From the IMG/VR virus record IMGVR_UViG_3300045988_147492: a DNA stretch of 26,796 nt. One strand, written 5' to 3'. This document shows, piece after piece, positions 1-26,796 of this stretch (positions are counted from its first letter, which is position 1; each line of letters starts with the position of its first letter). Both the position numbers and the translations under genes were made by a program. The DNA comes from a virus. Its lineage: Duplodnaviria > Heunggongvirae > Uroviricota > Caudoviricetes. The notes under the pieces are model-generated. The model was not told the DNA's origin and ran no database searches. It worked only from the letters and a program-made list of their open reading frames with translations.

Positions 1-1
1 A

Positions 2-430
2 AAAAGCGGCATCGCCGCGCCTCGGAGTCCTGTCAATAACTGTGGAAAGCTCACCGGTGGTGATACTTCGTTACCGGCTCCCACACCTTCTGAGCACGCC
101 GCCGCAGTGCTTAATCTGGTTGATGACGGTGTTATTGAATGGAATGAACCGGAGGTCGTGAGGGCGCTCAGGGGCGCATTAAAACACGGACTGAGAACAC
201 CACATTGTCAGCCAAGAAACGGAAGCCCGTTAAAACCGCATGAAATAGCGCCATCAGCTAGACTGACCAGGTCGGAACGAATGCAAATCACCCGTATCCG
301 CGTTGACCTTGCTCAGAACGGTATCAGGCCGCAGCGATGGGAACTTGAGGCGCTGGCGCGTGGAGCGACATTGGTATATGGCGAAAAAAAATTCACATAT
401 CAGCTTGTTGATAAGCAGTTTTGTTTTTAA
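2..430 (+). CDS. 3' portion of an upstream early-region phage gene whose 5' end lies outside the window; possibly the C-terminus of replication protein gpA or an adjacent early ORF
   Basis: The frame is open from window position 2 to the stop at 428-430; the ORF track lists it only from a GTG at 107. Its GC content is like the phage backbone, not the AT-rich cassette downstream. Its position left of the cargo locus fits the P2 prophage order int-C-cox-B-A-hotspot-cos. Confidence 0.45.
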   Translation, partial: KSGIAAPRSPVNNCGKLTGGDTSLPAPTPSEHAAAVLNLVDDGVIEWNEPEVVRALRGALKHGLRTPHCQPRNGSPLKPHEIAPSARLTRSERMQITRIRVDLAQNGIRPQRWELEALARGATLVYGEKKFTYQLVDKQFCF

Positions 431-869
431 TCAAATAGTGTATTAAATGTACTAAAATGTATCTTTTTATATAAAAAACAAAGTGTTGAATCAATTCTCG
501 GCTTTTGTATTTTTTAGATCGTAAACCGATTAGTGTTACCAAGAGTATTCAGTTAATAGGGCTTTAATTTTTTGCTTCCCTGTTTTGGTGGTTATGTGGT
601 ACTGTGTTTTTATACAGTTTTTGAGGTTGCTGAGAAATAGAGAATGATAGAGTTATATGCGAGCCTTAGTTTAATTCGTTGTAATTAGGATCGGGTATAT
701 CATTCGTGCTGTCAGTGGTCCTATACCACTAAGCAAAGCAATAGAATCCTACGAATTATTGTTTAAATAGTAACATTGGCAATTATAACGGCAGTATCTG
801 TGTTTTGTCTGTCAGTGGTTACATCGAGAGTATGTGATTTGCATTACATAACTAGTTGATGTTCCTTAG

Positions 870-898
870 TTGTAGATAGAAAGTATTCGATTTATTAT
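870..898 (+). promoter_or_regulatory. Candidate sigma70 promoter for the four-gene cassette (TTGTAG, 17-bp spacer, TATTAT)
   Basis: -35-like TTGTAG at 870-875 and -10-like TATTAT at 893-898 with a 17-bp spacer, about 35 bp upstream of the ORF at 932. An AAGGA Shine-Dalgarno-like motif at 920-924 lies 7 nt before the ATG. Confidence 0.3.
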
Positions 899-931
899 AA
901 GAGTACAAAAATTTATGCTAAGGATACTAGA

Positions 932-1123
932 ATGGAGTGGATTACACATATCATCACTTTCTTTGTCGGACTGGGAGCGGGTTGGTCGATTCGTGTCGTG
1001 TTTTCATCTAGAAAGCAAATTGGTAATTCCAGCGTGAACTCAAACAATCATACAGTTACTCAAACTGGTAACAGTGTTACAAATGGAAGTATTGTTGGCG
1101 GTAATCAGGATAGGTCACATTAA
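932..1123 (+). CDS. Small membrane-anchored protein (63 aa): one N-terminal hydrophobic helix followed by a Gly/Asn/Thr-rich repeat tail
   Basis: ATG start with an upstream AAGGA. Residues about 4-24 (ITHIITFFVGLGAGWSIRVVF) are hydrophobic. The C-terminal 20 aa (TVTQTGNSVTNGSIVGGNQD) recur at the N-terminus of the next ORF. AT-rich codon usage differs from the phage backbone. Confidence 0.5.
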   Translation: MEWITHIITFFVGLGAGWSIRVVFSSRKQIGNSSVNSNNHTVTQTGNSVTNGSIVGGNQDRSH

Positions 1124-1134
1124 GAGGTGTTGGT

Positions 1135-1698
1135 GTGTCTATCGAACAGTCAGGAAATACCGTAACAAATGGCAACATAATTTCTGGTGATCAGACTAAT
1201 CATATATTCAATTATCCTGTTAAAGGAACTAACCGGGAGATACAGAAACTTTATGAGTGTTTGAAGAGAGGTGATATAGGGGAAGCGGTTCCGGGGTTTT
1301 GTGCTGAACTAGAGCATTATATGTCCCTTCAGCCTGATATTGATGTTCGGGGGTTAGACGCTAAATTACTCGAGAGTAATAGAAAAGATTTGTTGTTTTT
1401 AGCTAAGCAGATGAAGGAAAAAGCGACAAAAGCCATAATGCGTCGCCAGACGTCAAAAACTGCACAAAGAATATTTGTAATAATTTTAGATCAAATTCAT
1501 TTTGATTTTATAACGAAAGTAACACCACTTATAGAAGCGGATAGCTCCAGAGTGATTGTTGATGAGAAAATCGCTTCAATAATTGATGAATTATATTCGT
1601 CTTTGGGAGAGAACTTGCTAGAGCTAACAGCAAAAGATCTCTTGGGATTACTATTTTTTCTGGGTGGCAATTGCCATATAAGGTGGGATAAATGCTAA
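1135..1698 (+). CDS. Predicted alpha-helical protein (187 aa, GTG start) beginning with the same 20-aa repeat motif as the preceding ORF; candidate effector or adaptor component
   Basis: GTG start at 1135 preceded by GAGG at 1124-1127. The N-terminus SIEQSGNTVTNGNIISGDQT matches the tail of the upstream ORF. The 3' end overlaps the next ORF by 7 nt, consistent with an operon. Confidence 0.55.
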   Translation: MSIEQSGNTVTNGNIISGDQTNHIFNYPVKGTNREIQKLYECLKRGDIGEAVPGFCAELEHYMSLQPDIDVRGLDAKLLESNRKDLLFLAKQMKEKATKAIMRRQTSKTAQRIFVIILDQIHFDFITKVTPLIEADSSRVIVDEKIASIIDELYSSLGENLLELTAKDLLGLLFFLGGNCHIRWDKC

Positions 1699-2192
1699 TT
1701 TACCATCCAGCATATGATGCATATCATTGTTTATTCAGAATGATTGCTCTTATAGACCATGTAAATGAAATTGAGGTAGATAAGGCCAGAATTTTGGACT
1801 TCTATCTGCTATTTCCTGCTTTGGTATCTGAAATTAGAATGCCTCATAATTATTCTTCAATGAAGAAAGAAGCGAAGAAGTATTCTAATATATATCGGGA
1901 TCCTATTAATGTTAGATCTACATTCAGAGATATGTATGAAATTCAAATGGCAGCAATAAGATGTCTTGCAGCTACTGGGTTGGTTGAGATGGATTGTCTT
2001 GAGAAAAACATTATAAAGAGAACAGATAAGTCTGTTCCAGATGGCTTATTACTTTCTATTAATAATTTTATTAATACGAATAAAACTATTAATACATTTA
2101 TCATAGATACACTATCTAAATTCCATTTGGTTGGAAAAGATGGTTTAAAAGATAGAACGAAGTTAATGGAGTTTAGATATGACTATTCTTAA
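1692..2192 (+). CDS. Small helical protein (166 aa), translationally coupled between the upstream ORF and the ATPase; candidate middle or accessory component
   Basis: ATG at 1692 with AGGTGGG at about 1679-1685. It overlaps the upstream ORF by 7 nt and the downstream ATPase by 14 nt. Composition is AT-rich like the rest of the cassette. Confidence 0.6.
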   Translation: MLIYHPAYDAYHCLFRMIALIDHVNEIEVDKARILDFYLLFPALVSEIRMPHNYSSMKKEAKKYSNIYRDPINVRSTFRDMYEIQMAAIRCLAATGLVEMDCLEKNIIKRTDKSVPDGLLLSINNFINTNKTINTFIIDTLSKFHLVGKDGLKDRTKLMEFRYDYS

Positions 2193-4116
2193 TCCATCTT
2201 TTTTTGTTAGTAAATTAAAAGTTTTCCAAGCTGGGCATGAAGCATTTAGCTGTGTTTTCCATAAAGGGGTAAATGTAATAAGGGGGCGAAATAGCTCTGG
2301 CAAAACTACTGTTATGGATCTTTTAGCATTTTCACTTGGTGCTGAAAATATTAGCTTGAAACCAACAGCTCTTTTATGTTCATTTACCATGGTTGAAGTG
2401 CTTTTGAATAATAATCTTGCCTGTTTTAAGCGGGAGATAAGTTCAGAATCCATGCGGCCGTTGAGTATTTTTTGGGGCTCGATGGATAAAGCTCTTAACT
2501 CATCACCGAGTCAGTGGCAAACTTATCCTTTTAAGCGTTCAGAAAAATCACTGAGTTTTTCTCAGGTAATTCTAAATGCTTTGGATATGCCTCTAGCTCA
2601 AGGAGAGGGTGCTTCAATTTTAACAATGCATCAAATCCTACGTGTATTATATGCAGATCAGCCATCTCTTCATAGTCCTATATTTAGGAACGATAATTTT
2701 GATAGAGCTCTAACACGAGAGACTATTGGTGATTATTTATGTGGTATATTTGATGACAAACTTTATAGCTCTTTGATTAGGCTTAAACAGGTTGATGCTG
2801 AACTTTCGACAAAAATTGTTGAGCTGAAAAGCATATTTAAAGTTCTTGGACGCTCTGGGCAATCGCAGCATGTAAGTTTTATTGACGATAAAATAAAAGA
2901 GCTAAGAGAGAAGAAAGAAAAGATCAATGGAGAGCTTATCTCTCTCAAAGAGAGTAATAACTCTTCTGTTAATGATAAAAATGCTGATAAAACTAAAACT
3001 AACAACCTTCGAAAAAATTTAAATAAAGCGAAGGAAGAAGAAGTAAAAAATATTGACAGTATCCATATGTTAGAAATGGAGATAGCTGACTCTGAAATGT
3101 TCATTAATGAGTTAGAATCCAGATTGCGCTCTCTTAATGAATCAAGTATTGCCAGAGACTATTTTAGCAACGTTAAATTTCAATTTTGTCCCAGTTGTTT
3201 AAGTGAGTTGAATATTTCCTCTGAAAATGAGTGCTCATTATGTAAAAATCACGCGCCAGAGGGTAGTGATGCTCCTCAATTATTAAGGATGAAAAATGAG
3301 ATTTCTATCCAATTAAAAGAATCCAGAGATCTTCTTGAGCATAATTATGTAAAACTGAGAGAGCTTAAGAGCCAATCTCCTGCTTTAAAGCAAAAAGTGC
3401 GAGATTTAATTCGTGAATATGAAGAAGTCTCTAAGGTTTGGGAAAATGCCTATGAAATAGAGTTTGAAACTCTTACTAAGGCTCTGGGACGTGTTGAAGA
3501 AGAAATTAAACAGGCTTGTGAATTACAAAAACTTAGTGATGTAATATCTGATTTGCAAAAAGATCGTGATAGTCTGCAGTCAGAGAAGGAGAGATTGTCC
3601 TCTTTAATTGAATCTTTGGAGAGTAAAGAGGAATATAGGAAGAAGGATATTTCTAAAACTATAGAAAACATTATGAAAAGACTTCTTAAAAAAGATCTTC
3701 CATTGCAGACTGAATTTATTGATCCTAGAAAAGTTAATTTTAGCTTTGCCGATAATACTGTTTATGTAAATGGGTCTAAGTATTTTTCAGAAAGTTCAGC
3801 AGTTGTATTAAGACATCTCTTTCATTTAGCATTGTTAACTGCAAGTATTGAAAAAAAATACATGAGATTACCTCGTTTCCTAATGCTTGATGGAATTGAC
3901 GATGGTGGAATGGAGAAAGAGCGCAGTCACAATCTGCAGAAAATAATAGTACAAGAAACTCAATCGTATCAATATGATTTTCAAATAATTTATGCTACAT
4001 CGGAGATTAATCCAGAATATGAAAATACCGATTTGATTGTTGGTCGATATTTTAATCCAGATGATAAATCATTAAAGATAAATTATACCGCTCTTGATAA
4101 AGATTTATTGAACTAA
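2179..4116 (+). CDS. SMC/Rad50-like ABC ATPase (645 aa): N-terminal Walker A, long central coiled coil with a CxxC-x11-CxxC zinc-hook-like motif, C-terminal signature-like and Walker B/D-loop/H-loop region; no nuclease domain
   Basis: Walker A GRNSSGKT at residues 36-43 (nt 2284-2307). A Lys/Glu/Leu-rich heptad-like region spans roughly residues 190-520 and produces the antisense low-complexity ORFs at 2763-3104 and 3450-3671. Cysteines C337, C340, C352 and C355 lie at nt 3187-3243. Walker-B-like FLMLDGIDDGG sits near residue 567, followed by ERSHNL. ATG at 2179 with GGAG 8 nt upstream. Confidence 0.8.
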   Translation: MTILNPSFFVSKLKVFQAGHEAFSCVFHKGVNVIRGRNSSGKTTVMDLLAFSLGAENISLKPTALLCSFTMVEVLLNNNLACFKREISSESMRPLSIFWGSMDKALNSSPSQWQTYPFKRSEKSLSFSQVILNALDMPLAQGEGASILTMHQILRVLYADQPSLHSPIFRNDNFDRALTRETIGDYLCGIFDDKLYSSLIRLKQVDAELSTKIVELKSIFKVLGRSGQSQHVSFIDDKIKELREKKEKINGELISLKESNNSSVNDKNADKTKTNNLRKNLNKAKEEEVKNIDSIHMLEMEIADSEMFINELESRLRSLNESSIARDYFSNVKFQFCPSCLSELNISSENECSLCKNHAPEGSDAPQLLRMKNEISIQLKESRDLLEHNYVKLRELKSQSPALKQKVRDLIREYEEVSKVWENAYEIEFETLTKALGRVEEEIKQACELQKLSDVISDLQKDRDSLQSEKERLSSLIESLESKEEYRKKDISKTIENIMKRLLKKDLPLQTEFIDPRKVNFSFADNTVYVNGSKYFSESSAVVLRHLFHLALLTASIEKKYMRLPRFLMLDGIDDGGMEKERSHNLQKIIVQETQSYQYDFQIIYATSEINPEYENTDLIVGRYFNPDDKSLKINYTALDKDLLN

Positions 4117-4120
4117 CAAC

Positions 4121-4150
4121 CAAAACCATGCATAACCATGCATGGTTTTG
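4121..4150. terminator. Perfect 12-bp inverted repeat (caaaaccatgca / tgcatggttttg) with a 6-nt loop, containing a 10-bp direct repeat aaccatgcat x2; putative terminator and cargo boundary
   Basis: Arms at 4121-4132 and 4139-4150 are exact reverse complements. It lies 5 nt after the ATPase stop and about 100 bp before cos. The T-run is partly inside the stem, so terminator function is uncertain. Confidence 0.4.
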
Positions 4151-4249
4151 CATTTATATCAGCTTGTTTTTGAATCGGGGCAAGTCCAGGGGTGGTAAGC
4201 TGTTTGGAGAAAACTGCAACTGCATTAAAACCGCCCCGTGAAGCGGGCG

Positions 4250-4268
4250 GGCGAGGCGGGGAAAGCAC
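4250..4268. other. cos: cos site: 19-nt cohesive-end sequence of P2-type phages (GGCGAGGCGGGGAAAGCAC)
   Basis: The sequence ggcgaggcggggaaagcac is present at 4250-4268, in the expected place between the cargo locus and portal gene Q. The match to the P2 cohesive end is from memory, not from a search. Confidence 0.6.
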
Positions 4269-4410
4269 TGCGCGCTGGCGGTGGTGCTGATTTTATTTTT
4301 TCAGCGTCTCAGCGCGTCGTGACGGCGCTTAGTCTGCCCGTTGAGGCGTTGGTGTGTCTGCGGGGTGTTTTGTGCGGTGGTGAGCGTGTGAGGGCGTGAT
4401 GACGGGGTGT

Positions 4411-4432
4411 AAAAAAGCCGCCCGCAGGCGGC
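4411..4432 (-). terminator. Rho-independent terminator immediately after Q on the minus strand
   Basis: On the minus strand the Q stop at 4440-4438 is followed by GCCGCC-UGCG-GGCGGC (6-bp GC stem, 4-nt loop; plus-strand coordinates 4417-4432) and then six U residues (plus-strand aaaaaa at 4411-4416). Confidence 0.6.
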
Positions 4433-4437
4433 GATGT

Positions 4438-5472
4438 TCAGCCGTTGTCAGTGTCCAGTGAGTAGTTTTTAAATCGGATGACCTCCTGACCGAGCCAGCC
4501 GTTTATCTCGCGGATCCTGTCCTGTAACGGGATAAGCTCATTGCGGACAAAGACCTTTGCCACTTTCTCAATATCACCCAGCGACCCGACGTTTTCCGGC
4601 TTGCCACCCATCAACTGAAAGGGGATGCGGTGCGCGTCAAGCAGGTCAGCGGCGCTGGCTTTTTTGATATTAAAAAAATCGTCCTTCGTTGCCACTTCAC
4701 TGAGCGGGATAATTTTAATGCCGTCGGCTTTCCCCTGAGGGGCATAGAGAAACAGATTTTTAAAGTTATTGCGGCCTTTCGACTTAACCATGTTTTCGCG
4801 AAGCATTTCGATATCGTTGCGATCCTGCACGGCATCGGTGACGTACATGATGTATCCGGCATGTGCGCCGTTTTCGTAATACTTGCGGCGGAACAGCGTG
4901 GCCGACTCATTCAGCCAGGCAGAGTTAAGGGCGCTGAGATATTCCGGCAGGCCGTACAGCTCCTGATTAATATCGGGCTCCAGCAGGTGAAACACGGAGC
5001 CGGGCGCGAAGGCTGTCGGCTCGTTGAAGGACGGCACCCACCAGTAAACATCCTCTTCCACGCCACGACGGGTATATTTCGCCGGTGAGGTTTCCAGTCT
5101 GATGACCTTACTGGTGGTGCTGTAGCGCTTTTCCAGAAACGCATTACCGAACACCAGAAAATCCAGCACAAAGCGGCTGAAATCCTGCTGAGAAAGCCAC
5201 GGATGCGGGATAAATGTCGAGGCCAGAATATTACGTTTGACGTAAATCGGTGAGCTGTGATGCACGGCAGCACGCAGGCTTTTTGCCAGACCGGTAAAGC
5301 TGACCGGTGGCTCATACCATCTGCCGTTACTGATGCACTCGACGTAATCCAGAATGTCACGGCGGTCGAGTACCGGCACCGGCTCACCAAAGGTGAATGC
5401 CTCCATTTTCGGGGCGCTGGCGGTGATTGTTTTTGCCGCAGGTTGCGGTGTTTTCCCTTTTTTCTTGCTCAT
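4438..5472 (-). CDS. Q: Portal protein (344 aa)
   Basis: The length equals P2 gpQ. It lies next to cos and is transcribed towards it. Its start overlaps the stop of P (TGATG on the minus strand), as in the P2 P-Q operon. Confidence 0.93.
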   Translation of the reverse strand: MSKKKGKTPQPAAKTITASAPKMEAFTFGEPVPVLDRRDILDYVECISNGRWYEPPVSFTGLAKSLRAAVHHSSPIYVKRNILASTFIPHPWLSQQDFSRFVLDFLVFGNAFLEKRYSTTSKVIRLETSPAKYTRRGVEEDVYWWVPSFNEPTAFAPGSVFHLLEPDINQELYGLPEYLSALNSAWLNESATLFRRKYYENGAHAGYIMYVTDAVQDRNDIEMLRENMVKSKGRNNFKNLFLYAPQGKADGIKIIPLSEVATKDDFFNIKKASAADLLDAHRIPFQLMGGKPENVGSLGDIEKVAKVFVRNELIPLQDRIREINGWLGQEVIRFKNYSLDTDNG

Positions 5473-7244
5473 CAGTAAAACTCCAGAATGGTGGATGTCA
5501 GCGGGGTGCTGATACCGGCGGTGAGTGGCTCATTTAACAGGGCGTGCATGGTCGCCCAGGCGATGTCGGCGTGGCTGGCTTCCTCGCTGCGGCTGGCCTC
5601 ATAGGTGGCGCTGCGTCCGCTGCTGGTCATGGTCTTGCGGATAGCCATAAACGAGCTGGTGATGTCGGTGGCGCTGACGTCATATTCCAGACAGCCACGG
5701 CGGATGACGTCTTTTGCCTTGAGCACCATTGCGGTTTTCATTTCCGGCGTGTAGCGGATGTCGCGCGCGGCGGGATAGAACGAGCGCACGAGCTGGAACA
5801 CGCCGACACCGAGGCCGGTGGCATCAATACCGATGTATTCGACGTTGTATTTTTCGGTGAGTTTGCGGATGGATTCAGCCTGGGTGGCAAAGTCCATGCC
5901 TTTCCACTGGTGACGCTCAAGTATTCTGAATTTACCACCGGCCACCACCGGCGGTGCCAGCACCACGCATCCGGCGCTGTCGCCACGGTGTGACGGGTCG
6001 TAACCAATCCATACCGGGCGGGAGCCGAACGGATTTGCGGCAAACGGCGCATAGTCTTCCCATTCTTCCAGCGTGTCGACCATGCAGCGTTGCAGCTCCT
6101 CGAACGGGAACACCGACGCCTTGTCGTCAACAAATTCACACATGAACAGGTTTTTAAAATCGTCGGCGCTGTTTTCACGTTTGAGCTGCTCAATGTCGAA
6201 CAGCGTGCAGCCACCTTTCAGGGCGTCCTCAATGGTGACAATCTGCCGCCACTGGCCGTCCGCACAGAGAAGCCCACCGGCAAGGGCGTTATGACTGACG
6301 TCGATTTCCACGCGTTCGGCGGCGCTGGCGCGTCCCCGGTTGAACAGTTCACCTGACCAGAACGGGTAGGCGTCGTGCGCCAGCGTGGACGGGGTGGAGA
6401 AATAGGTCGAGCGCAGGTGACTCTGTGAGGCCATACCTGATGCCACCTTACGCAGTACCTGAAAATTCGGGATCCAGAAAATCTCGTCGACGTACAGGTC
6501 GCCGTTATGGCTCTGTGCGGTGTTGGAGTTGGTGCCGAGAAAAATCAGTTTTGCGCCGTTATTGCCCAGGACAATCGGGTCACCGGTCAGGTCAACGTCA
6601 ACCAGACGGGCAAAGGCGATGATGTATTCGCGGAACACATACGCCTGCGTTTTACTGGCCGACAGAAAAATCTGGTTATGGCCGGTTTTCAGGGCGCGCA
6701 GCAGCGCCTCGCGGGAAAAATAAAACGTCGCGCCAATCTGGCGGGATTTCAGGATATCGCGGATGCGGTGCTCAAGCCCGGCGCGATACCAGTGCAACTG
6801 ATAGTCGAAAGACTGCTCAAAGAAAATCTGCTCCAGCTTTTCGATGGCCTCGTCACTGAAAAAATTCTTTTTCGGTTTGCGACGCCCGCCTTTGTTGCGG
6901 TTAGCGACGTTCGGATTAAGGTCTGCCTCGTTGCCGGTCTGACTGTAGCGGTTGACCCGTGCCAGTCGTTCAATCTGGCGTCCCAGCAGGTCAATTTCCT
7001 TGAAGTCACCGCCGGTTTTCTGCGGTTTGATGATGAGCTGGGTCAGCCGCGCTTCCAGACTCATTTCGACACGGCTGATGGGGGCAACGCTGTCCCAGCC
7101 GTCGCGCTGTTTCCAGCTCTGCACCGTCGGGCGTTTCATCTGCAACATGGCGGCAATCTGCGGCACGGAAAATCCCTGCCAGTACAGCAGCGCCGCCTGA
7201 CGACGCGGGTCGTGTAAAAGAGTGGTGTCTGTGGTGATGGTCAT
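5472..7244 (-). CDS. P: Terminase large subunit (ATPase/nuclease), 590 aa
   Basis: The ORF track gives 600 aa from 7274. The internal ATG at 7244 (MTITTDTT...) has a GAGG Shine-Dalgarno and gives 590 aa, the length of P2 gpP. It is upstream of and coupled to Q. Confidence 0.92.
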   Translation of the reverse strand: MTITTDTTLLHDPRRQAALLYWQGFSVPQIAAMLQMKRPTVQSWKQRDGWDSVAPISRVEMSLEARLTQLIIKPQKTGGDFKEIDLLGRQIERLARVNRYSQTGNEADLNPNVANRNKGGRRKPKKNFFSDEAIEKLEQIFFEQSFDYQLHWYRAGLEHRIRDILKSRQIGATFYFSREALLRALKTGHNQIFLSASKTQAYVFREYIIAFARLVDVDLTGDPIVLGNNGAKLIFLGTNSNTAQSHNGDLYVDEIFWIPNFQVLRKVASGMASQSHLRSTYFSTPSTLAHDAYPFWSGELFNRGRASAAERVEIDVSHNALAGGLLCADGQWRQIVTIEDALKGGCTLFDIEQLKRENSADDFKNLFMCEFVDDKASVFPFEELQRCMVDTLEEWEDYAPFAANPFGSRPVWIGYDPSHRGDSAGCVVLAPPVVAGGKFRILERHQWKGMDFATQAESIRKLTEKYNVEYIGIDATGLGVGVFQLVRSFYPAARDIRYTPEMKTAMVLKAKDVIRRGCLEYDVSATDITSSFMAIRKTMTSSGRSATYEASRSEEASHADIAWATMHALLNEPLTAGISTPLTSTILEFY

Positions 7245-7417
7245 GAATACCTCGCCGTGATGAATACACGGCAAGGCTACTGAGTCGCGCCCCGCGATTC
7301 GCTAAGGTGCTGTTGTATCAGTGATAAGCCATCCGGGACTGATGGCGGAGGATGCGCATCGTCGGGAAACTGATGCCGACATGTGACTCCTCTAATCACT
7401 ATTCAGGACTCCTGACA
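7245..7417. promoter_or_regulatory. Divergent late-promoter region between P (leftward) and O (rightward), containing the candidate activator element cTGTTGTaTCA...CCA at 7310-7331
   Basis: This is the intergenic gap between two divergent late operons. The 22-bp element at 7310-7331 recurs upstream of FI at 19944-19965 (CTGTTGTnTCA...CCA, TGT-N12-CCA), resembling the Ogr-dependent late-promoter dyad (TGT-N12-ACA) recalled for P2. Confidence 0.4.
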
Positions 7418-8272
7418 ATGGCAAAAAAAGTCTCAAAATTCTTTCGTATCGGCGTTGAGGGTGACACCTGTGACGGGCGTGTCATCAGTGCGCAGGATAT
7501 TCAGGAAATGGCCGAAACCTTTGACCCGCGAGTCTATGGTTGCCGCATTAACCTGGAACATCTGCGCGGCATCCTGCCTGACGGTATTTTTAAGCGTTAT
7601 GGTGATGTGGCCGAACTGAAGGCCGAAAAGATTGACGATGATTCGGCGCTGAAAGGCAAATGGGCGCTGTTTGCGAAAATCACCCCGACCGATGACCTTA
7701 TCGCGATGAACAAGGCAGCGCAGAAGGTCTATACCTCAATGGAAATTCAGCCGAACTTTGCCAATACAGGCAAATGTTATCTGGTGGGTCTGGCCGTCAC
7801 CGATGACCCGGCAAGCCTCGGCACGGAATACCTGGAATTCTGCCGCACGGCAAAACACAACCCTCTGAACCGCTTCAAATTAAGCCCTGAAAACCTGATT
7901 TCAGTGGCAACGCCTGTTGAGCTGGAATTTGAAGACCTGCCTGAAACCGTGTTCACCGCCCTGACCGAAAAGGTGAAATCCATTTTTGGCCGCAAACAGG
8001 CCAGCGATGACGCCCGTCTGAATGACGTGCATGAAGCGGTGACCGCTGTCGCTGAGCATGTGCAGGAAAAACTGAGCGCCACTGAGCAGCGCCTTGCTGA
8101 GATGGAAACCGCCTTTTCCGCACTTAAGCAGGATGTGACTGACAGGGCGGATGAAACCAGTCAGGCATTCACCCGCCTGAAAAACAGTCTCGACCACACC
8201 GAAAGTCTGACCCAGCAGCGCCGCAGCAAAGCCACCGGCGGTGGCGGTGACGCCCTGATGACGAACTGCTGA
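7418..8272 (+). CDS. O: Capsid scaffolding protein (284 aa)
   Basis: The ATG at 7418 (MAKKVSKFFRIG...) with an upstream AGGA gives 284 aa, the length of P2 gpO; the track's longer 306-aa start at 7352 is rejected. It is the first gene of the rightward head operon. Confidence 0.9.
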   Translation: MAKKVSKFFRIGVEGDTCDGRVISAQDIQEMAETFDPRVYGCRINLEHLRGILPDGIFKRYGDVAELKAEKIDDDSALKGKWALFAKITPTDDLIAMNKAAQKVYTSMEIQPNFANTGKCYLVGLAVTDDPASLGTEYLEFCRTAKHNPLNRFKLSPENLISVATPVELEFEDLPETVFTALTEKVKSIFGRKQASDDARLNDVHEAVTAVAEHVQEKLSATEQRLAEMETAFSALKQDVTDRADETSQAFTRLKNSLDHTESLTQQRRSKATGGGGDALMTNC

Positions 8273-8330
8273 CCGGCGTCAGTCAGTCCGGGAAAACCTT
8301 CACGATTAACTCTTAATTTCAGGAAAAACT

Positions 8331-9404
8331 ATGCGCCAGGAAACCCGCTTTAAATTTAATGCCTACCTGTCCCGTGTTGCCGAACTGAACGGCATCGACG
8401 CCGGTGATGTGTCGAAAAAATTCACCGTTGAACCGTCGGTCACCCAGACCCTGATGAACACCATGCAGGAGTCCTCTGACTTTCTGACCCGTATCAACAT
8501 TGTGCCGGTCAGCGAAATGAAAGGGGAAAAAATTGGCATCGGTGTCACCGGCTCCATCGCCAGCACCACCGACACCGCCGGTGGCACCGAGCGTCAGCCG
8601 AAGGACTTCTCGAAGCTGGCGTCAAACAAGTACGAATGCGACCAGATTAACTTCGATTTTTATATCCGCTACAAAACGCTGGACCTGTGGGCGCGTTATC
8701 AGGATTTCCAGCTCCGTATCCGTAACGCCATTATCAAACGCCAGTCCCTTGATTTCATCATGGCCGGTTTTAACGGCGTGAAGCGTGCCGAAACCTCTGA
8801 CCGCAACAGCAATCCGATGCTGCAGGATGTGGCGGTCGGCTGGCTGCAGAAATACCGCAATGAAGCCCCGGCGCGCGTGATGAGCAAGGTTACTGACGAG
8901 GAAGGTCACACGACCTCTGAGGTCATCCGCGTGGGTAAGGGCGGTGATTATGCCAGCCTCGATGCACTGGTGATGGATGCGACCAACAACCTGATTGAGC
9001 CGTGGTATCAGGAAGACCCTGACCTTGTGGTGATTGTGGGGCGTCAGCTACTGGCGGACAAGTATTTCCCCATCGTCAACAAAGAGCAGGACAACAGCGA
9101 AATGCTGGCCGCTGACGTCATCATCAGTCAGAAACGCATCGGTAACCTGCCGGCGGTACGCGTCCCGTACTTCCCGGCGGATGCGATGCTCATCACGAAG
9201 CTGGAAAACCTGTCCATCTACTACATGGATGACAGCCATCGCCGCGTGATTGAGGAAAACCCGAAACTCGACCGCGTGGAGAACTACGAGTCAATGAACA
9301 TTGATTACGTGGTGGAGGACTACGCCGCCGGTTGTCTGGTGGAAAAAATTAAAGTCGGTGATTTCTCCACACCGGCTAAAGCGACCGCAGAGCCGGGAGC
9401 GTAA
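8331..9404 (+). CDS. N: Major capsid protein (357 aa)
   Basis: Length and position match P2 gpN, immediately after O. Confidence 0.93.
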   Translation: MRQETRFKFNAYLSRVAELNGIDAGDVSKKFTVEPSVTQTLMNTMQESSDFLTRINIVPVSEMKGEKIGIGVTGSIASTTDTAGGTERQPKDFSKLASNKYECDQINFDFYIRYKTLDLWARYQDFQLRIRNAIIKRQSLDFIMAGFNGVKRAETSDRNSNPMLQDVAVGWLQKYRNEAPARVMSKVTDEEGHTTSEVIRVGKGGDYASLDALVMDATNNLIEPWYQEDPDLVVIVGRQLLADKYFPIVNKEQDNSEMLAADVIISQKRIGNLPAVRVPYFPADAMLITKLENLSIYYMDDSHRRVIEENPKLDRVENYESMNIDYVVEDYAAGCLVEKIKVGDFSTPAKATAEPGA

Positions 9405-9407
9405 CCG

Positions 9408-10151
9408 ATGACGAGTCCCGCACAGCGCCACATGATGCGGGTCTCGGCAGCGATGACCGCGCAGCGGGAAGCCGCCCCGCTGCGACATGCAACTGTCTAT
9501 GAGCAGATGCTGGTCAAGCTGGCCGCAGACCAGCGCACACTGAAAGCGATTTATTCAAAAGAGCTGAAGGCCGCGAAAAAACGCGAACTGCTGCCGTTCT
9601 GGTTGCCGTGGGTGAACGGCGTGCTGGAGCAGGGCAAAGGTGCACAGGATGACATTCTGATGACGGTCATGCTGTGGCGTCTGGATACCGGCGATATTGC
9701 CGGTGCGCTGGAGATTGCCCGTTATGCCCTGAAGTACGGTCTGACCATGCCGGGTAAACACCGCCGCACCCCGCCGTACATGTTCACCGAGGAGGTGGCG
9801 CTCGCGGCCATGCGCGCTCACGCTGCCGGTGAGTCTGTGGATACCCGCCTGCTGACGGAGACCCTTGAACTGACCGCCACGGCTGACATGCCTGATGAAG
9901 TGCGCGCAAAGCTGCACAAAATCACCGGTCTGTTTCTGCGTGACGGTGGTGATGCCGCCGGTGCGCTGGCTCACCTGCAACGTGCGACACAGCTCGACTG
10001 TCAGGCAGGTGTCAAAAAAGAGATTGAACGACTGGAGCGGGAGCTGAAACCGAAGCCGGAGCCGCAGCCCAAAGCGGCCACCCGCGCCCCGCGTAAGACC
10101 CGGAGCGTGACACCGGCAAAACGTGGACGCCCGAAAAAGAAAGCCAGTTAA
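9408..10151 (+). CDS. M: Terminase small subunit (247 aa) with a basic Lys/Pro/Arg-rich C-terminus
   Basis: Length and position match P2 gpM; starts 4 nt after the N stop. Confidence 0.9.
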   Translation: MTSPAQRHMMRVSAAMTAQREAAPLRHATVYEQMLVKLAADQRTLKAIYSKELKAAKKRELLPFWLPWVNGVLEQGKGAQDDILMTVMLWRLDTGDIAGALEIARYALKYGLTMPGKHRRTPPYMFTEEVALAAMRAHAAGESVDTRLLTETLELTATADMPDEVRAKLHKITGLFLRDGGDAAGALAHLQRATQLDCQAGVKKEIERLERELKPKPEPQPKAATRAPRKTRSVTPAKRGRPKKKAS

Positions 10152-10250
10152 CAACCGAATGCGCCCCGCGCCAGGGCGGCACGCCGGTCAGTGTGGGTGA
10201 ATCACCTGACACTGTACCGGCGTCCACCGCCCGACTTTTCTGAGGTAGTC

Positions 10251-10760
10251 ATGATGACGCTGATTATTCCGCGAAAGGAGGCTCCCGTGTCCGGTGAGGG
10301 TACGGTGGTCATCCCGCAACCGGCAGGCGACGAGCCGGTGATTAAAAACACGTTCTTTTTTCCCGATATCGACCCGAAGCGCGTCCGGGAACGTATGCGC
10401 CTTGAGCAGACCGTCGCCCCCGCCCGTCTGCGAGAGGCCATCAAGTCAGGCATGGCGGAGACGAATGCGGAGCTGTACGAGTACCGCGAACAGAAAATTG
10501 CCGCCGGTTTTACGCGTCTGGCGGACGTCCCGGCGGACGACATCGACGGTGAAAGCATCAAGGTTTTTTACTACGAGCGCGCCGTGTGTGCGATGGCGAC
10601 CGCGTCGCTTTATGAGCGTTATCGCGGCGTGGATGCCAGTGCGAAAGGCGACAAAAAGGCCGACAGCATAGACAGCACCATTGATGAGTTGTGGCGGGAT
10701 ATGCGCTGGGCGGTGGCGCGTATCCAGGACAAGCCGCGCTGCATCGTGAGTCAAATCTGA
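10251..10760 (+). CDS. L: Head completion protein (169 aa)
   Basis: The ATG at 10251 (MMTLIIPRK...) with GAGGTAG upstream gives 169 aa, the length of P2 gpL; the track's 189-aa start is rejected. Its stop overlaps the X start (ATGA). Confidence 0.88.
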   Translation: MMTLIIPRKEAPVSGEGTVVIPQPAGDEPVIKNTFFFPDIDPKRVRERMRLEQTVAPARLREAIKSGMAETNAELYEYREQKIAAGFTRLADVPADDIDGESIKVFYYERAVCAMATASLYERYRGVDASAKGDKKADSIDSTIDELWRDMRWAVARIQDKPRCIVSQI

Positions 10761-10963
10761 TGAAGACCTTTGCGCTACAGGGCGACACGCTCGACGCCAT
10801 TTGTGTCCGGTATTACGGGCGCACTGAGGGCGTGGTTGAGACCGTGCTCGCCGCAAATCCGGGACTGGCTGAACTGGGTGCGGTGCTGCCACACGGCACC
10901 GCCGTCGAACTGCCCGACGTTCAGACCGCGCCCGTGGCTGAAACTGTCAATCTGTGGGAGTAA
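10760..10963 (+). CDS. X: Small tail protein X (67 aa)
   Basis: The in-frame ATG at 10760 (MKTFALQGDTLDAICVRYYG...) gives 67 aa, the size of P2 gpX; the track's longer 90-aa start at 10691 would overlap L extensively and is rejected. Confidence 0.85.
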   Translation: MKTFALQGDTLDAICVRYYGRTEGVVETVLAANPGLAELGAVLPHGTAVELPDVQTAPVAETVNLWE

Positions 10964-10966
10964 CGC

Positions 10967-11248
10967 ATGACAGCAGAAGAAAAAAGCGTCCTGTCGCTTT
11001 TCATGATTGGGGTGCTGATTGTTGTCGGCAAGGTGCTTGCCGGTGGTGAACCAATCACCCCGCGTCTGTTTATCGGGCGCATGTTGCTCGGTGGTTTTGT
11101 CTCGATGGTTGCCGGTGTTGTTCTGGTGCAGTTTCCTGACCTGTCACTGCCTGCGGTGTGCGGTATCGGCTCCATGCTGGGTATCGCCGGTTATCAGGTG
11201 ATTGAGATTGCCATTCAGCGCCGTTTTAAGGGCAGGGGGAAACAGTAA
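10967..11248 (+). CDS. Y: Holin (93 aa) with hydrophobic transmembrane segments
   Basis: Size and position match P2 gpY; hydrophobic stretches at residues about 9-30 and 40-60; immediately precedes the endolysin. Confidence 0.85.
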   Translation: MTAEEKSVLSLFMIGVLIVVGKVLAGGEPITPRLFIGRMLLGGFVSMVAGVVLVQFPDLSLPAVCGIGSMLGIAGYQVIEIAIQRRFKGRGKQ

Positions 11249-11745
11249 TGCCGGTAATTAACACGCATCAGAATATCGCGGCCTTTCTCGACATGCTGGC
11301 CGTGTCCGAAGGGACGGCGAATCATCCGCTGACGAAAAACCGGGGCTATGACGTGATAGTCACCGGACTGGACGGGAAGCCGGAAATTTTCACTGACTAC
11401 AGTGACCACCCGTTTGCGCATGGCCGACCGGCGAAGGTGTTTAACCGTCGCGGTGAAAAATCCACGGCCTCCGGTCGCTATCAGCAGCTTTACCTGTTCT
11501 GGCCGCACTACCGCAAACAGCTTGCCCTGCCGGATTTCAGTCCGTTGTCACAGGACAGGCTCGCCATTCAGTTGATCCGCGAACGCGGTGCACTGGATGA
11601 CATCCGGGCGGGACGCATTGAGCGCGCCATTTCACGCTGTCGCAATATCTGGGCGTCCCTGCCGGGTGCCGGTTACGGTCAGCGTGAGCATTCACTGGAA
11701 AAACTGGTCACCGTCTGGCGTACCGCTGGCGGCGTACCGGCTTAA
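11248..11745 (+). CDS. K: Endolysin (lysozyme-like murein hydrolase), 165 aa
   Basis: Size and position match P2 gpK; start overlaps the Y stop. Confidence 0.9.
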   Translation: MPVINTHQNIAAFLDMLAVSEGTANHPLTKNRGYDVIVTGLDGKPEIFTDYSDHPFAHGRPAKVFNRRGEKSTASGRYQQLYLFWPHYRKQLALPDFSPLSQDRLAIQLIRERGALDDIRAGRIERAISRCRNIWASLPGAGYGQREHSLEKLVTVWRTAGGVPA

Positions 11746-11759
11746 ACGGAGTAAACACC

Positions 11760-12185
11760 ATGAAGAAATTATCCCTTTCACTGATGCTGAATGTGTCGCT
11801 GGCGCTGATGCTGGCACTGTCCCTGATTTACCCGCAGAGCGTGGCCGTCAATTTTGTCGCCACCTGGGCGATTCTGGCGACGGTTATCTGTGTGGTTGCC
11901 GGTGGTGTCGGTGTGTATGCCACTGAGTATGTACTGGAACGCTACGGACGGGAGCTGCCGCCGGAATCGCTGGCCGTGAAGATTGTCACGTCGCTGTTTT
12001 TGCAGCCGGTGCCGTGGCGCAGACGGGCAGTAGCTCTGGTGGTGATGGTGGCGACATTTATCTCGCTGGTCGCTGCCGGGTGGATTTTTACCGCGCTGAT
12101 TTATCTCGTGGCATCGGTGTTCTTCCGGCTGATACGTACGGCCTGCCGTCAGCGTTTTGAGGGGCGGGAACCATGTCAAGGCTGA
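11760..12185 (+). CDS. lysA: Lysis-timing membrane protein LysA (141 aa), several predicted transmembrane helices
   Basis: Size and position match P2 lysA; strongly hydrophobic sequence. Confidence 0.8.
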   Translation: MKKLSLSLMLNVSLALMLALSLIYPQSVAVNFVATWAILATVICVVAGGVGVYATEYVLERYGRELPPESLAVKIVTSLFLQPVPWRRRAVALVVMVATFISLVAAGWIFTALIYLVASVFFRLIRTACRQRFEGREPCQG

Positions 12186-12598
12186 TGATTGTGCTGGTCG
12201 TGTTGTTATCGCTGGCGGTGGCGGGTCTGTTTCTGGCGAAGCATAAAAACGCCAGCCTGCGCACCTCACTGGACAGGGCAAACAACGTAGCCAGCGAGCA
12301 ACAGGCGACCATCACCATGCTGAAAAATCAGCTTCATGTTGCGCTCACCAGGGCAGACAAAAACGAGCTGGCGCAGGTGGCACTGCGTCAGGAACTGGAA
12401 AACGCCGCGAAGCGTGAAGCTCAGCGCGAGAAAACCATCACGAGATTACTCAATGAAAACGAAGATTTCCGCCGCTGGTATGGCGCTGACCTGCCTGATG
12501 CTGTGCGCCGGTTGCACCAGCGCCCCGCCTGCACCGACGCCAGTGATTGTCCACAACGCCTGCCCGAAAGTGAGTCTTTGCCCGATGCCGGGCAGTGA
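12173..12598 (+). CDS. lysB: Rz-like inner-membrane spanin LysB (141 aa): N-terminal transmembrane helix plus coiled coil
   Basis: Size and position match P2 lysB; N-terminal hydrophobic helix (IVLVVLLSLAVAGLFLA) followed by a charged helical region. Confidence 0.8.
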   Translation: MSRLMIVLVVLLSLAVAGLFLAKHKNASLRTSLDRANNVASEQQATITMLKNQLHVALTRADKNELAQVALRQELENAAKREAQREKTITRLLNENEDFRRWYGADLPDAVRRLHQRPACTDASDCPQRLPESESLPDAGQ

Positions 12599-12743
12599 CC
12601 CGCAGACGAACGGCGATTTAAGTGCCGATATCCGGCAGCTTGAGAACGCGCTGGCACGCTGTGCCAGCCAGGTAAAAATGATTAAACACTGTCAGGACGA
12701 AAACGATGCTCAAACCCGACAGCCTGCGCAGGGCGCTGACTGA
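12453..12743 (+). CDS. lysC: Rz1-like outer-membrane lipoprotein spanin LysC (96 aa), embedded out of frame in the 3' end of lysB and overlapping the start of R
   Basis: ATG at 12453 in the +1 frame relative to lysB. Signal peptide ends in LCAGC (lipobox-like) and is followed by a Pro-rich mature region. The 96-aa size equals P2 LysC. The ORF track shows the enclosing ORF at 12336-12743. Confidence 0.7.
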   Translation: MKTKISAAGMALTCLMLCAGCTSAPPAPTPVIVHNACPKVSLCPMPGSDPQTNGDLSADIRQLENALARCASQVKMIKHCQDENDAQTRQPAQGAD

Positions 12744-13173
12744 TGCCGTCACGGTGCTGAAAACTAACCCCGATATGCTTCGGATATTCGTGGATAACGG
12801 GAGTATTGCCTCCACACTGGCGGCGTCGCTGTCATTCGAAAAGCGTTACACGCTCAATGTGATTGTGACCGACTTTACCGGTGATTTTGACCTGCTCATC
12901 GTGCCGGTGCTGGCGTGGCTGCGGGAAAATCAGCCCGACATCATGACCACCGACGCAGGCCAGAAAAAGGGCTTCACGTTTTATGCAGACATCAACAATG
13001 ACAGCAGCTTTGATATCAGTATCAGCCTGATGCTGACCGAGCGCACGCTGGTCAGTGAGGTTGACGGTGCGCTGCATGTGAAGAATATCCCGGAACCCAC
13101 GCCGCCGGAGCCGGTCACCCGCCCGATGGAGCTTTATATCAATGGCGAACTGGTGAGCAAGTGGGATGAATGA
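12706..13173 (+). CDS. R: Tail completion protein R (155 aa)
   Basis: Size and position match P2 gpR. Confidence 0.85.
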   Translation: MLKPDSLRRALTDAVTVLKTNPDMLRIFVDNGSIASTLAASLSFEKRYTLNVIVTDFTGDFDLLIVPVLAWLRENQPDIMTTDAGQKKGFTFYADINNDSSFDISISLMLTERTLVSEVDGALHVKNIPEPTPPEPVTRPMELYINGELVSKWDE

Positions 13174-13618
13174 GTTTAAGCGTTTTGAAGACCGGCTGAC
13201 CGGACTGATTGAGTCGCTGTCACCGTCAGGGCGTCGACGACTGAGTGCCGAACTGGCGAAACGTCTGCGGCAGAGTCAGCAGCGTCGGGTGATGGCACAG
13301 AAAGCCCCGGACGGTACACCCTACGTGCCACGCCAGCAGCAGAGCGCCAGAAAAAAGACCGGTCGCGTTAAGCGAAAAATGTTTGCGAAACTTATTACCA
13401 GTCGTTTTTTGCATATCCGCGCCAGCCCGGAGCAGGCATCAATGGAATTTTACGGCGGGAAGTCGCCGAAAATCGCCAGTGTGCATCAGTTCGGTCTGTC
13501 GGAAGAAAACCGGAAAGACGGTAAGAAAATTGATTATCCGGCGCGTCCTCTGCTCGGCTTTACCGGTGAGGATGTGCAGATGATTGAAGAGATTATCCTG
13601 GCTCACCTCGACCGTTAG
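13166..13618 (+). CDS. S: Tail completion protein S (150 aa)
   Basis: Size and position match P2 gpS; overlaps the R stop by 8 nt. Confidence 0.85.
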   Translation: MNEFKRFEDRLTGLIESLSPSGRRRLSAELAKRLRQSQQRRVMAQKAPDGTPYVPRQQQSARKKTGRVKRKMFAKLITSRFLHIRASPEQASMEFYGGKSPKIASVHQFGLSEENRKDGKKIDYPARPLLGFTGEDVQMIEEIILAHLDR

Positions 13619-13684
13619 TTGTGCCATTCCCGACACCTCATCGTCACATTGCCGCCGGTATGACCCGGCGGCATCCTTCCCGTT
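13619..13684 (+). promoter_or_regulatory. Late promoter region for the V-W-J-I-H-G operon; TGT-N12-ACC element at 13620-13637
   Basis: 66-bp intergenic gap between S and V containing tgt-gccattcccgac-acc; inferred from P2 late-promoter architecture. Confidence 0.3.
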
Positions 13685-14320
13685 ATGAACACTCTCGCAA
13701 ATATTCAGGAACTCGCGCGCGCACTGCGCAACATGATCCGCACCGGCATTATCGTCGAAACCGACCTTAACGCCGGTCGCTGCCGTGTGCAGACCGGCGG
13801 CATGTGCACCGACTGGCTTCAGTGGCTGACCCATCGCGCCGGACGTTCGCGCACATGGTGGGCACCTTCCGTGGGGGAACAGGTGCTGATTCTGGCCGTG
13901 GGCGGTGAACTCGACACGGCGTTCGTTCTGCCGGGGATTTATTCCGGCGATAACCCCGCGCCGTCTGCGTCGGCGGATGCCCTGCATATCCGTTTCCCTG
14001 ACGGGGCGGTGATTGAGTATGAACCTGAAACCAGTGCACTGACGGTAAGCGGAATTAAAACGGCCAGCGTGACGGCTTCTGATTCTGTTACCGCCACGGT
14101 GCCGGTGGTCACGGTGAAAGCGTCAACCCGTGTCACCCTGGACACACCGGAAGTGGTCTGCACTAACAAACTGACTACCGGCACGCTGGAAGTGCAGAAG
14201 GGCGGGACGATGCGCGGCAACATTGAACACACCGGCGGTGAACTCTCATCAAACGGTAAGGTACTGCATACCCATAAACACCCCGGCGACAGTGGCGGCA
14301 CAACAGGGGGACCTCTATGA
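13685..14320 (+). CDS. V: Baseplate central spike protein (211 aa)
   Basis: Size and position match P2 gpV. Confidence 0.9.
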   Translation: MNTLANIQELARALRNMIRTGIIVETDLNAGRCRVQTGGMCTDWLQWLTHRAGRSRTWWAPSVGEQVLILAVGGELDTAFVLPGIYSGDNPAPSASADALHIRFPDGAVIEYEPETSALTVSGIKTASVTASDSVTATVPVVTVKASTRVTLDTPEVVCTNKLTTGTLEVQKGGTMRGNIEHTGGELSSNGKVLHTHKHPGDSGGTTGGPL

Positions 14321-14664
14321 CTGCGCGTTATCTCGGAATGAATCGCAGTGATGGCCTGACGGTCACTGACCTTGAGCATATCAGCCAGAGTATCGGCGAT
14401 ATCCTGCGCACACCGGTCGGCTCACGGGTGATGCGTCGTGATTACGGCTCGTTGCTGGCGTCAATGATTGACCAGCCGCAGACCCCGGCGCTTGAGTTGC
14501 AGATTAAGGTCGCCTGTTACATGGCGGTGCTGAAATGGGAACCCCGCGTCACCCTGTCATCCGTCACCACTGAGCGCAGTTTTGACGGGCGAATGACTGT
14601 CACTTTGACCGGCCAGCACAACGACACCGGCCAGCCACTTTCGTTAACCATCCCTGTGAGTTGA
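14317..14664 (+). CDS. W: Baseplate wedge protein W (115 aa)
   Basis: Size and position match P2 gpW; start overlaps the V stop. Confidence 0.88.
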   Translation: MTARYLGMNRSDGLTVTDLEHISQSIGDILRTPVGSRVMRRDYGSLLASMIDQPQTPALELQIKVACYMAVLKWEPRVTLSSVTTERSFDGRMTVTLTGQHNDTGQPLSLTIPVS

Positions 14665-14668
14665 AACC

Positions 14669-15577
14669 ATGCCGATTATCGACCTGAACCAGCTACCCGC
14701 ACCGGATGTGGTCGAGGAGCTGGACTTTGAAACCATTCTCGCTGAACGCAAGGCGACACTGATTTCCCTTTACCCGGAAGACCAGCAGGAGGCGGTCGCC
14801 CGTACCCTGACGCTGGAATCCGAGCCTCTCGTCAAACTGCTGGAGGAAAATGCTTATCGTGAGCTTATCTGGCGTCAGCGTGTGAATGAGGCCGCACGGG
14901 CGGTGATGCTGGCCTGTGCTGCCGGTAATGACCTTGATGTGATTGGTGCCAATTACAACACCACGCGCCTGACTATCACCCCGGCAGATGATTCGACCAT
15001 CCCGCCGACACCGGCAGTAATGGAATCTGACACTGATTATCGTCTGCGTATTCAGCAGGCGTTTGAAGGTTTAAGCGTCGCCGGGTCGGTGGGTGCCTAT
15101 CAGTATCATGGCCGCAGTGCCGACGGGCGTGTCGCGGATATCTCTGTCACCAGTCCGTCTCCGGCCTGTGTCACCATCTCTGTGCTGTCACGTGAAAATA
15201 ACGGTGTCGCTTCCGAAGACCTGCTGGCGGTGGTGCGTAACGCCCTTAATGGCGAGGACGTCAGACCGGTGGCCGACCGCGTGACCGTGCAGTCTGCCGC
15301 CATCGTTGAATACCAGATAAACGCCACACTGTATCTTTACCCTGGTCCCGAAAGCGAACCCATCCGCGCTGCTGCCGTGAAAAAACTGGAAGCGTACATC
15401 ACGGCACAGCACCGGCTGGGGCGCGACATCCGTTTGTCTGCCATTTATGCCGCCTTGCATGTGGAAGGCGTGCAGCGTGTCGAACTGGCTGCACCGCTGG
15501 CCGATATCGTGCTTAACAGCACGCAGGCGTCTTTCTGTACCGAATACCGCGTCGTGACCGGAGGCTCGGATGAGTGA
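14669..15577 (+). CDS. J: Baseplate wedge protein J (302 aa)
   Basis: Size and position match P2 gpJ. Confidence 0.9.
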   Translation: MPIIDLNQLPAPDVVEELDFETILAERKATLISLYPEDQQEAVARTLTLESEPLVKLLEENAYRELIWRQRVNEAARAVMLACAAGNDLDVIGANYNTTRLTITPADDSTIPPTPAVMESDTDYRLRIQQAFEGLSVAGSVGAYQYHGRSADGRVADISVTSPSPACVTISVLSRENNGVASEDLLAVVRNALNGEDVRPVADRVTVQSAAIVEYQINATLYLYPGPESEPIRAAAVKKLEAYITAQHRLGRDIRLSAIYAALHVEGVQRVELAAPLADIVLNSTQASFCTEYRVVTGGSDE

Positions 15578-16100
15578 TTCGCGCCTGCTGCCGACCGGCT
15601 CATCACCGCTTGAAGTCGCTGCCGCGAAAGCCTGTGCGGAAATTGAAAAAACGCCGGTCAGTATTCGTGAGTTGTGGAACCCGGACACCTGCCCGGCAAA
15701 TCTGCTGCCGTGGCTGGCGTGGGCGTTTTCGGTCGACAGGTGGGATGAAAAGTGGCCGGAAGCGACAAAACGCGCCGTTATCCGCGATGCCTATTTCATC
15801 CACTGTCATAAAGGCACTATAGGCGCAATCCGACGCGTGGTGGAGCCGCTCGGCTATCTCATCAACGTGACGGAGTGGTGGGAAAACAGTGACCCGCCCG
15901 GCACCTTCCGGCTTGATATTGGTGTACTGGAAAGCGGTATCACAGAGGCAATGTATCAGGAAATGGAACGGCTGATTGCTGATGCCAAACCTGCAAGCCG
16001 CCACCTTATCGGCCTGAACATTACCCGGGACATTCCCGGCTACCTGTTCGCCGGTGGTGTGGCTTACGACGGCGATGTAATTACGGTTTACCCCGGATAA
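15570..16100 (+). CDS. I: Baseplate protein I (176 aa)
   Basis: Size and position match P2 gpI; overlaps the J stop by 8 nt. Confidence 0.88.
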   Translation: MSDSRLLPTGSSPLEVAAAKACAEIEKTPVSIRELWNPDTCPANLLPWLAWAFSVDRWDEKWPEATKRAVIRDAYFIHCHKGTIGAIRRVVEPLGYLINVTEWWENSDPPGTFRLDIGVLESGITEAMYQEMERLIADAKPASRHLIGLNITRDIPGYLFAGGVAYDGDVITVYPG

Positions 16101-16110
16101 GTGAGGAATA

Positions 16111-18360
16111 ATGAGCACAAAATTCAGAACCGTTATCACCACTGCCGGTGCAGCAAAGCTGGCAGCGGCAACCGCACCGGGAGGGCGGAAGGTCAACATT
16201 ACCACGATGGCCGTCGGGGATGGCGGTGGTAAATTGCCTGTCCCGGATGCCGGACAGACCGGGCTTATCCATGAAGTCTGGCGACATGCGCTGAACAAAA
16301 TCAGCCAGGACAAACGAAACAGTAATTATATTATCGCAGAGCTGGTTATTCCGCCGGAGGTGGGCGGTTTCTGGATGCGTGAGCTTGGCCTGTACGATGA
16401 TGCTGGAACGTTAATTGCTGTGGCGAACATGGCCGAAAGTTATAAGCCTGCCCTTGCCGAAGGCTCAGGGCGTTCGCAGACCTGCCGCATGGTCATCATC
16501 GTCAGCAGTGTGGCCTCAGTGGCGCTGACCATTGACACCACAACGGTGATGGCGACGCAGGATTACGTTGATGACAAAATTGCAGAGCACGAACAGTCAC
16601 GACGTCACCCGGACGCCTCGCTGACCGCAAAAGGTTTTACTCAGTTAAGCAGTGCGACCAACAGCACGTCTGAAACACTGGCCGCAACGCCGAAAGCGGT
16701 AAAGGCCGCTTATGATCTTGCTAACGGGAAATATACCGCGCAGGATGCCACCACAGCGCGAAAAGGCCTTGTCCAGCTCAGTAGCGCCACCAATAGCGAT
16801 TCTGAAACGCTTGCGGCAACGCCAAAGGCGGTAAAGGCAGCATATGACCTCGCTAACGGGAAATATACCGCACAGGATGCCACCACCGCGCGAAAAGGTC
16901 TTGTCCAGCTAAGTAGCGCCACCAACAGCGATTCTGAAACGCTGGCTGCAACGCCAAAGGCGGTTAAGACAGCGTATGACCTTGCTAACGGGAAATACAC
17001 TGCACAGGATGCCACCACCGCGCGGAAAGGCCTTGTCCAGCTCAGTAGCGCCACCAACAGTGATTCTGAAACGCAGGCCGCAACACCAAAAGCGGTGAAG
17101 TCTGCCTATGACAATGCTGAAAAACGTCTTCAGAAAGATCAGAACGGTGCGGATATTCCTGATAAAGGACGCTTCCTGAGTAACATTAATGTTTACAGCA
17201 AAGGTGAAGTGGATAAGAAAAAGGGAATGCGAAAGTATTCGTTTGCAGCCCCTGCAAATGTCGTTGCCGGGAAGTGGTATCCCGTTATCTTTCGCCGTGC
17301 TGCCAGCCTTTCAGGAGAAATGGCATCCCGCGTCGTTATTTCCACTGGTTGTTATAACAGCGATTATGTAATGAATAACTGCGAGTTTAATGGCATGGTT
17401 ATGCCCGGAGGCTGGACTGATCGTGGTTCATATGCGGCAGGTTATTTCTGGACGTATCAGACTAATGAGCGTTCAATCCATTCCATTGTTACAAGCCTGA
17501 AAGATGATGATGTATGTAGTGTTTTTTATGTTGAAGCCAGAGCTTTCCCTGTGCAAATTCTTGCAGAGGAAGGGCTAACGGTTATTGTTCCGACAGAGGA
17601 TTATGTCGTCGGTCAAACGACATATAAGTGGGGGGCAACTAATCCTGCTACAGAAAGCACGAACGCACAGGCTATTCTGGATTTTAAAAATGGGCGCGGT
17701 TATTACTGCTCACATCCATTTATTTCCAGCCTTTCGGGAAATGCTGCAACAGCAACGAAGTTAGCGAACGCAAGAAATATTAATGGTGTCAGATTTGATG
17801 GCTCTGCTGATATAAATATTAATACACTGGTATCCAGAAACCGTGTTACTGCATTAGGTGGGAGCGTAAAGGGGACACCAGGTATTCAGATGTATGAGGC
17901 ATACAACAATGGCTACCCAACAGCCTATGGTAATGTGCTTCATCTCACTGGCGTAACCGCAGTAGGAGAGGGTGAGTTACTTATTGGCTGGAGTGGAACC
18001 AGCGGTGCTCATGCTCCGGCATATATTCGCTCCCGACGAGATACCACAGATGCTAACTGGTCTGGATGGGCGCAACTATATACAACTGCTCATAAACCCT
18101 CAGCGGGAGATGTTGGTGCATACACCAAAGCTGAATCAGATTCACGTTATGTGAGAGACATGCGGCTGGGCGGTGCATCTACATATAAACCAGCAAATAA
18201 TGGTACTACATGGACGCATCAGGCTCCGCCAGGTTGCGTATATACCGGCATTATTGTTCAGGATACCGGCTCAAACTCTGCCGATAACATTGGTGGCGTA
18301 TATTACAGACCGGTGCAGAAATACATTAACGGGACATGGTATAACGTGGCGCAGGTATAA
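16111..18360 (+). CDS. H: Tail fibre protein H (749 aa) with a conserved N-terminus, about four tandem 40-aa repeats, and an AT-richer divergent C-terminal receptor-binding region
   Basis: The position matches P2 gpH, but the protein is about 80 aa longer than P2 H (recalled as 669 aa). Repeats of TARKGLVQLSSATNSDSETLAATPKAVKAAYDLANGKYTAQDAT are visible in the translation. Confidence 0.9.
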   Translation: MSTKFRTVITTAGAAKLAAATAPGGRKVNITTMAVGDGGGKLPVPDAGQTGLIHEVWRHALNKISQDKRNSNYIIAELVIPPEVGGFWMRELGLYDDAGTLIAVANMAESYKPALAEGSGRSQTCRMVIIVSSVASVALTIDTTTVMATQDYVDDKIAEHEQSRRHPDASLTAKGFTQLSSATNSTSETLAATPKAVKAAYDLANGKYTAQDATTARKGLVQLSSATNSDSETLAATPKAVKAAYDLANGKYTAQDATTARKGLVQLSSATNSDSETLAATPKAVKTAYDLANGKYTAQDATTARKGLVQLSSATNSDSETQAATPKAVKSAYDNAEKRLQKDQNGADIPDKGRFLSNINVYSKGEVDKKKGMRKYSFAAPANVVAGKWYPVIFRRAASLSGEMASRVVISTGCYNSDYVMNNCEFNGMVMPGGWTDRGSYAAGYFWTYQTNERSIHSIVTSLKDDDVCSVFYVEARAFPVQILAEEGLTVIVPTEDYVVGQTTYKWGATNPATESTNAQAILDFKNGRGYYCSHPFISSLSGNAATATKLANARNINGVRFDGSADININTLVSRNRVTALGGSVKGTPGIQMYEAYNNGYPTAYGNVLHLTGVTAVGEGELLIGWSGTSGAHAPAYIRSRRDTTDANWSGWAQLYTTAHKPSAGDVGAYTKAESDSRYVRDMRLGGASTYKPANNGTTWTHQAPPGCVYTGIIVQDTGSNSADNIGGVYYRPVQKYINGTWYNVAQV
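16621..17110 (+). repeat. In-frame tandem repeat array inside H: about 3.8 copies of a 120-bp unit
   Basis: Near-identical 120-bp units with synonymous differences begin at about 16621, 16741, 16861 and 16981; they also generate the spurious antisense ORF at 16710-17057. Confidence 0.85.
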
Positions 18361-18363
18361 TTT

Positions 18364-18891
18364 ATGCAGCATTTGATAAATATAACGGCAGGTAATCCAA
18401 AAACGGTTGAACAATATCAATTGACAAAGAACTTTGATGTCGTCTGGTTTTTTACAGAAGATGGTAAGAACTGGTACGAAGAACAAAAGTATTTTGCTGA
18501 TGACACGATAAAAATAGCGTACGACAAAGATAATATCATCCGCTATGTGGAAAAGGATGTGACAGCTATCAGACCGGATGGATTAAGTGTTGTTGAAGTG
18601 GCGGATATTACTGCTAACCGACGGGCGGACATTTCAGGGAACTGGATGTTTAAGGACGGCAAAGTGATTAAACGCATTTATACGGCAGAGGAATTACAGC
18701 AGCAGGCAGAAATTCGGAAAGCCAGACTTCTTGCAGATGCTGAATCCGTGATTTTGCCGCTGGAGCGCGCGGTCAGACTGAACATGGCAACAGATGAGGA
18801 GCGTAGCCGACTGGAATCATGGGAACGCTACAGCGTTCTGGTCAGTCGTGTGGATCCTGCAAATCCTGAATGGCCGGAAATGCCGCAATAA
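18364..18891 (+). CDS. G: Tail fibre assembly chaperone G (175 aa)
   Basis: Size and position match P2 gpG; the AT-richer composition continues from the 3' part of H, consistent with a swapped H-C-terminus/G module. Confidence 0.88.
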
Positions 18892-19106
18892 GTTGTATTA
18901 GCTTACATATCTATGGCACAGAGTAAAGCCTAATCTGACAGTCCGCTCTGTGCCAGAAGCGGATGTTGTAAAGTTTATTTGGAGAATAATGGTTAGATGA
19001 ACTATGTAGATCATAGCCCTCAAAAGTCAGTAGTCTTACACCATATAAATAGTCATTTAGAGATAGTACACCACCTACAAAAAAAGAGATAAAGCGCGCA
19101 AGCTGC

Positions 19107-19259
19107 ATGAAGATACATAAAATGCTTCATCCTGGACTTGATGTTAGAATTAATGCTGACACTCGCTTTGTAAAAGATAAAGATGATTTTGAGGATGATT
19201 GGTTTATTAATTATCTCCAATGTTTGTTGTTTTGTGATGATAAAGATTCTCTGGATTAA
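19107..19259 (+). CDS. Small acidic hypothetical protein (50 aa) in the G-FI cargo island
   Basis: ATG at 19107 and stop at 19257-19259, about 20 nt before a bidirectional terminator. Too short for the ORF track; no strong Shine-Dalgarno, so coding status is uncertain. Confidence 0.3.
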   Translation: MKIHKMLHPGLDVRINADTRFVKDKDDFEDDWFINYLQCLLFCDDKDSLD

Positions 19260-19277
19260 TAGGATAGTAATTCAATT

Positions 19278-19306
19278 AAAAGAGACCTTATAGAAGGTCT
19301 CTTTTA
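19278..19306. terminator. Bidirectional rho-independent terminator (stem agagacctt / aaggtctct, loop atag, flanked by A-run and T-run)
   Basis: 9-bp perfect stem at 19281-19289 and 19294-19302, with aaa upstream and tttt downstream. It lies between the convergent small plus-strand ORF and the minus-strand membrane protein gene. Confidence 0.6.
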
Positions 19307-19329
19307 AGTTATGGGGGCTGATTTTATAT

Positions 19330-19707
19330 TCAATAGCGTATGCTCATCGAAGAAATAAACTCATAAAATGTAAAGACAGCCAGCAAAAACATACAGATAA
19401 AGATAAGGGAAATAGCACACTTAACTAAGGGCTGAACCCCCCGAGGTGTTCCCCATGGTTTAGACATTTGGGTTATAACCCAAATAAATAAGGCCACAAA
19501 ACAGCAAACACCAGCCAATCCGAGCAGAGATATTATGACAACTCCAAACAGATTTCCAACATCTAGTTTATCTGTTTTTGCAACTAGGGTTAACAAACCA
19601 GCAATAATAGTTGCAATCGATATTCCCGCAATGGTTGTGAGATCGGCGATAACAGCCAGTTTTTCTTTAGTATTTCCTTGAGTAAAAACCTCTAAAATTG
19701 ATTTCAT
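19330..19707 (-). CDS. Integral membrane protein (125 aa, about three transmembrane helices); candidate lysogenic-conversion or superinfection-exclusion cargo at the P2 Z/fun position
   Basis: ATG at 19707 with an AGGTGG Shine-Dalgarno upstream on the minus strand; the track's 129-aa form starts at an upstream GTG. Three hydrophobic segments (LAVIADLTTIAGISIATIIAGLLTLVA, LFGVVIISLLGLAGVCCFVALFIWVI, LVKCAISLIFICMFLLAVFTFYEFI). AT-rich; ends just before the bidirectional terminator. Confidence 0.6.
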   Translation of the reverse strand: MKSILEVFTQGNTKEKLAVIADLTTIAGISIATIIAGLLTLVAKTDKLDVGNLFGVVIISLLGLAGVCCFVALFIWVITQMSKPWGTPRGVQPLVKCAISLIFICMFLLAVFTFYEFISSMSIRY

Positions 19708-19749
19708 GGAAATAACCACCTACTATCGATTATATTCAGGAGCTTTTTA

Positions 19750-19959
19750 TCATAACGATATCAGATAGATAAGGACATTGTAATATTTTGGATGATTTAA
19801 ACTTGCTTTTGTAACTTTAATGTCCACTTTTCGCTCAAAGCAGACTGTCAGATTTGATAGCATTTGGGTTATGTAAATTGTCAGTCGGAAAATGAGTGTG
19901 TACAAATCAGGACAGGCGGGCGAATTGCCCGCATTTTCTTTATCTGTTGTTTCATCCAC
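19750..19959 (-). CDS. Doubtful small ORF (69 aa, GTG start) upstream of the membrane protein gene
   Basis: Present in the ORF track, but it has no clear Shine-Dalgarno and overlaps the predicted FI late-promoter region; it may simply be 5' leader of the membrane-protein transcript. Confidence 0.15.
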   Translation of the reverse strand: MDETTDKENAGNSPACPDLYTLIFRLTIYITQMLSNLTVCFERKVDIKVTKASLNHPKYYNVLIYLISL

Positions 19960-20037
19960 TGACCAGCCAGGTCAAATAGCGTCTCATGCTCTGCACAACA
20001 GAAAATAATTGCACCCATTAACCACGGAGTTAAACGG
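19944..20037 (+). promoter_or_regulatory. Late promoter region for FI-FII-E-T-U-D; candidate activator element CTGTTGTtTCA...CCA at 19944-19965
   Basis: The 22-bp element shares CTGTTGTnTCA...CCA with the element at 7310-7331 upstream of O. It lies about 75-95 bp upstream of the FI ATG; GGAG Shine-Dalgarno at 20026-20029. Confidence 0.35.
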
Positions 20038-21228
20038 ATGAGCGACTATCATCATGGCGTGCAGGTGCTGGAGATTAACGACGGCACCCGCGTCATTTCC
20101 ACTGTATCCACCGCCATTGTCGGCATGGTCTGCACGGCCAGCGATGCGGATGCGGAAACCTTCCCCCTCAATAAACCGGTGCTGATTACCAATGTGCAGA
20201 GCGCAATTGCAAAGGCTGGTAAAAAAGGCACGCTGGCGGCGTCGTTGCAGGCCATCGCTGACCAGTCAAAACCGGTCACCGTTGTTGTGCGCGTGGAAGA
20301 CGGCACCGGCGACGACGAAGAAACGAAACTCGCGCAGACCGTTTCCAATATCATCGGCACCACCGACGAAAACGGTCAGTACACCGGACTGAAAGCCCTG
20401 CTGGCGGCGGAGTCGGTAACCGGTGTTAAACCGCGTATTCTCGGTGTGCCGGGACTGGATACCAAAGAGGTGGCTGTTGCACTGGCATCCGTCTGTCAGA
20501 AGCTGCGCGCTTTCGGATATATCAGCGCATGGGGCTGTAAGACCATTTCCGAGGTGAAAGCCTACCGCCAGAATTTCAGCCAGCGTGAGCTGATGGTCAT
20601 CTGGCCGGATTTCCTCGCATGGGATACGGTCACCAGTACCACCGCCACCGCGTATGCCACCGCCCGTGCGCTGGGTCTGCGCGCTAAAATCGACCAGGAG
20701 CAGGGCTGGCATAAAACGCTGTCCAATGTCGGGGTGAACGGTGTTACCGGCATCAGCGCATCTGTATTCTGGGATTTGCAGGAGTCCGGCACCGATGCTG
20801 ACCTGCTGAACGAGTCAGGCGTCACAACGCTGATTCGCCGTGACGGTTTCCGCTTCTGGGGTAACCGTACCTGCTCTGATGACCCGCTGTTCCTCTTTGA
20901 AAACTACACCCGCACCGCGCAGGTGCTGGCCGACACGATGGCTGAGGCGCACATGTGGGCGGTGGATAAGCCCATCACTGCAACGCTGATTCGCGACATC
21001 GTTGACGGCATCAATGCCAAATTCCGTGAGCTGAAAACAAACGGCTATATCGTGGATGCGACCTGCTGGTTCAGCGAAGAATCCAACGATGCGGAAACCC
21101 TCAAGGCCGGAAAACTGTATATCGACTACGACTATACTCCGGTGCCTCCTCTCGAAAACCTGACCCTGCGCCAGCGTATTACTGATAAATACCTGGCAAA
21201 TCTGGTCACCTCGGTTAACAGCAATTAA
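20038..21228 (+). CDS. FI: Contractile tail sheath protein (396 aa)
   Basis: Size and position match P2 gpFI. Confidence 0.93.
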   Translation: MSDYHHGVQVLEINDGTRVISTVSTAIVGMVCTASDADAETFPLNKPVLITNVQSAIAKAGKKGTLAASLQAIADQSKPVTVVVRVEDGTGDDEETKLAQTVSNIIGTTDENGQYTGLKALLAAESVTGVKPRILGVPGLDTKEVAVALASVCQKLRAFGYISAWGCKTISEVKAYRQNFSQRELMVIWPDFLAWDTVTSTTATAYATARALGLRAKIDQEQGWHKTLSNVGVNGVTGISASVFWDLQESGTDADLLNESGVTTLIRRDGFRFWGNRTCSDDPLFLFENYTRTAQVLADTMAEAHMWAVDKPITATLIRDIVDGINAKFRELKTNGYIVDATCWFSEESNDAETLKAGKLYIDYDYTPVPPLENLTLRQRITDKYLANLVTSVNSN

Positions 21229-21240
21229 GGAGCCTGACCG

Positions 21241-21759
21241 ATGGCAATGCCGCGCAAACTCAAGTTAATGAACGTCTTTCTGAACGGCTACAGCTATCAG
21301 GGCGTTGCAAAGTCCGTCACGCTGCCAAAACTGACCCGTAAGCTCGAAAACTATCGCGGTGCGGGGATGAACGGCAGCGCACCGGTAGACCTCGGCCTTG
21401 ATGACGATGCGCTGTCAATGGAGTGGTCGCTCGGGGGCTTCCCGGATTCGGTTATCTGGGAGCTTTACGCCGCAACCGGCGTGGATGCCGTACCGATTCG
21501 TTTTGCAGGCTCTTACCAGCGCGACGATACCAGCGAAACGGTGGCCGTTGAAGTGGTCATGCGTGGACGTCAGAAAGAAATCGACACCGGCGAGGGTAAA
21601 CAGGGAGAAGACACCGAGTCGAAAATCTCCGTAGTCTGCACCTATTTCCGGCTGACGATGGACGGTAAGGAGCTGGTCGAAATCGACACCATCAACATGA
21701 TTGAGAAGGTGAACGGCGTCGACCGGCTGGAGCAACACCGCCGCAATATCGGCCTGTGA
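21241..21759 (+). CDS. FII: Tail tube protein (172 aa)
   Basis: Size and position match P2 gpFII. Confidence 0.92.
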   Translation: MAMPRKLKLMNVFLNGYSYQGVAKSVTLPKLTRKLENYRGAGMNGSAPVDLGLDDDALSMEWSLGGFPDSVIWELYAATGVDAVPIRFAGSYQRDDTSETVAVEVVMRGRQKEIDTGEGKQGEDTESKISVVCTYFRLTMDGKELVEIDTINMIEKVNGVDRLEQHRRNIGL

Positions 21760-21815
21760 TTTTCATCCGGTCAGCCTGGCTGACCGGTTAACCCCGATTC
21801 AGAAGTGAGAAAACC

Positions 21816-22091
21816 ATGAACAAAGAAAATGTGATTACCCTGGACAATCCGGTCAAGCGTGGTGAGCAGGTTATCGAACAGGTCACGCTGATGAAACCTA
21901 ATGCCGGGACGCTGCGCGGTGTCAGTCTGGCTGCGGTCGCAAACTCCGAAGTCGATGCATTGATTAAGGTGCTGCCGCGCATGACGGCACCGATGCTGAC
22001 CGAGCAGGAGGTCGCCGCGCTGGAACTGCCTGACCTTGTGGCGCTGGCCGGTAAGGTGGTCGGTTTTTTGTCGCCGAACTCGGTGCAGTGA
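21816..22091 (+). CDS. E: Tail assembly chaperone E (91 aa)
   Basis: Size and position match P2 gpE; it ends ...VVGFLSPNSVQ with the slippery run GGTTTTTTG near its 3' end. Confidence 0.88.
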   Translation: MNKENVITLDNPVKRGEQVIEQVTLMKPNAGTLRGVSLAAVANSEVDALIKVLPRMTAPMLTEQEVAALELPDLVALAGKVVGFLSPNSVQ

Positions 22092-22243
22092 CGTTTCCGA
22101 AAAATCTGTCGGTCGATGACCTGATGGCAGATGTGGCAGTGATATTTCACTGGCCGCCATCAGAACTGTATCCCATGAGCCTGACCGAACTCATCACATG
22201 GCGCGAAAAGGCGCTCCGGCGAAGCGGAAACACGAATGAGTAA
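21816..22243 (+). CDS. E+E': E+E' frameshift-extended tail assembly chaperone (about 141 aa), made by a programmed -1 ribosomal frameshift at T TTT TTG (22064-22070)
   Basis: Translating by hand, the -1 frame from 22070 is open to a TAA at 22241-22243 and reads VAELGAVTFPKNLSVDDLMADVAVIFHWPPSELYPMSLTELITWREKALRRSGNTNE. Total length is close to the 142 aa recalled for P2 E+E'. The extension ends overlapping the start of T, as in the conserved chaperone/tape-measure arrangement. Confidence 0.75.
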
Positions 22244-24683
22244 CAATGTAAAATTACAGGTATTGCTCAGGGCTGTTGACCAGGCATCCCGCCCGTTTAA
22301 ATCCATCCGCACAGCGAGCAAATCGCTGTCGGGGGATATCCGGGAAACACAAAAATCACTGCGCGAGCTGAACGGTCAGGCATCCCGTATTGAGGGATTT
22401 CGCAAGACCAGTGCACAGCTCGCCGTGACTGGTCATGCACTTGAAAAGGCGCGGCAGGAAGCCGAAGCCCTTGCCACACAGTTTAAAAATACCGAACGAC
22501 CGACCCGTGCTCAGGCGAAAGTGCTGGAATCCGCAAAGCGTGCGGCGGAGGACTTACAGGCGAAATATAACCGCCTGACGGATTCCGTTAAACGCCAGCA
22601 GCGGGAACTGGCCGTTGTGGGAATTAATACCCGCAATCTTGCACATGATGAGCAGGGACTGAAAAACCGTATCAGTGAAACCACCGCACAGCTTAACCGT
22701 CAGCGTGACGCGCTGGCGCGTGTCAGTGCACAACAGGCAAAACTTAACGCAGTCAAACAGCGTTATCAGGCAGGAAAGGAACTGGCCGGAAATATGGCCT
22801 CAGTGGGCGCTGCCGGTGTGGGGATTGCTGCTGCGGGAACGATGGCCGGAGTTAAGCTGCTGATGCCCGGTTATGAGTTTGCGCAGAAAAACTCAGAATT
22901 ACAGGCTGTGCTCGGAGTGGCAAAAGACTCCACCGAAATGGCCGCATTACGCAAACAGGCGCGCCAGCTCGGCGACAATACCGCAGCCTCGGCAGATGAT
23001 GCAGCCGGTGCGCAGATTATCATTGCGAAAGCCGGTGGGGATGTTGATGCCATTCAGGCGGCAACGCCGGTTACACTGAATATGGCGCTGGCGAACCGCC
23101 GCACGATGGAAGAAAACGCCGCCCTGCTGATGGGGATGAAATCTGCCTTTCAGCTTTCAAACGATAAGGTCGCTCATATCGGGGATGTTCTCTCCATGAC
23201 GATGAACAAAACCGCCGCCGATTTTGACGGCATGAGCGATGCGCTGACCTATGCCGCACCTGTGGCAAAAAATGCCGGTGTCAGCATTGAAGAAACCGCC
23301 GCAATGGTCGGGGCGCTGCATGATGCAAAAATCACAGGCTCAATGGCGGGGACGGGAAGCCGTGCCGTGTTAAGCCGCCTGCAGGCACCGACAGGAAAAG
23401 CATGGGATGCACTCAAAGAGCTTGGTGTGAAAACCTCAGACAGTAAGGGAAACACCCGACCAGTATTTACCATTCTGAAAGAAATGCAGGCCAGTTTTGA
23501 GAAAAACCGGCTCGGTACTGCCCAGCAGGCTGAATACATGAAAACCATTTTCGGGGAGGAGGCCAGTTCAGCCGCCGCCGTGCTGATGACTGCCGCCTCA
23601 ACCGGAAAGCTGGACAAACTGACCGCTGCGTTTAAAGCCTCAGACGGGAAAACTGCAGAGCTGGTAAATATCATGCAGGACAATCTCGGCGGTGACTTTA
23701 AGGAGTTTCAGTCCGCTTATGAGGCGGTGGGGACAGACCTGTTTGACCAGCAGGAAGGCGCACTTCGTAATCTCACGCAGACGGCCACAAAGTATGTGTT
23801 AAAACTCGACGGCTGGATCCAGAAAAACAAATCACTGGCGTCAACCATCGGCATCATTGCCGGTGGCGCACTGGCGCTTACTGGCATCATCGGTGCCATT
23901 GGTCTTGTAGCCTGGCCGGTTATCACCGGCATCAATGCCATCATCGCGGCAGCAGGCGCAATGGGGGCAATCTTCACGACGGTTGGCAGTGCTGTTATGA
24001 CGGCCATCGGGGCGATTAGCTGGCCGGTTGTGGCCGTGGTGGCCGCCATTGTCGCCGGGGCGTTGCTTATCCGTAAATACTGGGAGCCTGTCAGCGCATT
24101 CTTCGGCGGTGTGGTTGAAGGGCTGAAAGCGGCATTTGCGCCGGTGGGGGAGCTGTTCTCGCCACTGAAACCGGTGTTTGACTGGCTGGGCGAAAAGTTA
24201 CAGGCCGCGTGGCAGTGGTTTAAAAACCTGATTGCCCCGGTCAAAGCCACCCAGGACACCCTGAACCGTTGCCGTGATACTGGCGTCATGTTCGGGCAGG
24301 CACTGGCTGACGCGCTGATGCTGCCGCTTAATGCGTTCAACAAACTGCGCAGCGGAATTGACTGGGTACTGGAAAAACTCGGTGTTATCAACAAAGAGTC
24401 AGACACACTTGACCAGACCGCCGCCAGAACTCAAGCCGCCACGTATGGCAGCGGTGGTTATATTCCGGCGACCAGCTCTTATGCAGGCTATCAGGCTTAT
24501 CAGCCGGTCACGGCACCGGCTGGCCGCTCTTATGTGGACCAGAGTAAAAACGAATATCACATCAGCCTAGCGGGCGGTACTGCGCCGGGGACACAGCTCG
24601 ACCGCCAGTTACAGGATGCGCTCGAAAAATACGAGCGGGATAAACGTGCGCGCGCCCGTGCCAGCATGATGCATGACGGTTAA
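22236..24683 (+). CDS. T: Tail tape measure protein (815 aa)
   Basis: Size and position match P2 gpT; N-terminal coiled-coil-like region and Gly/Ala-rich hydrophobic central segments typical of tape measure proteins. Confidence 0.93.
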   Translation: MSNNVKLQVLLRAVDQASRPFKSIRTASKSLSGDIRETQKSLRELNGQASRIEGFRKTSAQLAVTGHALEKARQEAEALATQFKNTERPTRAQAKVLESAKRAAEDLQAKYNRLTDSVKRQQRELAVVGINTRNLAHDEQGLKNRISETTAQLNRQRDALARVSAQQAKLNAVKQRYQAGKELAGNMASVGAAGVGIAAAGTMAGVKLLMPGYEFAQKNSELQAVLGVAKDSTEMAALRKQARQLGDNTAASADDAAGAQIIIAKAGGDVDAIQAATPVTLNMALANRRTMEENAALLMGMKSAFQLSNDKVAHIGDVLSMTMNKTAADFDGMSDALTYAAPVAKNAGVSIEETAAMVGALHDAKITGSMAGTGSRAVLSRLQAPTGKAWDALKELGVKTSDSKGNTRPVFTILKEMQASFEKNRLGTAQQAEYMKTIFGEEASSAAAVLMTAASTGKLDKLTAAFKASDGKTAELVNIMQDNLGGDFKEFQSAYEAVGTDLFDQQEGALRNLTQTATKYVLKLDGWIQKNKSLASTIGIIAGGALALTGIIGAIGLVAWPVITGINAIIAAAGAMGAIFTTVGSAVMTAIGAISWPVVAVVAAIVAGALLIRKYWEPVSAFFGGVVEGLKAAFAPVGELFSPLKPVFDWLGEKLQAAWQWFKNLIAPVKATQDTLNRCRDTGVMFGQALADALMLPLNAFNKLRSGIDWVLEKLGVINKESDTLDQTAARTQAATYGSGGYIPATSSYAGYQAYQPVTAPAGRSYVDQSKNEYHISLAGGTAPGTQLDRQLQDALEKYERDKRARARASMMHDG

Positions 24684-24697
24684 GGAGGTGACGAAAA

Positions 24698-25177
24698 ATG
24701 ATGCTCGCGTTAGGTATGTTTGTTTTTATGCGCCAGACGCTGCCACACCAGACCATGCAGCGTGAAGCGGATTATCGCTGGCCGTCAAATTCCCGTATCG
24801 GTAAACGGGATGCCTACCAGTTTCTCGGTGTGGGTGAGGAAAACATCACGCTGGCCGGTGTGCTTTATCCCGAACTGACCGGCGGAAAGCTGACGATGAC
24901 CACGCTCAGGCTGATGGCAGATGAAGGCCAGGCGTGGCCGTTGCTGGATGGCACTGGCATGATTTACGGCATGTATGTCATCAGCAGGGTGAGTGAAACA
25001 GGGAGTATTTTCTTTGCAGACGGCACACCCCGGAAAATTGATTTTACGCTGTCGCTCACCCGCGTTGATGAATCACTGGCCGCGCTTTATGGCGATATCG
25101 GTAAACAGGCGGAGTCGCTCATCGATAAGGCCGGTAGTCTGGCGACCAGATTCACGGGGATGACGGGGGCGGAATAA
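24698..25177 (+). CDS. U: Tail protein U (159 aa)
   Basis: Size and position match P2 gpU. Confidence 0.9.
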   Translation: MMLALGMFVFMRQTLPHQTMQREADYRWPSNSRIGKRDAYQFLGVGEENITLAGVLYPELTGGKLTMTTLRLMADEGQAWPLLDGTGMIYGMYVISRVSETGSIFFADGTPRKIDFTLSLTRVDESLAALYGDIGKQAESLIDKAGSLATRFTGMTGAE

Positions 25178-26340
25178 TGCTGGATGCGCTGACATTTGAT
25201 GCAGGCAGTACGCTGACGCCGGATTACATGCTGATGCTCGACAGCAGGGATATTACCGGCAATATCAGCGACCGTCTGATGAGCATGACCCTGACGGATA
25301 ACCGGGGCTTTGAGGCTGACCAGCTTGATATTGAACTGAACGATGCCGACGGGCAGGTCGGGCTGCCGGTTCGTGGCGCTGTCCTGACGGTGTATATCGG
25401 CTGGAAAGGTTTTGCCCTGGTATGCAAAGGGAAATTTACCGTTGATGAGGTTGAACACCGGGGCGCACCGGATGTGGTCACCATCCGCGCCCGGAGTGCA
25501 GATTTTCGCGGGACGCTCAATTCCCGCCGGGAAGGCTCCTGGCATTACACCACGCTCGGTGCGATTGTTGAAGCGATAGCCTCCCGTAACAGGCTGGAAG
25601 CCAGTGTCGCGCCGTCACTGGCCGGAATTAAAATCCCGCACATCGACCAGTCGCAGGAGTCTGATGCGAAATTCCTGACCCGTCTTGCAGAACGCAACGG
25701 CGGTGAGGTGTCGGTAAAAATGGGAAAACTGCTGTTTCTCAAAGCGGGGCAGGGGGTGACGGCCAGCGGTAAAAAAATCCCGCAGATTACCATCACCCGC
25801 AGCGACGGCGACCGTCATCATTTTGCGATTGCTGACCGCGGAGCCTACACAGGCGTAACGGCAAAGTGGTTACACACCAAAGACCCGAAGCCGCAAAAGC
25901 AGAAGGTAAAACTGAAACGCAAAAAGAAAGAGAAACACCTGCGCGCACTGGAGCACCCGAAAGCGAAACCAGTCACGCAGAAGAAAGCGCCAAAAATACC
26001 GGAAGCGCGCGAAGGTGAATACATGGCCGGTGAGGCTGACAACGTTTTTGCACTGACCACGGTATATGCCACGAAAGCACAGGCCATGCGCGCCGCTCAG
26101 GCGAAGTGGGATAAACTGCAACGGGGTGTAGCGGAGTTCTCCATCAGTCTGGCTACTGGTCGGGCAGATATTTACACGGAAACGCCGGTCAAAGTGTCAG
26201 GCTTTAAGCGCGTCATAGACGAGCAGGACTGGACAATCACTAAGGTGACACATTTTCTGAATAATAGCGGCTTCACGACGTCCTTGGAGCTTGAGGTCAG
26301 GCTTTCTGATGTGGAGTACGAAACCGAAGATGATGAGTGA
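25177..26340 (+). CDS. D: Tail/baseplate hub protein D (387 aa)
   Basis: Size and position match P2 gpD; start overlaps the U stop by one base. Confidence 0.92.
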   Translation: MLDALTFDAGSTLTPDYMLMLDSRDITGNISDRLMSMTLTDNRGFEADQLDIELNDADGQVGLPVRGAVLTVYIGWKGFALVCKGKFTVDEVEHRGAPDVVTIRARSADFRGTLNSRREGSWHYTTLGAIVEAIASRNRLEASVAPSLAGIKIPHIDQSQESDAKFLTRLAERNGGEVSVKMGKLLFLKAGQGVTASGKKIPQITITRSDGDRHHFAIADRGAYTGVTAKWLHTKDPKPQKQKVKLKRKKKEKHLRALEHPKAKPVTQKKAPKIPEAREGEYMAGEADNVFALTTVYATKAQAMRAAQAKWDKLQRGVAEFSISLATGRADIYTETPVKVSGFKRVIDEQDWTITKVTHFLNNSGFTTSLELEVRLSDVEYETEDDE

Positions 26341-26421
26341 TGTTTTTGTTTTATCTATTTGTTTTATAAGGATAAATTAACTAAAATGGCACCATCAACA
26401 AAACCGGAAGAGGTGCTCGCG

Positions 26422-26640
26422 ATGTTTCATTGTCCTTTATGCCAGCATGCCGCACATGCGCGTACAAGCCGCTATATCACTGACACGACAAAAGAGCGTT
26501 ATCACCAGTGTCAGAACGTGAATTGCAGCGCCACGTTCATCACTTATGAGTCGGTACAGCGATACATCGTGAAGCCGGGAGAAGTCCACGCCGTAAGACC
26601 GCACCCGTTGCCGTCAGGGCAGCAAATTATGTGGATGTAA
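26422..26640 (+). CDS. ogr: Late-gene transcriptional activator Ogr (72 aa, zinc-binding CxxC...CxxxxC)
   Basis: The ATG at 26422 gives MFHCPLCQHAAHARTSRYITDTTKERYHQCQNVNCSATF..., recognised as P2 Ogr with four zinc-coordinating Cys. The track's 93-aa form begins at an upstream TTG (26359) and is rejected. Confidence 0.92.
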   Translation: MFHCPLCQHAAHARTSRYITDTTKERYHQCQNVNCSATFITYESVQRYIVKPGEVHAVRPHPLPSGQQIMWM

Positions 26641-26651
26641 TTACATACAGG

Positions 26652-26678
26652 AAGCCCCTCAGTCGAGGGGCTTTTTTG
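26652..26678 (+). terminator. Rho-independent terminator after ogr
   Basis: Stem aagcccctc (26652-26660) pairs with gaggggctt (26665-26673), loop agtc, followed by a T-run through 26677. Confidence 0.8.
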
Positions 26679-26741
26679 TCGATGTGGTCAATGTGTGGAC
26701 GTGACCAGAAATAAATCCTTTTATTTCATTGTATTACGCGT

Positions 26742-26768
26742 AAAAAATAAGCCCGTGTAAGGGAGATT
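26742..26768. other. att: P2-type attachment-site core (attR of a prophage, or attP): AAAAAATAAGCCCGTGTAAGGGAGATT
   Basis: The 27-bp sequence sits just after the ogr terminator, where the P2 att core lies between ogr and int. The identification of the core sequence is from memory. Confidence 0.55.
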
Positions 26769-26796
26769 ACACAGGCTAAGGAGGTGGTTCCTGGTA

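Follow-up and report, generated by a model that had tools for sequence, protein, structure and literature searches.

In the solved Lamassu complexes, LmuA sits on the LmuB dimer by way of a C-terminal domain (CTD), and upon the sensing of DNA ends LmuA is released and oligomerises (10.1101/2025.03.14.643221; 10.1101/2025.06.23.660979). In type II Lamassu (ABC-3C) systems such as DdmABC of V. cholerae, the CTD of DdmA/LmuA (CTD7) is fused to an N-terminal enzyme, a Cap4 nuclease, and MC3 serves as middle component. Lipase-type LmuA proteins with CTD8/CTD9 have also been noted (10.1101/2025.03.14.643221), and the "Hydrolase + SMC" system of E. coli REL606 resides in the P2 gpA-gpQ hotspot (Rousset et al. 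2022). In the E. coli Abi system Bab/Agp, a membrane-targeting protein carries a C-terminal motif, and a copy of that motif at the N-terminus of the neighbouring protein activates it (10.1101/2024.11.07.622273).

The locus analysed here lies in a window of 26,796 nucleotides, the whole stretch of viral DNA in IMG/VR record IMGVR_UViG_3300045988_147492, and belongs to the MC5/CTD9 clade of type II Lamassu (ABC-3C); it is cargo of a P2-like prophage, in the gpA-cos hotspot. It follows DdmABC in the order of its genes (CTD protein, middle component, Rad50-like LmuB with a deviant Walker B), in their overlaps and in its location in a mobile defence island. It departs from DdmABC in that a motif of ~20 aa stands in place of the N-terminal domain and a fourth gene encodes a transmembrane (TM) protein with the same motif. 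Without an enzymatic effector domain fused to the CTD, the cassette is a variant of Lamassu type II, although Krishnan et al. 2020, the first account of ABC-3C, may already contain an architecture of this kind.

Layout and genomic setting

The cassette consists of four plus-strand genes at 932-4116, between P2 gpA and cos/gpQ (Table 1), and a Shine-Dalgarno-like sequence lies 5′ of each. A preliminary description of this DNA had reported four co-directional, overlapping ORFs, which is correct as to their direction and as to the ORF2/ORF3 and ORF3/ORF4 junctions (overlaps of 7 and 14 nt), whereas ORF1 and ORF2 are separated by a gap of 11 nt. Its picture of an AT-rich insert between the last early gene and cos, in a P2 slot for exchangeable cargo, was borne out in each respect. 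From 400 to 4200 the GC content is 0.30-0.38, against 0.51-0.59 for the phage backbone on either side; the end of gpA and an exact cos, with portal gene Q beyond it, form the borders; and the slot holds cdtABC in one other P2-like phage and Dcm with paraMORC3 in another, the gpA-cos interval having been documented as a P2 hotspot by Rousset et al. 2022 (PMC9122126). The identical gpA-end region in NZ_CP159698 is annotated as replication endonuclease.

Table 1. Coordinates of the cassette genes and of the features that border them in the window
Feature	Position	Strand	Description
P2 gpA (replication endonuclease) gene, 3′ end	107..430	+	left border of cargo slot; PHROG matches: nicking at origin of replication
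Leader moving with the cassette, presumed promoter region	855..931	+	homologous to DNA of the cassette in Phytobacter (L011) from 855 on
ORF1, 63 aa	932..1123	+	single-pass membrane protein
ORF2, 187 aa, GTG start	1135..1698	+	LmuA-like adaptor without enzymatic domain
ORF3, 166 aa	1692..2192	+	LmuC-equivalent middle component (MC5)
ORF4, 645 aa	2179..4116	+	LmuB, Rad50/SMC-like ABC ATPase
Perfect palindrome, 13-bp stem	4121..4150	.	directly after ORF4 stop
P2 cos cohesive end GGCGAGGCGGGGAAAGCAC	4250..4268	+	right border of cargo slot; exact 19/19 match, 0 expected by chance
Portal gene Q	4438-5472	minus	

The interval 431-854 is AT-rich and non-coding, and a simple sigma-70 scan of the leader that follows it found no plus-strand site and no consensus promoter. 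Downstream of ORF4, the palindrome is likely a bidirectional terminator or the cassette boundary, and homology to the P2-like phage backbone picks up again at ~4215. The intact cassette is present in 19 of the 5426 complete E. coli genomes, and related loci outside the P2 slot lie near integrase, IS and toxin-antitoxin genes. Disruptions of the small ORF or of LmuB in some genomes (L007, L027, Comamonas) show that the system is dispensable and decays. A literature search retrieved no paper citing the cassette proteins.

Assignment to type II Lamassu

ORF4 matched eleven LmuB models of PADLOC, best among them PDLC03862 (4.5e-47, residues 6-573). Its Walker A is GRNSSGKT (K42) and its Walker B is the deviant FLMLDG (567-572); a deviant Walker B has also been reported for BcLmuB and VcLmuB in the Lamassu structural preprint (10.1101/2025.06.23.660979). 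A coiled-coil-like region extends over residues ~200-505, with CPSC/CSLC at 337-355, near its middle, and nearly all loci have an orthologue of 31-78% identity in this place. ORF3 matched Pfam MC5 (PF20291) along its full length (1.3e-52; 178.4 bits, cut-off 25 bits) and PADLOC LmuC weakly (0.011). Residues 73-184 of ORF2 (nt 1351-1686) matched Pfam CTD9 (PF20285; 2.4e-29, 102.5 bits against a cut-off of 27.9 bits), which is, according to Pfam, a C-terminal domain of ABC-3C systems. In every locus the MC5 gene comes after the CTD9 gene, and the order ORF2-ORF3-ORF4 is constant across loci, contig-end truncations aside. Because ORF4 is an LmuB, ORF3 an MC5 protein and ORF2 a carrier of CTD9, and because RefSeq names both ORF2 and ORF3 as ABC-three-component proteins, the cassette belongs to type II Lamassu. 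No PADLOC LmuA model matched ORF2 at E<1, and standard tools would therefore probably call the system incomplete.

The preliminary description had recognised an SMC-like ATPase in ORF4, as the Walker A, the coiled-coil middle and the CPSC/CSLC pair attest, and had found Lamassu/ABC-3C systems closest in layout; these are in fact the family itself. It had offered two alternatives, an undescribed system or a new variant, and the first falls by the profile matches it had itself named as decisive, which place three of the four genes (ORF2-ORF4) in a known family. The second was the correct half, since a conserved ORF1-ORF2 pair stands in place of the enzymatic effector. Its remark that a membrane/repeat protein is found where an enzymatic effector is usual agrees with an ORF2 that has neither effector domain nor LmuA match and with an ORF1-ORF2 pair that co-evolves across proteobacterial classes. 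The PADLOC and Pfam searches that it proposed yielded LmuB, MC5 and CTD9, with no family match for ORF1 outside a PHROG of unknown function, and in the Foldseek comparison that it also proposed the predicted fold of ORF2 was closest to YydB within a YydD-YydB model (top match, probability 0.96).

The same description had argued against OLD, PARIS (AriA), Septu (PtuA) and Gabija (GajA), and rightly: ORF4 matched these only locally at the P-loop (residues ~15-59, E 1e-4 to 3e-2), and PADLOC/Pfam profile searches of ORF1-3 returned no TOPRIM, DUF4435, HNH or helicase partner domain.

ORF1, ORF2 and their shared motif

ORF2 opens with the motif EQSGNTVTNGNIISGDQ (~nt 1144-1197), which is followed by the helical CTD9 docking domain; in the AF2 monomer model, residues 1-29 are disordered and 34-178 helical. 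Pfam and PADLOC searches and the AF2 model revealed no enzymatic domain N-terminal to CTD9. Among the best 150 of the 612 ORF2 family representatives the median length is 189 aa; short forms prevail in this subfamily. Only one long-form locus (L046) was found, in which a DUF676 esterase is joined to CTD9. This esterase/lipase-type Lamassu resembles the cassette in its CTD9, MC5-like and LmuB partners, and the REL606 "Hydrolase + SMC" system resembles it in its hotspot, but both consist of three genes and have their hydrolase attached covalently, and neither has the shared motif or a TM partner.

In ORF1, a TM helix (residues 2-27, nt 935-1012) precedes a variable linker and the C-terminal motif TQTGNSVTNGSIVGGNQD (~nt 1058-1111), all but the helix being disordered in the AF2 monomer. 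The first reading of ORF1 as a small membrane-anchored repeat protein holds for the helix but not for the repeat, in which conservation is confined to the C-terminal motif: the upstream "repeat" is the variable linker, which is deleted in some relatives. The helix is glycine-rich, and G13, G15, G17 and W18 are invariant. Because the net charge is −1.0 before the helix and +2.9 after it, the topology is predicted to be N-out/C-in, with a cytoplasmic motif. ORF1 matched phrog_17975 (2.5e-45), the PHROG of unknown function; there was no Pfam, NCBIfam or PADLOC match and no detectable Bell/HeLo homology. ORF1 resembles Bell/HeLo only in an acidic residue near the N-terminus and the hydrophobic helix that comes after it.

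The sequence common to the two proteins, which the preliminary description had already pointed out, reads TQTGNSVTNGSIVGGNQD in ORF1 and EQSGNTVTNGNIISGDQT in ORF2 of the window. It comprises ~16-20 aa with the consensus Q..N.[AV]GGD[ILV][VIA]G[GR][DN], at the C-terminus of ORF1 and the N-terminus of ORF2. An orthologous small TM ORF precedes the CTD9 gene in 34/34 evaluable short-form loci (Gamma-, Beta- and Alphaproteobacteria, plus one MAG labelled Bacteroidota), and the motif pair of the window recurs in 34 other loci. Motif similarity was 50.4 within loci versus 33.8 across loci (z=8.4, 0/100,000 permutations), a statistic inflated by phylogenetic non-independence, and the true partner ranked in the top 3 in 16 of 31 pairs. 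Clade-specific variants of the motif, including a 1-aa insertion, are common to both partners. Gene conversion does not account for this match: codon identity at the shared motif residues is 0.44, against 0.44 expected, and the match has therefore been kept by selection at the protein level. The co-variation shows a joint constraint on the two motifs, although a common third partner that binds both would produce it too.

The summed frequency of Q, N, G, V and I in the motif is 0.55-0.59, versus 0.26 outside the motif in the CTD9 proteins, and that of K, P and L is 0.06-0.09, versus 0.21 elsewhere in these proteins; proline is absent, while K alone is not depleted. BASS motifs are rich in Q, N, G, V and I and poor in K, P and L (10.1101/2020.01.06.895854), and the composition seen here matches this bacterial amyloid signalling bias.

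A putative split effector and competing explanations

The ORF1-ORF2 pair has a close formal parallel in Bab/Agp (BASS11), in NLR/Bell BASS pairs and in the fungal NWD2/HET-S pair. In each, a small protein begins with a hydrophobic helix and has a motif of ~20 aa at its C-terminus, and the adjacent sensor-side protein bears the same motif at its N-terminus; the motifs are rich in G, N, Q, V and I and poor in P and L, the paired copies co-evolve, and a prophage defence hotspot is a further shared feature. The sensor side of the cassette is a Lamassu SMC-like complex reached through a CTD9 adaptor, whereas that of Bab/Agp is a TPR-GreA/B-PIN protein and that of BASS pairs an NLR/STAND NTPase. Unlike BASS effectors, ORF1 has a single TM helix without a detectable Bell/HeLo domain. 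In the EAD/Death-like adaptors of NTPase conflict systems described by the Aravind group, a sensor-bound protein and a separate effector likewise share a small module that provides homotypic coupling; EADs, however, are folded domains, and disorder is predicted for the peptide of ~16-20 aa shared in the cassette. Small TM proteins serve as effectors in other Abi systems, e.g. CBASS Cap15-type proteins and RexB, and ORF1 would resemble them as a small membrane protein acting as the terminal executioner. The trigger is a nucleotide ligand or the binding of a partner protein for those effectors, and would be a motif shared with an SMC-docked adaptor for the cassette. Rousset et al. 2022 (PMC9122126) also cite small TM effectors in Abi systems.

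We propose that the cassette is a type II Lamassu Abi system in which the effector is split between ORF1 and ORF2 and ORF1 is the executioner, a model to which, taken whole, we assign a probability of roughly 0.6. By analogy with the solved Lamassu complexes, single ORF2 molecules would be sequestered on LmuB2-LmuC in the resting state, and the sensing of phage DNA ends or replication intermediates by LmuB would release ORF2 and allow its CTD9 domains to oligomerise. The shared motif suggests that the clustered N-termini of ORF2 may then form a beta-structured nucleus that captures or templates the motif of ORF1, whereupon the TM helices of ORF1 would cluster and permeabilise the inner membrane, such that the infected cell would be dead before the phage cycle is complete. 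Speculatively, this hand-off could be true amyloid or prion-like templating of the kind seen in Bab/Agp or NWD2/HET-S; in the AF2 monomer models both motifs are disordered only. From the sequences we infer the coupling and interaction of ORF1 with ORF2, as well as the toxicity and defensive activity of this variant. If the model is true, an SMC-like sensor kills the infected cell through its membrane, not via the usual enzyme effector.

A co-evolving shared motif and a cytoplasmic orientation would fit a constitutive heterotypic contact equally well, and ORF1 might accordingly be a membrane anchor or regulator of a type II Lamassu, not its killer. In this unlikely case, a simple, non-amyloid beta-strand zipper between the two motifs would let ORF1 tether or sequester the CTD9 adaptor at the inner membrane, perhaps together with the entire LmuB-LmuC complex, and toxicity or exclusion would stem from another activity, e.g. 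that of LmuB/LmuC on DNA or of a host factor recruited by ORF2. ORF1 is indeed minimal, with one TM helix, and no result indicates that it forms a pore. However, profile searches found no other effector candidate in the operon, and in Lamassu systems that have been solved or tested the effector domain comes with the CTD-bearing protein, and defence is lost when the effector is mutated. The occurrence of the esterase-fused CTD9 form without a TM partner suggests, moreover, that the TM protein replaces an effector instead of serving as an anchor, and the invariant G-x-G-x-G-W face of the ORF1 helix is typical of helix-helix packing.

The split-effector mechanism could also operate primarily in the exclusion of plasmids or other mobile elements, as DdmABC of V. 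cholerae does against plasmids, or in competition among prophages, a reading that differs from phage defence in target range and not in mechanism. Type II Lamassu (DdmABC) acts on plasmids as well as phages, and cargo of the P2 hotspot can target related P2-like phages (PMC9122126). Two related Lamassu variants from hotspots failed to protect when challenged with small sets of phages: the Hydrolase + SMC Lamassu of the P2 hotspot had no reported protection on an 8-phage panel (PMC9122126), and a P4 Lamassu variant without known effector was likewise negative; both results also count against the split-effector model. Against this, no plasmid copies of the cassette were found, and location in the old/tin slot, together with the record of the family, favours phage defence, which makes a primary role in exclusion or competition quite improbable.

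Finally, the adjacency of ORF1 and ORF2, their common motif, their shared frame in Xanthomonas and Comamonas (with a stop and one codon between them) and the lack of an enzyme domain in ORF2 might suggest a single TM-CTD9 gene split by frameshift or programmed recoding, or a decaying, effector-less Lamassu remnant with an unrelated ORF1, but this is largely refuted and highly improbable, because among the best 150 of 612 representatives there is no fused homologue and the long outliers stem from wrongly called frames or have different N-terminal domains, relative frames vary by lineage with an individual start and Shine-Dalgarno sequence for each gene, the two-gene arrangement recurs across classes in all evaluable loci with protein-level selection on both motif copies, and the exact ORF1 protein is present on 732 contigs.

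Family assignment and genomic setting

About one prokaryotic genome in ten carries a Lamassu system, and the cassette is, judged from the profile matches of its proteins, a type II member of this family (LmuA-LmuC-LmuB, alias ABC-3C). Eleven PADLOC LmuB models match ORF4, the best of them (PDLC03862, 4.5e-47) over residues 6-573; ORF3 scores 178 bits against Pfam MC5 ('ABC-3C middle component 5'; cut-off 25 bits), and residues 73-184 of ORF2 score 102 bits against Pfam CTD9 ('C-terminal domain 9 of ABC-3C systems'; cut-off 27.9 bits). ORF2 and ORF3 are already named ABC-three-component proteins in RefSeq/PGAP. The likeness to Lamassu and ABC-3C noted in the preliminary description is therefore family membership itself, and the suggestion of a possibly undescribed system has to be given up. 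ORF4 possesses a Walker A motif (GRNSSGKT, with K42), a deviant Walker B motif (FLMLDG) and, roughly midway along its coiled-coil region, two CxxC pairs (at 337 and 352); BcLmuB and VcLmuB also have naturally deviant Walker B motifs (10.1101/2025.06.23.660979). PADLOC matches to PtuA, GajA, AriA and JetC cover the P-loop only, an NCBIfam search gave no match above cut-off, and a PDB sequence search with ORF4 and the CTD9 profile gave no significant match.

The four ORFs are co-directional, as had been claimed, and a Shine-Dalgarno-like sequence lies 5′ of every one. The overlaps said to link successive genes exist between ORF2 and ORF3 (7 nt) and between ORF3 and ORF4 (14 nt), and ORF1 and ORF2 are separated by an 11-nt gap. 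The window as a whole belongs to an E. coli prophage of the P2 type. The AT-richness and location were likewise borne out: GC content is 0.30-0.38 over ~400-4200 versus 0.51-0.59 in the flanks, and the cassette lies between gpA and cos, with Q beyond, where P2 carries its own cargo, old and tin. Other P2-like phages hold cdtABC (KC618326) or Dcm and paraMORC3 (PV340563) in this slot. Lamassu-family systems in prophage hotspots have been reported before in the literature; Rousset et al. 2022 (PMC9122126) counts 1,650 arrangements of the gpA-cos slot and describes a 'Hydrolase + SMC' system cloned from the REL606 P2 hotspot. Of 5426 complete E. coli genomes, 19 contain the whole cassette.

Features of the window, grouped by region
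Feature	Position	Strand	Remarks
gpA (replication endonuclease), 3′ end	ends at 430		
ORF1	932-1123	+	63 aa
ORF2	1135-1698	+	187 aa, GTG start
ORF3	1692-2192	+	166 aa
ORF4	2179-4116	+	645 aa
P2 cohesive end (cos)	4250-4268		exact 19 nt
Portal gene Q	4438-5472	-	followed by terminase gene
Tail-fibre assembly gene	18364-18891		
Possible ORF	18911-19108	-	65 aa
Multi-TM ORF	19330-19719	-	129 aa
Sheath gene FI	20038-21228		

The interval between gpA and the cassette (window 431-854; ~420 bp, GC about 0.32-0.36) holds no convincing ORF and is absent from the Phytobacter cassette, homology with which begins at 855. It contains several promoter-like sites, on the minus strand only; a scan 5′ of ORF1 found no convincing plus-strand promoter, and an Rfam search of window 1-5000 gave no match. 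A perfect palindrome with a 13-bp stem (CAAAACCATGCAT-AACC-ATGCATGGTTTTG; window 4121-4150) lies 5 nt 3′ of the ORF4 stop and ~65 nt ahead of the renewed P2-like backbone homology (~4215). A terminator function is possible, as is a role as landmark in recombination that exchanges cassettes. In a published supplement (10.64898/2026.02.27.708500), a comparable CCATGCAT...ATGCATGG hairpin opens a P4-hotspot insert. A 17-nt direct repeat, GAGG(T/C)GTTGGTGTGTCT, identical at 16/17 positions, occurs at 1124-1140, where it bridges ORF1 and ORF2 and covers both the GTG start of ORF2 and its Shine-Dalgarno sequence, and at 4343-4359, in the P2 backbone of the cos-Q interval; by rough estimate, ~0.02 such pairs are expected by chance per 4 kb.

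The ORF1-ORF2 pair and its shared motif

No effector domain was recognized in ORF2, and no PADLOC LmuA model matches it. In an AF2 model based on a 24-sequence alignment (mean pLDDT 78), residues 34-178 form a confident seven-helix domain and residues 1-29 are disordered. Foldseek comparison of this model with the PDB returned YydB of a YydD-YydB model as the best match (prob 0.96, E 0.23), and the remaining matches are helical-bundle noise. The end of CTD9, FFLGGNCHIRWD(K/P)C (window ~1654-1695), is near-invariant from Alpha- to Gammaproteobacteria in an alignment (A1), and G178, N179, C180, H181, R183, W184 and D185 of ORF2 are invariant; its Cys-His...Cys pattern suggests a putative metal-binding or key docking site.

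An exhaustive profile search with ORF2 yielded 612 representatives at 50% identity, 500 of them with E<=1e-10. The best 150 of the 612 have a median length of 189 aa and just six measure at least 230 aa; long outliers that were examined proved to be mis-called frames or to have other N-terminal extensions. Homologues in Gamma- and Betaproteobacteria are ~181-223 aa long, and none has a TM fusion. Across the loci studied (37 from distinct species, and three more from contigs), the order ORF2-ORF3-ORF4 is invariant. An ORF of 50-67 aa is located 0-190 nt 5′ of the CTD9 gene in 34/34 evaluable loci of the short form, which lacks an enzyme domain; these represent Gamma-, Beta- and Alphaproteobacteria and one Bacteroidota-labelled MAG. 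Locus L039 is without upstream sequence, and L043 retains the C-terminal end of the small ORF alone, at a contig edge. The sole locus of the long form in the sample, L046, encodes a DUF676 esterase joined to CTD9. Because both the motif and a small TM ORF are missing there, the motif and TM protein appear to stand in for a covalently attached effector. Some genomes show signs of decay: frameshifts interrupt the small TM ORF of an Ottowia locus (L027) and of a Comamonas genome (L007), an IS element shortens LmuB to 353 aa in three Comamonas genomes (L005-L007), and the CTD9 gene is frameshifted in a betaproteobacterial MAG (L040), where the motif copies, NQAGGDIAGRDV and NSAGGDIAGRDV, still match.

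ORF1, which has no match in Pfam, NCBIfam or PADLOC, was modeled as a single helix (residues 2-27), the rest being a disordered tail. The helix is a TM segment, in keeping with the small membrane-anchored protein of the preliminary description. The designation 'repeat protein' was not upheld, as the upstream pseudo-repeat is a variable linker that is missing in the relatives P0130 and P0133. All of the small proteins have a common layout, consisting of an acidic N-terminus, a glycine-rich TM helix, a basic stretch, a variable linker and the motif; G13, G15, G17 and W18 of the helix are invariant among Enterobacterales relatives. Net charge, -1.0 ahead of the helix and +2.9 behind it, predicts an N-out/C-in topology that would place the motif in the cytoplasm.

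The repeat described as shared between ORF1 and ORF2 is real: ORF1 ends in TQTGNSVTNGSIVGGNQD and ORF2 starts with EQSGNTVTNGNIISGDQT, and the consensus of the common motif in both partners is x-Q-x-x-N-x-[AV]-G-G-D-[ILVM]-[VIA]-G-[GR]-[DN]-K. The two copies co-vary within loci. Both partners have GSIVGRDQ in Erwinia, GHMxGRDVNV in Bradyrhizobium, GGDI[IV]VG in Variovorax and Acidovorax, and TQKxIxAxGDVVxGxKxTTIN in a Comamonas MAG, and a one-residue insertion is present in both copies in Enterobacterales. The mean motif score is 50.4 within a locus versus 33.8 across loci (z=8.4; 0/100,000 partner permutations), a statistic inflated by the kinship of the loci, among which several independent clade-specific variants are visible. 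The true partner ranked first in 8/31 pairs and among the top three in 16/31. Codon identity at residues common to both copies is 0.44, equal to the 0.44 expected from codon usage, which rules out DNA gene conversion between the motif segments and indicates that their likeness is upheld by selection at the protein level. The motif is rich in Q+N+G+V+I (0.55-0.59 versus 0.26 in the remaining protein), poor in K+P+L (0.06-0.09 versus 0.21) and devoid of proline; a published study of amyloid signalling motifs in bacteria describes the same composition bias (10.1101/2020.01.06.895854).

A model for activation and its alternatives

Lamassu complexes studied elsewhere keep one LmuA docked, via its CTD, on an LmuB dimer (joined by LmuC in type II), and DNA-end sensing with ATP turnover frees LmuA, which oligomerizes and becomes active in a one-way switch (10.1101/2025.03.14.643221, 10.1101/2025.06.23.660979). 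The Bab/Agp system of E. coli includes a small membrane-targeting protein with a ~20-aa C-terminal motif; on phage infection, a neighboring sensor that bears this motif N-terminally activates it by amyloid templating (10.1101/2024.11.07.622273). We infer that both logics combine in the cassette. ORF2 would be held on the complex, then freed, and would oligomerize through CTD9; its clustered N-terminal motifs would nucleate beta structure that captures the ORF1 tails, and the resulting clusters of ORF1 TM helices would permeabilize the membrane and kill the cell. A bolder reading (probability roughly 0.3) is that Lamassu of the MC5/CTD9 clade passes a 'DNA detected' signal by prion-like amyloid templating, in which CTD9 oligomers would nucleate a cross-beta motif fold that is propagated to the 50-67-aa single-helix protein to form a pore. 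The data themselves establish the family, the architecture, its conservation and the co-evolution of the motifs, with the topology as a prediction. Sequestration and release of ORF2, motif-motif interaction and killing by ORF1 are what we infer from these parallels; that the motif contact is a true amyloid is speculative.

ORF1 might instead be a membrane anchor or regulator, and not the executioner, which we consider unlikely. Still less probably, the system is directed chiefly at plasmids or at P2-like relatives, and not at lytic phages as a whole. A homologue search with ORF1 returned close Enterobacterales relatives only, and so carries no information on other sensor partners. Homologous cassettes beside P2-like genes, raised earlier as a point to check, were found in Phytobacter diazotrophicus (L011; four genes, 74% nucleotide identity, adjoining a gpA-sized ORF) and Erwinia rhapontici (L016; four genes, about 65-69% nucleotide identity, adjoining a Q-like portal gene), so this variant is in circulation in P2-like prophages across several genera of Enterobacterales; a tblastn search with the CTD9 protein against INPHARED phage genomes and PLSDB plasmids gave no match. 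A reading as a broken fusion gene or decayed remnant can be all but dismissed. The relative frames of the ORF1 and ORF2 genes vary by lineage and the two are therefore not joined by recoding; a single frameshifted gene is ruled out by this variation, by the genes' own starts and by the lack of a fused homologue among the best 150 of the 612 representatives.

Relation to described systems and a second cargo island

To our knowledge, the activation logic of Lamassu, release and oligomerization of a sequestered effector, was solved only recently and for nuclease effectors only. The present variant raises the question of how an SMC-like sensor drives a detached effector. What the genomes offer as an answer is a short peptide that co-evolves in two places, on the docked adaptor and on the free-standing membrane protein, and the motif pairs provide a directly testable coupling rule. 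If true, prion-like templating would for the first time link an SMC/Rad50-type sensor with amyloid signalling. The motifs involved would then constitute a new family among the amyloid signalling motifs of bacteria, one widespread across unicellular Proteobacteria (612 clusters, 50% identity), and no smaller executioner of amyloid-gated cell death would be known. An amyloid-like hand-off, if borne out, would extend amyloid signalling past NLR systems and one TPR-PIN system to a major defense family in ordinary unicellular bacteria, and would offer a minimal 63-aa executioner for mechanistic work.

The family, its Pfam domains and the hotspot are already known, and Krishnan et al. 2020 reportedly defined ABC-3C, including CTD9 and MC5. 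We found no description of the four-gene form, with a CTD9 adaptor lacking an enzyme domain, a small TM protein and a co-evolving motif, although that work may contain it. LmuA proteins of a lipase type, with CTD8/CTD9, are noted elsewhere (10.1101/2025.03.14.643221). Full-text searches of the accessible literature found no paper combining Lamassu with amyloid and none citing the four protein accessions; the RefSeq accessions of the cassette were not found in the accessible portion of the supplementary tables of Rousset et al. 2022, and the supplements of Moura de Sousa et al. 2026 gave no DNA match to it. The 'LmuBC_SMEK' P4 system of the latter study is SMEK-type, a variant other than the cassette, and its case indicates that such loci are currently treated as incomplete. 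Because PADLOC is without an LmuA model for ORF2, loci of the ORF2 type probably register as incomplete Lamassu and are counted too rarely.

A second AT-rich island (window 18900-20030, GC 0.35-0.44) occupies the P2 Z/fun cargo slot, flanked by the tail-fibre assembly gene and the sheath gene FI. Its multi-TM ORF, for which we obtained no significant Pfam match (DUF2206, E=0.089, below cut-off) and no PADLOC match, may be a second, uncharacterized cargo gene.

Follow-up and report, generated by a model that had tools for sequence, protein, structure and literature searches.

Is a peptide motif that occurs on both sides of a gene boundary the scar of one broken gene, or does it join two proteins that are encoded apart? 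The question is raised by a cargo operon in a stretch of 26,796 nucleotides of viral DNA (IMG/VR record IMGVR_UViG_3300045988_147492; in the following, the window), which is a P2-like prophage carrying this operon in its variable hotspot. An initial annotation had noticed that a 20-residue Gly/Asn/Thr-rich motif is found at the end of a 63-aa membrane protein (ORF1) and again at the beginning of the next reading frame (ORF2). It had considered a single gene split by a frameshift, be it a sequencing error, pseudogenisation or a regulated event, as well as a shared interaction module.

The operon is flanked by the 3' end of a replication endonuclease gene (107-430, assigned from RefSeq) and by portal and terminase genes (4438-7274, minus strand, from the list of open reading frames). 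P2-type phages match positions 1-4437 at the flanks only, with about 93% identity, and contain other cargo between these flanks. The putatively protective operon is thus cargo in the hotspot of a P2-like prophage, with a GC content of 34% against 54% in the phage part. All four genes lie on the plus strand and are tightly packed, with an 11-nt gap between ORF1 (932-1123) and ORF2 (1135-1698), overlaps of 7 nt between ORF2 and ORF3 (1692-2192) and of 14 nt between ORF3 and ORF4 (2179-4116), and then a hairpin. The latter is a near-perfect 30-nt palindrome (CAAAACCATGCATAACCATGCATGGTTTTG; 4121-4150, unstranded) with a 13-bp stem, located 5 nt past the ORF4 stop, and probably is the end of the operon. 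The palindrome has a terminator score on both strands, and further GC-rich hairpins are found at 4231-4250 and 4417-4434, ahead of the portal gene. Between the phage replication gene and ORF1, 500 nt at 32% GC (431-931) contain no convincing ORF. This stretch presumably serves the cargo operon as promoter and leader; hits resembling promoters were no commoner in it than in shuffled sequence. At the far end of the window, the chromosomal edge of the prophage is marked by a hit in Rfam, the 3' portion of the CyaR/RyeE sRNA (26745-26796, minus strand, 67.7 bits, clipped by the window end).

A short Lamassu operon without an enzymatic head

ORF4 is a short LmuB-type, SMC-like ABC ATPase of 645 aa that matched PADLOC LmuB over residues 6-573 (4.5e-47), with a Walker A sequence GRNSSGKT (residues 36-43) and two CxxC motifs (337 and 352). 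ORF3, the LmuC-type middle component, matched Pfam MC5 over its full length (1.3e-52), and ORF2 matched Pfam CTD9 of ABC-3C systems (2.4e-29), the LmuA C-terminal-domain fold being present in its helical part. With LmuB, MC5 and LmuA C-terminal domain all recognised at the sequence level, the operon is to be classed as a short Lamassu / ABC-3C system. It resembles the structurally described systems (structures 9hqx and 9nxx) in its LmuB-like ATPase with zinc-hook CxxC, its MC5 protein and its LmuA C-terminal-domain fold.

The enzymatic effector head that LmuA carries in Lamassu is absent from ORF2. In this 187-aa protein, residues 1-30 are disordered and contain the motif, and residues 34-187 are all-helical, of which 34-72 form a helical linker. 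We found no effector domain in ORF2, no domain match ahead of its helical part, and no gene elsewhere in the operon that would supply an effector. Loss of the LmuA effector domain has been reported for 'clade O' of short Lamassu (Haudiquet et al., PMC12663957). The ORF2 family, an LmuA cut to about 187 aa, fits this clade by description, and only by description can the two be likened. Another report names a 'Lamassu missing a known effector' among the systems tested (PMC13586616). The present operon differs from described Lamassu in a fourth, upstream gene for a membrane peptide, and in a shared motif that takes the place of the fused enzymatic head.

Nearly all of the 114 ORF2 homologues (31-99% identity, from enterics to Burkholderiales and Xanthomonas) have 181-202 aa. 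The motif lies at or close to the N-terminus in nearly all full-length members; short N-terminal extensions occur in a few proteins, and a few others are truncated. As the homologues open with MS[IV]EQSGN, the GTG start of ORF2 is confirmed. Three longer homologues (P0236, P0286 and P0313) are apparent start-codon miscalls that reach into upstream DNA, as seen from the DNA for P0236 and from the sequence for the other two. A different architecture is seen in P0330 (L045, 562-1611), a CTD9 protein of 349 aa with an N-terminal domain of about 170 aa where the motif would be. This head had no Pfam or PADLOC match, and a D...E/QxK-like signature was noted by eye. P0330 hence looks like a conventional 'all-in-one' LmuA within the same CTD family, and is a distant relative.

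The ORF1 membrane peptide

ORF1 is predicted from hydropathy and AF2 modelling to be a single-pass membrane peptide, and we propose it as a minimal effector. RefSeq annotates it as 'hypothetical protein', and it had no match in Pfam, NCBIfam or PADLOC; the exact protein was found on 732 contigs. Its acidic residue 2 is followed by a hydrophobic helix (about residues 4-25) and a basic stretch next to the membrane; a linker rich in Ser and Asn then leads to the motif, and a short, charged terminus closes the peptide. The best Kyte-Doolittle 19-residue window covers residues 7-25 with a score of 1.64, AF2 gave a helix at 2-14 and coil elsewhere, and no hydrophobic segment other than the uncleaved N-terminal TM helix is present. 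With a profile of these small proteins, 173 clusters were retrieved at E <= 0.01, and the 120 listed among these have 51-114 aa, mostly 56-68.

Throughout the ORF1 family the net charge is -0.9 before the TM segment and +2.8 in the 12 residues after it. According to the positive-inside rule, this pattern points to an N-out, C-in topology with the motif in the cytoplasm, and the ORF1 tail is therefore predicted to be cytoplasmic. Of 111 family members, 102 have D or E as residue 2, and the N-terminal M-[DE]-W is kept (932-940 in the window). Enteric ORF1 proteins have an extra stretch, QIGNSSVNSNNH, directly before the motif (ORF1 residues 29-40, window 1016-1051). Its weak likeness to the motif's first half (QTGNSVTNGSIV) may mark it as a second, degenerate repeat.

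Two copies of one motif

The first motif copy comprises ORF1 residues 41-60 (TVTQTGNSVTNGSIVGGNQD; 1052-1111) on the tail that is predicted to be cytoplasmic, and the second ORF2 residues 2-21 (SIEQSGNTVTNGNIISGDQT; 1138-1197), exactly where the initial annotation had placed them. The likeness that it described was confirmed, whereas its count of about 12 shared positions in 20 was not, as we find 10 identical and 17 BLOSUM62-positive positions at a score of 62. Likewise, the copy in ORF1 lies near the end of the protein and does not form its literal last 20 residues, since three residues, RSH, follow. The DNA identity, put at about 60 percent, was measured as 34/60 or 57%. Matches amount to 12, 15 and 7 of 20 at codon positions 1, 2 and 3, and the third position is near random. 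With this distribution at 34/60 overall identity, the likeness must have been kept at the protein level. The earlier idea of peptide-level selection rather than recent duplication is supported both by the unconstrained third codon positions and by a logo common to both protein families.

Neither shuffling of the whole proteins (mean 18.6, maximum 42) nor shuffling of the two compositionally biased tails only (mean 19.9, maximum 59) reached the score of 62 in 5000 trials each. Both copies appeared as low-confidence coil in AF2 monomer models, as is expected for such motifs and without lending them positive support. The motif matched nothing in Pfam, NCBIfam or PADLOC. RTX-like and RHIM-like readings were discarded by eye because consensus positions misfit, and a resemblance to beta-rich repeats of surface and adhesin-like proteins, as suggested previously, is at odds with the lack of a signal peptide, the charge pattern that puts the ORF1 tail into the cytoplasm and the presence of one motif copy only.

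Across homologues the same logo emerged on both sides, from 120 small proteins and from 94 CTD9 proteins: V-T-Q-x-N-N-x-A-G-[RG]-D-I-[VI]-G-G-D-[KSQ], with N-G-S-I-V-G-G-N-Q as an enteric variant. The cores favour G, N, Q, V and I and hardly contain any L, E, F or W. Composition on the TM side and the CTD9 side is nearly the same (G 18 and 18%, N 13 and 12%, V 10 and 10%, P 0 and 0.1%, L 0 and 2%). Proline was found in none of 2160 and in one of 1692 core positions, versus 79 of 1880 in the next 20 residues. Lysine makes up 5-6% of the cores and is not depleted, unlike in the published composition of bacterial amyloid signalling sequences (BASS). More distant CTD9 proteins (such as P0257, P0270, P0290 and P0320) carry a longer N-terminal variant, Q-x-G-N-T-V-G-G-H-Q-A-G-R-D-V-N, and the motif family is hence broader than the given logo. 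In locus L044, a 101-aa membrane protein (3656-3961) contains the motif twice (HENEVQGDMAGGNIVK and QSKNIVGGDMAAGNIIK), at a distance of about 20 residues, and is followed by a frameshift-broken CTD9 gene (3958-4564) with one copy (QENNVVGGDMAAGDIHK), of which P0327 is a wrong-frame call.

Furthermore, variation in one copy follows that in the other copy of the same locus. Cognate pairs had a mean best 16-mer score of 50.1, against 35.5 for non-cognate pairs (0 of 20,000 permutations), which holds after dereplication, and in the non-enteric clade alone it was 49.5 against 39.8 (0 of 50,000 permutations). Some loci even share quirks in both copies, such as VHGDM(S/A)A in L043 and DIAGRD in L017. 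Comparison of cognate copies gave identities of 0.61, 0.62 and 0.36 at the three codon positions, with the same codon at only 76 of 182 identical residues; hand-set registers in L002, L004, L005 and L021 were one off, which lowers and does not raise these identities. Gene conversion as the source of the matched copies was rejected on account of this low third-position identity and rare codon sharing. Since co-variation is seen without gene conversion, the copies are held matched by selection, as would be expected if they bind each other. The motif is a real, conserved feature under selection. Common logo, free third codon positions and within-locus co-variation together support the shared interaction module among the possibilities raised at the outset.

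A model for coupling of ORF2 to ORF1

In solved Lamassu complexes, LmuB2-LmuC keeps LmuA monomeric until DNA is sensed; LmuA is then set free and forms tetramers via its C-terminal domain. We propose that the motif is a homotypic interaction module joining two separately encoded Lamassu parts, and as a whole we find this coupling model rather likely. ORF2, an adaptor devoid of an enzyme, would probably be coupled by the motif to the ORF1 membrane peptide as a killing device. As part of this reading, ORF2 would represent, with reasonable likelihood, an LmuA in which a disordered motif of about 18 residues stands at the N-terminus in place of the enzymatic head.

At rest, LmuB2-LmuC (ORF4 and ORF3) would keep the ORF2 C-terminal domain monomeric. 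When the complex senses phage DNA, ORF2 would be freed and could oligomerise via this domain. The N-terminal motifs of ORF2, once clustered, would make a beta-sheet, amyloid-like nucleus that might recruit or template the matching ORF1 tails. In turn, clustering of ORF1 TM helices would damage the membrane and bring about abortive infection. Because release of LmuA and tetramerisation of its C-terminal domain gathers the N-terminal parts, an amyloid nucleus would obtain the induced proximity that it needs. From the analogies drawn below we infer binding between the copies, activation driven by oligomerisation, cross-beta or amyloid assembly and membrane killing by ORF1. The most specific form of the model, a prion-like amyloid relay in which an SMC-family sensor templates an 18-residue motif onto a separate peptide of about 60 aa and which would explain killing by 'effector-less' Lamassu, we hold to be possible and somewhat doubtful.

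Relation to known systems

Amyloid signalling motifs, i.e., BASS in bacteria and HRAM, PP and sigma in fungi, have about 25 aa, with much G, N, Q, V and I and little P and L, and form the C-terminal end of an effector that targets the membrane and the N-terminal end of a sensor (Dyrka et al., 10.1101/2020.01.06.895854). The pairs are encoded by adjacent collinear genes mostly <=10 bp apart, and the motif is sometimes doubled on the effector, with two copies in HET-s and BASS1/6 (10.1101/2020.01.06.895854). The motif pair described here agrees with these systems in several respects. Its copies of about 20-25 aa sit at the corresponding termini of products of collinear genes, are alike within cognate pairs and show the expected composition except for K. 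As in BASS1-10 and fungal HET-S-NWD2, the intergenic distance is tiny, and one copy on the sensor side is occasionally met by two on the effector side (L044). In contrast to the original definition of bacterial and fungal motifs (BASS/FASS), there is neither an NLR sensor (NB-ARC/NACHT) nor a Bell- or HeLo-like effector domain, and the sensor side is an LmuA-CTD9 protein. Moreover, BASS pairs occur mostly in multicellular Actinobacteria and Cyanobacteria, whereas this pair is found in Proteobacteria and their prophages, with an SMC-like sensor module.

A near parallel is Bab/Agp (BASS11), an amyloid-signalling pair from a prophage hotspot that executes abortive infection in E. coli (Ibarlosa et al., 10.1101/2024.11.07.622273). 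Either pair is the product of neighbouring collinear genes in a defence hotspot of a prophage, with a motif of about 20 aa on the C-terminus of a small, in our case putative, membrane-targeting effector and on the N-terminus of the sensing protein. In Bab, exchange D2A abolishes killing and the N-terminal helix is a conserved pore-lining element (10.1101/2024.11.07.622273). An acidic residue 2 on an N-terminal hydrophobic helix may be common to Bab and the ORF1 family. Unlike Babybell, a four-helix sheath, ORF1 is a bare one-helix peptide of 63 aa. The landmark residues published for BASS11 (I87-G88-S89-V90, Q92, D99 and N100; N12 in Agp) were compared with our motif, and they fit it in no single register. 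In placing the same module on sensor and effector for homotypic coupling, the pair also resembles the effector-associated domains (EADs) and Death-like adaptor domains known from bacterial conflict systems. However, EADs are folded globular domains, whereas the motif is a stretch of 18-20 residues that is disordered in the monomer model.

In the Lamassu literature searched we found no mention of an upstream membrane-peptide gene with a shared motif. Nor did the literature searched tie amyloid signalling to Lamassu or ABC-3C; the original ABC-3C paper, which might mention a small partner, lay outside this search. Lamassu has been reported in about 10-15% of prokaryotic genomes, and its published clade without an LmuA effector domain lacks an explanation, which the coupling model, if true, would supply. 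If the upstream gene were the missing effector, defence-finding tools would mis-score such systems as incomplete, and cloning of lmuA, lmuC and lmuB alone would miss activity. Amyloid-type signalling would then reach past NLR and TPR-PIN sensors to SMC-like sensors, and a bare TM helix with a motif would suffice as executioner. Should the amyloid relay hold true, no smaller executioner of amyloid-controlled cell death than ORF1 would be known, as it would consist of no more than a pore-lining helix, a linker and the motif. The small size of the module may also make it portable as a switch.

Alternative explanations

Instead of templating each other upon activation, the two copies could form a constitutive beta-strand contact and thereby tie the LmuA-like adaptor, or else the entire complex, statically to the inner membrane. 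Such a tether would also fit the presence of the motif on both proteins, its co-variation and the predicted cytoplasmic tail. However, the operon would be left without any effector, and the solved Lamassu effector is inactive while held and acts only after release and oligomerisation. The composition of the cores, their exclusion of proline and the two-copy variant of L044 likewise are features of templating motifs. We hence regard a static tether as unlikely, and as equally unlikely that ORF1 is a localisation factor in place of an executioner, with no templating taking place.

Co-variation could also be mediated by a third surface that co-evolves with both copies. They would then bind one common site, on MC5, on LmuB or on a host or phage factor, for which the disorder of the motif when alone leaves room. 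The ORF1 tail might in this case act as a decoy for the ORF2 N-terminus, by competition or mimicry, and so regulate the system. In solved complexes, the N-terminal part of LmuA contacts LmuB/C minimally, and no candidate binding site was identified. The gene-pair layout, too, is that defined for direct homotypic pairs. Both a common partner and a decoy function of ORF1 therefore seem decidedly unlikely to us.

The coupling model presupposes two proteins. As one option, the initial annotation had put forward a single protein of TM helix, linker and helical domain that was broken by a frameshift, through error, as a pseudogene or in a regulated event. In another form of this reading, the two parts would be rejoined by programmed recoding. 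In the window, the two genes indeed are adjacent, lie in different frames and are 11 nt apart with an intervening stop, as it had described (ORF1 TAA at 1121-1123, ORF2 GTG at 1135). However, ORF2 has its own start and Shine-Dalgarno sequence, a GAGG at 1124-1127 in the spacer (1124-1134, plus strand), 7 nt before the GTG. This spacing fits translational coupling of ORF1 and ORF2 in one operon.

Two separate ORFs were present in all 45 related loci with upstream DNA, namely 22 of 23 genome loci (L022 had no upstream DNA), 20 IMG/VR loci and L044, L046 and L048. These come from Gamma- and Betaproteobacteria, from one Bacteroidota MAG and from IMG/VR prophage contigs. In every one of them both genes bear the motif, and the TM-motif gene precedes the motif-CTD9 gene. 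MC5 and ATPase follow in L044, L046 and L048, the loci inspected gene by gene. The spacing between the two genes ranges from a 4-nt overlap to a 68-nt gap, with most at <=13 nt, and the relative frame is variable. Uniform retention of two ORFs in homologous cassettes, which the initial annotation had named as the observation to decide against a frameshift artefact, was thus found, together with variation of spacing and frame.

Fused homologues were also missing from the roughly 400 clusters listed, namely 114 homologues of ORF2, 120 clusters of the ORF1 family and the best 150 of 617 further clusters. The latter stem from an exhaustive HMMER search of 1.84 billion representatives that gave 617 clusters, of which the top 150 had a median length of 189 aa. 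One apparent TM-CTD9 fusion, P0327, was rejected, as the gene is frameshifted and its wrong-frame translation is hydrophobic by chance. Any fusion would, in addition, hold the motif twice in tandem, and nearly all full-length ORF2 homologues have an N-terminal motif of their own. A sequencing or assembly error at the junction is excluded, because the RefSeq annotation with the same two genes, the 732 contigs and 19 complete E. coli genomes with >=99.4% identity agree, i.e., the region is identical in many independent assemblies. ORF1 and ORF2 are two genes, not one, and we reject a split gene in any of these forms as very improbable.

A functionless chance likeness of two low-complexity Gly/Asn/Thr-rich stretches, for which the biased composition of both might speak and which absence of the motif in homologues had been expected to indicate, is practically negligible, given that no shuffle of the biased tails reached the score, that both families keep a position-specific logo across phyla, and that the copies co-vary within loci.

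Individual loci show irregularities in this region. In Ottowia flava (L011, about 3800-3993), the small TM-motif gene is interrupted, so that the frame with the TM helix stops and the motif tail lies in another, which points to a decaying copy or to an error of assembly. Among the E. coli matches, the alignments of H7 and H17 to the 1321-nt query cover 1320 and 1322 nt, which means one single-base indel for each somewhere in the ORF1-ORF3 region.

Follow-up and report, generated by a model that had tools for sequence, protein, structure and literature searches.

A short-type Lamassu operon in a P2-like prophage and a small membrane protein as its candidate effector

In a viral genome fragment of the class Caudoviricetes (IMG/VR record IMGVR_UViG_3300045988_147492), analysed here over its whole stretch of 26,796 nucleotides and referred to below as the window, one plus-strand ORF (2179..4116) encodes a 645-aa ABC ATPase that carries no nuclease, and the locus raises the question of which machinery such a protein belongs to and which gene may supply its effector. 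The ORF is LmuB, the SMC/Rad50-like ABC ATPase and sensor subunit of a Lamassu/ABC-3C system, and in this respect a protein of an already known kind. The fuller reading that we favour, and consider reasonably probable, is that this LmuB serves a short-type Lamassu of a P2-like prophage, organised as a four-gene operon in which a small membrane protein acts as the effector by means of a short motif.

The ATPase and its place among LmuB proteins

The assignment draws on PADLOC, Pfam, AlphaFold2 and Foldseek. The PADLOC LmuB model PDLC03862 matches residues 6-573 (4.5e-47), other PADLOC LmuB models match as well (3.8e-35 and 8.8e-29), as do Pfam AAA_23 and SMC_N, and RefSeq names the genes of the locus ABC-three component system proteins. 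In a Foldseek comparison of the predicted model with the PDB the best matches were LmuB chains (9hqu_A, 5e-19; 9hqx_B, 9uxh_F, 9nyg_B and 9ux7_A), five different solved LmuB entries ranking above Rad50, SMC and JetC, at an identity to the solved LmuB chains of only 13-16%. The first-pass annotation of this DNA had listed LmuB among the profiles worth comparing, and this one proved to be the answer. Searching PDB sequences with the single protein turned up no more than a marginal match to an SMC head, and a profile search of PDB sequences reached 5y05 and not the solved LmuB chains; since both fell short, structure comparison was required to reach them. NCBIfam yielded only sub-threshold matches to Rad50, SMC and archaeal SMC-related proteins, and the weak PHROG matches are also of Rad50/SbcC/SMC type. 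The size of the protein fits short LmuB, for which an average of about 600 aa has been published.

A Walker A motif, the segment FLMLDGIDDGG followed by ERSHNL, and four cysteines had been picked out earlier from the letters alone, and all of them were found exactly where they had been placed. Walker A, GRNSSGKT, occupies residues 36-43 (2284..2307, plus strand, as are all coding features below), with N38, G41 and K42 invariant in 35/35 orthologues; FLMLDGIDDGG, a deviant Walker B with the D-loop, covers residues 567-577 (3877..3909), and ERSHNL residues 581-586. The cysteines 337, 340, 352 and 355 form an apical CPSC-x11-CSLC, a zinc hook or zinc ribbon between the coiled-coil arms (residues 337-355; 3187..3243), and five more cysteines lie at 25, 67, 82, 188 and 447. 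As to the ABC signature motif, which had been sought around FSESSAVV, its equivalent is this segment itself (residues 536-543; 3784..3807), with S537 and S539 invariant and a position at the N-terminus of the predicted helix 538-558, 30 residues ahead of Walker B. The published head-engagement mutant of Salmonella LmuB, S536R, lies at a nearby number in an LmuB of comparable length, the comparison being one by number and length only.

Conservation was assessed in 35 orthologues, each from an independent locus, and in a second alignment of 67 sequences. N38, G41, K42, H151-Q152, S537, S539, D571, D575, G577 and R582 are invariant among the 35, as are C337, P338, C340, C352, L354 and C355, and the four apical cysteines, together with P338 and L354, are kept in 67/67 sequences of the second alignment, the pattern across orthologues being C-P-x-C-x(11-13)-C-x-L-C. 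All motifs of the ABC head (Walker A, H151-Q152, FSESS at 536-540 and D571) are present and invariant or nearly so in the 35 orthologues, and because these come from independent loci the features are not due to chance. Directly after D571 stands neither Glu nor Gln: the residue is Gly in 30 orthologues and Asn in five. The Walker B published for short LmuB reads hhhhD[Q/S/T/E], so the D-G/D-N form is deviant as expected, yet it lies outside the published set of residues.

AlphaFold2 (mean pLDDT 80.3, pTM 0.63) predicts an ABC head whose two halves are set apart by two long helical arms, 193-328 going up and 365-505 coming down, which form an antiparallel coiled coil of about 310 residues placed between Walker A and Walker B. 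The earlier description of a Rad50-like ABC ATPase with a split head and a long coiled coil is borne out by this model, in which the arms are present and the head is of ABC type, and by the SMC/Rad50-like Foldseek matches; the claim that no nuclease is attached also stood, because the predicted chain terminates with the C-terminal half of the head. The apex (329-364) holds the four cysteines and four short beta-bridges, at low confidence (pLDDT 43-56). The sole sequence-level PDB match of the LmuB profile, 5y05 (MSMEG_4306; 6.8e-5), brings its zinc-ribbon CxxC into alignment with the first CxxC pair of LmuB (FCPSC), and, since each protomer has two such pairs, the apex may, judging from its sequence, form a C4 zinc ribbon within a single chain instead of a shared hook of the Rad50 type. 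Of the zinc hook or zinc ribbon suggested earlier, the four invariant cysteines at the apex between the arms are retained, and the shared Rad50-type hook has become the less certain part. LmuB variants with a double CxxC have already been published. The ATPase itself is an ordinary, recognisable LmuB, and the interest of the locus lies in the genes upstream of it.

A four-gene operon next to cos

The operon consists of four genes and not of three: a small membrane protein (932..1123), a short LmuA (1135..1698), LmuC (1692..2192) and LmuB. LmuC (166 aa) is an ABC-3C middle component 5, matched over its full length by Pfam PF20291 (MC5, 1.3e-52) and weakly by the PADLOC LmuC model (0.011); its gene shares 7 nt with LmuA and 14 nt with LmuB, and its position between the two is kept in related loci. 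Directly after the stop of LmuB a scan of both strands for terminators found a perfect palindrome with a 13-bp stem (4121..4150), which is likely the terminator of the operon. Each of the four genes is intact and strongly constrained by purifying selection, and the four-gene arrangement is conserved over three bacterial classes and one Bacteroidota MAG.

At 4250..4268 on the plus strand lies a single exact match to GGCGAGGCGGGGAAAGCAC, which we take to be the cohesive-end sequence of P2 cos; none appeared in 100 shuffles. The operon is flanked by the replication endonuclease gene and the portal gene, and because the cos match adjoins it, we place it in the gpA-cos defence hotspot, the old/tin locus of P2, in a P2-like prophage. 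This hotspot has been defined previously (PMC9122126). The system was found on 18 IMG/VR viral contigs; in the INPHARED phage collection no record carries the island and only the adjacent portal gene matches. The hotspot context together with the presence on viral contigs would suggest for the operon an anti-phage or anti-plasmid role of the abortive-infection kind.

The small protein, the short LmuA and their matched motif

It had been proposed from the first reading that any effector function must come in trans from the upstream genes. This dependence holds and can be made more precise: no enzyme is encoded by the two adjacent genes, and the likeliest candidate is the 63-aa gene further upstream, whose product is probably the trans effector of this Lamassu operon. 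The protein (RefSeq hypothetical protein WP_001403151.1) consists of an N-terminal hydrophobic helix, MEWITHIITFFVGLGAGWSIRVVF, a basic/polar linker with basic residues directly after the helix, and a C-terminal Gly/Asn-rich segment, TQTGNSVTNGSIVGGNQ. Its ATG is preceded, 8 nt ahead, by the SD-like AAGGA, and 11 nt separate the ORF from LmuA. A match to phrog_17975 (2.5e-45) was obtained and no Pfam family match, while a homology search reached only close enterobacterial relatives. Over its homologues, 49-68 aa long, there is a single hydrophobic helix and no room for a bundle; the Kyte-Doolittle maximum of the helix is 1.58 in the window and 1.2-2.9 in orthologues, values at the edge of what a constitutive transmembrane segment would show. 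The N-terminus, M-[ED]-[WYH]-[LI]-[ST], resembles the 'MEPIS' motif over five residues only.

In 34 of 38 loci, drawn from Gamma-, Beta- and Alphaproteobacteria and one Bacteroidota MAG, short LmuA is directly preceded by a small ORF whose product has a hydrophobic helix and the motif. This ORF is present in every viral locus examined as well, and its dN/dS of 0.06-0.11 indicates purifying selection. The one locus with an esterase-bearing CTD9 protein, L037, has no small ORF. A reading of ORF 932-1123 and LmuA as one frameshifted gene was rejected: they are separate and intact in nearly every one of the 38 genome loci and in the viral loci examined, each ORF has an SD sequence of its own, and both are under purifying selection.

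The short LmuA (187 aa) is composed of an N-terminal motif, EQSGNTVTNGNIISGDQ (residues 4-20), a linker and the CTD9 domain (Pfam PF20285, 2.4e-29, residues 73-184), and it ends in the conserved FLGGNCHIRWDKC. With only 72 residues ahead of CTD9, Pfam and AlphaFold2 give no enzymatic effector domain (nuclease, Sir2, protease, lipase etc.); the model stays under pLDDT 50 over residues 1-30 and is wholly helical over residues 34-187 (pLDDT 70-95). None of the PADLOC LmuA models matches the protein, and a fold search with its model gave no significant match, CTD9 aligning weakly with the LmuA-like chain 9a6c_B (E = 0.44). The family comprises 610 clusters at 50% identity, and among the best 150 of these nearly all members are 180-200 aa long. 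A strict regular expression recovers the motif in 68 of 147 family representatives and inspection by eye finds variants of it in nearly all the remaining ones, Q5 and N8 being invariant in the LmuA alignment. In relatives the CTD9 protein carries an esterase domain (DUF676; L037) or a distinct globular N-domain (P0375), and because effector domains hold this N-terminal slot elsewhere in the CTD9 family, the LmuA motif fills the effector position. By analogy, CTD9 itself would be a helical docking and oligomerisation domain, the oligomerisation being extrapolated from CTD7-type LmuA.

This family is probably the same, as matched by description, as the seemingly 'effector-less' Clade O of short Lamassu, which comprises more than 100 sequences from more than 40 species and keeps LmuB and LmuC intact (Haudiquet et al., PNAS 2025, PMC12663957). 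The text on Clade O in that paper mentions no fourth gene and no common motif, and the word 'transmembrane' has 0 matches in it.

The motif of about 20 residues found at the C-terminus of the small protein is the same as that at the N-terminus of LmuA, a layout seen in the 34 of 38 loci, and the two copies co-evolve. Alignment of a small-protein tail with its cognate LmuA N-terminus scores 57.0 on average, whereas non-cognate pairs reach 39.1 (permutation p <= 5e-5); in 12 of 27 loci the best-scoring partner is the cognate one. The codon is the same for only 45% of the identical motif residues, and the match is thus maintained at the protein level; on the same codon usage, recent duplication or gene conversion was rejected as the source of the likeness. 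The tails are composed of G 16%, N 12%, V 10% and D 9%, and their length, the Gly/Asn/Val richness and the predicted disorder of the LmuA copy are typical of amyloid-signalling motifs, the general properties of which have been reviewed (PMC8086366). Some tails of the small protein hold two pseudo-repeats, as in HET-s-type motifs, and most loci have a single copy.

Proposed mechanism, alternatives and known systems

In other Lamassu systems oligomerisation brings nuclease domains together, and the C-terminal domain of LmuA has been described as an oligomerisation domain that is sequestered near the zinc hook and tetramerises once released (10.1101/2025.03.14.643221). In Bab/Agp, an amyloid-signalling abortive-infection system of E. 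coli, the small protein carries a hydrophobic helix at its N-terminus and a motif at its C-terminus, and what activates it is the matching motif at the N-terminus of the protein from the neighbouring gene (10.1101/2024.11.07.622273). By analogy with both, we propose that the LmuB dimer together with LmuC would keep LmuA monomeric by holding its helical CTD9 close to the Cys-rich apex. Upon binding of phage DNA ends or replication intermediates by the LmuB heads LmuA would be released and its CTD9 would oligomerise, gathering four copies of the 20-residue Gly/Asn/Val-rich N-terminal motif; this cluster might capture the matching C-terminal motif of the small protein, probably by cross-beta templating, and the hydrophobic helices brought together in this way would breach the membrane, so that the infected cell dies. 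The specific form of this proposal, a Lamassu alarm through a prion-like motif in which released LmuA nucleates a cross-beta fold and converts a minimal single-helix membrane executioner, we put forward tentatively, as an idea more open to doubt than the four-gene reading itself.

The same four genes would also accommodate an arrangement in which the motifs make an ordinary stable heteromeric contact and the small protein tethers LmuACB to the inner membrane without templating, with killing caused by clustering of the helices upon CTD9 oligomerisation or with the tether only positioning the sensor where phage DNA enters. Co-occurrence and co-evolution require interaction, not amyloid, the basic residues after the helix would put the motif in the cytoplasm, and the motif is short and in most loci single; yet it is disordered and of the composition usual for amyloid signalling, the pairing of an effector C-terminus with a partner N-terminus is laid out exactly as in validated amyloid pairs, and the HET-s-like pseudo-repeats of some effector-side tails point the same way, for which reasons we regard a mere tether as unlikely, if deserving of weight. 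A matched motif would fit inhibition equally well, and the small protein could then be a regulator or antitoxin-like decoy that keeps the LmuA motif inert, toxicity coming from LmuA, LmuB, LmuC or a recruited host factor. The invariant C-terminal GNCHIRWD(K)C of the LmuA CTD9 speaks for such a role, but the short LmuA has no recognisable catalytic domain, its motif stands where CTD9 relatives have an esterase or a globular N-domain, and proteins with a hydrophobic helix are typical executioners of abortive infection, which makes the decoy improbable.

A similarly slim chance attaches to the view that this is an effector-less Lamassu that does not kill, LmuB and LmuC for instance clamping phage DNA ends and so blocking them, or a decaying remnant, with the upstream ORF an unrelated hitch-hiker. 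It draws on the published remark that this clade has 'seemingly lost the effector domain' and on one published screen in which a similar variant, perhaps of the short CTD9 family and perhaps cloned without the small ORF, gave no protection. Against it, the four genes are intact under strongly purifying selection and are kept across three bacterial classes and the Bacteroidota MAG, in 610 family clusters, and since the motifs co-evolve, hitch-hiking cannot account for the small ORF. As for a Rad50/SbcC-type DNA-repair ATPase with its nuclease partner encoded elsewhere, the shared fold and the weak NCBIfam and PHROG matches to Rad50, SbcC and SMC are what one could cite in its favour; however, the operon has no Mre11/SbcD (phosphoesterase) gene, the coiled-coil arms are only about 135 residues each, each protomer has two CxxC pairs, Walker B reads D-G and has no Glu, LmuB chains stand above Rad50 in the structural ranking, and the neighbours MC5 and CTD9 are ABC-3C-specific and situated in a prophage defence hotspot, so that we give this explanation hardly any credence.

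On the favoured reading of a four-gene Lamassu with a membrane-protein effector, a branch of 610 clusters that has been described as effector-less, and that defence-finding tools leave uncalled or label incomplete, appears to use a separately encoded membrane protein of 50-70 aa, coupled to it by a co-evolving 20-residue motif. If this is true, the release-and-oligomerise switch of Lamassu is able to work through an effector that is not an enzyme, there is a concrete reason why such systems, when cloned as three genes, might give no protection in defence screens, and small upstream ORFs belong in system definitions. It would also mean that amyloid-type signalling, until now linked with NLR/STAND and TPR-GreA/B-PIN sensors, extends to SMC-like ones, and that such coupling occurs in ordinary unicellular Proteobacteria and P2-like phages. 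Should the more tentative amyloid reading hold, it would be the first link of SMC-family immune sensors with amyloid signalling, the 'effector-less' clade would be a four-gene system whose effector gene was overlooked, and the small protein would be the smallest known amyloid-controlled cell-death effector, a pore-lining helix alone.

With the known Lamassu/ABC-3C systems (LmuA-LmuC-LmuB, DdmABC of Vibrio cholerae, and LmuACB of Salmonella enterica, PDB 9hqu/9hqx) the locus shares the split ABC head, the short coiled coil, the apical CxxC and a Walker B that is deviant, if in a form of its own, as well as the A-C-B order of overlapping genes, a middle component of the MC family, a docking domain of the CTD family on LmuA, and a location in mobile elements and defence islands. 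It differs from them in the 20-aa motif that replaces an enzymatic N-domain in LmuA, in the additional upstream gene for a small protein, and in an LmuB with two CxxC pairs and D-G/N in place of D-Q/S/T/E. LmuB has been proposed to derive from SbcC. Rad50/SbcC is alike in the ABC head, the antiparallel coiled coil and the apical CxxC, and sensing of DNA ends would be expected of LmuB too; unlike it, the LmuB of the window has no Mre11/SbcD, much shorter arms, two CxxC pairs, no Glu in Walker B and a defence context. MSMEG_4306 and other C4 zinc-ribbon proteins (5y05) have a coiled coil that runs into a CxxC aligned with FCPSC, but they have no ABC head, and the match to LmuB is driven largely by the coiled coil. 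Closest to the upstream gene pair are Bab/Agp of E. coli and the Bell/NLR pairs of BASS, which likewise consist of adjacent genes for a small helix effector with a C-terminal motif of about 20 aa and a partner with an N-terminal motif, have motifs closer within pairs than between them, and occur in a prophage defence hotspot. Here, however, the partner is a 187-aa adaptor for an SMC-like ABC ATPase complex and not an NLR or a TPR-GreA/B-PIN sensor, and unlike in Bell/Babybell the effector would be a helix alone, having no four-helix sheath, the likeness to these pairs being one of sequence layout.

Identity and architecture of the ATPase

The ATPase encoded at 2179-4116 (plus strand, 645 residues) is almost certainly the LmuB of a Lamassu system. 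A comparison with LmuB profiles, which the first-pass annotation had proposed, identifies it as such, PADLOC LmuB models matching it over the full length (4.5e-47), and a Foldseek search with its AlphaFold2 model returns solved LmuB chains as the best matches (9hqu_A at 5e-19, then 9hqx, 9uxh, 9nyg and 9ux7), above Rad50, SMC and JetC, at an identity of 13-16%. Sequence searches of the PDB did not reach the Lamassu entries, Pfam assigns it to no family more specific than the generic AAA_23 and SMC_N, and the NCBIfam matches, to SMC and Rad50, are all sub-threshold. Both genes directly upstream belong to ABC-3C-specific Pfam families: LmuC, or Middle Component 5 (MC5), at 1692-2192 (plus strand; PF20291, 1.3e-52) and LmuA, with C-terminal domain 9 (CTD9), at 1135-1698 (plus strand; PF20285, 2.4e-29); A overlaps C by 7 nt and C overlaps B by 14 nt. 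RefSeq names are 'ABC-three component system protein', 'ABC-three component system middle component 5' and 'AAA family ATPase', and the ATPase itself adds one more member to an established family, already annotated in an ABC-3C system. ABC-3C, CTD9 and MC5 were reportedly defined by Krishnan et al. in 2020. LmuB proteins are described as Rad50 relatives of ~650 aa whose coiled coil is short and whose Walker B is deviant, many of them having a zinc hook (Lamassu reviews; 10.1101/2025.03.14.643221). The number of CxxC copies in short LmuB proteins varies from zero to two (Haudiquet et al., PMC12663957), and the double CxxC seen here is an already published variant.

The motifs read from the sequence in the first-pass annotation are all in place: Walker A (GRNSSGKT, residues 36-43), the Walker-B-like FLMLDGIDDGG (567-577) followed by ERSHNL (581-586), and cysteines 337, 340, 352 and 355. 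Orthologues were taken from 37 independent genome loci, and among the 35 full-length ATPases that were aligned the four cysteines, P338 and L354 are invariant, in the pattern C-P-x-C-x(11-13)-C-x-L-C, as are N38, G41, K42, H151-Q152, S537, S539, D571, D575, G577 and R582; the same positions are invariant in a separate alignment of 67 homologues from databases. S537 and S539 fall in FSESSAVV (536-543), the suggested place to look for a signature motif, and stand at the expected signature position, the FSESS site forming the N-terminus of a helix (538-558) 30 residues ahead of Walker B in the AlphaFold2 model. The head-engagement mutant S536R of Salmonella LmuB, a protein of similar length, lies near FSESS by residue number and not by a residue-level alignment (10.1101/2025.03.14.643221).

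The AlphaFold2 model, built on the orthologue alignment (mean pLDDT 80.3, pTM 0.63), predicts an ABC head made of residues 1-190 and 506-645, split by two long helical arms that ascend through 193-226, 235-258 and 269-328 and descend through 365-419 and 424-505. This architecture confirms both the coiled coil and the lack of a nuclease domain, and the overall interpretation of the ATPase in the first-pass annotation is supported. The helices are interrupted at 259-268 and 420-423, close to the folding point FP1 of Salmonella LmuB (266-276, 416-432; 10.1101/2025.03.14.643221). The Walker B aspartate is followed by Gly in 30 of 35 orthologues and by Asn in the other 5, never by Glu or Gln, and 10 of 35 have Tyr, Phe, Lys or Trp where the H-loop His would stand; hydrolysis is therefore predicted to be very poor, and the sequences suggest a protein that binds ATP and engages its heads. 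Poor hydrolysis has likewise been argued for other LmuB proteins (Lamassu reviews; 10.1101/2025.03.14.643221).

The apex (329-364) is modelled with low confidence (pLDDT 43-56), with four short beta-bridges beside both cysteine pairs. As each chain brings two CxxC pairs, a zinc site can be completed inside one protomer. The sole PDB match of the LmuB profile by sequence is MSMEG_4306 (5y05, 6.8e-5), a coiled coil with a terminal zinc ribbon whose structure was phased by zinc SAD, and its first CxxC aligns with FCPSC of LmuB. Together these two points hint that the apex may be a zinc ribbon rather than a shared hook of Rad50 style.

Prophage setting of the operon

The window is a P2-like prophage, in which the island has a GC content of 33-36% vs about 55-60% for the phage and sits between the genes of the replication endonuclease (gpA) and the portal (gpQ). 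At 4250-4268 there is a match to what we take to be the cohesive-end sequence of P2 cos. The island occupies the old/tin locus, the P2 defence hotspot that Rousset et al. defined (PMC9122126). It is present in 19 of 5,426 complete E. coli genomes, and the same system is carried by 18 viral contigs of IMG/VR, most of which have the size of a P2-like phage, and by no isolated phage record of INPHARED.

Five nt past the LmuB stop, at 4121-4150, lies a perfect palindrome with a 13-bp stem, CAAAACCATGCAT-AACC-ATGCATGGTTTTG, probably a bidirectional terminator at the operon end; it is a curious neighbour, as palindromic or hairpin DNA is reported to trigger some Lamassu systems (PMC11707656). Between the end of the replication gene and the small ORF there is a 500-bp AT-rich non-coding leader (431-931), where a plus-strand promoter scan gave nothing above shuffled expectation. 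A second low-GC island (18900-20030, 36-40% GC) separates the tail-fibre assembly and tail sheath genes, where P2 has its Z/fun hotspot, and its minus-strand ORF 19330..19719, encoding a multi-pass hydrophobic protein of 129 aa with no Pfam match, may represent a further gene for defence or exclusion. The tail-fibre gene (16111-18360) has, in translation, three to four tandem repeats of ~44 aa (…KGLVQLSSATNSDSETLAATPKAVKAAYDLANGKYTAQDATTAR…).

A short LmuA and a small protein with matching motifs

The proposal that any effector function must come in trans from upstream genes has gained support, and the candidate effector is the 63-aa product of the ORF at 932-1123 (plus strand), eleven nt upstream of LmuA. 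Its hydrophobic helix (MEWITHIITFFVGLGAGWSIRVVF) is followed by a basic/polar linker and then by a tail, TQTGNSVTNGSIVGGNQ, in which 10 of 17 positions agree with the LmuA N-terminus, EQSGNTVTNGNIISGDQ. Of 38 loci, 34 have an ORF of this architecture (49-68 aa) directly ahead of the short LmuA, and these span Enterobacterales, Pseudomonas, Burkholderiales, Xanthomonadales, Rhodocyclales, Alphaproteobacteria and a Bacteroidota MAG; the other four are two contig edges, an Azospirillum locus with an esterase-fused CTD9 (L037) and an Ottowia flava locus with an apparent frameshift (L018). In the last of these (about 4808-4993) the C-terminal motif is kept and the helix region is Cys/Arg-rich, probably through a frameshift, a sequencing error or decay of the copy. 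Purifying selection acts on the small ORF as strongly as on LmuA (dN/dS 0.06-0.11 vs 0.03-0.06), and its product has its own PHROG family, listed as function-unassigned.

The usual LmuA has an enzymatic N-terminal domain (PMC12663957; Lamassu reviews). In this LmuA of 187 aa Pfam detects CTD9 alone (residues 73-184), PADLOC LmuA models give no match, and AlphaFold2 predicts a disordered stretch (1-30, pLDDT below 50) ahead of a confident all-helical domain (34-187). Truncation is ruled out as the reason for this shortness, because the family, 610 clusters at 50% identity, is uniform in length, nearly all of the best 150 clusters having 180-200 aa and aligning from profile position 2-4, and its N-terminus is conserved (consensus QxGNxVxxGDIVGGD, with Q5 and N8 invariant). 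Very probably the family corresponds to clade O of the short Lamassu systems, whose LmuA is described as apparently deprived of its effector domain (Haudiquet et al., PMC12663957). The motif is absent from two CTD9 proteins with an N-terminal domain, that of L037 (locus positions 4026-5363; 446 aa, DUF676 serine-esterase), which also has no small upstream ORF, and the family representative P0375 (349 aa, a globular N-domain), which supports the view that motif and small protein replace the effector domain. The best-conserved stretch of LmuA is its C-terminal end (residues 175-187, FLGGNCHIRWDKC), with G178, N179, C180, H181, R183, W184 and D185 invariant and C187 nearly so; this Cys-His-x5-Cys tail might share a metal site with the Cys apex of LmuB or act as a docking latch.

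The likeness of the two motifs could have been left by one ancient duplication followed by independent divergence, in which case cognate and non-cognate pairs should score equally. Local alignment of small-protein tails against LmuA N-regions in 27 non-redundant loci argues against this: the mean score is 57.0 within cognate pairs and 39.1 when partners come from different loci (permutation p <= 5e-5), the true partner comes out on top in 12 of 27 cases (median rank 2), and lineage-specific features are common to both partners at two of the orthologous loci (VTQKNIQARGDVVGGNKTTTIN and VTQKGIRADGDVVAGDKHTTIN in L022, GNTVRGHMSGRDVNV and GNTVHGHMGGRDVNV in L035). Gene conversion, which would also produce a match, is rejected by the low codon sharing: identical motif residues use the same codon in 42 of 93 cases, at a nucleotide identity of 63%, so the match is kept by selection at the protein level. 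We consider it probable that the effector is this 63-aa protein, coupled through the matched motif; the Lamassu system described here is a distinct variant whose likely effector was overlooked.

Proposed mechanism and known systems

In Salmonella LmuACB the C-terminal domain of LmuA is an oligomerisation module, which two LmuB chains and LmuC sequester beside the zinc hooks; on activation it is freed, and the tetramer gathers the N-terminal domains (10.1101/2025.03.14.643221). In E. coli Bab/Agp a small protein has a hydrophobic helix at its N-terminus and a 20-aa motif at its C-terminus, and amyloid templating by the matching N-terminal motif of the adjacent gene's product activates it (10.1101/2024.11.07.622273). 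Combining the two, we propose that the short LmuA, once released, would oligomerise and cluster its N-terminal motifs, that this cluster would bind the small-protein tails and impose order on them, and that the helices of the small protein would in turn be brought together and impair the membrane. Every step beyond the four genes and the co-evolution of the motifs is what we infer. Basic residues directly past the small-protein helix are compatible with an N-out/C-in orientation, which would place the tail in the cytoplasm. The composition of the motif (G 16%, N 12%, V 10%) agrees with the general description of amyloid-signalling motifs (PMC8086366). That the coupling is amyloid-like templating is a tentative suggestion, which we rate as somewhat improbable.

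Full-text literature searches, which did not cover the ABC-3C founding paper (Krishnan et al. 2020), returned no relevant paper joining Lamassu and amyloid, and none on amyloid signalling in ABC-3C, SMC-like or ABC ATPase systems; the text of the Bab/Agp preprint mentions neither Lamassu nor ABC nor SMC (10.1101/2024.11.07.622273). A similar variant, described as a Lamassu missing a known effector, reportedly gave no protection in one defence screen (PMC13586616).

The Bab/Agp pair lies in a prophage defence hotspot, as does the Lamassu operon here (10.1101/2024.11.07.622273), and Bell/NLR pairs have the same layout as Bab/Agp. Most small-protein orthologues start with M-[E/D]-[W/Y/H]-[L/I]-[S/T] (residues 1-5), which resembles the 'MEPIS' of Bell/Hell domains and several antiphage NLRs (10.1101/2024.11.07.622273), five residues being too few for homology. 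In three alphaproteobacterial loci (L035, L036, L038) the tail has two motif pseudo-repeats, e.g. SANTVSGDSQG / QSGNTVRGHMSG, and the LmuA N-terminus is longer, with a second GGD(V/L)xI element; these pseudo-repeats recall the two-rung effector-side repeats of HET-s and some BASS motifs.

Follow-up and report, generated by a model that had tools for sequence, protein, structure and literature searches.

The window analysed here is a stretch of 26,796 nucleotides of viral DNA from a P2-like Escherichia coli prophage carrying a P2-type tail-fibre gene, H. The tandem repeat array in this gene is real and ordinary, since its copies are ancient and stable, many public genomes carry the identical allele, and the repeat itself is already known in kind. 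The array is probably a conserved proximal spacer of four Pf2 copies in a 44-aa register, which over evolutionary time has been reshuffled by homologous recombination, either unequal or between alleles, and which doubles as an in-frame joint for recombination. On this model the array lies between the domain that attaches the fibre to the baseplate and a distal receptor-binding module that can be swapped. Its copy number and unit order would change by gene conversion and by homologous recombination that is unequal or shifted in register, the partners being diverged H alleles carried by co-resident prophages or by infecting phages, over an evolutionary timescale. The conserved motif would provide the in-frame joint at which distal modules are exchanged, and each unit would contribute a fixed length increment to the shaft of a trimeric fibre.

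Gene H lies between the baseplate gene I and the tail-fibre assembly gene G, in the same V-W-J-I-H-G order as in P2, and begins with a PF12571 tail-collar fibre N-terminal domain (Table 1). Over its first 519 nt H shares 97.1% identity with its P2 counterpart, and across the N-terminal domain nucleotide identity to P2, 2H4, YpM46 and others is 97-98.5%. By homology, H would be a trimeric receptor-binding fibre that needs gpG for its assembly. At 749 aa it exceeds the 669-aa P2 gpH (AF063097) by the 80 aa that the first-pass annotation had estimated.

Table 1. Features of gene H and its downstream neighbour, in window coordinates.
Feature	Coordinates	Strand	Basis or remark
Tail-fibre gene H, P2-like (Peduovirus) prophage	16111..18360	+	749 aa, intact ORF; ORF list, Pfam PF12571 and PF03406
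N-terminal baseplate-attachment domain of H	16111..16629	+	aa 1-173; Pfam Phage_tail_fib at aa 1-151, PF12571 at 2.9e-58
Repeat unit 1, type A (KGFTQLSSATNSTSE...)	16630..16761	+	44 aa; groups with the first unit of every examined allele
Repeat unit 2, type C (KGLVQLSSATNSDSE...)	16762..16893	+	44 aa; position held by type B in most four-unit alleles
Repeat unit 3, type C' (…AVKTAYD…)	16894..17025	+	44 aa
Repeat unit 4, type D, motif only (KGLVQLSSATNSDSETQAATPKAVKSAYD)	17026..17112	+	29 aa
Conserved linker NAEKRLQKDQNGADIPDKG	17113..17169	+	Module junction shared with Mu tail fibre S (residues ~145-165); PDB match 5yvq/9ki1/8ju3
Distal mosaic part of H, presumably receptor-binding	17170..18360	+	blastn mosaic map
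Gene G, tail-fibre assembly chaperone	18364..18891	+	ORF; "tail fiber assembly protein" in the annotation of an identical prophage

That H contains an in-frame tandem array was borne out by TRF, which located it at 16657-17112 (score 688, 88% matches, no indels, period 132, 3.5 copies) and found no second array scoring >40 in the window. When shifted by 132 nt the array is 86.3% identical to itself over 351 nt, far above chance, and PF03406 (Phage_fiber_2) matches H in four stretches with 266.4 bits (E 5.3e-81), the Pfam gathering score being 22 bits. The repeating unit is 132 bp or 44 aa, and not 120 bp and 40 aa as first proposed; it comprises a 25-aa conserved core up to AATPKAVK followed by a 19-aa linker. 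Units start at aa 174, 218, 262 and 306 of H. An earlier count of about 3.8 copies holds only approximately, as TRF gives 3.5 and the protein resolves into three full units and a 29-aa fourth motif, together spanning 483 nt (16630-17112); the likeness of unit 4 to the other units stops past codon 29. The family corresponds to InterPro IPR005068, 'phage tail fibre repeat' (Pf2), whose Pfam model covers ~42 residues against the tandem period of 44 aa in the window. In members of the family and in the window H alike, the repeat occupies the proximal part of a tail-fibre protein, with no essential difference between them.

The proposed expansion presupposed that P2 H does not have the same number of units, and indeed there are two motifs in P2 gpH (one full unit plus a core) and four in the window, so the notion of two extra units holds. 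The arithmetic behind it does not, as two units amount to 88 aa; the gain is only 80 aa because the distal part is 8 aa shorter (419 aa after the last AATPKAVK in the window, 427 aa in P2), and the two distal modules are non-homologous. P2 gpH resembles the window H in its first unit (5/132 differences) and in the C-terminal tip motif (…PIQKYINGTWYNVAQV). In P2, however, a different distal module is joined after the AATPKAVK of unit 2, whereas in the window the four motifs are followed by a Mu-S-like linker and then by a different, mosaic distal part.

The age of the copies can be judged from the divergence between them. As had been noted before, they differ mainly at synonymous sites: 23 of the 30 variable columns of units 1-3 are third codon positions (5 and 2 are first and second positions), and synonymous outnumber nonsynonymous codon differences by 17:3, 16:4 and 11:1 in the unit comparisons. 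This had been taken to indicate recent expansion by slipped recombination, a conclusion that the amount of divergence does not support. Full units are 81-91% identical in DNA, and dS between them ranges from 0.43 (units 2 and 3) to ~1.0 (unit 1 against either unit 2 or unit 3), with dN of 0.01-0.07 and dN/dS of ~0.02-0.07. In contrast, the N-terminal domain of the window H shows a dS of 0.06-0.09 against P2, 2H4, YpM46, DC1 and others, such that unit dS is 5-15 times the flanking-domain divergence between phages. As the differences are mostly synonymous while affecting 9-19% of nucleotides, the units are evidently old paralogues whose protein has been kept almost identical by strong purifying selection. 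Repeat copies that have diverged only synonymously are thus to be read as a sign of age and purifying selection, not of recency. Unit age could appear inflated if the units came from very divergent alleles; the N-terminal domain of P37 has a dS of 1.6 against the window H.

Comparison with other P2-like phages suggests where the units come from. The order of unit types is A-C-C'-D in the window, A-B-C-D in 2H4, YpM46, DC1, 12474II, ETEC-2265, Z1322, OkiPb and SCU115, and indeed in most four-unit alleles, A-C-D in fiAA91-ss and PapRG, A-B-C-C'-D in the five-unit allele of E. coli L65, and a single A unit in S21. Peduovirus P2_2H4, Escherichia phage 9W, Yersinia phage vB_YpM_46, 'P2 DC1' (OU784750) and many E. 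coli prophages share the array length and terminal linker of the window, but differ from it in being A-B-C-D. Unit 1 differs from the first units of all alleles examined at only 1-5 positions per 87-132 nt, and unit 4 groups with the last unit of YpM46, 2H4, P37 and fiAA91 (3-5/87 differences). The internal units 2 and 3, although the most similar pair in the array (12/132 differences), each have their best match in a different genome. The nearest relatives of unit 2 are unit 3 of 5 in L65 (5/132) and unit 3 of 4 in P2DC1 (7/132), and those of unit 3 are unit 3 of 4 in ETEC-2265 (5/132), unit 2 of 3 in fiAA91-ss (6/132) and unit 3 of 4 in P2_2H4 (7/132). Such a distribution is not what recent duplication of neighbouring units predicts. 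Furthermore, differences from the closest full-length relatives cluster in the 483-nt array, which holds 23/44 of those from O169 and 31/55 of those from SCU115. In P2_2H4, whose H protein has 748 aa, H nt 1-1643 are shared with the window at 96.5%, and 38/57 differences fall in the array. The array DNA therefore reads as a patchwork of unit variants that occur elsewhere in P2-like phages in other orders and numbers (1-6), with recombination deduced from the pattern of differences and each unit (87-132 nt) offering few informative sites. That P2-like H genes are mosaic and recombine has been described already (Garcia et al. 2008, on L-413C, cited in PMC7460101).

The existence of the five-unit allele in L65 means that the array may be a contraction, in which unit B was lost from an A-B-C-C'-D ancestor, and not an expansion of a two-unit array like that of P2 or of a three-unit one. 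The third unit of L65 is the nearest relative of window unit 2, and five- and six-unit alleles carry the same Mu-S-like terminal linker. Window unit 3 and L65 unit 4, however, differ at 10/132 positions and are not especially close. In addition, alleles with these flanks include A-C-D (PapRG, fiAA91-ss), which makes gain of one C unit equally economical, and A-B-C-D (2H4, SCU115), in which B could have been converted to C at unchanged length; unit 2 of O169 indeed resembles a B/C hybrid. The A-C-C'-D order might thus have been reached by gain of a C unit by A-C-D, loss of B from A-B-C-C'-D or B-to-C conversion in A-B-C-D, the informative sites per unit being too few to choose between these routes, and we hold contraction to be possible while tending to think it unlikely.

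Natural alleles have 1-6 units, always with 44-aa spacing, and four is the commonest count in the samples examined, which are top-scoring protein clusters and the 60 best records and not censuses. Among these 60 best E. coli genome records with both flanks (95-100% identity), 58 have four units and two have three, and all seven relatives matching at >=99.8% have four. The exact H protein occurs on 73 public-database contigs, its 90% protein cluster is almost uniformly 749 aa long, and the array is identical across isolates from hospital, pig, human, carrot and mouse. At least 80% of a query comprising the N-terminus and four units was covered at a place in 458/5,426 complete E. coli genomes, which, with the alleles of one to six units, removes the ground for regarding the window genome as specially expanded. 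Complete E. coli genomes contain roughly 1,750 matching H alleles. The A-C-C'-D allele is stable and widespread. In the literature searched we found no description of copy-number variation of the PF03406 array in P2-like phages.

It could be argued that, despite these observations, the array expanded recently in this lineage, through slipped-strand or unequal recombination, and constitutes a length-hypervariable site of the phase-variation type. The copies are tandem, in frame and free of indels, they number two more than in P2, P2-like phages do vary in copy number, and the two three-unit records among the 60 best indicate some variation even between alleles with the same flanks. Nevertheless, the divergence between units and their closer kinship to units of other genomes argue against recency, and neighbouring units match perfectly in register over no more than 23 nt, a poor substrate for frequent slippage. 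Four units are retained in the 58 records even at flank divergence of up to ~5%. The 'phase-like variation' of the first-pass annotation is consequently unsupported, given these 58 records and the 73 contigs with the exact protein, and we consider recent expansion highly improbable. As at contingency loci, the repeats are tandem and in frame within a protein of surface recognition, and their copy number is polymorphic in the population; the units, however, are long (132 bp) and diverged (81-91% identity), the array is stable among close relatives, and it does not behave like such a locus.

The unit count could also have been distorted by assembly error, with repeats collapsed or expanded, and many of the homologues are indeed 'partial' and end at contig edges. 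The units can, however, be told apart individually by their 9-19% differences, the reading frame is intact, and the exact window allele was verified in the independent complete genomes of E. coli Z142-2, Z142-4, Z142-7 and KSC207, three further complete genomes matching at 99.8% over the 1,401-nt query. The likelihood of such an artefact is negligible.

The second role assigned to the array, that of a recombination joint, is suggested by the positions at which homology between H alleles ends. In blastn comparisons homology to YpM46, P2DC1 and 12474II stops at H nt 1059, the last position of the linker. H nt 1060-1643 are common to the window and P2_2H4, nt 1644-1950 have no counterpart in the ten phage H genes compared, and nt 1951-2250 form a conserved C-terminus, the last 110 aa of which matched the C-terminus of Mu S/S' and a short tail fibre in a PDB sequence search. 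Alignments of other alleles stop at H nt 594, 726, 860 and 990, that is, ~75 nt into a unit. Junctions to different distal modules thus fall either at a constant position in the motif, following AATPKAVK, or immediately past the terminal NGADIP linker.

The same junction is seen in phage Mu. The constant part of Mu tail fibre S (gp49; PDB 5yvq, 9ki1 and 8ju3) contains a Pf2 core and then a linker (…AVKIAMDNANARLAKDRNGADIPNK…) that align to unit 4 and the linker of the window, and its C-terminal tip is related to that of the window H; Mu S, however, has a single Pf2 copy and not an array. The Mu cryo-EM paper states that 'the N-terminus' of gp49 was built, in passages that do not describe the fold of the motif region. 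The distal part of the Mu fibre is switched by inversion of the G segment, whereas no invertase system was seen in the window. A relic invertase crossover site (gix/cix-like) at the NGADIP linker, ~17160-17200, was considered and rejected, the weak resemblance detected by eye being explained by shared coding.

The repeat might also have a second role, either on the opposite strand or as a structured RNA, and an antisense frame of 115 aa (16710-17057) is open across 2.6 units. This, however, is a stop-free frame that is simply repeated. Variation is concentrated at third codon positions of the + strand reading frame (5/2/23), the pattern that selection on the H protein alone would produce, and on this ground the antisense ORF was rejected. 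No Rfam family matched the array region. The prospect of a second function is vanishingly small.

The first-pass annotation suggested modelling the repeat as a coiled-coil or beta-helical shaft segment. AF2 modelled the N-terminal domain (pLDDT 66-91 for aa 1-133), while a single-sequence monomer of aa 151-370 had a mean pLDDT of 44 and was uninformative for fold; with a 40-sequence alignment of aa 1-360 only the N-terminal domain was modelled, the array having a pLDDT of 25-37. Whether queried with the complete protein or with just the array, the PDB yielded no sequences carrying the motif other than the Mu S entries. Pf2 repeats also occur in the side tail fibres of lambda (Stf/StfR) and in collagen-like fibre proteins of EHEC prophages, which differ from the window H in having a PF08400 N-terminal domain and collagen and coiled-coil partner modules (Ghosh et al. 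2012, PMC3368898). In those fibres the neighbouring modules show length polymorphism in multiples of the structural repeat, and according to the same study little is known of Pf2 structure or function. It is plausible that unit number sets the length or reach of the P2-type fibre. A more elaborate proposal is that unit number (1-6) is an adaptive 'ruler' tuning fibre reach to the depth of the host surface layer (LPS core, O-antigen, capsule), and that synonymous divergence is itself selected to stabilize the chosen length against recombination. What the sequences themselves show is that several copy numbers occur in each distal-junction class (3-6, 3-5, 3-5 and 1-2 units), and that the protein is strongly conserved but the DNA is not. 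We regard the proposal as improbable.

The discovery value of the array is small, in that the repeat family is in Pfam (PF03406), H mosaicism has been described and the exact protein is public. For phage engineering, the alleles of 1-6 units represent a natural series of fibre-spacer lengths, with two natural in-frame fusion points, one after AATPKAVK and the other after NGADIP. The array region misleads automatic annotation and breaks short-read assemblies; one RefSeq genome lists an intact ORF identical to the window H as pseudogene fragments, and many database homologues stop at contig edges.

Gene H of this P2-like (Peduovirus) prophage contains an in-frame tandem array with a period of 132 bp (44 residues) and not the 120 bp and 40 residues proposed in the first-pass annotation, which had correctly recognized the array itself. 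Tandem Repeats Finder identified a single strong array across the window (3.5 copies, 88% matches, no indels, score 688), with no second array above a score of 40, and a gap-free repeat search recovered three 220-nt copies at 132-nt spacing. Shifted by one period, the array is 86% identical to itself over 351 nt, and thus it is not a chance feature. The three complete units conform to KG[FL][TV]QLSSATNS[TD]SETLAATPKAVK[AT]AYDLANGKYTAQDATTAR, and the fourth retains the first 29 residues before continuing as NAEKRLQKDQNGADIP. All four stretches match the Pfam family PF03406, 'Phage tail fibre repeat' (266 bits, where the cut-off is 22), while residues 1-151 of H correspond to PF12571. In kind the feature is already known: the repeat family is catalogued, H is a well-known mosaic gene, and the allele is common and stable.

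Features of the prophage referred to in the text (window positions)
Feature	Position (nt)	Strand	Remark
End of replication gene A	1-430
Cargo genes	932-4116	+	between the end of gene A and the portal gene
Baseplate genes V, W, J, I			upstream of H
Gene H	16111-18360	+	intact ORF, 749 aa
Array unit 1	from 16630		from aa 174
Array unit 2	from 16762		from aa 218
Array unit 3	from 16894		from aa 262
Array unit 4	from 17026		from aa 306
Array (Tandem Repeats Finder)	16657-17112
ORF antisense to H	16710-17057		115 aa
Linker	17113-17200		3' of the array
Gene G	18364-18891		fibre assembly; directly after H
Hypothetical ORF	19330-19719	-	129 aa; between gene G and the sheath gene
CyaR/RyeE sRNA, 3' part	26745-26796	-	just past ogrK; cut by the window end

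Classic P2 gpH (AF063097, 669 aa) has one complete unit and a second core, and the window H, as had been suggested, has two units more than P2 (four against two). The 80-aa difference in length, however, does not represent two 40-aa units but reflects 88 additional residues of array and a shorter distal part, with 419 aa following the last AATPKAVK in the window H and 427 aa in P2 gpH, where the sequence continues TVMDETNKK... into an unrelated distal module. Four units in H are not unusual; the same number is present in phages P2_2H4, 9W, vB_YpM_46 and the 12474 series, and in OU784750, a second 'P2' isolate. Among the 120 top-scoring protein clusters, a sample biased toward high scores, there are 2-6 units, most often four, at an invariable 44-aa spacing. 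Inspection of complete genomes verified alleles with five units (L65), three (PapRG, fiAA91-ss, P37 and STYP1) and one (S21, which has a P2-type distal module). A query comprising the N-terminus and the array had matches in 1,738 of 5,426 complete E. coli genomes, in 458 of which at least 80% of the query was covered at one place. Copy number varies within every class of distal junction, from 3 to 6 units for the Mu-S-like linker, 3 to 5 for both the LANGKQPA and the NDNANGRVP type, and 1 to 2 for the P2 type.

The first-pass annotation also reported that the copies differ mainly at synonymous positions, and took this to indicate recent expansion by slipped recombination. The observation is sound: any two complete units differ at 12 to 25 of their 132 nt, with third codon positions accounting for 23 of the 30 variable columns. 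The interpretation is not supported. Between units 2 and 3 dS (Nei-Gojobori) is 0.43, and between unit 1 and either of these about 1.0, with dN of 0.01-0.07, whereas the non-repeated N-terminal domain of H, compared with nine alleles (P2, 2H4, YpM46, DC1, STYP1, fiAA91-ss, pro147, AC1 and 12474II), displays dS values of 0.06-0.09. Thus, silent-site divergence among the units exceeds that among their carrier phages 5- to 15-fold, and the synonymous differences point in the opposite direction to a recent origin. The protein sequence of the unit has been held nearly constant despite this divergence, and synonymous-only divergence of this kind is characteristic of long-standing copies kept under purifying selection.

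When units were typed by DNA sequence in 21 alleles (A, B, C, C' and D being variants of the 44-residue unit), the first (A) and last (D) were positionally conserved in all. Most four-unit alleles are A-B-C-D and the window is A-C-C'-D; B-type units contain NSTSE and C-type units NSDSE. Within this set, window unit 2 is nearest to the third of five units in L65 (5/132 differences) and the third of four in P2DC1 (7/132), and unit 3 to ETEC-2265 unit 3 (5/132) and fiAA91-ss unit 2 (6/132). The two differ from each other at 12 of 132 positions, which is the maximum observed between orthologous C units of A-B-C-D alleles (mean 7.5). One combination of N-terminus and distal module carries A-C-D in PapRG (705 aa), A-B-C-D in 2H4 and SCU115, and A-C-C'-D in the window, KSC207 and O169, indicating that an equal unit count was reached by different routes. 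It could be argued with equal justification that the window array arose through gain of a C unit by A-C-D, through loss of B from A-B-C-C'-D, or through conversion of B to C.

With respect to its closest full-length relatives, differences in H are enriched roughly four-fold within the 483-nt array, which holds 23 of the 44 that separate it from O169, 31 of 55 for SCU115 and 38 of 57 for 2H4 (the last over H nt 1-1643). Unit 2 of O169 is intermediate between B and C types, and some units are hybrid-like. When the array was searched with flanks of about 230 nt (upstream) and about 640 nt (downstream), 58 of the 60 best records were collinear, with four units and 95-100% identity, and two were exactly 132 nt shorter. 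Seven of the matches reach at least 99.8%; they stem from hospital, pig, human, carrot and mouse isolates, and none departs from four units. The exact 749-aa protein has been recorded on 73 contigs, and the 90% cluster to which it belongs consists almost entirely of 749-aa members. Adjacent units share no perfect in-register match longer than 23 nt, and a stretch that short is ill suited to frequent unequal crossing-over by RecA-dependent exchange. In view of this short match and the near-uniform unit number, the phase-like variation once envisaged for the array is unsupported by the population data. The array appears to be a recombination hotspot in sequence that is stable in length.

Alignments of other alleles to H end at nt 594, 726, 860 and 990 of the gene, each about 75 nt into a unit and right after AATPKAVK, with further alignments ending at nt 1059, after NGADIP. 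The conserved motif would provide an in-frame joint for swapping distal receptor-binding modules, which agrees with the description of P2-like H proteins as mosaic in the part of PMC7460101 that summarises Garcia et al. (2008). The linker, NAEKRLQKDQNGADIPDKG, is common to the Mu tail fibre S near the constant/invertible boundary, and among P2-like alleles has at least three downstream variants (DKGRFLSNINVY, GKDTFTKNIGAC and DKRLFLRNIGAT). Residues about 99-170 of Mu S, which form the end of its constant part, align with the terminal unit and linker of the window. An informal look at the linker region revealed no convincing relic invertase crossover site.

The only PDB sequences with the motif are Mu S entries; on gp49, the Mu cryo-EM paper states only that its N-terminus was modelled, and AF2 monomer models of the array (pLDDT 25-44) are uninformative, favouring neither a helical, a beta-structured nor a bead-like unit. 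Given that the 44-aa period is strict and the protein sequence strongly conserved, each unit would be expected to add a fixed length to the fibre. Unit number may tune fibre reach, and silent divergence may stabilise the array, although sequence data alone are unlikely to demonstrate this. Rfam gave no match in the array region. The antisense ORF was rejected as a candidate gene; its stop-free frame is repeated, and the concentration of variation at third positions agrees with selection acting on the + frame alone.

E. coli Z142-2 has a prophage, adjoining cyaR and yegQ, that is 99.98% identical to the window; the 5 mismatches over 26,796 nt all lie outside H. The CyaR/RyeE match (Rfam, 67.7 bits) beyond ogrK shows that the window's prophage neighbours cyaR; in the matching genome, yegQ follows. 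The cargo genes, in the old/tin variable hotspot of P2, constitute an anti-phage defence system. They encode a small hypothetical ORF, two proteins annotated by PGAP as 'ABC-three component system' components and an AAA ATPase of 645 aa, which matches the PADLOC LmuB (Lamassu) models (4.5e-47); the two small proteins have no PADLOC match. The 129-aa ORF, hydrophobic and membrane-like, likewise has no PADLOC match, and the identical prophage has it annotated as hypothetical, at 378 nt; in P2 its slot is occupied by the non-essential conversion gene Z/fun.

In Z142-2, RefSeq/PGAP splits the identical H into two 'incomplete' pseudogene fragments, at locus positions 17001-17969 and 18780-18992 (window 16111-17079 and 17890-18102). 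The Z142-2 ORF is uninterrupted, KSC207 has the same array annotated within an intact 749-aa protein, and the pseudogene call looks like an annotation artefact arising from a mosaic protein. Among the 120 database homologues listed, a large share are 'partial' proteins (300-600 aa) whose sequence stops within the array or shortly past it, where the contig itself ends, indicating that short-read assemblies of E. coli prophages are routinely interrupted by this repeat and the mosaic distal region. The P2-like prophage of E. coli OkiPb01690 (locus positions 1801-4647) has a fibre region disrupted by an insertion: its H is shortened to 491 aa, and the place of gene G, immediately 3' of H, is taken by an IS66-family transposase.

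Follow-up and report, generated by a model that had tools for sequence, protein, structure and literature searches.

The AT-rich insert between genes G and FI

The insert described here covers 1,146 bp (positions 18892-20037) between gene G and gene FI of a P2-like E. coli prophage; all positions are those of the window, by which we mean the whole 26,796-nucleotide stretch of DNA that was analysed (Table 1). Its borders are formed by backbone genes with Caudo_TAP and Phage_sheath_1 domains on either side, and the left one, gene G, is labelled 'tail fiber assembly protein' by RefSeq in identical E. coli loci. The initial annotation had described this interval as a 1.1-kb AT-rich gap unlike the backbone and as foreign cargo in the slot that holds Z/fun in P2, and both descriptions agree with our data. 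Specifically, the GC content over positions 19000-19900 is 0.33-0.39 as compared with 0.52-0.60 in the flanking genes (~0.55 in the backbone), and the flanks are 87-96% identical to P2 and L-413C.

Table 1 Features of the G-FI interval and its borders (window positions)
Feature	Position	Strand	Remarks
Gene G, tail fibre assembly	18364-18891	+	Pfam Caudo_TAP, 116.6 bits, 1.1e-33; left backbone border
Left backbone flank	18892-18940		Conserved in P2 and L-413C
Boundary hairpin site, subtype B	18941-18964	+	GTCCGCT-CTGTGCCAGA-AGCGGAT, 24 nt; left end of cargo cassette; site finder
ATPase upstream (promoter-side) remnant	18965-19022	+	80-85% identical to L009 (Serratia) 7281-7358 and equivalents, upstream of the ATPase start codon
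Deletion junction	19022-19023		Reads ...CTGACTTT/TGAGGG... (slash, junction); intact loci have 1.6 kb between these points
Pseudogene stump, last ~60 codons of a 556-aa Sll1717-family P-loop ATPase	19023-19259	+	In-frame alignment with the Serratia C-terminus
Bidirectional intrinsic terminator (predicted)	19276-19307		Perfect 14-bp stem, 4-nt loop; common to the two convergent genes of the original cassette
Gene for a three-TM inner-membrane protein, 125 aa, intact	19330-19707	-	ATG start after AGGTGG ribosome-binding site; RefSeq WP_000836023.1, phrog_4155
Membrane-gene upstream region	19708-19821	-	Candidate -10 TATGAT at 19749-19754, conserved across genera within CCTTATCTATCTGATATCGTTATGATAA
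Boundary hairpin site, subtype A	19822-19845	-	GTCTGCT-TTGAGCGAAA-AGTGGAC on the minus strand, 24 nt; right cassette end; site finder
Right backbone flank	19846-20037	+	Common with P2; includes the region upstream of FI
Gene FI, tail sheath	20038-21228	+	Pfam Phage_sheath_1, Phage_sheath_1C, Gp18_domIII_N; right backbone border

In blastn comparisons, the left flank matches P2 at 87% identity up to position 18980 and L-413C at 91% up to 18963, and positions 19819-20200 are 95-96% identical to both phages. On the left, a 5' arm at 18914-18923 pairs with 18946-18955 inside the subtype B boundary site (TGGCACAGAG / CTCTGTGCCA; inverted repeat I9), giving a structure with a predicted folding energy of -18.6 kcal/mol (z = -2.0). 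On the right, a terminator scan detected a terminator-like hairpin at 19916-19932 followed by a T-run (-14.7 kcal/mol), and by homology to P2 the late promoter of FI would be expected in the same flank.

Comparison of this locus across P2-like prophages, as proposed in the initial annotation, revealed that the same slot holds varied cargo: 1,155 E. coli genomes have matching flanks, but only 26 genomes match the insert over 80% or more of its length, and P2 and L-413C carry other cargo between the same conserved flanks. The P2 locus shares with the present one its position, its flanks, together with both boundary hairpins and the FI-upstream hairpin, and an AT-rich foreign cargo; however, the P2 cargo is a plus-strand ORF of 181 aa whereas the present cargo is an unrelated minus-strand gene for a membrane protein of 125 aa, and blastp of the 125-aa protein against the P2 ORF gave no match at E <= 10. 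The Z/fun (G-FI) hotspot of P2-like phages has already been described as variable and rich in defence genes (10.1101/2024.10.15.618418; PMC13586616). We regard the island as one more variable cargo in a hotspot known for lysogenic-conversion and defence genes and, as such, as a modest finding.

One intact gene and the stump of an ATPase gene

Based on comparison with homologous loci, the island very probably derives from a two-gene cassette of 2.5 kb by a single, clean ATPase deletion of 1,595 bp. The intact 2.49-kb cassette consists of the 125-aa gene, the bidirectional terminator, and a convergent gene for a 556-aa ATPase, and copies of it with 88-92% nucleotide identity and the same ends lie in four contexts that are unrelated to one another (Serratia L009, Enterobacter L015/L017 and L018/L019, and Klebsiella L020, a K. 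michiganensis locus with the cassette at 4862-7359). Window positions 19841-19023 and 19022-18945 match either side of the ATPase gene in these cassettes, and the approximately 1,595 bp missing between them comprise the ATPase promoter, the start codon, and about 496 codons. All P2-like copies examined have the same deletion junction.

The initial annotation had also listed a possible plus-strand gene for a 50-aa protein. The ORF does exist (19107-19259), but we rejected it as a gene and read it as a pseudogene fragment, since it is homologous to the C-terminal ~60 residues of the 556-aa member of the Sll1717 family (NF047389) and lies in the frame of the Serratia ATPase C-terminus (…VSSLTPYK*SFRDSTPPTKKEIKRASCMKIHKMLH…) with an in-frame TAA upstream of its ATG. 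The original stop codon is lost, and the copy in E. coli LS4 contains a frameshift and an extra stop. Of note, RefSeq calls this ORF 'hypothetical protein' in one of the identical genomes. The intact ATPase scores 208.9 bits against NF047389 and 27.3 bits against nSTAND1; unlike this full-length protein, the stump in the window lacks a Walker A motif, a start codon, and a promoter, and the P-loop GRTGAGKS falls in the deleted 1,595 bp. A PDB sequence search with the intact ATPase gave no match, and a literature search on 'Sll1717' returned no paper. The gene content is now read correctly as one intact gene plus a pseudogene stump, and the 125-aa membrane gene is the sole functional gene left in the island.

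We also considered that an intact ATPase gene might accompany the membrane gene in other E. coli strains and dropped this idea after searching 5,426 complete genomes with the ATPase as query. Matches spanning 80% or more of the query numbered 23, and those listed were at 73% identity and all on plasmids; 27 chromosomal matches at 80-90% identity were taken, by assumption, to be the stump.

The clean bidirectional terminator noted in the initial annotation is well supported as a prediction. For the stem at 19276-19307, the predicted folding energies of the plus and minus strands are -17.6 and -17.1 kcal/mol (z = -4.4 and -6.5; none of 200 shuffled sequences was as stable). The stem is bordered by A/T tracts on both sides with TTTTAA on both strands, and in the intact cassettes lies between two convergent genes, as would be expected of a terminator serving both. 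In a variant found in 36 E. coli genomes (variant 3, carried for example by ATCC 11775), in which the membrane gene is accompanied by a recombinase and a DUF5677 protein, the recombination breakpoint is at window position 19289, within the terminator. Upstream of the membrane gene, a standard promoter scan detected no strong sigma-70 site. In addition to the conserved candidate -10 element (Table 1), a relaxed hexamer scan and sequence comparison identified a second, non-conserved candidate (TATAAT, 19729-19734), and homology of the upstream region to the Yersinia and Pectobacterium copies ends at about 19783. A minus-strand transcript of the gene would be predicted to begin near 19740-19745 and to stop at 19276-19307.

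The minus-strand gene for a three-TM protein was correctly called in the initial annotation: the protein has three Kyte-Doolittle peaks (about residues 17-43, 52-80, and 93-117), and dN/dS is 0.15-0.5 family-wide. Judging from the distribution of charges, it probably adopts an N-in/C-out topology in the inner membrane. An AlphaFold2 model based on 16 sequences consists of three long helices with pLDDT 66 and pTM 0.36, and it was therefore judged too low in confidence for a meaningful fold search. An Asp22-x5-Gly28-x-Ser30 motif at the start of TM1 is invariant in the family, and close relatives also have a basic loop (SKPWGxPRGVQ) predicted to be cytoplasmic. The sole significant PHROG match is to phrog_4155, a family of unknown function (8e-83). 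The family comprises 21 clusters at 90% identity and, among 1.84 billion proteins, 56 representatives at 50% identity, all of about 120-130 aa; the corrected reading of the island identifies a compact and rare family of small membrane proteins with members in both P2 hotspots. Among the 5,426 complete E. coli genomes, 64 carry the gene; strain KSC207 is an example of a lysogen with the arrangement of the window. In a scan of contigs from species representatives, which is insensitive, Pectobacterium zantedeschiae was the sole match.

In the HMM searches and topology analysis proposed in the initial annotation, three TM helices were supported and no known exclusion or defence family was matched. 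Pfam returned nothing significant for the 125-aa protein (best E = 0.11), PADLOC-DB v2 and NCBIfam no families, and a PDB sequence search with the family profile no match; its accessions are absent from the DefensePredictor supplements.

When E. coli variants are compared, the membrane gene is 2.6% divergent as compared with 5-6% for the flanks (p = 0.02). Because its synonymous divergence (0.034) is itself below the divergence of the flanks, this difference could reflect mosaic recombination rather than selection. The membrane genes of two ATPase-less E. coli variants differ by seven non-synonymous and three synonymous changes (dN/dS 0.75), a value compatible with relaxed constraint after loss of a partner.

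Boundary hairpin sites and related cassettes

Both ends of the cargo coincide with short hairpin sites. Homology to the intact Serratia, Enterobacter, and Klebsiella cassettes ends at 18943-18945, inside the B site, on the left and at 19829-19855 on the right, and the B-site region forms a 32-nt inverted repeat with 19823-19854, a match of which zero are expected by chance; the A site folds at -10.4 kcal/mol. The sites follow the consensus GTCCGCT-N10-AGCGGAC and fall into two loop subtypes, A and B, that differ in their central region (TGAGCGA as against TGTGCCA) and are always inverted relative to each other around a cargo unit. Cassette ends agree within a few nucleotides in five contexts; the cassette carries the inner arm and the loop along, and the outer ~4 nt differ by context. 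In arrays, site-site junctions are 12-19 nt apart. Because an Rfam search of 18700-20200 on both strands (E <= 1) returned no RNA family, the sites do not correspond to any RNA or repeat family described there. We dropped the idea that they are generic, structure-only elements, given that the stem sequences themselves are conserved and compensatory changes are few; although not conclusive, this pattern would fit protein-binding sites better.

At least 42 cassette types, located in P2-like as well as unrelated elements, have these sites at their ends, and many of the types are validated defence systems. These cassettes carry, among others, genes of PD-T7-1, PD-T7-5, DarTG, PD-T4-2, HEPN, TIR, and GmrSD; the identifiable cargo consists mostly of defence genes, some cassettes have metabolic genes, and the sites keep a strict grammar throughout. 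A tyrosine recombinase of 200 aa, consisting of a catalytic domain only, is often encoded near the sites, and about 16% of complete E. coli genomes have one, for example, WP_001305361.1 of Nissle 1917. Its best NCBIfam matches are XerA/XerC, far below the cut-offs. Its gene lies inside cassettes (L037, L095, L123), in junctions (L017, L018), or fused into a membrane-gene cassette (L023), and these varied locations led us to reject a fixed, integron-like platform.

Integron cassettes are characterised by attC sites, and pdif modules, which are found on Acinetobacter plasmids, are bounded by Xer sites. The cassettes described here resemble both in being promoter-poor units of one to three genes between short, imperfect palindromic sites, in that one and the same unit recurs in replicons of unrelated kinds and its homology ends within the sites, and in their association with a tyrosine recombinase. 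By contrast, GTCCGCT-N10-AGCGGAC with its inverted A and B subtypes conforms to neither the attC nor the dif consensus, the R''/L''-L'/R' boxes and GTTRRRY core of attC were not found, and in place of IntI there is the 200-aa, catalytic-domain-only enzyme.

The shared boundary sites and the nearby tyrosine recombinase suggest site-specific exchange of cassettes. We tentatively propose, while considering it rather less probable than its opposite, that the hairpins, with A and B as heterospecific subtypes, are the recombination sites of an uncharacterised system in which the 200-aa recombinase would swap defence cassettes between docking sites; these would include the P2 G-FI slot, other prophages, chromosomal islands, and ICE-like elements. 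The link between recombinase and sites is one of co-occurrence only. Site-specific recombination at the G-FI locus was reportedly proposed by Nilsson et al. in 2004 (Mol Biol Evol 21:1), and part of this proposal may, therefore, already be known; in papers citing that study we found no description of its repeats. A 2026 study calls the mechanism of rapid defence-gene turnover in P2-like phages unexplained (PMC13586616). If the exchange system is real, it would provide a mechanism for this very fast turnover; if the sites are recombinase substrates, they would also account for the exchange of defence genes among mobile elements that otherwise lack homology and would offer a sequence signature for finding new defence cassettes.

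Possible functions of the membrane protein

Our working hypothesis, towards which we lean by a narrow margin, is that the island as a whole is a site-bounded mobile cassette that has lost its ATPase and retains an intact membrane gene acting as a stand-alone, exclusion-type anti-phage factor. In this scenario, the prophage would express the 125-aa protein during lysogeny, the protein would act on its own at the cytoplasmic membrane, and it would block genome entry rather than being an orphaned suicide effector. Taken separately, an anti-phage role of any kind appears to us nearly as probable as its absence, and a mechanism of the exclusion type is doubtful.

Because there is no Pfam, PADLOC, NCBIfam, or PDB match, the argument for an anti-phage role comes entirely from context, namely where the gene is docked, which family of cassettes it belongs to, what lies beside it, and the presence of a homologue with 49% identity in another P2-like prophage, where it occupies the gpA-portal region, the other P2 hotspot. 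Genes for HEPN_AbiV, SymE, DUF4145, and a DUF2971-like protein are neighbours in related loci. No hairpin sites were found around the gpA-portal homologue (L157). The defence association also includes the lost ATPase's distant kinship to the DS-41 model: DS-41 'AAA2' is a validated single-gene defence system (DefensePredictor; PMC13092281), and the intact 556-aa ATPase scores 55.8 bits (E = 3.7e-15) against its model, although this is far below the cut-off of 370 bits. Several observations count against the working hypothesis, namely the absence of homology to a characterised exclusion or defence protein, the lack of a strong sigma-70 promoter, the dN/dS of 0.75 between ATPase-less variants, and a remote family member among housekeeping genes.

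T4 Imm, P22 SieA, and HK97 gp15 are small, phage-encoded inner-membrane proteins that mediate superinfection exclusion. By description, the 125-aa protein would resemble them in being small, multi-TM, stand-alone, and devoid of enzymatic domains, and in being encoded by a phage accessory gene that is expressed apart from the structural operons; in PHROGs, Pfam, PADLOC, and PDB, it matches only its own family of unknown function.

Among the alternatives, a membrane protein with a role outside defence survives best, although we consider it unlikely. The protein would then contribute to host fitness or phage physiology, for example, as a small membrane regulator, a factor in stress or ion homeostasis, or an accessory to lysis timing. 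Consistent with this, no member of the family has a defence annotation, the remote member (38% identity) lies outside mobile elements between leuB-like and asd-like genes, toxins and partition systems are also carried in P2 hotspots (PMC9122126), and metabolic genes occur in some site-bounded cassettes, as described above. Weak matches in PHROGs to families of holins and hemolysins (E = 0.13-0.16; the holin family phrog_1299, E = 0.16) point in the same direction but are far from significant, and the gene is isolated between tail genes, at a distance from the lysis genes and on the other strand than the late operon. Moreover, all close relatives are in mobile or defence-island contexts, and the predominance of defence genes in the cassette family also argues against a role outside defence.

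Less probable still is that the membrane protein can function only with the Sll1717-family ATPase as its partner. The NTPase might, for example, trigger it as an effector that disrupts the membrane or as an anchor, and the protein would now be a non-functional leftover that is intact only because the deletion is recent. In at least four independent contexts, the two genes are a constant 126-128 bp apart and have a terminator in common, and architectures combining an NTPase with TM segments are common in abortive-infection systems (PMC9122126). The excess of non-synonymous over synonymous changes between the ATPase-less variants and the lack of a strong promoter would also fit a leftover. On the other hand, one cassette in Yersinia (L010) and another in L021 hold the membrane gene as their single gene, its neighbours in Pectobacterium are unrelated genes, and dN/dS across these lineages is about 0.2; the gene is full length in 63 of the 64 E. 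coli genomes that carry it, in three different ATPase-less arrangements; and it is less divergent than the adjacent stump. Likewise, plasmids of E. coli carry Sll1717-family ATPases by themselves, the DS-41 system consists of one gene, and the membrane gene and the ATPase gene are convergent rather than co-transcribed. Because of the single-gene cassettes, the other neighbours, and the homologue in the second P2 hotspot, the membrane gene looks like an autonomous module. As a separate observation, the convergent layout does not in itself demonstrate a past functional partnership of the membrane protein with the ATPase.

Finally, the reading offered by the initial annotation, in which two real convergent genes are present and the membrane protein, in analogy to Z/fun, is responsible for receptor masking or the exclusion of T5-like phages, is very improbable: the slot is that of Z/fun, both ORFs exist, and the shorter one is annotated by RefSeq in one identical genome, but that ORF is the in-frame remnant of the ATPase described above, with an upstream stop and a broken copy in LS4, and the membrane protein has no blastp similarity to the P2 slot protein. 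To our knowledge, no T5-exclusion phenotype is associated with the 125-aa gene. Masking of an outer-membrane receptor is implausible because almost nothing of the protein is exposed outside the inner membrane, the predicted N-in/C-out topology leaving only about eight residues in each of two periplasmic segments. As judged from charge distribution and alignments, the motifs conserved among close relatives would face the cytoplasm or lie in the membrane.

The island between the assembly and sheath genes

The gap between the tail-fibre assembly gene and the tail sheath gene is 1,146 bp long and has a GC content of 0.33–0.39 versus 0.52–0.60 on either side, as expected for the AT-rich insertion, unlike the backbone, described in the initial annotation. 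Several E. coli strains carry the whole stretch in their chromosomes at 100% identity, within a P2-like prophage with the gene order tail protein I, fibre, assembly protein, gap, sheath, and tube. A comparison of the locus across P2-like phages had been proposed; in P2 and Yersinia phage L-413C the flanks are conserved (87–96% identity) and the cargo is different. The window also shares with P2 two features beyond the cargo on its downstream side, a GC-rich hairpin followed by a T-run (19916-19932) and the region upstream of FI. The assignment to the P2 Z/fun slot thus holds. This position between G and FI is the already described Z/fun hotspot of P2-like phages (10.1101/2024.10.15.618418; PMC13586616), and the island itself is uncharacterised cargo of that hotspot.

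Two convergent ORFs had been annotated in the island, a minus-strand membrane protein gene and a possible 50-aa plus-strand gene, with a clean bidirectional terminator between them that we recover as a perfect 14-bp stem. In Serratia marcescens, the membrane-gene homologue is convergent with a 556-aa gene. By blastn, window 19841-19023 corresponds to 4867-5685 of the Serratia locus L009 (85%) and window 19022-18945 to 7281-7358, demonstrating that the window lacks ~1,595 bp comprising the promoter, start codon, and ~496 codons of the 556-aa gene. The deletion junction is clean (...CTGACTTT/TGAGGG..., the slash marking the breakpoint). The plus-strand frame holding the 50-aa ORF aligns to the C-terminus of the 556-aa protein (Serratia, ...VSSLTPYKWSSRDSTPATKNEIKRASGMKIHKMLHSALDIRMNADTRFVKDKDDLEDN-stop; window, ...VSSLTPYK-stop-SFRDSTPPTKKEIKRASCMKIHKMLHPGLDVRINADTRFVKDKDDFEDDWF...); the window copy therefore carries a stop codon in frame ahead of the ATG and no longer has the original one, and in E. 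coli LS4 the matching stretch has a 1-bp deletion and another stop. Accordingly, the 50-aa ORF is ruled out as a gene and is a C-terminal stump of the 556-aa ATPase.

The intact 556-aa protein is a P-loop NTPase with the Walker A motif GRTGAGKS that matches the NCBIfam model 'P-loop ATPase, Sll1717 family' (208.9 bits), Pfam nSTAND1 at the borderline (27.3 against 27.1), and PADLOC PDC-M28C and mad8 weakly. Its score to the model of DS-41 ('AAA2'), a validated single-gene defence system (PMC13092281), is 55.8 bits, far under the cut-off of 370. In the intact cassette, the membrane gene is followed by 126–128 bp with the terminator and then the convergent ATPase gene. The pair recurs with the same ends and 88–92% nucleotide identity in four further places, i.e. 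Enterobacter ludwigii (L015-L017), the loci L018/L019, Klebsiella michiganensis (L020), and Serratia (L009), in neighbourhoods that are all different (integrase and IS110; SymE toxins; relaxase and HEPN_AbiV; beta-lactamase and LysR regulator). The deletion junction of the window is present in every P2-like copy examined. We conclude that the anatomy and history of the island as a decayed cassette in a known hotspot with one live gene are well supported.

When 5,426 complete E. coli genomes were searched for the ATPase gene, 23 places covered most of it, at 73% nucleotide identity and plasmid-borne in the matches listed, and 27 chromosomal places matched at 80–90% identity, which, uninspected, are taken to be the stump. 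Homologues at 73% identity to the cassette ATPase gene are carried by 24 E. coli plasmids. The one plasmid locus inspected (L013, E. coli plasmid pSYM5/6) has no membrane gene beside the ATPase gene. There, the Sll1717-family homologue (4001-5665) adjoins a ParDE-type toxin-antitoxin module and a tyrosine recombinase gene, and is seemingly truncated beside an IS3 element.

The membrane gene and its possible role

The three annotated transmembrane helices of the 125-aa protein are borne out by three hydropathy peaks (~17-43, 52-80, and 93-117) and by an AlphaFold2 model from 16 homologues with three long helices (13-44, 50-81, and 91-124) at modest confidence (pLDDT 66); its start codon lies behind AGGTGG. 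The suggested profile search placed the protein (WP_000836023.1, a hypothetical protein in RefSeq) in phrog_4155, a family of unknown function (8e-83), and gave no significant match in Pfam, PADLOC, NCBIfam, or the PDB. The family is small, with 21 clusters at 90% identity, and every organism named by the source belongs to Enterobacterales. Searching 1.84 billion representatives with a profile yielded 56 members at 50% identity, mostly of 112–135 aa and matching nearly end-to-end, together with a few fragments of 69–81 aa and one protein of 183 aa. Close relatives share the motifs GNxKEKLAVIADLxTIxG and, in a loop, SKPWGxPRGVQ; in the wider family, invariance is limited to D22, G28, and S30, with L17 almost invariant.

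The gene is present in 64 of the 5,426 E. coli genomes, always chromosomal and in 63 at full length. Because pairwise dN/dS across genera is 0.15–0.5, it encodes a real protein under purifying selection. Between two ATPase-less E. coli variants, the membrane gene differs at 2.6% of sites, its upstream region at 5.2%, and the stump at 6.3% (p = 0.02); because 7 of the 10 differences in the gene are non-synonymous and 3 synonymous, relaxed constraint in these variants is possible, which counts against autonomy of the gene. A promoter scan gave no strong sigma-70 match upstream of the gene; TATGAT (19749-19754, minus strand) lies within a block conserved across genera, and TATAAT (19729-19734, minus strand) is not conserved.

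The evidence leans towards the membrane gene being an autonomous unit. It occurs as a single-gene unit, with a B-like boundary site directly after it, in Yersinia enterocolitica (79% amino-acid identity) and, in a 117-aa form, in L021/L022; outside these units lie genes for a 276-aa DUF2971-like protein and a TolA-like protein. A third variant of the P2 slot, found in 36 E. coli genomes including the type strain ATCC 11775, combines the membrane gene with a 200-aa tyrosine recombinase and a DUF5677 protein, its breakpoint lying inside the terminator at window 19289. In ~18–20 E. coli genomes, the window-type remnant is accompanied by a second cassette for a 158-aa DUF6650 protein (phrog_29952). 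In the DefensePredictor supplement, one listed E. coli protein (WP_010377994.1) matches DUF6650 in Pfam, and residues 169-292 of the validated SMEK protein match it in HHpred (0.88). Another P2-like prophage carries a homologue of the membrane protein (49% identical) in the old/tin hotspot, between gpA and the portal gene (L157:5001-5378), with no hairpin sites around it; both P2 hotspots thus hold members of the family as cargo. A more distant member, with 38% identity, sits among housekeeping genes.

The hotspot, the cassette family, the neighbours, and the recurrence in both P2 hotspots together raise an anti-phage role by association, to which we give somewhat less than an even chance. The membrane protein would then act at the inner membrane in an exclusion-type manner. 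We favour such action over an orphaned suicide effector because the gene is autonomous and tolerated on its own and has no sensor. Masking of an outer-membrane receptor, the other role initially put forward, is unlikely: the loop charge (+3 at 81-96, ~0 at 44-51) suggests an N-in/C-out topology with very little predicted periplasmic exposure.

Boundary sites and a small recombinase

The cargo is bracketed by an inverted repeat of 32 nt (18932-18963 and 19823-19854), for which zero chance matches are expected, each arm containing a 24-nt unit, GTCCGCT-N10-AGCGGAC, with loop subtype A (TGAGCGA) or B (TGTGCCA). Homology between the window and chromosomal cassettes stops inside these units; the cassette carries the inner arm and loop along, while the outer ~4 nt vary by context, and the stems are conserved by sequence, not by compensation. 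The Z/fun insert of P2 and the insert of L-413C are flanked by the same units.

Coordinates of features in the window and in compared loci (L-numbers)
Feature	Position	Strand	Remark
First AT-rich island	1135-4116	+	Upstream of portal gene, gpA-Q hotspot; GC 0.33-0.36
Tail-fibre assembly protein gene	18364-18891	+	Caudo_TAP
Hairpin site B	18941-18964	+	Left end of cassette
ATPase stump	19023-19259	+	
Terminator	19276-19307	both	
Membrane protein gene	19330-19707	-	ATG start
Hairpin site A	19822-19845	-	Right end of cassette
Tail sheath protein gene	20038-21228	+	
DUF6650 protein gene	L002:3253-3729; L032:3082-3558		L002, E. coli LS4; second cassette in P2 slot
200-aa recombinase genes	L015:2732-3334; L017:2026-2628; L018:7384-7986; L023:4401-5000; L037:9384-9983; L095:5396-5995; L153:7001-7603		

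The same sites occur in L002, L004, L005, L032, L037, L098, L153, and, by a scan for the exact B-unit pattern, in at least 120 IMG/VR loci (L033-L152), a B-seeded survey of redundant contigs; in 75 of the 120, among the matches listed, nothing resembles any of the window's P2 structural genes. Shuffled sequence (533 kb) contained none. Across all compared loci, 135 consecutive site pairs were classified: 96 are A+ ... B- pairs spaced by 541–5,779 bp (median 1,442), which we read as cassettes, 19 are A- then B+ pairs spaced by 12–19 nt, read as between-cassette junctions, and 20, of varied spacing, are unclassified. The site-bounded cassettes form 42 sequence clusters in this B-seeded survey, many with known defence genes. 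Their ORFs include PD-T7-1 (3), PD-T7-5 (3), PDC-S33 (2), DarT/DarG, PD-T4-2_A, and NsnA as well as HEPN, TIR, RelA_SpoT, GmrSD, and Macro; in the longest units there are also some metabolic genes.

Inside or beside hairpin-bounded units lies the gene for the 200-aa tyrosine recombinase, which consists of the catalytic domain only (PF00589, 69.7 bits), is 91–99% identical between loci, and is a candidate agent of cassette exchange. Site-specific recombination at the Z/fun locus was reportedly proposed by Nilsson and colleagues in 2004. Of the 5,426 E. coli genomes, 848 carry the recombinase gene, among them Nissle 1917 and ATCC 25922; in Nissle 1917, an A site and a B site enclose it together with two further genes, one of which (WP_001313577.1) is predicted to be a novel defence gene according to the DefensePredictor supplement. 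How defence genes move between such elements is described as unresolved in the Discussion of PMC13586616. The site grammar and the associated recombinase may be a more valuable lead than the island, and may in part have been described before.

Other features of the window

The first AT-rich island encodes a 645-aa LmuB-like SMC/AAA ATPase (PADLOC LmuB, 4.5e-47) and looks like a Lamassu-type defence system; two ORFs upstream of this gene (187 and 166 aa) had no PADLOC match, and no hairpin sites of the 24-nt kind flank the island. The tail-fibre gene H (16111-18360) contains several near-identical tandem repeats of ~45 aa at 16600-17100 (...KGLVQLSSATNSDSETLAATPKAVKAAYDLANGKYTAQDATTAR...). GC content falls towards the 3' end of gene H and through gene G (0.43–0.48), a compositional shift that suggests a swapped receptor-binding module.
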